The notes below the pieces were generated by a model. It saw only the letters and a list, made by a program, of their open reading frames with translations. It made no database searches and was not told the DNA's origin. From the IMG/VR virus record IMGVR_UViG_3300045988_093993: a stretch of DNA of 37,756 nt; one strand, 5' to 3'. Each line of letters begins with the position of its first letter. Position 1 is the first letter of the stretch. The position numbers were made by a program, and so were the translations under genes. Positions 1 through 37,756 of the stretch are shown here, one piece after another. The stretch comes from a virus.

Positions 1-55
1 AAAAGCATTTGCAATATCACCATCACTAACAGTCCATCCCATCAGATACGCTGGA
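1..55. repeat. Terminal direct repeat copy 1 (identical to 37702..37756)
   Basis: Base-by-base comparison: aaaagcatttgcaatatcaccatcactaacagtccatcccatcagatacgctgga occurs at both ends. Confidence 0.97.
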
Positions 56-228
56 GAAACGTTGCCGAGATGAGCAGCAGCCTCTATTTTGTCAGAGGGA
101 ATATTTGTAATGATATTATTTTCATACTTATATAGTGTTTGTTTGGATACATTTATTTTGTCAGCAAAATCAACCTGACTCATTCCTAGTTTGTTCCTAA
201 TTTCTTTTATACGTTCACCAACAGTCAT
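1..228 (-). CDS. XRE/cI-type HTH repressor, N-terminal 76 codons (gene wraps the window junction and continues at 37701..37447)
   Basis: Minus-strand translation from ATG at 228: MTVGERIKEIRNKLGMSQVDFADKINVSKQTLYKYENN...AYLMGWTVSDGDIANAF. This is a classic HTH_3 motif. AGGAGG lies upstream. 228 + 255 nt = 161 codons in frame across the junction. Confidence 0.85.
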   Translation of the reverse strand, partial: MTVGERIKEIRNKLGMSQVDFADKINVSKQTLYKYENNIITNIPSDKIEAAAHLGNVSPAYLMGWTVSDGDIANAF

Positions 229-257
229 GTTTAGTTCCTCCTTTATGAAGTAACTTT

Positions 258-286
258 ATAATAGCACAAAAATGTTGTAATTGCAA
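258..286 (-). promoter_or_regulatory. Leftward (repressor) promoter: -35 TTGCAA (281..286), 17-nt spacer, extended -10 TGcTATTAT (-10 at 258..263)
   Basis: Reverse complement reads TTGCAA-17 nt-TATTAT preceded by TG. The -35 sits inside the 12-bp near-palindrome TTGTAATTGCAA (275..286), a likely operator. Confidence 0.55.
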
Positions 287-297
287 TAAAAAATATC

Positions 298-325
298 TTG
301 ACAATTTACCGAAATGTGATATACT
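298..325 (+). promoter_or_regulatory. Rightward (cro/early) promoter: -35 TTGACA (298..303), 16-nt spacer, extended -10 TGaTATACT (-10 at 320..325)
   Basis: Near-consensus sigma-A hexamers read directly, 33 nt upstream of the Cro-like start. Divergent from the repressor promoter. Confidence 0.65.
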
Positions 326-358
326 AAGACTAACTTAAAAAGATACGGAGGTGAAAGT

Positions 359-559
359 GTGATAAAGACAAATGAACTGAGAGGGATAATTGCTAAAAAT
401 GGATTATCTCAAACAGATGTTGCCAAAATGATAGGCGTTACGCCAAAAACATTTTATGAAAAGATGAAAAATGGTGTTTTTGGTAGTGATGAGATTCAAA
501 TTATGATTGATGAACTACATATAGATGATCCAATGCCTATTTTTTTTGCACATGAGTAA
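359..559 (+). CDS. Cro-like small HTH regulator
   Basis: 66 aa, GTG start after GGAGGTG. The motif GLSQTDVAKMIGVTPKTFYEKM is HTH-like. Divergent from the repressor. Confidence 0.7.
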   Translation: MIKTNELRGIIAKNGLSQTDVAKMIGVTPKTFYEKMKNGVFGSDEIQIMIDELHIDDPMPIFFAHE

Positions 560-586
560 CTTTCGAAGATACTAAAGGAGGCGTAA

Positions 587-1288
587 ATGAAAGAATTACA
601 AATTTTCAATTCAGAAGAGTTCGGGGAAATCCGAACAGTACAACTTAATAATGAAACATATTTTGTAGGAAAAGACGTGGCAACAGCACTTGGTTATGCA
701 AATCCTAAAAATGCAGTTCCAACTCATGTAAGTGAGGAAGATAAGCTGAGTACCCAAATCGAGTACGCAGGTCAGAGAAGAGAAGTAACGGTCATCAACG
801 AGTCTGGCTTATATGCTTTAATCTTCGGAAGTAAGCTGGAGTCAGCTAAGAGATTCAAACGCTGGGTGACAAGCGAGGTGCTTCCAGCTATCAGAAAGAC
901 TGGTTCTTATCAGAAGCCGCTTACACCACAGGAGATGTTGCGTATTCAGCTTGGTATGATCGATAACCACGAAGACAGAATCGCTGATCTTGAGCAGAAT
1001 ATGACTATTGATTACGGTCAGCAGATGGCGCTTGGCGATACAGTCAGCAGAGTGGTTATTGATGCACTTGGCGGGAAAGAAAGTAATGCCTATAAAGAAA
1101 TCAGTAAAAAGGTATTTGCGGAATGCAACAGAGATTTGAAACATTACTTTAATGTCAATGCGAGAAATAATGTTCCAAAAAAGAAATTCGATGAAGCTGT
1201 GCAGTATGTAAAGAATTGGCAGCCGTGTACAAATACAAGGATTATGATTCAAGAATACAACGCCCAGTTATCTATGGAGTGTGATTAA
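587..1288 (+). CDS. Phage antirepressor, Bro-N domain with ORF6C-like C-terminal domain
   Basis: N-terminus FNSEEFGEIRTVQLNNETYFVGKDVATALGY...SGLYALIFGSKLESAKRFKRWVTSEVLP is the typical Bro-N signature. AGGAGG RBS. Confidence 0.8.
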   Translation: MKELQIFNSEEFGEIRTVQLNNETYFVGKDVATALGYANPKNAVPTHVSEEDKLSTQIEYAGQRREVTVINESGLYALIFGSKLESAKRFKRWVTSEVLPAIRKTGSYQKPLTPQEMLRIQLGMIDNHEDRIADLEQNMTIDYGQQMALGDTVSRVVIDALGGKESNAYKEISKKVFAECNRDLKHYFNVNARNNVPKKKFDEAVQYVKNWQPCTNTRIMIQEYNAQLSMECD

Positions 1289-1472
1289 AATTATGAATCA
1301 AGATGTAGGCGAGACACAAATCGCAAGAAAGCTTGTTAATCAGTATCCAGAGCTATCTGACCGCATTAGTTTCCGAGGACTGCAAAAGTTAGCACGGAGA
1401 GCATTGCTTAGGGGATATTCAGAGAAAATGGTAATATTCGGGTTAGATACGGTTATCAAAAAAAAACTATAA
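1281..1472 (+). CDS. Hypothetical small early protein (start ambiguous: GTG 1281 or ATG 1293)
   Basis: ORF in the gene-dense + strand block. No recognisable motif. Confidence 0.4.
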   Translation: MIKIMNQDVGETQIARKLVNQYPELSDRISFRGLQKLARRALLRGYSEKMVIFGLDTVIKKKL

Positions 1473-1655
1473 GCGAGACGAATATCACGGAAATGATGCG
1501 CTTGATGAGAAACGCTTCATATTGGACGCCGAGTTTCGATCCGTTATGAAAGGACAGGATGAGACAAAAATATTGTGGTGTTAAAGGGAAATAAGAAGAA
1601 TTCAACAGGGTAAATCAACAAGTACAACCAGCATCGCATAGTTTAAAGAGAGGTG

Positions 1656-1805
1656 GTGGATTTGCAACATATTTTTATTGCAGAAATTGATGGAAAAGAA
1701 ATTGACATGGCAACCATGATGCCGGAGGAAAAGCAAAAGGCAGTCATGGAAATGACCAGAAAGTTTGTAGAGCATTTTGGGTACCAGCAGGAGAAAACCG
1801 CGTAA
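1656..1805 (+). CDS. Possible small ORF (about 48 aa; GTG 1656 or TTG 1662 start) missed by the 60-aa ORF track
   Basis: GAGAGGTGG Shine-Dalgarno directly upstream. Open frame to TAA 1803..1805. It fills an otherwise unassigned gap. Confidence 0.3.
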   Translation: MDLQHIFIAEIDGKEIDMATMMPEEKQKAVMEMTRKFVEHFGYQQEKTA

Positions 1806-1841
1806 GCGGAACCAGTTGGACAAGCAAAGGAGGGATAAGAG

Positions 1842-2078
1842 ATGTTTTACAAGATCGCAAAGACACTTAGCGTAACGGCAAGCATTACCGGAATCTTGAT
1901 GATGGCTGGTGCGTGCTCAGTGAAAAGTCAGGAGCTGTTTTACTTATATGCAGCACTTGGAATCACAACACTTACTACCGGAGCATTTGCACTGGAATAT
2001 TTCCGGATACGGGAATGGCAGTACCGGAAAAGGAAAATAAGGGAGGCGAAGGAGCATGCCAGAAGAGAAGCAGCGTAA
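1842..2078 (+). CDS. Small membrane protein (two predicted TM helices, basic C-terminal tail)
   Basis: Hydrophobic stretches ITGILMMAGA and LYAALGITTLTTGAFAL. AGGAGGG RBS. Confidence 0.55.
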   Translation: MFYKIAKTLSVTASITGILMMAGACSVKSQELFYLYAALGITTLTTGAFALEYFRIREWQYRKRKIREAKEHARREAA

Positions 2079-2508
2079 GAGCATTCGGACAGCCGAGCTT
2101 GATAAGATGATCAATAAGCTTCGATCACTGGATCGGGTTGATGGTACATCCGAGTATTACAAGAACAATGCGATCGCATACTTGTCGGATTTGGCAAATC
2201 ATCTGGATAGGATAGGCGTAAAGACAATAAAAATGCGCCCGGAAGTTGCAGCTTCCAGTGGCGCACATAACAAAAAAACTCAACTAAATTATAGGAAAAT
2301 TGGAGGAGAAAGTCAAGTGAACGATGAAGCAATACATATTCCGGCAAGGAAAAAACAGCAGACAGGTGCGCAGATGGTCGTTAAGGTAACACCGGAAGCT
2401 TATAACGCACTGGTGGAAATTTACAATGAATCAACTTTATCACTCAAACAGATTGCAAGCCTTCTGATCGTGAAGGCTGCAGAGCGAGTGGTTTATGACA
2501 AAGAATAA
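2056..2508 (+). CDS. Hypothetical protein
   Basis: 150-aa ORF co-oriented with its neighbours. No confident motif. Confidence 0.5.
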   Translation: MPEEKQRKSIRTAELDKMINKLRSLDRVDGTSEYYKNNAIAYLSDLANHLDRIGVKTIKMRPEVAASSGAHNKKTQLNYRKIGGESQVNDEAIHIPARKKQQTGAQMVVKVTPEAYNALVEIYNESTLSLKQIASLLIVKAAERVVYDKE

Positions 2509-2522
2509 TCGGAGGAAATGCC

Positions 2523-2705
2523 ATGGAAGAAAGAAACAACAATGAGGAAACAGTCAAGATTCCTGTGTCGGAATACAAAAAGTTCTTAAAAGCGCAGACA
2601 AGACTTGAATTTTTAAAAGATTATACATCGAGAAGCAACTACAGCGTATCAAGAGAAGATATCGCAGCAATCATAGGATTTGAATTGGATACGGAGGAAG
2701 AATAA
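2523..2705 (+). CDS. Hypothetical small protein
   Basis: GGAGG RBS. The stop overlaps the next start (TAATG). Confidence 0.5.
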   Translation: MEERNNNEETVKIPVSEYKKFLKAQTRLEFLKDYTSRSNYSVSREDIAAIIGFELDTEEE

Positions 2706-3304
2706 TGAACGAGGCAAGAATAAAGGAGCTTTTGAAAAATACTGGGAGAGAGGGCATTGATGATCTGATCAGTTATATGAAAAAAAATGGTTTCTTCACA
2801 TCACCATGCAGTACAAGATATCATCTGGCAGAGGAAGGCGGACTCGCAACTCATAGTCTTAATGTATATGAAAATATTCTGAGGATAGCGAGTGGGTTAG
2901 GAGTGCTAAATGAAGATCAGATGAATTCTTTTATTATCGTAGCATTACTTCATGATCTTGGAAAGATGGGACAGTTTGGAAAGCCGAATTATGTTCCGAA
3001 CATGCTGAAGGGAAGAGCGACAAAAGCAAATCCGGATCCAGAACCGAAGCAGAGTGAAGCGCAGCCGTATAAATCCAATCCGGATCTCAGATATGTTGAT
3101 CATGAGGTTAGATCTGTGGCTATTGCATCCAGATTTATTGAACTGACAGAAGAGGAACAGCTTGCGATTCTCTGGCATAACGGATTATATGGACCGTTTA
3201 AATATGAGATCCAGGGAAATGAGACACCACTGTATATGCTTTTGCATTTTGCGGATTTGTGGGCAGCGAGAGTGACAGAAGATGGAAGCAATGGAGCTGA
3301 ATGA
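2705..3304 (+). CDS. HD-domain metal-dependent phosphohydrolase
   Basis: H...HD signature: LATHSLNV...ALLHDLGK, with later histidines (DHEVRS, LWHNG). Confidence 0.75.
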   Translation: MNEARIKELLKNTGREGIDDLISYMKKNGFFTSPCSTRYHLAEEGGLATHSLNVYENILRIASGLGVLNEDQMNSFIIVALLHDLGKMGQFGKPNYVPNMLKGRATKANPDPEPKQSEAQPYKSNPDLRYVDHEVRSVAIASRFIELTEEEQLAILWHNGLYGPFKYEIQGNETPLYMLLHFADLWAARVTEDGSNGAE

Positions 3305-4358
3305 TATTGCGGAAATGCTCTGTAGGAATTTGATATCAGAAGGATTTATCATTCAGAGATATGATGCGTATTCTTCCAACAGTATCTATCTGAAGTTGGA
3401 TTACGGCGTGTGCAATTCTATTCGAATCAGCGATCATCCAGGAAAGAAATATTTGAAATATCGATACAATATAGGACCGTATGTTAAAGAATTTCAGGAA
3501 GTGAAAGATAAATTTCCAAGGCTTTATTACAGAGAAACGAAAAGTCAAAGTCTTCTGAAACGCATCATCAGAGATAAGAGTGGAAAGCTTCAGTATTACG
3601 GAAAAGAAAAATATAAGAAGCTTATGGAAGAAAACAGGATAAAAAATATGAATTCAAAAGGATTCTGGAGTCAGGCGGAGTTAGTTGATCCAGAACTCTA
3701 TAAGGAGGAAAAGCGAATGTCAAAGGTTATTTGTATTGCCGGAGAATCCGGATCAGGGAAAACAACATCCATGAGAAATTTAGATCCAAAGTCAACATAT
3801 TACATTGATGCTGACAAGAAAGGCCTTTCATGGAAAGGATGGAGAAAACAGTACAACAAGGAAAATAAGAACTATCTGGCGTGTGATAATGCCAATGTGG
3901 TTCGTCAGTATATCAAGCGTATTGCTGAAGCCTGCCCTAGTGTGAAAGTAATCGTAGTGGATACGATCAATGGCTTGATGGTAGCAGATGAAATGCGCCG
4001 GAGCAAGGAAAAAGGATACGACAAATGGGTAGATCTTGCAGCCTGCGTCTGGGATCTGGTGTGTGAAGCCTATACATACAGGGAAGACCTGACGATCATT
4101 TTCACAGCTCACACACAGACGGATCATGATGAAGCCGGCTATATGTTTACCAGAATCAAGACTTCCGGAAAGAAGTTGGACAAGATTTGCCTGGAAAGCA
4201 AATTTACCACGGTGCTTTTGAGTAAGTGTGTAGACGGAGCCTACAAATTTGAAACCCAGGCAAACAACAGCACAGCGAAATCACCGATGGGTGCATTTGA
4301 TCAGATGGAGATTGACAACGATATTGTAGAAGTAATGAAAGCATTGGAGGACTATTAA
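3282..4358 (+). CDS. AAA_24/Sak4-like recombination ATPase with an unusual 145-aa N-terminal extension
   Basis: Walker A GESGSGKT and Walker B-like VIVVDTI. C-terminal YKFETQANNSTAKSP is typical of AAA_24. An internal AAGGAGG (3702..3708) plus ATG 3717 lies just before the ATPase core. Confidence 0.65.
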   Translation: MEAMELNDIAEMLCRNLISEGFIIQRYDAYSSNSIYLKLDYGVCNSIRISDHPGKKYLKYRYNIGPYVKEFQEVKDKFPRLYYRETKSQSLLKRIIRDKSGKLQYYGKEKYKKLMEENRIKNMNSKGFWSQAELVDPELYKEEKRMSKVICIAGESGSGKTTSMRNLDPKSTYYIDADKKGLSWKGWRKQYNKENKNYLACDNANVVRQYIKRIAEACPSVKVIVVDTINGLMVADEMRRSKEKGYDKWVDLAACVWDLVCEAYTYREDLTIIFTAHTQTDHDEAGYMFTRIKTSGKKLDKICLESKFTTVLLSKCVDGAYKFETQANNSTAKSPMGAFDQMEIDNDIVEVMKALEDY

Positions 4359-4359
4359 A

Positions 4360-4965
4360 ATGAAAAAGCCAAACAATTATGAAAATACACAGGCTCAGGG
4401 AGAATTTACTCCCGTTGAGCTTGGAGGACATACACTGGTAATTAAACAGGTTGAGGAACGAATGTCAAAGACCAATAAACCAATGATTGTTGTGTTCTTT
4501 GATTTCGCTCCAGGAGATAAGCAGGCGGGATATTTTGCAGAATCATTTAAAAATGATATCCGTCCGGAAAAGAAATGGCCAAATCAGGCAACTCAGTATA
4601 TTTTGACAGAGGACAGTGATGGCAACTGCAGCAGATCTTTCAAGACGTTCCTGACCTGCGTAGAACATTCCAATCAGGGATTCACAACACAGTGGGGAGA
4701 TAATTTTGGCAAGCAGTTCAAGAATAAGCTGGTTGGCGGAGTATTTGGAATCCAGATGGATTACTACGAGGGAAGAGAGCTTGAAAAGCGTGTTTTGAGA
4801 TGGTTTGTATCACAGGACAAAGTGGAAGAGGCTGCAGTTCCAATGGAGACAGAAACACAAGCATATAAGAATCATATCAATGGATATCCGGCAAATGCGA
4901 CACCTGGACAGGATGGATTTATGAATATTCCAGATGATATTGATGAAGAATTGCCATTTAATTAG
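4360..4965 (+). CDS. DUF669-like phage ssDNA-binding protein partner of Sak4-type ATPases, acidic SSB-like tail
   Basis: Sits immediately after the AAA_24 gene. The C-terminus DDIDEELPFN resembles the SSB tip. Confidence 0.55.
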   Translation: MKKPNNYENTQAQGEFTPVELGGHTLVIKQVEERMSKTNKPMIVVFFDFAPGDKQAGYFAESFKNDIRPEKKWPNQATQYILTEDSDGNCSRSFKTFLTCVEHSNQGFTTQWGDNFGKQFKNKLVGGVFGIQMDYYEGRELEKRVLRWFVSQDKVEEAAVPMETETQAYKNHINGYPANATPGQDGFMNIPDDIDEELPFN

Positions 4966-4968
4966 GAG

Positions 4969-5493
4969 TTGATGCAAGTGGATATACAAATTGATACAAG
5001 AGAAAAGCAGAGGGCAATTCGGAAGATCATCAAGACATTTGACGAGAATGGAGTGAAACATTTTTCGAGCAAGCTTCTGGTCGGGGATTATATGAGTCTG
5101 GATAATCCCCGGCTCATTATTGATCGGAAGCAGAACCTGCAGGAGTTATGCGGAAATGTCTGCCAGCAGCATGAACGGTTTAAGAAAGAGTTGATTAAAG
5201 CAATTGATGCCGGCATACAGCTTGTGATTCTGGTAGAGCATGGATCGGATGTGAAAAATCTGGAAGATGTGTGGTTCTGGCAGAATCCAAGGAAGCATGA
5301 AGTCCGGTGGAGAATGATAAATGGGAAACGTGAAAAATATGTGGCGTCAGCCAAAGCGGTTGACGGAAAACAGTTGTATAAATCCATGTGTACCATCCGG
5401 GATCGGTACAATGTCCGGTTTGAATTCTGTGAGAAGAAAGACACAGGCAAGGAGATTATGCGTATTTTGTCTGAATACGGTGATGCAAAATGA
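4969..5493 (+). CDS. ERCC4/XPF-type nuclease domain protein (start ambiguous 4969/4972/4978)
   Basis: Motifs IDTREK ... VGDY ... IIDRKQNLQEL match the ERCC4 GDY...ERK..DL pattern. Confidence 0.6.
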   Translation: MMQVDIQIDTREKQRAIRKIIKTFDENGVKHFSSKLLVGDYMSLDNPRLIIDRKQNLQELCGNVCQQHERFKKELIKAIDAGIQLVILVEHGSDVKNLEDVWFWQNPRKHEVRWRMINGKREKYVASAKAVDGKQLYKSMCTIRDRYNVRFEFCEKKDTGKEIMRILSEYGDAK

Positions 5494-5978
5494 CGCGCGA
5501 GGAAATCAAGCAGGCATACTCTATGAAGGATATTCTGGTCAAATGTGGGCTTCCTGAGCCGAACAGAGCGGGATTTATCAAGTGTCCATTTCACAAAGGT
5601 GATCACGAAGCCTCAATGAAAATCTACGATAAAGATTTTCATTGTTTTGGTTGTGGAGCAAATGGAGATATCTTTACTTTTACAGAAAAGTTTTATGGAA
5701 TTTCTTTCAAAGATGCCTTCTTGATGCTTGGCGGAGAATACGAAAAGAATCCGTCCTTCCGATCTTCTCTGGCGATATATCGGGCAAAAAAAGAAAAGCT
5801 GATGAGAGAAAAACAGGAAGCAAAGATGCGGGACAAGCGCAGATTGAACAACGATCTGATTTCTGTATACCGGGAATTTTTAAACAGAACAGAGCCGCTG
5901 TCAGACGCATGGTGTGATTGTTATAATGCACTGCAGCTTGAATTATATCATGCGGAATTATTAGAAGAGAGAAGGTGA
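5490..5978 (+). CDS. DnaG-type CHC2 zinc-finger protein (no TOPRIM domain visible)
   Basis: CPFHKGDHEASMKIYDKDFHCFGCGANGDIFTF is the canonical zf-CHC2 motif. Confidence 0.8.
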   Translation: MTREEIKQAYSMKDILVKCGLPEPNRAGFIKCPFHKGDHEASMKIYDKDFHCFGCGANGDIFTFTEKFYGISFKDAFLMLGGEYEKNPSFRSSLAIYRAKKEKLMREKQEAKMRDKRRLNNDLISVYREFLNRTEPLSDAWCDCYNALQLELYHAELLEERR

Positions 5979-5982
5979 TCAC

Positions 5983-7851
5983 ATGGAGCCTTTAGCAAGG
6001 CTGGATAGTAAAAGCATATTGGCAGAGGATATCTTTTTAGAGATATTCGACCAGGAAGACGAGATAATGAAGGCTCGAATGATCCTTTCACTGACAGATC
6101 GAGCTGCAGAGCTTGGAGTAAAGAAGAAGTTCGAAGAGTTGTTAAAAGCATACAAGAAAGTGGATCGGGAGGCAAAGCAGCGGGAGCGCAAGAAGCCAAT
6201 AGCAACGTTGGACAAGTGGACGAACTTTGAAGGACCATATAATAACATGTTCTGCGGAGCGTGGGTTGCCGGAGAAGATGGTATATTCGCACAGAACGAC
6301 AGCCAAGTGGAAACAGTTGCGTGCTATCATCCAATTCTGCCAATAGAACGTATGAAGAACTTAGAGACTGGCGAAGAGCAGATTAAAATCGCATATAAGC
6401 GAAATGGACGATGGGATGAGATTATTGTCCCTAAAACAATGGTGACGTCTGCCAGTAAGATTGTGGCGCTTTCTGGGCGTGGAATTTCTGTTACATCAGA
6501 AAACGCGAAGCTACTGGTCCGGTTTCTGTCAGATGTTGAAAATATGAATGATAGCCATATTAAAGTGCAGTATTCCACCAGTAAGCTCGGATGGATTAAG
6601 GATCAGTTTATTCCCTATGATACAGAGATTGTATTTGATGGCGATCAGCGATTCCGGCAGGCTTATGAGAGTGTTTCAGAACGTGGCAACTGGAAGATCT
6701 GGCAGAGCCATATGCTGAAGCTTCGGAAGACAAAGCGCCTGGAGATTAAGTTTATGATGGCTGCATCATTTGCAAGTGTTCTGGTTAGTCTCTTGGGTGG
6801 ACTTCCGTTTATCGTAGATCTCTGGGGCGAAACAGAAGGTGGTAAAACAGTATCTCTGATGGTCGCAACGTCTATCTGGGCGAATCCGGATGAATCGGCG
6901 TATATCGGGGACTTTAAGACGACGGAAGTGGCGCTGGAAGCAAAGGCGGATATGCTGAATCATCTGCCAATGATCCTGGACGATACCAGTAAGACGAGCA
7001 GCCGGATCCGGGATAACTTTGAAGGAATGGTTTATGACATGTGTTCCGGAAAAGGAAAGAGCAGGTCCAACAAGGAGCTTGGAATCACCAGGGAAAATCG
7101 ATGGAAGAACTGCATTCTGACAAATGGAGAGCGTCCTTTGAATTCTTATGTGTCCCAGGGCGGAGCCATCAACCGTATTCTGGAAGTAGAATGCAAGGAT
7201 AATGTGTATGCGGATCCGCAAGAGACTGCCGAGATCGTGAAGAAAAATTATGGTTTGGCCGGGAAAAGGTACATAGAGGTCCTAAAAGGGATTGGCAAGG
7301 AAAAACTGCATCAGATGCAGAAAGAGTTTATGCATGAATTAAAAGATGATGAAGCCATGCAGAAACAAAGCCTGTCACTGTCGATTTTATTGGTTGCAGA
7401 TAAAGTCGCGACAGATTATCTGTTCCGGGATGGAGAATATATTACGATTGAGCAGGCGAAAACTGTTCTGATCAACAGGAATGATCTGAGTGACAATGAG
7501 CGCTGCTATCGATATCTGCAGGACAAAATCGCCATGAATAATCAGCGTTTTGATATGGACACGAAAGTGGAAAAATGGGGAACGCTTGAAAAGGGAGTTG
7601 CTATCATCTATAACCAGGCGTTCAAGGAATTATGTAAGAGTGGAGGATTTTCTGACAAGGCTTTTTTGTCCTGGGCAGATCGCAAAGGTCTGATCGAGAC
7701 GCAGGGCGGACGTATGACAAAGGTGAAAAAGGTAGATGGTAATCCAATCAGGTGTGTATTCCTGCGACTGAACGATAACATCGATAAGGATGGGTTTGAA
7801 TCGGTGGAAACAATGGATAAATATGAGCAGGAAGAGCTGCCATTTAAGTAA
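5983..7851 (+). CDS. DUF927-type replicative helicase / P-loop NTPase
   Basis: Walker A GETEGGKT and Walker B MILDDTS. The N-terminal region resembles DUF927. Follows the primase zinc-finger gene. Confidence 0.6.
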   Translation: MEPLARLDSKSILAEDIFLEIFDQEDEIMKARMILSLTDRAAELGVKKKFEELLKAYKKVDREAKQRERKKPIATLDKWTNFEGPYNNMFCGAWVAGEDGIFAQNDSQVETVACYHPILPIERMKNLETGEEQIKIAYKRNGRWDEIIVPKTMVTSASKIVALSGRGISVTSENAKLLVRFLSDVENMNDSHIKVQYSTSKLGWIKDQFIPYDTEIVFDGDQRFRQAYESVSERGNWKIWQSHMLKLRKTKRLEIKFMMAASFASVLVSLLGGLPFIVDLWGETEGGKTVSLMVATSIWANPDESAYIGDFKTTEVALEAKADMLNHLPMILDDTSKTSSRIRDNFEGMVYDMCSGKGKSRSNKELGITRENRWKNCILTNGERPLNSYVSQGGAINRILEVECKDNVYADPQETAEIVKKNYGLAGKRYIEVLKGIGKEKLHQMQKEFMHELKDDEAMQKQSLSLSILLVADKVATDYLFRDGEYITIEQAKTVLINRNDLSDNERCYRYLQDKIAMNNQRFDMDTKVEKWGTLEKGVAIIYNQAFKELCKSGGFSDKAFLSWADRKGLIETQGGRMTKVKKVDGNPIRCVFLRLNDNIDKDGFESVETMDKYEQEELPFK

Positions 7852-7853
7852 AA

Positions 7854-8065
7854 GTTACCCGTTACCCAAGTTACCGGGCAAAATTCACCCTTATAGAGAA
7901 GAAAAAAATATGTGAAAGTGAGAAAAATATTTTCTTCTATATGGGAAAACGTGTGGTAACTCGGTAACTTCACTCCGAAAAATGCTTGAAACGCAGTATT
8001 TTCAATGGGTTCAGCGGTTTCCCGAAGACGGTAACAGGATAAAGAAAATGGTAACATGCGGTAAC
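7854..8065. repeat. Iteron array: 3 x GTTACC (7854, 7861, 7870) then 5 x GGTAAC (7955, 7963, 8030, 8050, 8060) around an AT-rich inverted repeat; candidate replication origin
   Basis: Hexamers counted directly. AGAAGAAAAAAATAT ... ATATTTTCTTCT dyad at about 7898..7940. Non-coding gap right after the helicase gene. Confidence 0.6.
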
Positions 8066-8076
8066 AAGGAGGATGT

Positions 8077-8283
8077 ATGGAGGAACGAATCAAGGCAATT
8101 TACAATGATTGCTGGGGAATTTATAAAAAATATCTATCAAATCATGATATGTCATTATGGAATCGAAACATGGAAGTCATGATGAAGAAATATGACAATC
8201 AACCAGATATCTGTGGTTTACTGATTTGGTTCAGCGGCAGGGTACAGACTCTACATGATGAATGGAGGATAGCACATGAGTAG
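8077..8283 (+). CDS. Hypothetical small early protein
   Basis: AAGGAGG RBS 8066..8072, ATG 8077. Confidence 0.55.
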   Translation: MEERIKAIYNDCWGIYKKYLSNHDMSLWNRNMEVMMKKYDNQPDICGLLIWFSGRVQTLHDEWRIAHE

Positions 8284-8479
8284 AAATGTGATTCGCAGTA
8301 TCAGAAAAGGATCTGTGCAATGGAATGAAGAAGATCGACTCAAGGTAGCAACGTTGTTGTTAAAGGCGGGATACTCAGTCAGGATCGGAAGGATTGTAAC
8401 AGATACAGGAAGTAAGTCTTCGAGCAGAGGAAAGACGGAATATGTAATAGAATACTGGGAGGAAAAAGAAACATGCTGA
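8276..8479 (+). CDS. Hypothetical small early protein
   Basis: Overlapping start/stop with the upstream gene. Confidence 0.5.
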   Translation: MSRNVIRSIRKGSVQWNEEDRLKVATLLLKAGYSVRIGRIVTDTGSKSSSRGKTEYVIEYWEEKETC

Positions 8480-8628
8480 TAGAAAAGACATTAAAAGAGG
8501 CATTGGCAGACTACATAAAGGGCAAATTTAAATATCGAAGATAGTCGAAAATGATCGGAACAGTACGTTGACAATTGAATATTGATGTAAAAGTCAGTAT
8601 TCAATTGCCGGGAGAAAGGAAGAAAATT

Positions 8629-9198
8629 GTGCATTACTGTATACATTTATTAACTAAACAATTAGCTACAGAAAAGGAAATTGAAAAGATTATGGAACCA
8701 TATAGATGGGATTCGATAGACGATGAGAAGAAAAAAATAGAATATCCGGTGTTTACGTGGGATTGGTATCAGATTGGTGGAAGATACAGTGCTTATCTCA
8801 AACTGAAAGTAGATATAGAAGATTCAGAAAACAGAGAGCATTATAACTGGAGGTATTTGGAAAACAATCCAAGGAACGAAAGACTGTTCCATTCTGCACT
8901 GTTAAGCGAATTAAAAAGAAATGCAAAAGTGCCATTTGCATATACAGAAGAATCATATTTCTCGAATATGGGATACCGTGATGGATACATTCTTGTTGAC
9001 GGAGCAAGACAGAAAGACATCTTGAATCTGGACGAGCTCGGATGCTTTGGATGTGTTTTGCCAGACGGATCAGCGATTGCCAGAGAATCGTGGACTGGTA
9101 ATGGATTTGTCGAAGATGATAAGTTCGAAGAGAAATATAAGAAAGCGGTAGCTGACAATATGGACGGATTCCTTACTGTACTGGATATACACGATTAG
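8629..9198 (+). CDS. Hypothetical protein (WDWYQIGGRY motif family); start probably GTG 8629 rather than the track start 8575
   Basis: GGAGAAAGGAAG RBS precedes GTG 8629. The track start lies inside an inverted repeat. Confidence 0.5.
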   Translation: MHYCIHLLTKQLATEKEIEKIMEPYRWDSIDDEKKKIEYPVFTWDWYQIGGRYSAYLKLKVDIEDSENREHYNWRYLENNPRNERLFHSALLSELKRNAKVPFAYTEESYFSNMGYRDGYILVDGARQKDILNLDELGCFGCVLPDGSAIARESWTGNGFVEDDKFEEKYKKAVADNMDGFLTVLDIHD

Positions 9199-9276
9199 CG
9201 AGGAAAGGTTATGGGATGCAGAATTGAATGTGTAGTAGATAAGAAGAATGCCCGGATTATGTAAAGGAGGACGAAA

Positions 9277-9459
9277 ATGAGGAAAGAATCACTTATTCAT
9301 AAAATCCTGAGGAAACTTGGATTTATCAAAGACATTGAGGATGATAGGGAATTAAAAATGGAGATGTGCAAAAGAGCAATAAAGGCAAATGTATGCCCAG
9401 AGGATTGCGACATTTGCGCATGGGATGTGAAAGGTGGATCAAGTTATGAGAATCATTAG
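9277..9459 (+). CDS. Hypothetical small Cys-containing protein
   Basis: AAGGAGG RBS. CPEDCDICAW motif. Confidence 0.5.
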   Translation: MRKESLIHKILRKLGFIKDIEDDRELKMEMCKRAIKANVCPEDCDICAWDVKGGSSYENH

Positions 9460-9790
9460 TCAGGACAAAGAGTTTGATTTACCTTACGAGGAAACAACGA
9501 TTCGAGTTTTTACAAATGGAACAGTAGCTGCATTTCCATTAACCGATTTGGAAAGTAATGCTTTTATTATAATGGCGGAATATTCCACCAAAGAGAAAGC
9601 GATTAAGGCTATGGAGATGTGCAGAAAACAGTATATGGACGGTGAATACAATCGAAATTCACTATCTGGAGTTGCTGAGAGCATTGGACGGTTAAGTGAG
9701 GGACTTGCTTCGGTTTTTAAAGAGGGCGTTTGTCAAACATTTGTTTTTAAATTTCCGGCAGATGAAGAGGTGCAAGAGTATGGAAAATAA
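9446..9790 (+). CDS. Hypothetical protein (start ATG 9446 preferred)
   Basis: AAAGGTGG lies 9 nt upstream of ATG 9446. Confidence 0.5.
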   Translation: MRIISQDKEFDLPYEETTIRVFTNGTVAAFPLTDLESNAFIIMAEYSTKEKAIKAMEMCRKQYMDGEYNRNSLSGVAESIGRLSEGLASVFKEGVCQTFVFKFPADEEVQEYGK

Positions 9791-10037
9791 GAAATTAAAA
9801 GAATATCTGGATGAATTCAAGGATGATGCAGCACTCCACGTTATTGTCGCAAATCCACAGGACAGAAAAATATATGTACCGTATGAGTTAAATATGATCT
9901 GTGATAAGGGACAGAAAGATCCGGTGTTATGTATTGAAGTTGGGCAACCTCAGGATATGGATGCAGAATTGGTAGAAGCAGCTATGGAAGATGAGAGGGC
10001 GGCACAGCCGGAACTTCCAAAACTCAAAAAACAATGA
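9780..10037 (+). CDS. Hypothetical protein (start ATG 9780 within track ORF 9696..10037)
   Basis: GAGGTG RBS. The ATG overlaps the previous stop. Confidence 0.45.
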   Translation: MENKKLKEYLDEFKDDAALHVIVANPQDRKIYVPYELNMICDKGQKDPVLCIEVGQPQDMDAELVEAAMEDERAAQPELPKLKKQ

Positions 10038-10329
10038 GGAGAGAAAAGAGTTTCTGGCGAAATACCGGGAGTGGCCGGTATGGTTTGAAGTTCCGCAGGC
10101 AGAGGAAACCTATTATAGATATATTCTTCCAGATGGATCAGCAATCGTTATCTGCGAGTATAAGCATTATAACGAGTGGTGGGAGAACAAATATGTTCCG
10201 GGAGAACCAGAAGGAACGCTGACTGTAGAGTATTTGCTTGAACCGGGATATAAGCATCTGCATAATTGCAAAACAAACCAGACTGCGTTGATCAGAAAGT
10301 TGATGGAGGTGCAAAGAAATGGGCAATAG
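9991..10329 (+). CDS. Hypothetical protein
   Basis: 112-aa ORF in the co-oriented block. Start uncertain. Confidence 0.45.
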   Translation: MRGRHSRNFQNSKNNEERKEFLAKYREWPVWFEVPQAEETYYRYILPDGSAIVICEYKHYNEWWENKYVPGEPEGTLTVEYLLEPGYKHLHNCKTNQTALIRKLMEVQRNGQ

Positions 10330-10543
10330 ATGGATTCCAACAACAGAACGTCTCCCAGATCAACGGGAGTTTATAGAATCATATGTCAGAAGTGCATATG
10401 CAGCGGAGTTTCTGGTCACGATCGAGGGAGCAGATAAGGCAACAACATTGTATTATTCCCAGACAGGTGTCTGGTTCGATGAACAGGGAGAACCGTATAA
10501 GGTTGTGGCGTGGATGCCGCTTCCGGAAAGGTATAAGGGATAA
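10319..10543 (+). CDS. DUF551-like phage protein
   Basis: RWIPTTERLP ... VVAWMPLPERY matches the DUF551 pattern. Confidence 0.55.
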   Translation: MGNRWIPTTERLPDQREFIESYVRSAYAAEFLVTIEGADKATTLYYSQTGVWFDEQGEPYKVVAWMPLPERYKG

Positions 10544-10687
10544 ATGGAAGAGGATAAATACACAATGTATGCGGTAAAAAAGATTTGTATCTGGATGATA
10601 ACAGCTATAACCATTCTGATAGCAATGAAATGGACGGGATCGGCGTGGTGCTTATGGGCGTTTTGCATTCCGGCTATATTAGAGTGA
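10544..10687 (+). CDS. Possible 47-aa membrane peptide (below the track cutoff)
   Basis: ATG directly after the previous TAA. The hydrophobic core ICIWMITAITILIAMKW was translated by hand. Confidence 0.35.
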   Translation: MEEDKYTMYAVKKICIWMITAITILIAMKWTGSAWCLWAFCIPAILE

Positions 10688-10708
10688 TGATGGATAGAAG
10701 GTGATAAT

Positions 10709-10909
10709 TTGCAGGAGAAACGAAGCAGAAAAGAACAGCGGCGGGACAGGCAGCAGCATTATGAAGAGTTGGAGAGCCGGCATGATGCAAAGGCGTTGGA
10801 GAGATTTAAGCGACCGGCTTACCAGAGCGTAAGCGTTGCGGAATATCTGGCAAGGAAGTATGACATTACAGCGGAGGTGGATACCGGTGGACAAGGGCAT
10901 TTTGATTGA
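10709..10909 (+). CDS. Hypothetical basic small protein
   Basis: TTG start after GAAGGTGA. Confidence 0.4.
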   Translation: MQEKRSRKEQRRDRQQHYEELESRHDAKALERFKRPAYQSVSVAEYLARKYDITAEVDTGGQGHFD

Positions 10910-11369
10910 GTACGCGGATATGAAAGAAGAGATTAAGGATCTGCGCCGGAGAATTGAAAAAATCCAGAAAGAATTGGATAAACTGCATGGACAAATTGTT
11001 GTGGATTCGGTATCATGTGGCAAGAAGGGCAAGAAGCCACTTGGCACGGTGAAGATCACTGGCAGACCAGTTGGTGTGATTTCCAGAAAAGAACAGCTGC
11101 TGAAAAAGCGGAACAGAAGGCTTGAGGAGCTGGAGGAAGAACTTCTGGAAATGACAATCCAGGTGGAAGAGTACATAGAATCCATTGAGAAGAGTGAGTC
11201 GCGGATTATCTTCCGACTGTATTTTCTGGATGATTTATCGTATCCAAAGGTTGCAGATCAGATGAACAAAATGTTTCCGAAACGCCGAATCCGGTACACA
11301 GATGAGAACGTCCGTAAAAAAATTCAAAGATATTTTGAAAATGTCCCACAATGTCCGGATAAAAAGTGA
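10887..11369 (+). CDS. Putative late-gene transcriptional activator (coiled-coil N-terminus, sigma-70 region-4-like HTH C-terminus)
   Basis: GTG 10887 after GGAGGTGG. C-terminal SRIIFRLYFLDDLSYPKVADQM resembles a region-4 HTH. It is the last gene before the packaging block. Confidence 0.45.
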   Translation: MDKGILIEYADMKEEIKDLRRRIEKIQKELDKLHGQIVVDSVSCGKKGKKPLGTVKITGRPVGVISRKEQLLKKRNRRLEELEEELLEMTIQVEEYIESIEKSESRIIFRLYFLDDLSYPKVADQMNKMFPKRRIRYTDENVRKKIQRYFENVPQCPDKK

Positions 11370-11455
11370 TAGAGTATAAACTGGAATTGATGAAATGTAA
11401 CAAGGTAAGACATTTTTGATGGTTCCTCCGATCGTAAGTATTTAAAACCATGAAG

Positions 11456-11485
11456 AGACACCTGGTATTGCTGGGTGTCTTTTTC
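11456..11485 (+). terminator. Rho-independent terminator
   Basis: AGACACC-loop-GGTGTCT stem followed by TTTTT. Confidence 0.7.
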
Positions 11486-11486
11486 G

Positions 11487-11515
11487 TTGCGTAATGTCGA
11501 AAAAAGGGGTATTAT
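11487..11515 (+). promoter_or_regulatory. Candidate promoter of the P-loop moron: TTGCGT-17 nt-TATTAT
   Basis: Hexamers and spacing counted directly. Lies between the terminator and the RBS. Confidence 0.45.
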
Positions 11516-11546
11516 AGGAATGGATTTTTTATGAGTGGAGGAAAAC

Positions 11547-13076
11547 ATGGGAAAAGATATTACGCTTAATGATATTTACTTTGGAAGAGCTGATGGTTCG
11601 CAAGAAGCTGAAGATAAGAATTTTGAAAACCTTTTTTATAATGGAAATAAAAAGTATGATTTATTAAATGATAATCCAGATAAATATATCATTTCCGGAA
11701 GAAAAGGAACGGGAAAAACAATTTTAGCAAAGTATTTTGAAAAAGAAAAAAATAAAGAGGGCATTCCCACTAAGATATTGAATAAACGAGAATTGGTTTT
11801 GAATTTATATCTTGAAAAAGGGAAATATGCATTAGATAGGCAGGAGCAAGAATTATTTATTGAGTATACTTTATTGTGTGAAATGTCAAAACTAATATTG
11901 GAAAATAAGAGGAAGTTATTTAAAGTTAAAAATATATTGAAATTATGGAAAATACAGAAAAATTTAAAATGTTTAAAACAATTAGTGGAAGAAAGATATC
12001 CGGGTAAGAATTACTATAAGGAATCATACAGTACTGTAAATAATCACGAAGCGAATGCCAGTGATAAAATTAAAAATGGTAGAATTGAAACAGCACTTAA
12101 CGCAAAAATAGGTTATAGTATAGATGAAAAATTTCAAAAAAGTCCGTATTATCAAATTATTGATAAAATGAAAAAGACGTTATTTTATCTCATGAAAATA
12201 ATGCCAGTGAATGTTATTTTTGATGATTTGGATGAATTAGAAGAAAAGCTAGATGAGAATGAAAATCTGATTTATTTTTTAATTGATTTCATTGAAGTGT
12301 CGAATTCTTTAAATACGCAAATAAGGAAAGAAGGCATATACAATAGTCGAATAATCATTCTTATAAGATCGGATATAATAAAACTTTTAAATGAAAATTC
12401 GTCTAATCTCAATAAAATAATTACTGATTCAGAAATTCGACTTAATTGGATAAAAAAGGTTAAAGGAAATGAGATGCATCCTCTTATGGAATTAATTGTG
12501 ACTAAAATTAAAAAGTCTAATTCTGAATTAATTAACTTAAGCAACGAAGAAGTAGAGAGTAGATTTTTTCCACAAAAGGTTAATGGAATTCCAGTAATGG
12601 ATCATATGCTAAATTGCAGTTTTGGAAGACCTAGGGATATTGTTACGATGCTGAATGTAATAAAAAATGAATATCCGGATAAGAAAGCTTTTTATTCGGA
12701 GTTATTTAAAAGTACACAGCAGGAATATTCAATTAAATTTACGGATGAATTGAGAAATGAATTATCCACACATTATGAGTCAACTGTCATTAAAGAATGT
12801 TTTAGTATAATCCATTCTATAAACAAGAGAACTTTTTGGATTTCAGATATTGAGAAGGCGTTAGAAAAAAATGTAGATGAAAATTCATTTTTTAAAACTA
12901 AAGAGCAGTTTGCAGATTTTATATATGCCTATGGAATAGCTGGAAATATATGGCAAAATGAGGGAAATAGAAAAAATAATTTTTCATGGAAATATAGGGA
13001 AGATGGAAATGAGAGTCCGGATTATAATAAAAAGTTCTATTTACATATAGGATTAAGAAAGACCTTATTGGGATAA
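11547..13076 (+). CDS. AT-rich AAA+/STAND-like P-loop NTPase (moron; candidate defence/exclusion protein)
   Basis: Walker A GRKGTGKT, Walker B VIFDDLDE, sensor-like GRPRDIV. GGAGG RBS plus ATG 11547. Own promoter, and terminators on both sides. Confidence 0.75.
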   Translation: MGKDITLNDIYFGRADGSQEAEDKNFENLFYNGNKKYDLLNDNPDKYIISGRKGTGKTILAKYFEKEKNKEGIPTKILNKRELVLNLYLEKGKYALDRQEQELFIEYTLLCEMSKLILENKRKLFKVKNILKLWKIQKNLKCLKQLVEERYPGKNYYKESYSTVNNHEANASDKIKNGRIETALNAKIGYSIDEKFQKSPYYQIIDKMKKTLFYLMKIMPVNVIFDDLDELEEKLDENENLIYFLIDFIEVSNSLNTQIRKEGIYNSRIIILIRSDIIKLLNENSSNLNKIITDSEIRLNWIKKVKGNEMHPLMELIVTKIKKSNSELINLSNEEVESRFFPQKVNGIPVMDHMLNCSFGRPRDIVTMLNVIKNEYPDKKAFYSELFKSTQQEYSIKFTDELRNELSTHYESTVIKECFSIIHSINKRTFWISDIEKALEKNVDENSFFKTKEQFADFIYAYGIAGNIWQNEGNRKNNFSWKYREDGNESPDYNKKFYLHIGLRKTLLG

Positions 13077-13119
13077 AAAAACGTGTGAAAAATACTTTGT
13101 TGTTTTTCACACGTTTTTT
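13077..13119. terminator. Strong bidirectional-type terminator
   Basis: A-run, CGTGTGAAAAA ... TTTTTCACACG stem, then TTTTTT. Confidence 0.8.
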
Positions 13120-13259
13120 ATGAGAGCATCTACATCTCTCCACATATAAAAATATTTATCAAGCTTTCTTATGCTTACACCAGCATTATATGCTTAAAAC
13201 ATATTATAAGCAAGTCTTTTGGAAAAAAATTAACGTAAAATTCACATTTAAAATGTTTA

Positions 13260-13282
13260 AGCACACTCCGGGGTGCTTTTTT
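13260..13282 (+). terminator. Weak terminator-like hairpin plus T6
   Basis: AGCAC-loop-GTGCT followed by TTTTTT. Confidence 0.35.
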
Positions 13283-13295
13283 AATACACAAAATT

Positions 13296-13367
13296 GGATC
13301 ATTAGTTCAGCGGTAGAACATTCGCCTCATAAGCGAAATGTCACAGGTTCGATACCTGTATGATCTA
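13296..13367 (+). tRNA. tRNA with CAT anticodon (elongator Met, or Ile2 if lysidine-modified)
   Basis: Hand-folded cloverleaf: acceptor GGATCAT/ATGATCT, D stem GTTC/GAAC, anticodon stem TTCGC/GCGAA with loop CTCATAA, T arm ACAGG-TTCGATA-CCTGT. Confidence 0.85.
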
Positions 13368-13404
13368 TCAATAACAAAAAAGATAGAAAAGGTGGTGAGT
13401 CCGA

Positions 13405-13854
13405 GTGACAAAAAAACAGAAAATATTTGCAGATGAATATCTGATTGATTTAAATGCCACTCGGGCTTACAAAGTGGCGTATCCAAATGTTAAGAATGAT
13501 GTTACAGCAGCTGCAGCGGCAAGTAGATTGTTAAGAAATGTTAAGGTTCAAGAGTATATCGCACAGAGAATGGCGGAAAAGGAATCCAAGCGCATTGCTG
13601 ATCAGGATGAGGTCCTCAGGTATTTAACTTCTGTTCTCCGGGGAAAAAGCCGGGCACAGGAGATTGTGGTAGAAGGAATCGGAGAAGGCTGTAGTGAAGC
13701 GAGAACGATGGAGAAAGCGCCGTCAGAAAAAGAACGGTTGAAAGCTGCAGAACTGCTCGGTAAACGGTATGCATTATTTACGGATAAGGTAGACATGGAT
13801 GCTGATATGGACCTGAATATCACAATTGATTATGGTGAGGCTGATATAGGGTGA
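13405..13854 (+). CDS. terS: Terminase small subunit (P27/Terminase_4-like)
   Basis: KQKIFADEYLIDLNATRAYKVAYPNVK...ASRLLRNVKVQEYI is the typical N-terminal HTH of this family. Confidence 0.8.
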   Translation: MTKKQKIFADEYLIDLNATRAYKVAYPNVKNDVTAAAAASRLLRNVKVQEYIAQRMAEKESKRIADQDEVLRYLTSVLRGKSRAQEIVVEGIGEGCSEARTMEKAPSEKERLKAAELLGKRYALFTDKVDMDADMDLNITIDYGEADIG

Positions 13855-15110
13855 AGATAAATGTACAGGCAAACCCATGCTTTAAAGAGGTTGACCAGAG
13901 CCATAAGCGATACATAGTCATGAAGGGTTCAGCCGGATCTGGGAAGAGTGTAGACACAGCTCAGAATTATATCTTGCGGCTGATGCAGGACAAGGGAAGA
14001 AATCTGGTTGCCATGCGTAAATCAGATATCACCAACAGAGACAGTACCTTTGCGGAGCTTACAGGTTCACTGTATAAGATGTTTGGTGATAAAGCGGATG
14101 CATACTGGAAAATCAACCGAAGCCCCCTGATGCTGACATGTAGAAGTAATGGGAACCAGATCATTTTCCGTGGAATGAATGACGACAGGCAACGGGAAAA
14201 ACTGAAGTCCATTACGTTTCCGAAGGGAAAGCTGACGGATGTATGGATGGAAGAGGCAACGGAGTTTACCCAGGCGGATCTTGAAATCATTGATGACCGT
14301 TTGCGTGGAGAGCTTCCACCGGGACAATTTTATCAAATTAGGATGACCTTCAATCCAGTAAACAAAAATCACTGGATTAAGAAGGTCTTTTTTGACCTTC
14401 CGGATTCCAACGTCCTGACGCATCACAGCACATACCTTGGCAACCGGTTTATTGATGATGCATACCGGCAGCGTATGGAACGTCGAAAGATTGTTGATCC
14501 GGAAGGCTACCAGATATACGGACTTGGTGAATGGGGCGAGATTGGCGGACTGATCCTGCATAACTGGGAGGTTCGGGAAGTATCACAGAATCTTAATGAT
14601 TATGATGATGTGGCTATCGGGCAGGACTTTGGATTTAACCATGCAGACGCCATATTGCTTGTAGGAATTAAAGACGGGAATTTACATATCATCGATGAGA
14701 TTTATGAGCATGAAAAAGAAACGGCTGAGATTATACCAATAGCCATACAGCATGCGATACCGACAAATAAAATAATGTGGTGTGACAGCGCCGAGCCGGA
14801 CAGGATTAAGACCTGGAGAAATGCGGGATACAGAGCTAAAGGTGTTGATAAAGGCGGTTCAAATGGTTCGGTGAAAGCACAGATTGACTGGATAAAAGGT
14901 GTAGTCGATAAGAAGCACACGGTTAAACGCAGGATCTATGTTGCTCCACATTGTGTAAATACGATCAAGGAGCTACAGCAATGGAAGTGGAAGAAGGATG
15001 AAAAGACAGGTGAATACATGGATGATCCGGTTCCAATCATGGATGATGCAATGGCAGCGTTACGATATGCTGTTGAGGGATGGCGTAAAGCAAGTAAATG
15101 GCTGATGTAA
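13851..15110 (+). CDS. terL: Terminase large subunit (PBSX/Terminase_3-like)
   Basis: Walker A GSAGSGKS, Walker B-like DVWMEEATE, nuclease part QDFGFNHADA. GTGA overlap with terS. Confidence 0.9.
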   Translation: MKINVQANPCFKEVDQSHKRYIVMKGSAGSGKSVDTAQNYILRLMQDKGRNLVAMRKSDITNRDSTFAELTGSLYKMFGDKADAYWKINRSPLMLTCRSNGNQIIFRGMNDDRQREKLKSITFPKGKLTDVWMEEATEFTQADLEIIDDRLRGELPPGQFYQIRMTFNPVNKNHWIKKVFFDLPDSNVLTHHSTYLGNRFIDDAYRQRMERRKIVDPEGYQIYGLGEWGEIGGLILHNWEVREVSQNLNDYDDVAIGQDFGFNHADAILLVGIKDGNLHIIDEIYEHEKETAEIIPIAIQHAIPTNKIMWCDSAEPDRIKTWRNAGYRAKGVDKGGSNGSVKAQIDWIKGVVDKKHTVKRRIYVAPHCVNTIKELQQWKWKKDEKTGEYMDDPVPIMDDAMAALRYAVEGWRKASKWLM

Positions 15111-15164
15111 ATAGAATGAAGACAATTGACGGGCAGCGTGCACAGCACCAGCGGTTTTTTTAGA

Positions 15165-15192
15165 CAGTCTCAGACGAGGCTGTGATTTTTTT
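15165..15192 (+). terminator. Terminator-like hairpin plus T7
   Basis: CAGTCTC-AGAC-GAGGCTG (one G-U pair) followed by TGATTTTTTT. Confidence 0.55.
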
Positions 15193-15291
15193 ACCGTTAA
15201 CAGAATTGCATTTGGTGTGAATGCAACACCTCCTTTCCCGGTCGCAATCGGCGGTCGATTATGGTGCTGGCAGGACTGTCATTTATATACA

Positions 15292-15349
15292 GGGATTATA
15301 GCTCAGTGGTAGAGCACAGAGGTCACAGGTTCGATTCCTGTTAATCCCT
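15292..15349 (+). ncRNA. tRNA-like element lacking the anticodon arm (truncated tRNA / tRNA pseudogene)
   Basis: Acceptor GGGATTA/TAATCCC, D arm GCTC-AGTGGTA-GAGC and T arm ACAGG-TTCGATT-CCTGT are intact. Only 8 nt (CAGAGGTC) sit where about 22 nt of anticodon arm plus variable loop should be. Confidence 0.7.
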
Positions 15350-15382
15350 ATTTACTAAATAACAGAAGGAAGGTGTAAAAAG

Positions 15383-16840
15383 TTGCTGGATGTATCAGAG
15401 ATACAGAAATTCATAGAAAATGATCTGGTGTCTGAAAAGAAAAAGTTCGCAGGTATCGGCCAGAAATACTATGAGGGCGAGCATGATATCAGAAAATACA
15501 GACTGTTTTATTATAACGCAGACGGGAAGTTTGTTGAGGATCAGGTGAGGTCTAATGTGAAGATCAGTCATCCGTTTTTCACGGAGCTTGCTGATCAGTT
15601 GTCGGCTTATATGCTGTCATTCAAAGAGACTCCGGTACAGGCAAAGGATACAGCGGATGGATTGCAGGATTTCCTTGATCTGTATTTTGATGATGATTTC
15701 TGGTCTGAAGTAAGTGATGTGGTCACAGGAGCTTATACGAAAGGGTTTGAATATATTTTTGCATATAAGAATGCTTCGGACAAGCTTGCCTTCCAGTGCG
15801 CTGATAGTATGGGCGTGATTGAGTGTCAGGAGAAAGACACATCCGATCATCAACGGTATATGATCTATCATTATGTGGAGCGCATAGAGAATGGTCGGAA
15901 GGTGATCCGGAAGATTCAGGTATGGTCAGAAAATGAGACATACTATTATGTCCAGGAAGGGATAAATGGAAAGATCACTCCGGATGCATCGGAGGCAGTA
16001 AATCCAAGACCGCATATCGTATTTACAGATAAGAAGACGGGGATGAAAATGGGATGTTCACTTGGCTATATTCCATTTTGGCGATTGGATTATAACAAAA
16101 AGCAGTTCAGTGGATTGAAACCAATCAAGGACCTGATCGATGACTACGACATCATGGAGTGTGGGTTGTCCAATAACCTGAAAGATTTTGATTCACCGTT
16201 GTATGTGGTAAAAGGCTTTCAGGGAGACAATCTGGATGAATTGCAGCAGAATCTTAAAACCAAAAAGATTGTTGGAACAGATTCGGAAGGAGATGTGGAA
16301 GTCAGGACAATCGATATTCCGTATCAGGCAAGAAAAGCAAAGGCAGATGAGGATGAAAAGAACATCTATCGATTTGGAATGGGATTTAATTCCTCTCAGA
16401 CAGGGGATGGAAATATCACGAATATTGTGATCAAGTCGCGGTATGCTCTGCTTGATTTAAAAGCGAATAAGCTGGAAAAGAGGTTAAGGCGGTTGCTGAA
16501 ACAGCTGATTAAAGTTGTTCTGGATGAAATCAATTTTATGAATGGCACAGGATATCAGATCACAGATGTCAAGATGAAGTTTGACCGGTCCATTATGACA
16601 AATGAATCAGAAAATGTAACCAATGAGAAGACAGAAGCAGATACACAGCAAGTCCGTGTCAATACAATTCTGAATATTGCAGAACAGATCGGTGACGAGC
16701 AGACACTGAAAGCTCTGTGTGATGTAATGGACTGGGACTATGAAGAATTGAAAGATCAAGTGCAGAAAGAAGGAAATACGGCATCTGATGCAAGAAAAGC
16801 ATTGGAGCAGGTCATTCCGGAAGATGTCGGTACAGAGTAG
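15383..16840 (+). CDS. Portal protein (SPP1 gp6-like)
   Basis: 485 aa, directly after terL. TTG start after GGAAGGTG. Position and size are typical. Confidence 0.8.
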   Translation: MLDVSEIQKFIENDLVSEKKKFAGIGQKYYEGEHDIRKYRLFYYNADGKFVEDQVRSNVKISHPFFTELADQLSAYMLSFKETPVQAKDTADGLQDFLDLYFDDDFWSEVSDVVTGAYTKGFEYIFAYKNASDKLAFQCADSMGVIECQEKDTSDHQRYMIYHYVERIENGRKVIRKIQVWSENETYYYVQEGINGKITPDASEAVNPRPHIVFTDKKTGMKMGCSLGYIPFWRLDYNKKQFSGLKPIKDLIDDYDIMECGLSNNLKDFDSPLYVVKGFQGDNLDELQQNLKTKKIVGTDSEGDVEVRTIDIPYQARKAKADEDEKNIYRFGMGFNSSQTGDGNITNIVIKSRYALLDLKANKLEKRLRRLLKQLIKVVLDEINFMNGTGYQITDVKMKFDRSIMTNESENVTNEKTEADTQQVRVNTILNIAEQIGDEQTLKALCDVMDWDYEELKDQVQKEGNTASDARKALEQVIPEDVGTE

Positions 16841-16850
16841 GTGATACGGA

Positions 16851-18404
16851 ATGAAGAAACGTGAGAAAATTGTTCAACAGGCGTTTCTTGATGATGAGGA
16901 ACGAGTGATCAAGAGACTGCAGTGTGTATATGGACAAGCGTTGAAAGACCTGACACAGAAATCCAATGATCTTCAGAAACAGATCTATCGGATTCAAGAA
17001 AAATACAATTCTGTTGAGGATGAAAAACAAAGGAAGCTCCTGCAGAGCCAGGAACGAGCAAAGGTCTACCAGAAAAGGTATCAGGATGCATTGAAAAAGC
17101 AGGTTGGCAGTATTCTGGATAAGATGCATAAAGAAGAATTCAAGACGGTTCAGCCATATCTAAACGAATGCTATGAGAAATCCTTTATTGGAAATATGTA
17201 TGTGCTGCATGAGGAAGGAATTCCACTGATTATTCCGATTGATCAGGAAAAGGTTGTACGTGCTGTGCAGTTGGACAGCAAGATCAGTGGTGGTCTGTAC
17301 CGCCGGTTAGGAGAAGATGTGGGTTTGCTGAAGCGCAGAATTACTGCGGAAGTAAGCCGAGGAATTGCTACGGGAATGAGTTACGACCAGATGGCGAGGC
17401 AGTTGGCAAGCCGGACAAAGATTGGTTATAATAATGCGGTTCGGATCACAAGGACAGAGGGACACAGAATCCAGCAGCAATCTACGATGGATGCCTGTTA
17501 TGCTGCAAGAGACCGGGGAGCTGATGTTGTAAAACAGTGGGATGCAGCTCTGGATGCAGCCACAAGGGAATCGCATCAGATGCTTGACGGACAGATCAGA
17601 GAGCTCGATGATAAGTTCAGCAACGGTCTGATGTATCCAGGAGATCCTTCCGGGAGTGCTGCAGAAGTGATAAATTGCAGATGTATTTTACTGCAGAGAG
17701 CACGATGGAAACTGGATTCCAAAGAGCTTGATCGGTTGGAGAAGAGAGCTTCTTTTTATGGTTTGAATAAAGAACAGGAGTTTGATGACTTCAGAGAAAA
17801 ATATCTGAAAGCTGTCGAAACAAAAGAAGAGGGAGCGTATTCGACAACAGTTAAGAGGATTGGAACCAATGAGGTTAATTTGGAGTATATAAAATCTGAA
17901 GCTTTCAGAAAGAAATTCAATAAGATTACTGAAAACACAGCAATCAATGATTCTTTAAGAAATTATGCAACGGCTATGTTGCTTCATAGAAACGGCACAG
18001 ATGGGGAAGACTTGTATATTATGGATTCCAAAGGAAAGTTATTGCTTCGGGAGATATCCGGTAAGAATGAACTTGGTGTTACTGTTTCAGCAGAAGATTC
18101 AGAGATGTTGAGAAAGAAAAATGGAGTTGTAGGAATACATAATCATCCAACAAATATACCGCCGACTGGAAGCGATTTTGTGGCTGCGGGATATCGAAAA
18201 TATATTTTCGGAATAGTAGTAACTCATGCTGGAAGGGTGTACAAATATAAAGTTGGAAATAAGCCATTTCTTCCAAGAATATTAGATGAGCGAATTGACA
18301 AATATATAAATACACCATATAATTTAGGCGTAGAGGAAGCTCATACAAGGGCATTAAATGAATTAGCGAAGGAGTATGGTGTAACATGGGAAGAGTTAAA
18401 ATAA
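16851..18404 (+). CDS. MuF/SPP1 gp7-like minor head protein with extra C-terminal JAB-like domain
   Basis: MuF core RITRTEGHRIQQQS ... ESHQMLDGQ ... INCRC. The added roughly 190-aa AT-richer tail contains GIHNHPTNIPPTGSD. Confidence 0.8.
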   Translation: MKKREKIVQQAFLDDEERVIKRLQCVYGQALKDLTQKSNDLQKQIYRIQEKYNSVEDEKQRKLLQSQERAKVYQKRYQDALKKQVGSILDKMHKEEFKTVQPYLNECYEKSFIGNMYVLHEEGIPLIIPIDQEKVVRAVQLDSKISGGLYRRLGEDVGLLKRRITAEVSRGIATGMSYDQMARQLASRTKIGYNNAVRITRTEGHRIQQQSTMDACYAARDRGADVVKQWDAALDAATRESHQMLDGQIRELDDKFSNGLMYPGDPSGSAAEVINCRCILLQRARWKLDSKELDRLEKRASFYGLNKEQEFDDFREKYLKAVETKEEGAYSTTVKRIGTNEVNLEYIKSEAFRKKFNKITENTAINDSLRNYATAMLLHRNGTDGEDLYIMDSKGKLLLREISGKNELGVTVSAEDSEMLRKKNGVVGIHNHPTNIPPTGSDFVAAGYRKYIFGIVVTHAGRVYKYKVGNKPFLPRILDERIDKYINTPYNLGVEEAHTRALNELAKEYGVTWEELK

Positions 18405-18523
18405 ATTCCTATTTAGATGTTGTTATTTCGCATCCGGATATGACACCGGAAGAAAGAGAAGAAGAACTTCAGCGACTGAAAGAGGAAAGTGATAAATTAA
18501 CAGACTGGCCGGAGATTTTTTAG
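18386..18523 (+). CDS. Possible 45-aa acidic ORF overlapping the MuF 3' end
   Basis: ATG 18386, hand translation MGRVKINSYLDVVISHPDMTPEEREEELQRLKEESDKLTDWPEIF, stop 18521..18523. AAGGAG lies 11 nt upstream. Confidence 0.3.
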   Translation: MGRVKINSYLDVVISHPDMTPEEREEELQRLKEESDKLTDWPEIF

Positions 18524-18654
18524 TACCACTGATCAGAAATGGTTGGTGGTATTTTTATACTCATTTTTAAGAAAGGATACGGTGATCCGATAATCTCGCA
18601 GCTATGCGTTAAATAGTGGGTGGCTGGGCGGCAGAATAAGGATAGAGTGATTTG

Positions 18655-18678
18655 GGACATCTCAGGATGTCCTTTTTT
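18655..18678 (+). terminator. Strong rho-independent terminator in a non-coding gap
   Basis: GGACATC-TCAG-GATGTCC followed by TTTTTT. Confidence 0.8.
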
Positions 18679-18768
18679 GATGCCATTTCATCCGCAGGGA
18701 TGTAAAACACTTATTCCACGAAATCATGGACGAGACATGTAAAAAGCGTAAGAAAGGGGAAATACAAA

Positions 18769-19371
18769 ATGACATTAGAAGAATTATTGAAAGCAAAAGG
18801 ATTAACAGACGATCAGATCAAGGCAATTCTTGATGGAATGAAGGAGAATAAGATATTCACCGCATCGGAAGAGAATCTTGATATCCGTTATGGAAAACTG
18901 AAGACAGATTATGATAATCTGACAACTCAGAATGGGGAAGCTACGAAACTCATTGAACAGTTGAAAAAAGGGACAAAGAATAGTGATGAACTTCAGGGGA
19001 AGATTACTGCCTACGAGACACAGGTGGAGACACTGACAAAGCAGTTGAATGAGGAAAGACTGGAATCTGCATTAAAAGTGGCACTTATGGGAGCCAAGAC
19101 AGATGATGTTGCATATATGGCATTCAAGCTGAAAGAAGGCGGAGATCTTGAACTGGACGACAACGGAAATATCAAAGGAATCGATGAGAAGATTGCCGGT
19201 TTAAAAACTCAGTTTCCAACTCATTTTGAGACTACAGGGGATAGAGGCAATGGAACAACACCAAGAGCGATCGATCCGAAGCCTTTACCGACTGGTGAAC
19301 ATGACACAGGAGCAAAACCTAAAGATCTGGCTGATGCAATCCGGATGCAGTACGAAGACACACAGAAATAG
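18769..19371 (+). CDS. Scaffolding protein (GP20/DUF4355-like)
   Basis: Coiled-coil, acidic, located directly before the capsid gene. The N-terminus LEELLKAKGLTDDQIKAIL is typical. Confidence 0.7.
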   Translation: MTLEELLKAKGLTDDQIKAILDGMKENKIFTASEENLDIRYGKLKTDYDNLTTQNGEATKLIEQLKKGTKNSDELQGKITAYETQVETLTKQLNEERLESALKVALMGAKTDDVAYMAFKLKEGGDLELDDNGNIKGIDEKIAGLKTQFPTHFETTGDRGNGTTPRAIDPKPLPTGEHDTGAKPKDLADAIRMQYEDTQK

Positions 19372-19394
19372 AAAGGTTAAAAATGGTGAATTGA

Positions 19395-20393
19395 ATGGCA
19401 CTTTTATTAAAAGACATGATAGAAGGCGTATCTGATAAGGTGGCTGAGCAGGTTGTTGATACATTTCTGAGAGAATCAGAAATTTTACAGATGTTACCTT
19501 TTGACAATACAGTAAGTCCGCAGGGTGGCTCAACGTTGACATACAGCTATCTGCAGACACAGATTCCATCTACAGCAGCATTCAGAAGACTGAATGAAGA
19601 ATACAAAGACAGTGAAGCAAAACTCGTTAAGAAGTCTGCAGATCTTAAAATCTTCGGTGGAAAGTTCAAGATGGACCGTGTGCTGAAGCAGTCTGAAAAT
19701 AAATTCAATAATATGGCGTTCCAGATGGAACAGAAAATCCGGGCAGCTGTATCACTGTTCCACTACACTCTGATCAATGGTGATTCCACAACCCAGACGG
19801 AATCCTTTGACGGACTGGACAAAATGCTTGCTGGCACTACGACAGAATTTAATACAAGCACTGTAATTGATGTGTCTGATCTTACAAAGATGAAATCCAA
19901 TGCAGATCAGTTGTATGAGATGCTGCAGATCCTGATCCGGGAGACAGGAGCGGATGCGTTACTGATGAATGCCGGTATGATTTCCAAAGTACAGACAATG
20001 GCACGTATCCTGGGATATAAGACAGAAACAGAAGAGGCATTTGGCAAGAAAGTAACATCAATGGATGGTGTCAGATTTATGGATCTGAAGGATCATTACA
20101 CAGTAGAAGGCGGAACAACTGTTACGGCAAACGCATGTGTCAAAAATAATATTTCCAGAACAGTATCCGGATCATCCGCTACTACTGGTCTGACAGATAT
20201 TTACGCTGTTAAGTTTGACGTGAATGATGGATTCCATGCAGCTACCATTACCGGAAGCTCTGCTATCAGTCAGTATCTTCCAGATTTTAATCAGCCGGGG
20301 GCTGTAAAAGACGGAGAGGTTGAGATGGTAGCCGCTACGGTACTGAAAAATACAAAGCATGCAGGCGTAATTAGAAACGTAAAAATTGCGTAG
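19395..20393 (+). CDS. Major capsid protein
   Basis: 332 aa, follows the scaffold gene. Position and size. Confidence 0.75.
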   Translation: MALLLKDMIEGVSDKVAEQVVDTFLRESEILQMLPFDNTVSPQGGSTLTYSYLQTQIPSTAAFRRLNEEYKDSEAKLVKKSADLKIFGGKFKMDRVLKQSENKFNNMAFQMEQKIRAAVSLFHYTLINGDSTTQTESFDGLDKMLAGTTTEFNTSTVIDVSDLTKMKSNADQLYEMLQILIRETGADALLMNAGMISKVQTMARILGYKTETEEAFGKKVTSMDGVRFMDLKDHYTVEGGTTVTANACVKNNISRTVSGSSATTGLTDIYAVKFDVNDGFHAATITGSSAISQYLPDFNQPGAVKDGEVEMVAATVLKNTKHAGVIRNVKIA

Positions 20394-20411
20394 TCGAAAG
20401 GGGAATGTACA

Positions 20412-20618
20412 ATGGTAGCGAAGAAAAAGGAAGAGCTGAAAACATACAGGGTTAAAGTGAAAGATAATCCGGGATATTGCGGTGAAGGTGCCGGTGGTGC
20501 ACAGTTTGCACATGGATTAGCGTTGATCACAAGTGACCGACTTGCAGCATGGTTCAGAGAACATGAAGGATATACTGTGGAAGAAGTAGAAAAACCAGAA
20601 GAAAGTGCTGATGTCTAG
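20412..20618 (+). CDS. Small head-associated hypothetical protein
   Basis: 68-aa ORF between the capsid and connector genes. Confidence 0.45.
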   Translation: MVAKKKEELKTYRVKVKDNPGYCGEGAGGAQFAHGLALITSDRLAAWFREHEGYTVEEVEKPEESADV

Positions 20619-20641
20619 GAGTAGAGAGGACGGCGATTCGT

Positions 20642-21175
20642 ATGATTCTGTCAGTTGATGAGGCAAAAAAACTTATCGGGTTTAATGGCTGGTCTGATGA
20701 AAGGATTGAGAGAAAGCTTAAATCCATTGAACAGACTATCAGATCTTATACAAATAATAGTTTTCAGAATCGGTGTGTCCGGGCAGAAACGATGGCAGAC
20801 AATAATGTACTTTATGCGGCGAATGGTATCCCAGGCCTTATAACCGGGGATACCGTACAACTGTCAGAAAGTATGTATAACAATGGACTGTATGTTGTGA
20901 AAGATATTGAAGATAACCGAATTACATTGGACGGAGATCTTACAAATGAAGAGCATGTACTGCTTACGAAGGTTGTGTATCCGGATGATGTGATTGATTG
21001 CTGCATCAATTTGTGCGAGTGGGAGGTAAAGAACCGAGGAAAAGTTGGTGTGAAATCCGAAACTTTATCCCGACATTCCGTAACTTATTTTGATCAGGAT
21101 GCAAGCAATCAGGTAAATGGTTATCCTGTGAGCCTCCTTGGGTGTCTGAAACCATATCGGAAGGCGAGGTGTTGA
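20642..21175 (+). CDS. Head-tail connector (gp6-like)
   Basis: The N-terminus LSVDEAKKLIGF...IEQTIRSYTNN is typical. Position. Confidence 0.6.
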   Translation: MILSVDEAKKLIGFNGWSDERIERKLKSIEQTIRSYTNNSFQNRCVRAETMADNNVLYAANGIPGLITGDTVQLSESMYNNGLYVVKDIEDNRITLDGDLTNEEHVLLTKVVYPDDVIDCCINLCEWEVKNRGKVGVKSETLSRHSVTYFDQDASNQVNGYPVSLLGCLKPYRKARC

Positions 21176-21177
21176 TC

Positions 21178-21534
21178 ATGTCGGAGATTGGTGGAAACCA
21201 GATCGCAGTCTTGCAGGTAAAGAGTGAAGATGGAACAGATGTGATCGGCAACCCGTTGATTGATTGGAAAGAAGTTGGTTCTTATCCGGGATGGCTTGAT
21301 TTAGTGTCTGGAAGCTCACCTATCCAGAATTATAATGCCAAGATAGCAGAGTCGAGCCATTACTTTTTGACAGATTATAGTAAGAATCTGGCTGATCAGG
21401 ACCCGGAGATATCCAGAATGTTGATTGATGGAAAAATCTATGATGTACAGTGGATAGACGATCCAATGGGAATGCATGAGCATTTGGAAATTTATCTGAA
21501 AGCTGTCGGAGGTATTGGAAATGGCACTGATTGA
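21178..21534 (+). CDS. Head closure / head-tail adaptor protein (start ATG 21178)
   Basis: GAGGTG RBS. Position and size. Confidence 0.55.
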   Translation: MSEIGGNQIAVLQVKSEDGTDVIGNPLIDWKEVGSYPGWLDLVSGSSPIQNYNAKIAESSHYFLTDYSKNLADQDPEISRMLIDGKIYDVQWIDDPMGMHEHLEIYLKAVGGIGNGTD

Positions 21535-21997
21535 GTTTGAGAATAACACAGATGAGATCATTGAGGAAATGAGGCACAAGGCTCTCGCTTGGTTGGAAGA
21601 AGCAGGTGGCGATATTCAGTCTCAGGTAGCATCGAATTCGAGGAGAGCTTCCGGTGAGACAGCTGGAAGCTTCCAACACAAGGTTGATGAAGAATCCATG
21701 GTTTGTTCAATCGGTTCCTCTCTTGAAAATGCTGTATGGGAAGAGTTCGGGACCGGTGAGTATGCATTACATGGAGATGGACGAGCTGGAGCGTGGTACG
21801 TTCCGGTAAAATCCTATACAGGAAAAAAGAAACCTACATTTAACGGAAAAGTTGTTATCGTTCACGGCAAGAATGGAGTGGATTTTTATAAGACCAACGG
21901 TAAGCGTGGAACGAGAGCATTATTTAATGCTTTTAATTCCATGAAACCAGAAATCGTGAACAATGCAAAAATAGATTTTAAGGATTTGGGTGAATGA
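21521..21997 (+). CDS. HK97 gp10-like tail component (start ATG 21521)
   Basis: GGAGG lies 8 nt upstream. Position in the head-tail joining block. Confidence 0.55.
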   Translation: MALIEFENNTDEIIEEMRHKALAWLEEAGGDIQSQVASNSRRASGETAGSFQHKVDEESMVCSIGSSLENAVWEEFGTGEYALHGDGRAGAWYVPVKSYTGKKKPTFNGKVVIVHGKNGVDFYKTNGKRGTRALFNAFNSMKPEIVNNAKIDFKDLGE

Positions 21998-22379
21998 TAT
22001 GACAAATGAAATACTGGAATACATGAACCTGAAATTGAAAGAATTGCTTCCATATCAATACTATGAATGGAGCACAAAAGCAGTCTATCCGTACTGGATA
22101 GGTGAATACTCTGAGATTCCATCCAATACAGAGGATGGATTAGGAGAGGACACAATGATGATAACAGGAACAACAAAAGGCAGCGTGATAGACCTTGAAA
22201 ATGGGAAAGAGATTCTTCGGAAAGCTTTTTCAACAATCAAAGGTTATCACGCTGTTCTTGATTCCGGGACACACATTCTTGTGTTTTATGATACAGCAAC
22301 CAGTATTCCGACAGACGGGAATGATATCAAACGGTTGCAGGTGAATTTGCAGATTAAAAGTTGGAAGGTGAATGAATAA
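21990..22379 (+). CDS. Tail completion-type protein (start 21990 GTG or 21999 ATG)
   Basis: Position immediately before the major tail gene. Confidence 0.45.
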   Translation: MNDMTNEILEYMNLKLKELLPYQYYEWSTKAVYPYWIGEYSEIPSNTEDGLGEDTMMITGTTKGSVIDLENGKEILRKAFSTIKGYHAVLDSGTHILVFYDTATSIPTDGNDIKRLQVNLQIKSWKVNE

Positions 22380-23023
22380 TGGCAAATGAATGGACAAGTT
22401 GGAAAGAGCATGGAATTACCAAAGACACGCCAGATTCCATTTTGTTTGGAGCAGGAACAATCCATCAAGGATTGGAATTTTCTGGTGAGAAATGGAATTT
22501 TGCGGAATCGATTATCGGTGCAACTAATGGCGGATCAAAGCTGTCTATGAAGCCAGAGGTGCAGGATATTGAGGTTGATGGAAAATTTATTAAAGCAAAG
22601 GGGTTAATGGTTAAAGTTGGTGAAAGCGCAACGATGGAAATTAACTTTGCCGAGATTAACCCGGAGATCATCAAAAAAGGATTGATTGCAGGGGAGGGGA
22701 TCTCTTCGGCAAAAGGATATAAAGTGTTGGAGGGTAAGCCGGATATTGAGGAAGGAGATTATTTTGAAAACTTCGCATTTGTGGGAAGGACAGTATCAAA
22801 GAAGCCTATCATTGTTGTTTTTGATTATGCTTTATGCACGTCCGGATTTGAACTGGATCCGAAGCATAAGTCTCAGGCATCACCGGCAGTTACGGTTGAA
22901 TGTGTAGGAGATGTTAAACAGGATGATACCCTGAAAGTATTACCTTATCACATTTATTACCCGGATCCGGCAGCTTCCCAGTCTGTAGAAAAGAACGTTT
23001 CTGATAAAGCTGTAGTTGATTAG
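22379..23023 (+). CDS. Major tail protein
   Basis: 214 aa, precedes the chaperone pair and tape measure. TAATG overlap. Confidence 0.65.
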   Translation: MANEWTSWKEHGITKDTPDSILFGAGTIHQGLEFSGEKWNFAESIIGATNGGSKLSMKPEVQDIEVDGKFIKAKGLMVKVGESATMEINFAEINPEIIKKGLIAGEGISSAKGYKVLEGKPDIEEGDYFENFAFVGRTVSKKPIIVVFDYALCTSGFELDPKHKSQASPAVTVECVGDVKQDDTLKVLPYHIYYPDPAASQSVEKNVSDKAVVD

Positions 23024-23079
23024 GCAGAGGACGAAGAATAGCAGAAGGCAGAAAATAAGGAAAGGAAGGATTGTAAGAG

Positions 23080-23508
23080 ATGGTAGAAAGAAATTATGAG
23101 CTGAGGACTTTATGCGCGGATGATATTTTTCCAATGGTGAAAATTATTTCCAAGATTGGCATTGATGATATTGCAAATTGCTTTGATGCTAAAGAAATGT
23201 CTGAGGTCATGGAAGCAATGAAGCCGGCAGAAGACGAGGAATCAGAAGTAGGAACTGCTGAAAAAGCGAATGAGCTGCTTACACAGCAGATCGGAATCAG
23301 AGTTGTAATGAAACTGGTAGGACTTCTGATGAAGAATCTGGGAAATATCAAAGGTGATTTATACAAGTTCCTGGAAGGAGTATCTGGAATGAAGGAACAG
23401 GAGATTGCGAAGCTCCCACTTGGAACATTTACACAGATGATCATCGATATTTTCAAAAAAGAAGAGTTCGGTGATTTTTTTCGGGTTGTATCAGGATTAG
23501 TCAAGTAG
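23080..23508 (+). CDS. Tail assembly chaperone (gpG analogue)
   Basis: Acidic 142-aa protein upstream of the tape measure. It ends just after a T7 slippery run. Confidence 0.7.
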   Translation: MVERNYELRTLCADDIFPMVKIISKIGIDDIANCFDAKEMSEVMEAMKPAEDEESEVGTAEKANELLTQQIGIRVVMKLVGLLMKNLGNIKGDLYKFLEGVSGMKEQEIAKLPLGTFTQMIIDIFKKEEFGDFFRVVSGLVK

Positions 23509-23810
23509 GGAGATTTGAAGTCCTGGATCAGATCTTTAAAAGATACAATGATCCGTTTCGTATGTTGGACGCATATATAAAAACCGGTTGCTTTGTAGAA
23601 TTTCTTTTGAATTTTGAAGAGGCGTACAACAAGGAACTGAGATGGGAAGTTTATCTGCATAAGGTGTGGGATAAGACGTTCAATGAGTTTGAAGAGGGAG
23701 TAGCTGAAGAAACGCATCGGATTGAGACATCTCACATGAGCGAGTCTGAGCAGGAAAATGTTGTTTTGGATAGTATATCTATCTTGCAATCCTTTCAGCC
23801 TTCGGAGTAG
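23080..23810 (+). CDS. Tail assembly chaperone -1 frameshift product (gpGT analogue; shift at 23475..23481)
   Basis: The -1 frame is open from 23475 to 23810 (checked codon by codon). T TTT TTT is in the correct X XXY YYZ phase. Confidence 0.65.
23475..23481 (+). promoter_or_regulatory. Programmed -1 ribosomal frameshift slippery heptamer TTTTTTT
   Basis: Seven T residues. Zero-frame codons TTT TTT at 23476..23481. Confidence 0.65.
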
Positions 23811-23822
23811 GAGAGGTGACGA

Positions 23823-26360
23823 ATGGATTTATTTAAACTTGTCGGTACGATTGCAATTGATACCGCCAAAGCAGAAAAGTCATTGGATGATGTTAGTAAA
23901 CAGGTCAATGACACAGAAAAGGTTGTCTCTGAAGGCTGTGATAAAGTAAAAGAATCCTCCGAAAAAGCCGGAAGTAGTGCTGAAAAAGCCGGAAGAAAAG
24001 TAGAGGAATCCGGAAAAAAAGGAAGAAAAGCCGGAGAGGATAACAAAAAAAGTGGGGAAGAAACCGAGAAGAGCGGAAATAAATGGGTAGAGTTTGGGAA
24101 GAAGGTTGAAGCCGCTGGTACAAAGGTTACAGGAGTTGGCAAAAAGATTTCATCTGCTGGCGGTGAAGTTGTAAAACTGGGAAAGAAATTTGCTCCTGTA
24201 TCTGCGGCAGCGACTGGAGCACTTACGGTTGTTACAAAGACATCTTCTGATTTCCAGAATGGTATGGCGAAGATGTCAACCTTATTTGATACTTCACAGG
24301 TGTCTGTTCAGAAATTATCCAAAGAATTTCTTAATCTGTCAAATGAGACAGGAAGGGGGGCAACTGAGCTCACTGAAGCCGGATACCAGGCACTGTCAGC
24401 TTCTGTTCCGGTCGAGAAACTGGGAAGCTTTATCCGAACATCTGCAAATATGGCAAAAGTCGGATTTACCGATACGGCAACATCTGTAGATTTGTTATCT
24501 ACAGCGGTAAATGCCTATGGTTTGGAAGCTGATCAGGCAGATAATATTGCGAATAAACTTGTAAATACGCAGAATCTGGGTAAAACCTCAGTCAATGAAC
24601 TGGCATCTAGCATGGGTAAAGTAATCCCGACAGCTGCAGGGATGAATGTCAATCTGGATCAGCTGTGTACGATGTACACGCTCATGACGAAACAGGGTAT
24701 CGCAACAGCGGAATCTACTACATACATGAACAGCATGCTCAATGAGCTTGGTGATTCTGGTACAGATGTAGGGGGAATTCTGAAAGAGAAGACCGGAAAA
24801 TCTTTCCAGGATCTGATGAAAGATGGAATGTCTGTTGGTGATGCACTGAAGCTTATAAAACAAAGTTCTGATGAAACTGGAACAGCGTTTAATGAATTAT
24901 GGAGCAGTCAGGAAGCTGGAAAGGCTGCAATGGCTCTTTTGAATGACTCTGCCGGAGATTTCAATGAAACAATGGGATCAATGGCAAATGTTACAGATCT
25001 TGTTAGTCAGGGACTTGAAAAGATGGATACCCCGTCCGCAAAAGTATCTAAATCACTGAACAGGATTAAGAACAGTGGAGTCGAACTTGGATCGGTTCTT
25101 TTAACAACGGTTACACCTTATATTGAGGTGTTTTCGCAAAAGGTCATAGAACTTACAAACAAATTCAATGCAATGCCAGATAGTCAGAAAAAGGTTATCC
25201 TGGTATTGCTTGCTATTGTTGCAGCCGTAACACCGGTACTCCTTGTTGTAGGGAAAGTGATTACAGCTTTTGGTCAGGTATATTCTATAGCAGGAAAACT
25301 GGTTACGGGTCTTGGAAAACTGTGGGGTGTATTTGCGGTGAATCCAGTGCTTATTGTAGTGGCGGTCCTAGCTGCAATTGTGGCGGCTTTTATACATTTG
25401 TGGAACACTTCAGAATCATTCAGGAATTTCTGGATTAACCTGTGGAATGGAATAACCAGTACACTATCCTCTGCGTGGGAAACGATCAAGAATATAATTA
25501 CAGTCGGCATTATGCTGATTGCCAGTATTATCAGTGCGGCAGTTCAGATCATAACTCTTCCATGGAGGTTTATATGGGAGAATTGCAAAGAATATATTAT
25601 TGAAGCATGGGATTATATCAAGGCAGCAGTTTCATCTGCACTTGGCGTTATATCTAGTGTAATCAGTAATGCCTGGAATATCATTGCAAATTACTTGACG
25701 CGTATTCTGAGTAATATTAAGAATAAGTTTGTCAGCGAATGGAATGCGATAAAATCCCATGTATCCAGTGCAATAAATGGGATTAAGTCCAGTATATCAA
25801 ATGGTCTTAATGGTGCAAAATCGACAGTAACTGGTGTATTGAACAGTATCAGGTCCGCATTTTCTTCTGTGTGGGATGGCTGCAAAAATATAGTTGGTAA
25901 TGCAATTGGTCATATTAAGTCACTCATGAATTTCTCATGGAGCTTGCCGAGTTTGAAATTACCACATTTCAGTATTTCTGGAAAATTCTCACTTCATCCA
26001 CCGTCTGTTCCGAAGCTTGGAATTGAATGGTACAAAAAGGCAATGGACGATGGTATGATCATGAATCAGCCGACTATTTTCGGTTACAACGCTAAGTCAA
26101 ATCAGTTCTTGGCAGGCGGTGAAGCCGGAAGTGAAACAGTAGTTGGTACACAGAATCTGATGGACATGATTCAGGAAGCTGTGAATAATGCCGGAAGTGG
26201 AAATGGTGACAGTGAAGCAACCCGTGCATTACTGGAAGCAATCTTTAATTGGATGCGGAATGGTGGATTGTATAAACTGCTGATTGATGTCCTGACGAAC
26301 GGTGTAGAATTTGAATTTGACAATAGAGAAATTGCAAGGTTGGTGAAAAAGTATGCTTGA
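23823..26360 (+). CDS. Tape measure protein
   Basis: 845 aa, the longest tail gene, with TM-like segments mid-protein. Position. Confidence 0.9.
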   Translation: MDLFKLVGTIAIDTAKAEKSLDDVSKQVNDTEKVVSEGCDKVKESSEKAGSSAEKAGRKVEESGKKGRKAGEDNKKSGEETEKSGNKWVEFGKKVEAAGTKVTGVGKKISSAGGEVVKLGKKFAPVSAAATGALTVVTKTSSDFQNGMAKMSTLFDTSQVSVQKLSKEFLNLSNETGRGATELTEAGYQALSASVPVEKLGSFIRTSANMAKVGFTDTATSVDLLSTAVNAYGLEADQADNIANKLVNTQNLGKTSVNELASSMGKVIPTAAGMNVNLDQLCTMYTLMTKQGIATAESTTYMNSMLNELGDSGTDVGGILKEKTGKSFQDLMKDGMSVGDALKLIKQSSDETGTAFNELWSSQEAGKAAMALLNDSAGDFNETMGSMANVTDLVSQGLEKMDTPSAKVSKSLNRIKNSGVELGSVLLTTVTPYIEVFSQKVIELTNKFNAMPDSQKKVILVLLAIVAAVTPVLLVVGKVITAFGQVYSIAGKLVTGLGKLWGVFAVNPVLIVVAVLAAIVAAFIHLWNTSESFRNFWINLWNGITSTLSSAWETIKNIITVGIMLIASIISAAVQIITLPWRFIWENCKEYIIEAWDYIKAAVSSALGVISSVISNAWNIIANYLTRILSNIKNKFVSEWNAIKSHVSSAINGIKSSISNGLNGAKSTVTGVLNSIRSAFSSVWDGCKNIVGNAIGHIKSLMNFSWSLPSLKLPHFSISGKFSLHPPSVPKLGIEWYKKAMDDGMIMNQPTIFGYNAKSNQFLAGGEAGSETVVGTQNLMDMIQEAVNNAGSGNGDSEATRALLEAIFNWMRNGGLYKLLIDVLTNGVEFEFDNREIARLVKKYA

Positions 26361-27183
26361 TGTAGCAAGATACGTGAACCATCTGAACCAAAGTATTGAC
26401 TTTGGTTCGGGTGGTATTTTTATTACAGATTCCGAACTTAGGAATTATGAATGGGAATATGATACTGATTATGACGAGATCACCAACTTCCATAAGGGTG
26501 TCAAGGCAAAGAAAATGAAGATCATTATTTCAGCAGCCACTGAGGAAGAAGGGATTGCAAAAAGAAATGATATCTTCCAGATCTTTGAATCTGATATCCT
26601 TGCGGAACAGTCGGGAAGACTGTATCAGGACGGCTATTACCTTAATTGCTATATCGTAGCATCGAAGAAAGCAAAGTGGTATCTGACAAAACGGTACATT
26701 GAGATCGAAGTTACCATTGCGACCGATCAGCCGGACTGGGTGCAGGAGAGAGAATTTAATTTCCTGAAGACAGAAGGAACAACCGTTGAAATGGACAATC
26801 TGAAGAAATATCCATACAAATACGGATATTATTATCTGAATCAGGTATCATCTTCCTCGATCAATAATGTTAGTATCACGGAATCAGATTTTGTGCTGCG
26901 GATATATGGTTCCGTATCAAAACCGCTTGTGAAGATTGGAGACAATACCTATCAGGTCAATGTATCGCTGAATGCAGGTGAACGATTGGAGATTGATTCC
27001 CGGAGAAAAACGGTAAAGCTAATACATACTGACGGGTATACAGAAAATGTTCTTTGGTCAGCCGCAAAAGAGTATTACATCTTTGAGAAAATCGTAGCCG
27101 GTACACAGATAATTGCGTGGGACGGTAGCTTTTCATTTGACCTGATTCTCATTGACAAAAGGAGTGAACCATTGTGGAAGTAA
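26353..27183 (+). CDS. Distal tail protein (Dit-like)
   Basis: Immediately after the tape measure gene. Size. Confidence 0.65.
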   Translation: MLDVARYVNHLNQSIDFGSGGIFITDSELRNYEWEYDTDYDEITNFHKGVKAKKMKIIISAATEEEGIAKRNDIFQIFESDILAEQSGRLYQDGYYLNCYIVASKKAKWYLTKRYIEIEVTIATDQPDWVQEREFNFLKTEGTTVEMDNLKKYPYKYGYYYLNQVSSSSINNVSITESDFVLRIYGSVSKPLVKIGDNTYQVNVSLNAGERLEIDSRRKTVKLIHTDGYTENVLWSAAKEYYIFEKIVAGTQIIAWDGSFSFDLILIDKRSEPLWK

Positions 27184-28142
27184 TGTATACAGACGTAAAC
27201 AGGCTTCCACAAGGGAGCCTTAAAAAATATTTCGCTGATCTGGAACTCGGAGGCAATAATGACTTTGAGCTTCAAATGAATGTGAAAAATCACTGCATGA
27301 GTGCCGGATGCATCTGGTATGTAAAAGACGAAGAATACGGCGGTATTGTGGATGATGTAAAAGTCGACACAGAAAAATCCAAGGTATATTATTCCGGAAG
27401 AAGTTGGCGTGGTGTTTTGGAAAAGAAAGTGATCCGACCGGACACCGGAAAAGATTACCTGACAGTATCCGGTGATGTACATGATATTCTTGCATTGCTG
27501 ATAAAGCGGTGTGATCTGGTAGATCTGTTTGCTGTTCCTGGAACATCTTCCGGAATACAGATAAGCAGCTATCAATTTCCGAGGTACATTGATGCTTATT
27601 CCGGCATTGTAAAAATGTTGTCCTCGGTAAGTGCAAAGCTCAAAATTGTCTACAACGACAAGGATTCTTGTGTGAATATATCAGCGGTTCCCATAAGTGA
27701 TCTGTCAGAGAAGTATGAGTATTCCGATGACTACGGAATGAAGATCATAATCGAAAAGAAAACCGGAGGGGTGAATCATCTGATCTGTCTCGGAGCTGGC
27801 GAATTGGCAGCCAGAACGGTGATTGATCTGTATGTAGGTAAGAATGGTGAGATAACAGAAAAACAGGCATATTTCGGGGAATATGAAATAGCTGAAATAT
27901 ATGATTATGGAAACTCCGGATCCAGTTCTGAGTTAAAAGAGAAAGGAATTGAACATCTGAAGGAACTGAAAAGTTCGGATTCTGTCTCAGCATCATTCAG
28001 TAAATTGGATGTAGATATCAGTGATATTGTTGGTGGAAGAAACCGGGCGACAGGAATTGTTCTGAAAGAACCGGTTACGCAGGAAATTGTAAAAATAAAA
28101 AATGGCATAGAAACTATAACATATAAGGTTGGTGAGGAATAA
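27174..28142 (+). CDS. Tail-tip/baseplate protein (ReqiPepy6 Gp37-like)
   Basis: Position after Dit. GGAG lies 9 nt before GTG 27174. Confidence 0.5.
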   Translation: MEVMYTDVNRLPQGSLKKYFADLELGGNNDFELQMNVKNHCMSAGCIWYVKDEEYGGIVDDVKVDTEKSKVYYSGRSWRGVLEKKVIRPDTGKDYLTVSGDVHDILALLIKRCDLVDLFAVPGTSSGIQISSYQFPRYIDAYSGIVKMLSSVSAKLKIVYNDKDSCVNISAVPISDLSEKYEYSDDYGMKIIIEKKTGGVNHLICLGAGELAARTVIDLYVGKNGEITEKQAYFGEYEIAEIYDYGNSGSSSELKEKGIEHLKELKSSDSVSASFSKLDVDISDIVGGRNRATGIVLKEPVTQEIVKIKNGIETITYKVGEE

Positions 28143-28144
28143 CA

Positions 28145-29011
28145 ATGGCAACAAATTATTTAGATACAGGAGATACAGGACGTGCAGTTAGTGCAGAATC
28201 TGACGGTGCACTATTTGCCGGGATTTTTGGAAGTGCAAAATATGTATTAGAAAACGGCAGCCAGTTCAAGGCAGAGGTACAGTCCAATAACATTGTAAAA
28301 ATCTCCGATGGTGATGCAGTCATGTACGGACGACACGTAAGGATCCCGGCGAATGATAGCGCACTGGTGACTATTAACAATGGACATTCTGGAACGAACA
28401 GGATTGATCTGATCGTGTTCCGGTACACAAAGGATAGCACCGGAAAAGAAACGGTTGATCTGGTTGTGATCCATGGAGAAGATTCTACCGGAACAGCTAT
28501 AGCACCGACGGCGGTGGATGGAAATATACTGACCGGTGCAATGCAGTCAGACTTTCCTCTGTATACCGTGGAACTGAATGGAATCAACATTGTAAAGGTG
28601 AATCCACTGTTCAATGTGATCGGTAATATCAGCAAGTTAAAAGAAGAGCTTACTGAATTAAATAGCAATTTAACCAAAACTAACACTGTTTTAGAGAACA
28701 GGAAACCAATAATCGTTGATTCAACTGCGCAAGGAACAGTAAATTTGGATACCAATAGCTTTTTGAAAGCTGGCATTACATATGCCTTTATCGTTACAGT
28801 TTCCTCCAATATCAGCAGTGAAAGCTATAAACAGGAAATCAATTGTGCATTAAACAATGTAAATATGGGAAATAACGGAAACTATTACAGACTTACCTCT
28901 ACATTTGCAGGTAAATGCACTAAAGGCGATAAGATTCAAATTACATCATATAAAAATGGTGGATCTTGGAACGGTTTTGCGACAAGAGCTATTTTTATAC
29001 CAGTTAGCTAA
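28145..29011 (+). CDS. Tail fibre / receptor-binding protein: constant N-terminal part plus currently expressed variable C-terminal cassette (from 28658)
   Basis: Last structural gene. Coiled-coil ISKLKEELTELNSNL precedes an AT-richer C-terminal domain. Contains crossover site 1. Confidence 0.7.
   Translation: MATNYLDTGDTGRAVSAESDGALFAGIFGSAKYVLENGSQFKAEVQSNNIVKISDGDAVMYGRHVRIPANDSALVTINNGHSGTNRIDLIVFRYTKDSTGKETVDLVVIHGEDSTGTAIAPTAVDGNILTGAMQSDFPLYTVELNGINIVKVNPLFNVIGNISKLKEELTELNSNLTKTNTVLENRKPIIVDSTAQGTVNLDTNSFLKAGITYAFIVTVSSNISSESYKQEINCALNNVNMGNNGNYYRLTSTFAGKCTKGDKIQITSYKNGGSWNGFATRAIFIPVS
28656..28670 (+). repeat. Crossover site 1 (AATTAAATAGCAATT) inside the tail-fibre gene, in frame as E-L-N-S-N
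   Basis: 15/15 identical to the inner half of IR-L (29111..29125). The 13-nt core AATTAAATAGCAA is shared with IR-R. Confidence 0.7.
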
Positions 29012-29033
29012 AATAAGTAAATAAACTTATTTA

Positions 29034-29059
29034 CACTCGGCATCTGGTCGGGTGTTTTT
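29034..29059 (+). terminator. Terminator after the tail-fibre gene
   Basis: CACTCG-loop-CGGGTG plus TTTTT, preceded by an AATAAGT/ACTTATT hairpin. Confidence 0.55.
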
Positions 29060-29098
29060 GATATGCATTTTTACATGTAACTTTATTAACGACAGTAA

Positions 29099-29123
29099 GG
29101 AGTGATTCTTAATTAAATAGCAA
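29099..29123 (+). repeat. IR-L: GGAGTGATTCTTAATTAAATAGCAA, left boundary of a 743-bp invertible segment
   Basis: Exact reverse complement of 29817..29841 (checked base by base). Similarity continues imperfectly about 20 nt further inward. Confidence 0.9.
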
Positions 29124-29481
29124 TTGCCAAAAAAATTTTAATAATACACTCACAGAAGTAAGCATTGGTACAGACAGCTCGTATTTGTATTATAACGAAA
29201 GAGAAGCTTACATAATGATATCCGAATCTATAAAAAAAATTACAGGTGGAAATGTTAATACTAATATTGTTATTACGTTACCAAAAGAATTTAGAATCGA
29301 TACTCATGCTATACAAGGAAAATCGGCTCAAATCCTAAACAGCTCGTGGGTTCCAACAGGAGACTTGCTTCATTTAGGCATCAGTGGACAAAACATACGC
29401 GGAAGATGTAAGGAAAACCATGAAAATTGTGTAATTGTATTTTCAGCGCAATTTCCAAGATCCTTTCTTAAGATATCTTAG
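29113..29481 (+). other. Silent tail-fibre C-terminal cassette A (no ATG/RBS; frame opens at the TTA AAT AGC of IR-L)
   Basis: Hand translation LNSNCQKNFNNTLTEV...ITGGNVNTNIVITLPKEF.... Same phase relative to the site as in the expressed gene. Track ORF 29185..29481 is its 3' part. Confidence 0.6.
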
Positions 29482-29503
29482 AAGTATTCTGTAACATTTA
29501 TCG

Positions 29504-29827
29504 TTAAACAGCATATGTACAAAATCCAACTGTTTCACTACTAAACTTTTTAATTTGTATAACTGCTACATTTTCGCCGTTGATAGTTCCTCTTCCGATA
29601 TAGTTTCCGCCATTGCTTTCATAGATAGGAAACCAAACCTGTTTATTCGTAGCACATTCTTTAGGAATTTTCGCTATTACATTTCCGGTAACGTCAGAGG
29701 TATTTGTCAGCATAAATTGAAAGAAAAAAATATCATTCTTTTTCTCCAACCAGGTATATTTATCATAAAAAATAGCTTCACCTTGCGGAGTAACAGAATA
29801 AGATTTTTTCTGGCGTTTGCTATTTAA
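29504..29827 (-). other. Silent tail-fibre C-terminal cassette B (no ATG/RBS; frame opens at the TTA AAT AGC of IR-R)
   Basis: Hand translation LNSKRQKKSYSVTPQGEAIFYDKYTWLEKKND...VTGNVIAKIPKEC.... Paralogous to cassette A. Track ORF 29504..29749 is its 3' part. Confidence 0.6.
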
Positions 29828-29841
29828 TTAAGAATCACTCC
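29817..29841 (-). repeat. IR-R: inverted copy of IR-L, right boundary of the invertible segment
   Basis: TTGCTATTTAATTAAGAATCACTCC is the reverse complement of 29099..29123. Confidence 0.9.
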
Positions 29842-29854
29842 GGAAAGGAGTAAC

Positions 29855-30571
29855 ATGAAACTTATTTTCAACGATGCCACAGAATTAACTATCCAGTCAG
29901 CGGATATTCAGGCGGGTGGAAACCTTCTGATCCGTACCATATCCGAAACTCCGGAAAAACTCAAGATGCTTTTCCAGGATACGACAAAGACACGGAAAAT
30001 GATTGTTAAGGAGCGGGAGGATGTTCTTGTAACTTATGAGAATTATGAAAACTTCTATAGCATCACGGAATACACAGGAGGGATCTTCGGTGTGGCGATG
30101 TGCAAGAAGGAGGATCTGCCAGAAGTAAAGGCAGAAATCCAGAATGCTGCAGTTATGGTTGCACAGATCCAGGCGCAGGAGCTGACAGATTTACAGGCTC
30201 TGCAGGTACAAGCCATCTATCCAGAGTGGTCAGAGGATGGTGTAGAATATGCCAAGGATTATAAGATCCAGTATAATAACATCCTGTATAAGTGCGTCCA
30301 GGCACACACTAGTCAATCAGATTGGGCGCCGGGGGTAGCGCCGAGCTTGTGGACAGCTATTGCAAATCCGTCAAGCTCTGGAACTAAGGAGAACCCAATT
30401 ACGGTGCCGGAAATGGTAACAACGGCAGGAATGGAGTATGTAAAGGGTAAGTATTACAGTTGGAATGAAAAGGTTTATCTGATGAACCGTGTAGGAATGA
30501 CAGACGGAGAGAGCATAATCCTTTACTTCTCGCCGGATACATTGGTTGGTCAGTATTTTGAAGAAGTCTAA
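29855..30571 (+). CDS. Tail-fibre-associated protein with CBM5/12-like carbohydrate-binding motif
   Basis: YKIQYNNILYKCVQAHTSQSDWAPGVAPSLWTAI resembles the CBM_5_12 signature. AAAGGAG RBS just outside IR-R. Confidence 0.55.
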   Translation: MKLIFNDATELTIQSADIQAGGNLLIRTISETPEKLKMLFQDTTKTRKMIVKEREDVLVTYENYENFYSITEYTGGIFGVAMCKKEDLPEVKAEIQNAAVMVAQIQAQELTDLQALQVQAIYPEWSEDGVEYAKDYKIQYNNILYKCVQAHTSQSDWAPGVAPSLWTAIANPSSSGTKENPITVPEMVTTAGMEYVKGKYYSWNEKVYLMNRVGMTDGESIILYFSPDTLVGQYFEEV

Positions 30572-30678
30572 ATACTACATTACAAACTGATATCGAAAAA
30601 TGTCGAAATAAGTTGAAAATTTCCCGAACATTACTTTGTTTGTTACAATCAAAAGAAAAAATGCAGAAGGGTAATGAA

Positions 30679-30933
30679 ATGAAAGAAAAATGTGAATTTT
30701 GTAGCAGAAAAATTATGTTCGGGAAAAAGGACAGAACAAAGTTGATTGGTGCACGTCCTATAGTTTTGAAAAAGGGCGGCAAAGTGAGAAGGCTGGAGGT
30801 GTGGCTGTTTGGTGGTGAGTTAGACGAGAAGGCTGTAATGCATATCGGGGTGTGCGATTACGGAAGCGTTGAAGATATTTTTGAAATGAGGATACCGATC
30901 AGATTTTGTCCGATGTGTGGTGAGAAATTATAA
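30679..30933 (+). CDS. Small zinc-ribbon protein (CxxC ... CPxC)
   Basis: CEFC near the N-terminus and CPMC near the C-terminus. An extended -10 TGTTACAAT lies at 30641..30649 upstream. Confidence 0.5.
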   Translation: MKEKCEFCSRKIMFGKKDRTKLIGARPIVLKKGGKVRRLEVWLFGGELDEKAVMHIGVCDYGSVEDIFEMRIPIRFCPMCGEKL

Positions 30934-31053
30934 TAACAGGATGGAAAGGCAGACTCTTCGGAGCTGTCTTTTTATAATTGGAGAAAAATATGGATATCAG
31001 AGCAAAACCAGAAAAATCATTTTCATAAAATATACGAAAGTGAGAATAAAATA

Positions 31054-31410
31054 TTGAAAGCATTTTTATTACAAACATATATGATCGCACTACCGATTTT
31101 TCTTGGATACATCGTGTGGCTGCTACAGGAGCAGAAGAAAAAGCAAGCTACAGATGCAAAGGAACGTGATGCCAGGATTGCGGAAGAAAAAAAAGTCCGT
31201 AACGCTAATAGTGCTGGAACAATGCTACTTTTGAGAGTACAGCTTATCGAATACCACGACAAGTATATGAAACTTGGAACAATACCGTCATATGCATATG
31301 AAAATTTCTGTGAGATGTATAAAGCGTATCACAGGCTAGGCGGTAATGGGATGGTAACGAAAATGAAACAGGAAATTGATGAATTGCATCTGAAGCAAAA
31401 AGGAGAGTAA
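31054..31410 (+). CDS. N-terminally membrane-anchored protein of the lysis cassette (function unclear)
   Basis: Single TM YMIALPIFLGYIVWLL followed by a charged soluble part. Directly precedes the holin. Confidence 0.45.
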   Translation: MKAFLLQTYMIALPIFLGYIVWLLQEQKKKQATDAKERDARIAEEKKVRNANSAGTMLLLRVQLIEYHDKYMKLGTIPSYAYENFCEMYKAYHRLGGNGMVTKMKQEIDELHLKQKGE

Positions 31411-31736
31411 TGATTATGAATACAGAAATGTTGATGCAGTATATTACATATGCACTTGCCGGAGTTGGAATTCTGGCATTCTTTGTGAGTGTAGTTGTAC
31501 AGGTAATAAAAGAGATGCCGGCACTGAAAAAGATTCAGACAAATGTGGTGGCGCTTGCAGTGTCGCTGATCCTGACGCCAGTGGCGGTGGTGATTTTGTG
31601 CATTTATTATGGAATTGTAATTGAATGGTATTATGTATTTGCTTCGTTTCTGGCAGCATTTATTGTGTATCTGGTAAGCACCGGAGGCTGGGAACGGATC
31701 ACAGAAATCTGGAACAGAAGTAAATACAAAGAATAA
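31410..31736 (+). CDS. Putative holin (three TM segments)
   Basis: 108 aa with three hydrophobic helices and a charged C-terminus, upstream of the endolysin. Confidence 0.6.
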   Translation: MIMNTEMLMQYITYALAGVGILAFFVSVVVQVIKEMPALKKIQTNVVALAVSLILTPVAVVILCIYYGIVIEWYYVFASFLAAFIVYLVSTGGWERITEIWNRSKYKE

Positions 31737-31779
31737 TGGGGCGAGTGATCGCCCTCTTTTTTTGAAAGGAGAGAATTAT

Positions 31780-32100
31780 ATGAAAGCAATGTTAAGTCAG
31801 CCGATGGCTGGAAAGACAGATGAAGAAATTGTAGCAACAAGAGAAAAGGCAATCAAAGCCTTAAAGGAAAAAGGATATGAGATTGTGAATACTCTTTTTA
31901 CGGATGAATGGTACAGCAATGAAGCCATGAAAGAACGTGGAGTGGTTCAGATTCCGTTATGCTTTCTTGCAAAGTCGCTGGAGAATATGAGTTTATGCCA
32001 TGCAGCATATTTTTGCAAAGGATGGGAAAATGCCAGAGGATGCCGCATTGAGCATGAAGCAGCAGTGGCATATGGCTTAGATGTTATTTATGAGGAATAA
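31780..32100 (+). CDS. DUF4406 / nucleoside 2-deoxyribosyltransferase-like protein
   Basis: LSQPMAGKTDEEI ... YFCKGWENARGCRIEHEAA fits that family pattern. AAAGGAGAG RBS before ATG 31780. Confidence 0.45.
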   Translation: MKAMLSQPMAGKTDEEIVATREKAIKALKEKGYEIVNTLFTDEWYSNEAMKERGVVQIPLCFLAKSLENMSLCHAAYFCKGWENARGCRIEHEAAVAYGLDVIYEE

Positions 32101-32136
32101 AAGAAAACTGTATCTTTGTGGAAAGGAGGATTAGCT

Positions 32137-33192
32137 ATGGCACTGAATGGAATTGACATCAGCAGCTGGCAAAGTGGGATCAATCTTGCGGTTGTACCAT
32201 GTGATTTTGTGGTGATCAAGGCGACAGAGGGGATAAATTATGTAAATCCGGATTATATGAGAGCCTATGAGCAGGCGAAAACTGTAGGGAAATGTCTGGG
32301 AATTTACCATTATGCCAACGGTGGGAACATTCAGTCGGAAGCGGATTATTTTCTGGCAAACGTAGGAAATCGTCTCGGAGAAGCAATTTTGATCCTGGAC
32401 TGGGAAGCAGGAAACAATGCGTCCTTTGGCAGTTGCGACTATGCCTGGTGCAAAGGATGGTTGGACTATGTATATGAAAAGACTGGAGTGCATCCAATTT
32501 TATATTGCTCCCAGTCGATTGCATACAAATTCGATAACATAGGCAACTATGGCTTATGGATCGCACAGTATGCGGATAACGATCCAACTGGATATCAGGA
32601 CGCACCGTGGAATGAGGGAGAGTATACCTGTGCAATCCGGCAGTATACGTCTTGCGGAAGGCTTGCTGGATATGACGGAAATCTCGATCTGGATAAATTC
32701 TACGGAAGCAAAGAGGACTGGGGCAAATATACCGTCAGCGACAAGACGAACGTAGTTGTTCCGGAACAACCAGAAGCTCCGAAGCCGGCAACAGTAACAC
32801 CGGAAGGCTCAACCTTAGATCTGGCATACAAGACAATGCTCGGAGAGTTTGGCAATGGAGAAGACAGAATCCGGAACCTTGGAACCAGATACGAAGAGGT
32901 ACAGAACTTCATAAATCATATCTGGGCAACGAGTACAAGCAACTTGGTTCAGGAAGTATTATCCGGCAGATATGGAAATGGAGATGTGCGCAAGACGGTC
33001 CTTGGCAGCCGATATAACGATGTGCAGGATCAGGTTAATGACGGAAGCGCACAATACTATACCGTGCAGAGCGGAGATACGCTTTCCGGTATTGCAGCTA
33101 AATACGGCACGTCCTACCAGAAGGTTGCGCAGCTGAATGGAATCAGCAATCCGAATGTGATCTATGTTGGTCAGAGACTGCGGGTGAAATAA
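32137..33192 (+). CDS. Endolysin: GH25 muramidase + 2 Cpl-7 (CW_7) repeats + LysM
   Basis: GIDISSWQ ... VVIKATEG is GH25. [25 protein letters not shown] and [25 protein letters not shown] are Cpl-7 repeats. [30 protein letters not shown] is LysM. Confidence 0.9.
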
Positions 33193-33199
33193 ATCACGG

Positions 33200-33229
33200 T
33201 TGACAGCACCAAACATGAGGACTTACAAT
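33200..33229 (+). promoter_or_regulatory. Near-consensus promoter TTGACA-18 nt-TACAAT pointing at the attP candidate and the integrase 3' end
   Basis: Hexamers and spacer counted directly. There is no credible CDS downstream. Confidence 0.45.
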
Positions 33230-33259
33230 TCCCTTAAAATAAGAAGAAATAACTTTATC

Positions 33260-33295
33260 GGTTGTGGCAAAATGGATGACCAAATTGTTACAACC
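33260..33295. other. Candidate attP core: GGTTGTGGCAAAAT-GGATGACC-AAATTGTTACAACC (10/14 matching inverted arms)
   Basis: Imperfect dyad between the endolysin stop and the integrase stop, the usual attP location in Firmicute temperate phages. Confidence 0.35.
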
Positions 33296-33304
33296 TATAA
33301 AGTA

Positions 33305-33337
33305 GCCGGAAAGCCCGTAAATACGAGGGTTTCCGGC
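33305..33337. terminator. Strong hairpin between convergent endolysin and integrase genes
   Basis: GCCGGAAAGCCC ... GGGTTTCCGGC (one bulge). No clear T-run on the + strand. Confidence 0.5.
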
Positions 33338-33338
33338 A

Positions 33339-34826
33339 TTATGAGTGGTATAAAAAGAAATGAATTTTCAGAGTATCGGATTCCCGATCGTAAACAATCT
33401 TATCTATAATCTGCTTTAAAGCTTCATTTTTCTGGACAAGAGAGTAAGAATCAGAAACCAGAATATCATGGACGGAGCTTACCCGATCCAGCATTTTAGG
33501 AGTAGGATCATCCAGAATCTTATCCGGCGTATTTTCTTCCAGCTCTGCAAGCTGCCGTTCCAGAGAGTCTCTTTCTTTGGCAATCAGAGCTTTATTTTCT
33601 TTATATTCTTCCAGTGTATCAATACCCTCTCTGTATGACGCACGTATCCTGTCCTCTTTGCCTTTCAAACTGGCAAGGCGTTCACTTATAAGGGTACGCT
33701 CATTAGAAAGCTCCTGTGGGCGAATTTCGCGCATTTCATAAACAATCGAATTGGAACCAAGAGCTTCTTCTAATGCTTTCAGGACTTCTTTTTCGATCAC
33801 CAGAGAGCTTACACCGTGTGGTTTATCGCATTTTCCTTTGCTGTATCCGTAGCAGGAGAAGTACGCATACTTTTCCCCGTTGGCACGCTTCATGGTCGTA
33901 GCGGTCAGTGTGCGCCCGCATACCGGGCATTTCAGCAGTCCGGACAGCCAGTGCTTATATGTAGAAGAGGGGCGCTTTCCAACCGGTTTATAGATCTTTT
34001 TCAGGCGTTCCTGGGCGGCATCGAAGAGTTCTTTACTTATAATCGCCTCCTGCATTCCGTCAGCAATGATCCACTCGTCCTGGTCTTTGATCCGGTTGGT
34101 GGCGTTTTCTATCCGGTTCCATCGGATCATACCGCAGTAGGATGGATTTTGAATAATATATTCGATACTGCGCCGTTCAAAAGCTTTCCCGTGGGATGTT
34201 TTCAGTCCGAGAGAGTTCAGATGTCGGGCAATATCAAAGAAACTCATTTTCCCATTTACATATTTATCAAAGATCATACGGACAATTGCAGCTTCTTCCG
34301 GAACGATAACCGGAGGCTTGCCACGTTCTATAACTTTATAGCCAAGTGGCGGTCTTGCCTGGTATGCACCGCGGGTGGCGTTTTCTTTCATGCCACGGAA
34401 TACCTCGCCGGATAAGCGAATGGAGTAGTATTCATCCATCCACTCTATGATACGTTCGATCAGAGAGCCGAACGGACCGTCTGCCAGTGGCTCGGAGATA
34501 CTGATCACATCTACATTATGTTGCTTCTTTAAAAGAGATTTATACACAATGGACTCTTCCTGATTCCGGGCGAACCGACTGAATTTCCATACCAGGATGC
34601 AGTCAACCGGATGATCCGGACCTTTGGCCAGACCAATCATTTCTTGAAATCCTGGGCGTTTATCCGCTTTTCTTCCAGAGATACCGAGATCCGTGAAGAT
34701 CTTCAAGATTACAATATTATTTTTGGCTGCATAATCCCGGAGGAGATGCTCCTGGGAATCCGGAGAGATTTCTTCCTGATCGTGGGTGGATACACGGATA
34801 TATCCGTATGCATATTTTAGGCTCAT
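33339..34826 (-). CDS. int: Large serine recombinase (integrase); start at ATG 34826, not the track start 34988
   Basis: MSLKYAYGYIRVSTHDQ catalytic motif, recombinase domain, zinc ribbon CPVCGRTL...C and C-terminal coiled coil. AAAGGAG RBS. Confidence 0.9.
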   Translation of the reverse strand: MSLKYAYGYIRVSTHDQEEISPDSQEHLLRDYAAKNNIVILKIFTDLGISGRKADKRPGFQEMIGLAKGPDHPVDCILVWKFSRFARNQEESIVYKSLLKKQHNVDVISISEPLADGPFGSLIERIIEWMDEYYSIRLSGEVFRGMKENATRGAYQARPPLGYKVIERGKPPVIVPEEAAIVRMIFDKYVNGKMSFFDIARHLNSLGLKTSHGKAFERRSIEYIIQNPSYCGMIRWNRIENATNRIKDQDEWIIADGMQEAIISKELFDAAQERLKKIYKPVGKRPSSTYKHWLSGLLKCPVCGRTLTATTMKRANGEKYAYFSCYGYSKGKCDKPHGVSSLVIEKEVLKALEEALGSNSIVYEMREIRPQELSNERTLISERLASLKGKEDRIRASYREGIDTLEEYKENKALIAKERDSLERQLAELEENTPDKILDDPTPKMLDRVSSVHDILVSDSYSLVQKNEALKQIIDKIVYDRESDTLKIHFFLYHS

Positions 34827-35030
34827 TGTATCAGCTCCTTTGTATTTTATGTAAAAAAGGGTACAAAAATAACAGCCCGAGAACTTTTGTTCTCTTGCGT
34901 GGCTGCTCCGAAGATGATACAATATTATTTGGAAATTGGGTATCTCTTCGGAGTACTTAATAGAGAAACATATTGGCGTATGTTTCATCGCTCGACCGTT
35001 CCTGTTGGCGCAGGAGCGGTTTTTATTTAT

Positions 35031-35765
35031 TTACCAGCCTTGTACGGAAATAACGTATTCGTCATGTTCTGGAAGGTTGTATTCGGATAGTTCAAAAGGT
35101 TTTGTTGTGCCAGCTGTCATGTTGTCTACATAAGTAGTATCTCCATAAACGATGGAACCATTGCTTTTCAACAGGACAGTGACGGCAACCATGTCAATAT
35201 CGGAATCACTGTTATTTGCAACTTCTCCGGTATAAGAAACAGCGCCATAATCCTGAACTATTTCACTTGTATTGGAAAACGAGAATGAAGATACCGGAAT
35301 GATTCCCGATGTATCCCCAGGAACGAAAGTTCCAGAGTGAATCGAAAATTCTACAGTGGCAGGCACCTTTCCGTTACAGTCGATAACACTTCCAAAAGAA
35401 ATAGTGTCGTTTGGCGCGATATAGAAGAGTGTCTGATCAGAAGTTCCAACAATAGAACCATCCTCTCCTTTGGCTGTGATGGTTAAAACCGGAAGCTGCA
35501 TCGCCCAATCAGCATTTGGATTGTTTAAAGTTACGCCATAATAAGCATAGACATCGCCCATTCCATCATCACTGATATAGTACCCACTTTCTGCAATAGA
35601 TGCTTCCTGCTTTTCGGCCTCTTTCTTCTCTTCTTTTTTCTGCGATACAGAATTACTGTTTGAAGTTTTCTGCGAACTAGAGTCACTTGCAGAAGAACCT
35701 CCACACGCAGTAAAAGATGTTGCCATAACTCCAGCCAACATTAGTGCTACAATTTTTCTTCTCAT
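35031..35765 (-). CDS. Prophage lipoprotein (candidate superinfection-exclusion factor)
   Basis: Signal peptide MRRKIVALMLAGVMATSFTAC with a lipobox Cys, then a Ser-rich linker. AAGGAGG RBS. Confidence 0.7.
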   Translation of the reverse strand: MRRKIVALMLAGVMATSFTACGGSSASDSSSQKTSNSNSVSQKKEEKKEAEKQEASIAESGYYISDDGMGDVYAYYGVTLNNPNADWAMQLPVLTITAKGEDGSIVGTSDQTLFYIAPNDTISFGSVIDCNGKVPATVEFSIHSGTFVPGDTSGIIPVSSFSFSNTSEIVQDYGAVSYTGEVANNSDSDIDMVAVTVLLKSNGSIVYGDTTYVDNMTAGTTKPFELSEYNLPEHDEYVISVQGW

Positions 35766-35833
35766 AAAGTTTGTCCTCCTTCTTATGGAATGTAGTATTT
35801 ATATAATCACAAAAGCGCGGTCATATATTAAAA

Positions 35834-36331
35834 TTAGTCTGTTTCGCTAAGTGCTATAGTTTTTGTTATTCCGGAAACTGTTACCTGATAGGTAATCTGT
35901 TTGCTTGAATCAGAATAAGAAAACTCTTTTGTATCATCCAGAGAAGCAAGAAGAGCGGAATCGGTTGCTTCTTTGTCTCTGGTAGATGTCCAAGTATATT
36001 CTTCAGAATATTCTGTAGGAGCAGTATAGGTTCCAACCCAGTAAACAGCAGTCGTGTTTCCTTCATCCATGATCCAGTTTATTGTGATGGTATCCTCTGT
36101 AATATCTGCCTGCATCCAAGTACCGTCATCATCTTTGTACTCCCATTTTCCAGTAAGCACAACAGGTTCTTTGACTTCTTCCTTTGCTTCCTCTTTTGGA
36201 GTTTCGGTAGATGCTTCTGTCTTCTTGGATGATTCCTTTGCTTCTTTTGATGAAGCGGAGCTATTGCCGCAGGCTGTAAATGACAGTGCCATGCTTCCAA
36301 TCAGAATCAATGCTACAAGTTTCTTTTTCAT
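35834..36331 (-). CDS. Prophage lipoprotein 2
   Basis: MKKKLVALILIGSMALSFTAC lipobox followed by a K/E-rich linker. GAGGAGG RBS. Confidence 0.7.
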   Translation of the reverse strand: MKKKLVALILIGSMALSFTACGNSSASSKEAKESSKKTEASTETPKEEAKEEVKEPVVLTGKWEYKDDDGTWMQADITEDTITINWIMDEGNTTAVYWVGTYTAPTEYSEEYTWTSTRDKEATDSALLASLDDTKEFSYSDSSKQITYQVTVSGITKTIALSETD

Positions 36332-36378
36332 AATTTTTCCTCCTCATAAAAAGTGTTTCTATATAATCGCATATGCGG

Positions 36379-36849
36379 TTATACCAATTTCATCACAGAC
36401 AACTGTGGTATAAAATACACCACATAATTATCTACCCGTTTACAAATCCCGTACTTATTCCGGTAACATTCAATACATTCTTCCAGAAATTCTTCTGTCA
36501 CTTCCAGGTATTCAGCGATTTCAAACCGGTTCTGGCAGCCATGCTCAAAGGCTCGTACCAGTCCGATCAGACCGATCTGCTTGTTGTACGCCCAGAGTCT
36601 TGCCTGACGTTCCTGTTTTCGGTTGGCAGCAGATGTCATATCAAGAATATTGCCAACGGAAGTGTAGTGGTGTCCGAGTTCTTCGGCAAGGACACAGGAT
36701 TTTTCTGTGGTTGTAGTAATATCCTGCCGGATTGCAATTCGACTACCTTTGATTCGACCATTATTATATTTTAGAGGTTTTTCTTTTACTGTGAGACCAA
36801 TATCGCTGGCCTCATCTAAAAGTGCTTCATAAGTGTTTATTGCTAACAC
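36379..36849 (-). CDS. ImmA/IrrE-family zinc metalloprotease (anti-repressor protease)
   Basis: HExxH as AEELGHHY. Located in the repressor operon. Start uncertain. Confidence 0.75.
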   Translation of the reverse strand: MLAINTYEALLDEASDIGLTVKEKPLKYNNGRIKGSRIAIRQDITTTTEKSCVLAEELGHHYTSVGNILDMTSAANRKQERQARLWAYNKQIGLIGLVRAFEHGCQNRFEIAEYLEVTEEFLEECIECYRNKYGICKRVDNYVVYFIPQLSVMKLV

Positions 36850-36859
36850 CCCCTAAAGA

Positions 36860-37435
36860 TCAATTTTTCTTTTTCAAAGTATAATTTTCTTTTATAAAAT
36901 ATCCATTACCGCCCTGCCAACAATAGATTTCGACTTTGCCAATACTACCATCCGCAAGATAATATATCCGTCCATGTATAGTTTTCCCTGTTTTTGAAGA
37001 TTCGCGTTTCCAAACCTCATCCGAAGATAATGGGGCAATTCTCATACTTAGAGGAAATTTAGCGGGTTTACCACTCTTGGTAGTAGGAGAACAAAACAAA
37101 CAGCAAAAGTCATCGTGTCCAGATTTCATGCCTTCAGATGAAAATCGAGCAGTTGCAACATCAATACTGAAACGAGAAAAAATTTTATCCGTTTTGGCAT
37201 GTTCTTTGATTATACTATTGATTTTTTTCAAGTCCTCTCTTGCCTTATTAAGATTTATTCCTTCAATGAGATAACACGGATCGGAATTAGGAGTATGTTT
37301 ATAAACTTTAATGTTTGTAAAATCATATCCTATATTAGGGAAGAGCTTCATATCTTCGACAGTCACAGTTTTAACAGCAGGAACAGTAGGTTTTGGCTTT
37401 GGTACTTCTTTTTTGAAAAAATTGAAAAATCCCAT
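36860..37435 (-). CDS. Hypothetical 191-aa protein inserted between the repressor and ImmA
   Basis: AAGGAG RBS, AT-rich, no recognisable motif. Separated from its neighbours by 10 to 11 nt, so operonic. Confidence 0.6.
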   Translation of the reverse strand: MGFFNFFKKEVPKPKPTVPAVKTVTVEDMKLFPNIGYDFTNIKVYKHTPNSDPCYLIEGINLNKAREDLKKINSIIKEHAKTDKIFSRFSIDVATARFSSEGMKSGHDDFCCLFCSPTTKSGKPAKFPLSMRIAPLSSDEVWKRESSKTGKTIHGRIYYLADGSIGKVEIYCWQGGNGYFIKENYTLKKKN

Positions 37436-37446
37436 AAATTATCTCC

Positions 37447-37756
37447 TTAAAAATTATCATCATCCATAACATCATTATCTGATGTATCTGTTCCTTCAGG
37501 AATATTTATATCTGTACGTGTGTGCGCAGCATTAAGTTGTGGACTTGTTTGCATTTCCTGAAGTGATAGCAACTGAGTAGTGTATTTGTCAATATCCTTT
37601 CGGTTTATTTCGTGTAAGTGTAAATAATTTTTAAAATGTTCTTTTTCGGAAGGTGAAAAATCTTTTATGCTATCAATTATATCTTCCAAATTATCATTGA
37701 TAAAAGCATTTGCAATATCACCATCACTAACAGTCCATCCCATCAGATACGCTGGA
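37447..37756 (-). CDS. C-terminal part of the XRE/cI-type repressor (continuation of 228..1; 37702..37756 duplicates 1..55)
   Basis: The reading frame ...DIANAF|INDNLEDII... is continuous across the junction. Acidic C-terminal tail. Confidence 0.8.
   Translation of the reverse strand, partial: PAYLMGWTVSDGDIANAFINDNLEDIIDSIKDFSPSEKEHFKNYLHLHEINRKDIDKYTTQLLSLQEMQTSPQLNAAHTRTDINIPEGTDTSDNDVMDDDNF
37702..37756. repeat. Terminal direct repeat copy 2 (identical to 1..55)
   Basis: Same 55-mer as 1..55. It lies inside a coding sequence, so it is most simply an assembly overlap of a circular molecule. Confidence 0.97.

What the first reader, a model, noticed from the sequence alone, without database searches (positions are those of the whole stretch)
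11487..13119. Terminator-insulated, self-promoted, AT-rich P-loop NTPase moron between late regulator and terminase: candidate prophage defence gene
The 509-aa ORF (11547..13076) is compositionally foreign. I count 13/60 G+C in the line starting at 11641 versus 26/60 in the terL line at 14041. It is bracketed by a terminator upstream (11456..11485) and a very strong one downstream (13077..13119). It has its own TTGCGT-17-TATTAT promoter and a GGAGG RBS, which is the classic moron architecture allowing expression from the prophage. The protein has Walker A GRKGTGKT, Walker B VIFDDLDE and a GRPRDIV motif reminiscent of the sensor-2 region of AAA+/ORC-Cdc6/STAND ATPases. A roughly 130-aa helical C-terminal region follows, and I see no recognisable effector domain. 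It interrupts the otherwise universal late regulator to terS junction. I could not match it to any named defence family from memory.
Basis: partly seen in the sequence, partly recalled or inferred. Interest (0 to 1): 0.8.

Follow-up and report, generated by a model that had tools for sequence, protein, structure and literature searches.

The report
Gut-phage homologue of P2 Fun(Z)
This AT-rich, terminator-flanked gene in a temperate gut phage is a distant relative of Fun(Z), the phage P2 gene known to protect lysogens against T5 and other large phages by a mechanism that is still unknown, so it is a new member of a known defence family, not a new kind of system.

Summary
A 509-aa ORF (11547..13076, +) at 27% G+C sits in a 41% G+C temperate siphophage, flanked by two strong hairpin terminators and preceded by a promoter-like site and a GGAGG RBS.

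The protein can be named. It is a full-length member of NCBIfam NF047389, "P-loop ATPase, Sll1717 family" (234 bits, cutoff 75). Coliphage P2 Fun(Z) belongs to the same family (209 bits; hhalign 99.4%, E 2.5e-21). Fun(Z) is a classic AT-rich lysogenic-conversion gene that blocks T5, T-even and other large phages; its mechanism was still unknown in 2025.

An AlphaFold model (pLDDT 86) shows an Orc1/Cdc6-like AAA+ domain, lid and divergent winged helix, with no effector domain.

Family members are solitary and AT-rich in 64 of 66 loci. They sit in prophage inter-operon or end slots and in chromosomal islands next to R-M or CRISPR loci.

Only 1 of 80 phages sharing this late regulator carries the gene. 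Others hold a TIR protein, small membrane proteins or two-gene cassettes in the same slot. The upstream terminator and promoter belong to the phage backbone. The mobile cassette is 11535..13254.

Verdict: defence interpretation supported; new member of a known kind; moderate interest.

The parts
10836..11369 (+). Phage transcription regulator (presumed late activator); left border of the cargo slot
   Evidence: phrog_36 'transcriptional regulator' E 1.8e-13, with a weak sigma-factor PHROG hit. 80 viral contigs share it at 52-99% identity.
11452..11489 (+). Upstream intrinsic terminator (hairpin plus T-run); part of the phage backbone
   Evidence: dG -18.9, z -5.2. The stem is conserved and the loop varies in sister phages.
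11487..11515 (+). Backbone 'socket' promoter: -35 TTGCGT, 17-nt spacer, -10 TATTAT
   Evidence: -10 invariant in 12/12 and -35 in 11/12 sister phages, with divergence immediately downstream. The TTGCRT-N17-TATTAT motif is present in 33 of 80 sister loci. Activity and timing are untested.
11535..13254 (+). Mobile cassette: RBS, ORF, terminator and a 135-nt 3' flank
   Evidence: This is the only stretch shared (78% nt) with FunZ-carrying phages that have other backbones. It matches the gap in homology with sister phages lacking the gene: homology ends at 11515-11549 and resumes at 13256-13273.
11537..11541 (+). Ribosome-binding site GGAGG, 5 nt before the ATG
   Evidence: Read directly from the sequence.
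11547..13076 (+). Fun(Z)/Sll1717-family P-loop ATPase, 509 aa
   Evidence: NF047389 E 3.9e-69, 233.9 bits, cutoff 75. phrog_13260 E 1.1e-71. hhalign against P2 Fun(Z) 99.4%.
11697..11720 (+). Walker A motif GRKGTGKT (residues 51-58)
   Evidence: G51 and K53-T58 are invariant in 59 family members including P2 Fun(Z).
11922..12146 (+). Hypervariable patch (residues 126-200): end of a basic helical insert plus a long beta-hairpin insert between Walker A and Walker B
   Evidence: Close homologues differ at 50-69% of positions here against 29% overall. It is the least conserved region family-wide and has low pLDDT.
12207..12236 (+). Walker B motif VNVIFDDLDE (residues 221-230)
   Evidence: D226 and D229 are invariant in 59 sequences.
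12366..12374 (+). R274-S-D276 at the end of strand beta-4 (sensor-1 position)
   Evidence: R274 and D276 are invariant in 59 sequences. The assignment as sensor 1 is my inference.
12624..12638 (+). GRPRD motif in the lid domain (residues 360-364); candidate sensor-2 arginine
   Evidence: P362, R363 and D364 are invariant; R361 is conserved in 58/59.
12774..13073 (+). C-terminal winged-helix-like domain (residues 410-509)
   Evidence: Domain model pLDDT 93.1. The fold hit list is dominated by winged-helix DNA-binding domains, but no hit is significant.
13076..13119 (.). Strong bidirectional terminator belonging to the cassette
   Evidence: dG -21.4, z -6.2 on the plus strand; -17.3, z -6.7 on the minus strand. 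Three lineages have hairpins of different sequence at the same position.
13122..13146 (+). Conserved non-coding block GAGAGCATCTACATCTCTCCACATA within the cassette's 3' flank (13120..13254); role unknown
   Evidence: Nearly invariant across lineages whose coding DNA is 67-78% identical. Found only next to FunZ homologues of at least 55% identity: 13 of 178 loci and 4 contigs in all of IMG/VR.
13259..13278 (+). Weak backbone hairpin plus T-run, just before the tRNA
   Evidence: Found by the terminator scan. dG -7.5, z -1.3, not significant. Backbone homology resumes here.
13295..13369 (+). tRNA-Met (anticodon CAT); backbone; right border of the slot
   Evidence: ARAGORN. Rfam RF00005, 69.1 bits. 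Present in 13 sister loci and in Dorea phage DO134P1.
13405..13854 (+). Terminase small subunit
   Evidence: Pfam Terminase_2 E 3.8e-30.
13851..15110 (+). Terminase large subunit
   Evidence: Pfam Terminase_3 E 2e-49.

Best explanation
The ORF encodes a Fun(Z)/Sll1717-family P-loop ATPase. This is a stand-alone, horizontally mobile anti-phage (superinfection-exclusion or abortive-infection) gene carried as cargo by a temperate Lachnospiraceae-type siphophage.

SHOWN:
- It is a full-length member of the family that contains P2 Fun(Z).
- It has an Orc1/Cdc6-like AAA+ domain, lid and winged-helix architecture, with invariant ATP-binding and hydrolysis residues and no enzymatic effector domain.
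- It is a discrete cassette (11535..13254) sitting in a variable slot. The backbone supplies an upstream terminator and a conserved sigma-70-like promoter.
- Relatives are solitary, AT-rich, and lie in prophage slots and defence-type islands.

INFERRED (about 0.7): like P2 Fun(Z), it protects the lysogen against other phages, probably large ones.

INFERRED mechanism (about 0.3): the protein is a nucleotide-dependent switch. The hypervariable insert (residues 126-200), together with the basic helical insert and the winged helix, recognises a phage-specific nucleic-acid or protein cue. ATP-dependent assembly on DNA, in the manner of Orc1/Cdc6, DnaA or TnsC, then blocks phage DNA replication or expression, or arrests the cell. 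No nuclease or NADase of its own is involved.
For: Family: NF047389 at 233.9 bits for the window protein and 209.3 bits for P2 Fun(Z). hhalign of the family profile against Fun(Z): 99.4%, E 2.5e-21, 486 columns. BLASTP: E 2e-10 over the full length.

Phenotype of the founder: the GenBank note reads 'cloned gene blocks growth of T5; lysogenic conversion'. Fun/Z inhibits all Tevenvirinae, Vequintavirinae and Markadamsvirinae (PMC8594841). It targets most phages above about 60 kb, and its molecular basis is unknown (PMC11990801).

Fold: model pLDDT 85.6, pTM 0.81. Best PDB neighbours are Cdc6/Orc1 2qby (E 3.3e-5), SSO1545, ORC4, BrxC and RdrA. The C-terminal domain is winged-helix-like and shows no enzyme fold.

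Invariant residues across 59 members: Walker A, D226/D229, R274/D276 and P362-R363-D364.

Single-gene system: the top 150 of 3037 relatives are all about 480-540 aa when complete, and no partner recurs among 148 neighbouring genes.

Composition: lower G+C than the flanks in 64 of 66 loci. P2 fun(Z) is 32.8% G+C in a 50.2% genome.

Contexts: before terS in three unrelated prophage lineages; after holin/lysin at prophage ends; in the P2 orf30 slot; next to a type I R-M system and a type III-A CRISPR locus; on integrative elements.

Slot: 1 of 80 sister phages carries it. Alternative cargos are a TIR protein, small multi-TM proteins, and two-gene soluble-plus-TM cassettes.

The phage has its own replication module.
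Against: No experiment has been done on this protein. Identity to P2 Fun(Z) is only 24%, and function can drift at that distance.

PADLOC-DB v2 gives no hit.

Expression in the lysogen is not shown. The socket promoter could be the activator-dependent late promoter, in which case the gene would be made mainly during the phage's own lytic cycle.

Fold similarities are distant (TM 0.4-0.5), and the winged-helix assignment rests on non-significant hits.

The proposed mechanism is inference. An effector-less ATPase could equally act by recruiting a host factor. The invariant His500 that I first read as a STAND 'MHD' histidine is absent from P2 Fun(Z).
Confidence: 0.7

Rival explanations
1. It is a phage life-cycle ATPase: an Orc1/Cdc6- or DnaC-like replication initiator or helicase loader, or a packaging accessory factor placed next to terS.
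For: The fold neighbours are replication initiators (Cdc6/Orc1, ORC, DnaA) and the AAA+ regulator TnsC. The gene lies directly upstream of the packaging module in three prophage lineages.
Against: The gene is present in only 1 of 80 phages sharing the regulator, and the same slot holds unrelated cargo or almost nothing. The phage already has an AAA_24 protein and a DUF927 primase-helicase. Homologues occur as solitary chromosomal genes beside housekeeping, R-M or CRISPR genes. The P2 member is annotated as nonessential. Only 2 of 50,697 GenBank phage records match by tblastn.
Confidence: 0.04
2. It is a defence or exclusion gene that is expressed from the activator-dependent late promoter, not constitutively. 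It would then act mainly during the phage's own lytic growth, for example against co-infecting phages or satellites, and would not protect the lysogen.
For: The socket promoter lies exactly where RinA/ArpU/Ltr-type late promoters lie, between the regulator and terS. Its -35 matches consensus at only 3/6. Cargo genes are always co-oriented with the late operon. In sister phage L105 the cargo runs straight into the backbone with only a weak hairpin before the tRNA and terS.
Against: The FunZ cassette ends in a very strong terminator (dG -21.4). That would cut off the late operon if the socket promoter were its only source of transcription. The -10, -35 and 17-nt spacing are sigma-70-like and invariant. 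P2 fun(Z) is annotated as a lysogenic-conversion gene.
Confidence: 0.15
3. It is a selfish or addiction-type cassette, or a lysogenic-conversion factor that alters host physiology (for example nucleotide or DNA metabolism), with no anti-phage role in this host.
For: P2 Fun(Z) also 'confers sensitivity to FUdR', so it affects host physiology. The cassette moves between backbones as a unit with a conserved 3' element. 7 of 66 family loci are internally disrupted, which is compatible with a fitness cost.
Against: The one tested member has a broad anti-phage phenotype. Co-location with R-M, CRISPR and toxin-antitoxin genes, and a slot shared with a TIR protein, fit defence better. No antitoxin-like partner gene recurs.
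Confidence: 0.08
4. It is an anti-defence (counter-defence) factor that helps the phage overcome host immunity.
For: Accessory genes near this position in related prophages include orphan DNA methylases, and one carries a Tad2-like gene.
Against: Homologues sit stably in bacterial chromosomes next to intact R-M and CRISPR systems. The P2 member protects the host against other phages.
Confidence: 0.03

Closest known systems
Coliphage P2 Fun(Z) (Z/fun; AAD03288.1)
   Same: Both belong to NCBIfam NF047389 and align over their full length. Size is similar (528 against 509 aa). Walker A, the Walker B aspartate, R-x-D and RPRD are all conserved. Both genes are strongly AT-rich relative to the phage, are solitary and nonessential, and lie between a terminator and the next late operon of a temperate phage.
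   Different: Identity is only 24%. The host is Gram-positive (Lachnospiraceae-type siphophage) and not a P2-like myophage. The gene is co-oriented with the late genes and not divergent from them. The slot is different (regulator to tRNA/terS). His500 and Gly360, conserved in the Firmicute branch, are absent from P2 Fun(Z). The phenotype has not been tested here.
Archaeal Orc1/Cdc6 and SSO1545-type AAA+ ATPases (PDB 2qby, 2fna)
   Same: These are the best structural matches. They share the AAA+ base, lid and C-terminal winged-helix order, and both have an insertion after strand beta-2, where the initiator-specific motif lies.
   Different: There is no significant sequence similarity, and Pfam hits fall below threshold. 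Fun(Z)-type proteins have a much larger insert of about 120 aa that includes a long beta-hairpin. The gene is not in a replication context.
Defence ATPases BrxC (BREX) and RdrA (RADAR)
   Same: Both appear among the fold neighbours (E 1e-3 and 5e-3). They are ORC/STAND-like ATPases used in anti-phage systems.
   Different: They work with partner proteins in multi-gene operons and are larger. Fun(Z)-type genes are solitary. PADLOC models for those systems do not hit this protein.
STAND NTPases (NACHT, NB-ARC, Avs, bNACHT)
   Same: There are weak sub-threshold Pfam hits to NPHP3_N, NACHT and nSTAND3. An arginine occupies the sensor-1 position, there is a GxP-like motif in the lid, and a winged helix follows the lid.
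   Different: There is no N-terminal effector and no C-terminal repeat sensor. All Pfam scores are below the gathering thresholds, and PADLOC NLR/Avs models do not hit.
P2 and P4 defence hotspots (old/tin, Z and orf30 regions)
   Same: Both are variable inter-operon slots in a temperate phage that hold AT-rich, swappable anti-phage cargo. Fun(Z) homologues occupy the orf30 slot in P2-like contigs.
   Different: Here the slot lies between the late regulator and tRNA-Met/terS of a siphophage, and the backbone provides a conserved terminator-promoter 'socket'.

Membership tests
Fun(Z)/Sll1717 P-loop ATPase family (NCBIfam NF047389) | Full-length match to the family HMM above the curated cutoff | tested here: met
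   233.9 bits, E 3.9e-69, cutoff 75; residues 12-507 cover profile positions 1-454 of 454.
Fun(Z)/Sll1717 P-loop ATPase family (NCBIfam NF047389) | Demonstrable homology to the founding member, P2 Fun(Z) | tested here: met
   P2 Fun(Z) scores 209.3 bits on the same HMM. hhalign of the profile against Fun(Z): 99.4%, E 2.5e-21, 486 columns. BLASTP: E 2e-10.
Fun(Z)/Sll1717 P-loop ATPase family (NCBIfam NF047389) | Conserved catalytic and signature motifs (GxKGTGKT, Walker B Asp, R-x-D, RPRD) | tested here: met
   All are invariant in a 59-sequence alignment that includes P2, Lactococcus, Enterobacter, Haemophilus and Fusobacterium members.
Fun(Z)/Sll1717 P-loop ATPase family (NCBIfam NF047389) | Stand-alone gene of about 500 aa with no fused effector or obligate partner | tested here: met
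   Complete proteins among the top 150 of 3037 relatives are about 480-540 aa. No Pfam family recurs in more than 3 of 148 neighbours.
Fun(Z)/Sll1717 P-loop ATPase family (NCBIfam NF047389) | Anti-phage phenotype (exclusion of T5-like and other large phages) | not testable with these tools
   Known only for P2 Fun(Z). Needs plaque assays.
AAA+ initiator clade (Orc1/Cdc6-like) | AAA+ base, lid and winged-helix fold | tested here: met
   Foldseek: 2qby_A E 3.3e-5 (TM 0.40/0.52); 2fna_A E 3.9e-5; 7tjj_D E 4.5e-5. The similarity is distant.
AAA+ initiator clade (Orc1/Cdc6-like) | Sequence-profile membership (Pfam AAA, AAA_22, ORC-CDC6-like) above the gathering score | tested here: not met
   AAA 12.7, AAA_22 14.5 and AAA_16 12.5 bits, all below cutoffs. 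Homologues have only weak PF24389 ORC-CDC6-like hits.
AAA+ initiator clade (Orc1/Cdc6-like) | Role and context in replication initiation | tested here: not met
   The gene lies outside the replication module, is dispensable among sister phages, and also occurs as a solitary chromosomal gene.
STAND NTPases (NACHT, NB-ARC, Avs, bNACHT) | NACHT, NB-ARC or nSTAND profile match above threshold | tested here: not met
   NPHP3_N 20.0 bits (cutoff 24.8), NACHT 17.6 (26.7), nSTAND3 10.2 (27.2).
STAND NTPases (NACHT, NB-ARC, Avs, bNACHT) | Tripartite architecture: effector domain, NOD, repeat-type sensor | tested here: not met
   The 509 aa are fully accounted for by the ATPase, lid and winged helix. 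There are no repeats and no effector fold.
Catalogued defence systems (PADLOC-DB v2.0.0) | Match to any PADLOC protein model | tested here: not met
   0 families at E <= 1.
Moron (autonomous accessory cassette in a prophage) | Flanked by a promoter and terminator, compositionally distinct, absent from close relatives | tested here: met
   Terminators; G+C 27% against 41%; absent from 79 of 80 sister phages. Nuance: the promoter and upstream terminator are backbone, not cargo.
Moron (autonomous accessory cassette in a prophage) | Transcribed in the lysogen independently of the lytic programme | not testable with these tools
   Only comparative conservation of the -35 and -10 is available. There are no transcript data.

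The most novel reading that the evidence does not exclude
Fun(Z)-type proteins could be a minimal, effector-less immune switch. In this reading a single Orc1/Cdc6-like ATPase uses a rapidly diversifying insert (residues 126-200) to recognise a feature common to large phages. It then stops infection simply by ATP-driven assembly on DNA, without a nuclease, NADase or membrane effector. Separately, this phage family would provide a 'plug-and-play' expression socket (terminator, invariant promoter, cargo, terminator) upstream of tRNA-Met/terS, and the FunZ cassette would carry its own conserved 3' element (13122..13146) needed for its mobility or for restarting late transcription.
Probability: 0.2. 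Interest if true: 0.7.

Novelty: new member of a known kind. Interest (0 to 1): 0.4.

Why it matters
Fun/Z is one of the oldest known prophage defence genes. In the BASEL screens it was the broadest of the five abortive-infection systems tested (RexAB, PifA, Old, Tin, Fun/Z), yet its mechanism is still unknown.

This work shows three things. The 'Sll1717/FunZ' proteins annotated across Firmicutes, Fusobacteria and Proteobacteria are the same family as P2 Fun(Z). They are built like Orc1/Cdc6 with no effector domain. And PADLOC-DB v2 gives no hit for this member.

Together these give (i) a likely functional label for several thousand 'hypothetical' or 'P-loop ATPase' genes in gut prophages, (ii) concrete residues and a hypervariable patch to mutate, and (iii) a natural defence hotspot in Lachnospiraceae phages whose other cargos (a TIR protein, soluble-plus-TM pairs, small TM proteins) are candidate new systems.

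For this particular window, however, the finding is an additional member of a known family, not a new kind of system.

Tried and rejected
(1) 'FunZ' as a functional lead. The literature search first led to the Glaesserella capsule-locus name 'function unknown gene Z', which carries no information. The productive link was P2 fun(Z).

(2) 'Sll1717' returns no papers.

(3) PADLOC gave no hit. Pfam gave only sub-threshold P-loop, NACHT and NPHP3_N hits.

(4) Searches of PDB sequences, with the single protein and with the family profile, gave nothing significant. BFVD fold search gave nothing below E 1e-2.

(5) I considered a STAND reading, with invariant His500 as the 'MHD' histidine. I dropped it because P2 Fun(Z) and the Lactococcus member lack that histidine, and because STAND profiles and architecture are not met.

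(6) I looked for a conserved partner gene among 148 genomic neighbours and found none.

(7) I looked for a hidden effector in the C-terminal third. Only winged-helix-like similarity turned up, and none of it was significant.

(8) I tried to read the cassette's conserved 3' flank as a structured RNA, a small ORF or a canonical promoter. There is no significant fold on either strand, the start codon is not conserved, and no hexamer pair has convincing spacing. Its role is unresolved.

(9) The simple promoter and terminator scan was uninformative here. Folding and comparative alignment were used in its place.

(10) Searches for recent mechanistic work on Fun/Z found none.
Full report
1. THE OBSERVATION

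The ORF is real. It runs 11547..13076 on the + strand and encodes 509 aa. A GGAGG at 11537..11541 lies 5 nt before the ATG, and homologues begin at the same methionine.

The gene is 27.1% G+C against 41.2% for the rest of the window. The 500-nt composition profile drops to 0.26-0.28 exactly over the gene.

The upstream hairpin (11452..11484 plus T-run) folds at -18.9 kcal/mol (z -5.2). The downstream hairpin (13076..13119) folds at -21.4 kcal/mol (z -6.2) and also folds on the minus strand. For both, 0 of 200 shuffles fold as well. The consensus scan missed them only because of its loop and stem limits.

The proposed promoter, TTGCGT-17-TATTAT (11487..11515), is weak by consensus (3/6 + 5/6), and promoter-like sites in this region are no more frequent than in shuffles. 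Comparison rescues it. In 12 sister phages down to about 73% identity, the -10 is invariant and the -35 is invariant in 11, while the sequence diverges directly after the -10.

Walker A, Walker B and GRPRD are present and conserved.

2. WHAT IT IS

NCBIfam places the protein, end to end, in NF047389, 'P-loop ATPase, Sll1717 family' (233.9 bits; cutoff 75). PHROGs has a matching phage family of unknown function, phrog_13260 (E 1e-71). PADLOC-DB v2 has nothing. Pfam shows only sub-threshold NPHP3_N, NACHT and AAA hits.

Some database sources call homologues 'FunZ protein'. The literature first suggested this was merely 'function unknown gene Z' of a Glaesserella capsule locus. However, P2-type tail genes appeared among the neighbours of viral homologues. 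That pointed to coliphage P2, whose record annotates fun(Z) (528 aa) as 'cloned gene blocks growth of T5; nonessential; lysogenic conversion; confers sensitivity to FUdR'.

P2 Fun(Z) scores 209.3 bits on the same NCBIfam model over its full length. It aligns with the profile of the window protein's relatives at 99.4% probability, E 2.5e-21, over 486 columns. It matches the window protein directly at E 2e-10 and 24% identity. The window gene is therefore a distant member of the Fun(Z) family.

3. WHAT IS KNOWN ABOUT THE FAMILY'S FOUNDER

Maffei et al. tested Fun/Z against the BASEL collection. [quoted passage not shown] 60 kb, but the molecular basis ... has remained unknown' (PMC11990801).

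Vassallo et al. note that fun marks a second defence hotspot in P2-like phages (PMC9519451). The Z, orf30 and TO regions of P2-like phages are recognised horizontal-transfer slots (PMC3091744). The fun gene is reported to be exchanged between phages and bacteria through flanking inverted repeats (PMC8987985, citing Nilsson 2004).

I found no mechanistic or structural paper and no solved relative in the PDB.

4. ANATOMY OF THE PROTEIN

An AlphaFold2 model built with 48 homologues is confident (pLDDT 85.6, pTM 0.81). Its layout is as follows:
- Residues 1-45: a conserved N-terminal segment.
- Residues 46-79: strand beta-1, Walker A, helix alpha-1 and strand beta-2.
- Residues 80-200: an insert of about 120 aa, made of a consistently basic helical bundle (median net charge +6) and a long, low-confidence beta-hairpin.
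- Residues 221-300: Walker B through strand beta-5.
- Residues 301-380: a lid domain carrying GRPRD.
- Residues 381-509: two helices and a winged-helix-like domain.

The closest solved folds are archaeal Cdc6/Orc1 (2qby_A, E 3.3e-5), SSO1545 (2fna_A), ORC4, then BrxC of BREX, RdrA of RADAR, TnsC and DnaA. All are distant (TM 0.3-0.5).

The C-terminal third was modelled alone (pLDDT 93). It has no significant fold match, but its hit list consists almost entirely of winged-helix DNA-binding domains and contains no enzyme fold.

Across 59 family members, including P2, Lactococcus, Enterobacter, Haemophilus and Fusobacterium proteins, the invariant residues are G51, K53-T58, D226, D229, R274, D276, W301 and P362-R363-D364. 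This is the ATP-binding and hydrolysis apparatus plus probable sensor residues; the sensor assignment is my inference.

Residues 126-200 are the least conserved region family-wide. Among close relatives they differ at 50-69% of positions against 29% overall.

The family is sizeable, with 3037 clusters at 50% identity at E <= 1e-3 and 512 at E <= 1e-30. It is architecturally uniform, with no fused domains among the top 150 hits.

5. WHERE FAMILY MEMBERS LIVE

The gene is always solitary. Among 148 neighbours from 28 genomes, no Pfam family recurs more than three times.

The contexts seen are:
- Just upstream of the packaging module in three unrelated prophage lineages. The identical protein P0002 occurs in mosaics with different replication modules and two terS types.
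- At prophage ends after holin and lysin: Lactococcus phage CAP, C. difficile, Enterocloster and many IMG/VR contigs.
- In the orf30 slot of P2-like contigs.
- On integrative or mobilisable elements.
- Beside a type I R-M system plus a PIN protein and PemK in Salinicoccus.
- Beside a type III-A CRISPR locus in Fusobacterium.
- As one of three alternative occupants of a Neisseria island (PMC8627216).

The gene is more AT-rich than its flanks in 64 of 66 loci, staying at 23-35% G+C even in 57% G+C hosts. P2 fun(Z) is 32.8% G+C in a 50.2% genome, like old, tin and orf30. Seven of the 66 loci are internally disrupted.

6. THE SLOT IN THIS PHAGE

The window is a temperate siphophage. It has a serine integrase, a GH25/LysM endolysin, an AAA_24 protein and a DUF927 primase-helicase, so it has its own replication machinery.

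Eighty IMG/VR contigs share its regulator, and only one of them, the same phage, carries the ATPase. Where terS is recognisable, the regulator-to-terS gap ranges from 143 bp to 2.1 kb.

All alternative cargos are on the + strand and AT-rich. They are a TIR-domain protein (TIR_2, E 3.8e-24), two small three-TM proteins, and three two-gene cassettes that each pair a soluble protein of 311-345 aa with a 4-5-TM protein.

Homology with sister phages ends at 11515-11549 in 29 loci, or at the regulator's stop codon in 11 loci. It resumes at 13256-13273. The upstream terminator, promoter and RBS region are therefore a backbone 'socket'.

The only DNA shared with FunZ-carrying phages of other backbones is 11535..13254. 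That stretch defines the mobile cassette as RBS, ORF, terminator and a 135-nt 3' flank.

The cassette's terminator has a different sequence in three lineages but is always a hairpin plus T-run.

The right border of the slot is a tRNA-Met(CAT) at 13295..13369. It is also present in Dorea phage DO134P1 and in 13 sister loci.

7. HOW IT MOST LIKELY WORKS

What is shown: membership in the family of a validated defence gene; an intact and strongly conserved ATPase site; an Orc1/Cdc6-like architecture with a winged helix and a basic insert where the initiator-specific motif lies; no effector domain; and a hypervariable patch.

What is inferred, at about 0.7: the gene protects its lysogen from other phages.

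What is inferred, at about 0.3: the protein acts as a nucleotide switch whose variable insert senses an infection cue. ATP-dependent assembly on nucleic acid then blocks phage replication or expression, or arrests the cell. The FUdR hypersensitivity of P2 lysogens and the preference for large phages would fit a cue linked to DNA or nucleotide metabolism, but that is speculation.

Whether the socket promoter is constitutive or is the activator-dependent late promoter is unresolved. If it is constitutive, the cargo is made in the lysogen, and the late genes are reached by read-through, antitermination or another promoter. Every cargo is followed by a hairpin before the tRNA or terS, and the FunZ cassette adds a very strong terminator.

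8. RIVALS

A life-cycle replication or packaging ATPase is effectively excluded by the gene's dispensability, the phage's own replication genes and the non-phage contexts. An anti-defence role is unlikely given the stable chromosomal copies beside R-M and CRISPR systems and the phenotype of the P2 member. Late-only expression, and a selfish or physiological role, remain possible minority readings.

9. NOVELTY AND VERDICT

This is a new, distant member of a known kind.

The added value is threefold: the explicit link between the widespread 'Sll1717/FunZ' annotation and the P2 defence gene, a structural reading of a system whose mechanism is unknown, and the definition of a cargo hotspot in these gut phages.

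Interest 0.4.

Noticed in passing
window 13295..13369 (+): A tRNA-Met (anticodon CAT) lies between the ATPase cassette and terS. The finding did not mention it. It is backbone, conserved in 13 sister loci and in Dorea phage DO134P1, and it forms the right border of the cargo slot.
   Followed up: yes
window 13122..13146 (within the 3' flank 13120..13254): The non-coding block GAGAGCATCTACATCTCTCCACATA, directly after the cassette terminator, is better conserved than the ORF across lineages of 55-82% protein identity. It occurs only beside these FunZ homologues (13 of 178 loci; 4 contigs in all of IMG/VR). It has no significant fold and is not a consistent ORF. Its role is unknown.
   Followed up: partly
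L129:2135-2905; L105:7710-9272; L142:7747-9395; L160:7083-8691; L117:7716-8033; L123:2997-3419: The same regulator-to-terS slot in sister phages holds other AT-rich cargo: a TIR-domain protein, three two-gene cassettes (a soluble protein of 311-345 aa plus a 4-5-TM protein of 188-236 aa) with no Pfam or PADLOC hits, and two small three-TM proteins. These are candidate uncharacterised exclusion or defence systems.
   Followed up: partly
L072-L081 (P2-like IMG/VR contigs), e.g. L077:9989-11500: In P2-like phages a Fun(Z)-family gene (272 bits on NF047389) sits between gpS and gpV, which is the orf30 slot. In P2 itself the gene is in the Z slot between G and FI. The family therefore moves between P2 hotspots.
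   Followed up: yes
window protein residues 126-200 (window 11922..12146): A hypervariable patch lies inside an otherwise conserved ATPase. Close homologues differ at 50-69% of positions here against 29% overall. It may determine specificity, or it may simply be an unconstrained insert.
   Followed up: partly
L041, L045, L047, L050, L052, L075, L082: Seven of 66 family loci carry internally truncated or frameshifted copies. This may reflect a fitness cost of the gene.
   Followed up: no
L013:1-4073 against L012 (Fusobacterium pseudoperiodonticum): The chromosomal site next to the Fusobacterium homologue holds a type III-A CRISPR-Cas locus (Cas10/Csm) in one strain and not in another. This looks like a local defence hotspot.
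   Followed up: no
L007:17521-18015: One prophage carrying the 82%-identical ATPase also encodes a Tad2-like protein (Pfam PF11195) inside its head-gene region. Defence and anti-defence cargo may therefore sit in the same phage.
   Followed up: no
window 35031..37743 (-), and window 29001..29500 and 1..500: Four minus-strand ORFs next to the serine integrase (33339..34988) have no Pfam hit. There are further low-G+C patches (0.32-0.34) at 29.0-29.5 kb and at the left end of the window. These may be additional accessory cargo or lysogeny genes.
   Followed up: no
L077:9989-11497: The P2-like family member gives a weak, sub-threshold hit (26 bits; cutoff 370) to NCBIfam NF053860 'DS41_1_antiphage'. 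That family is named after a DefensePredictor-validated system (PMC13092281). The two ATPase families may be distantly related.
   Followed up: no
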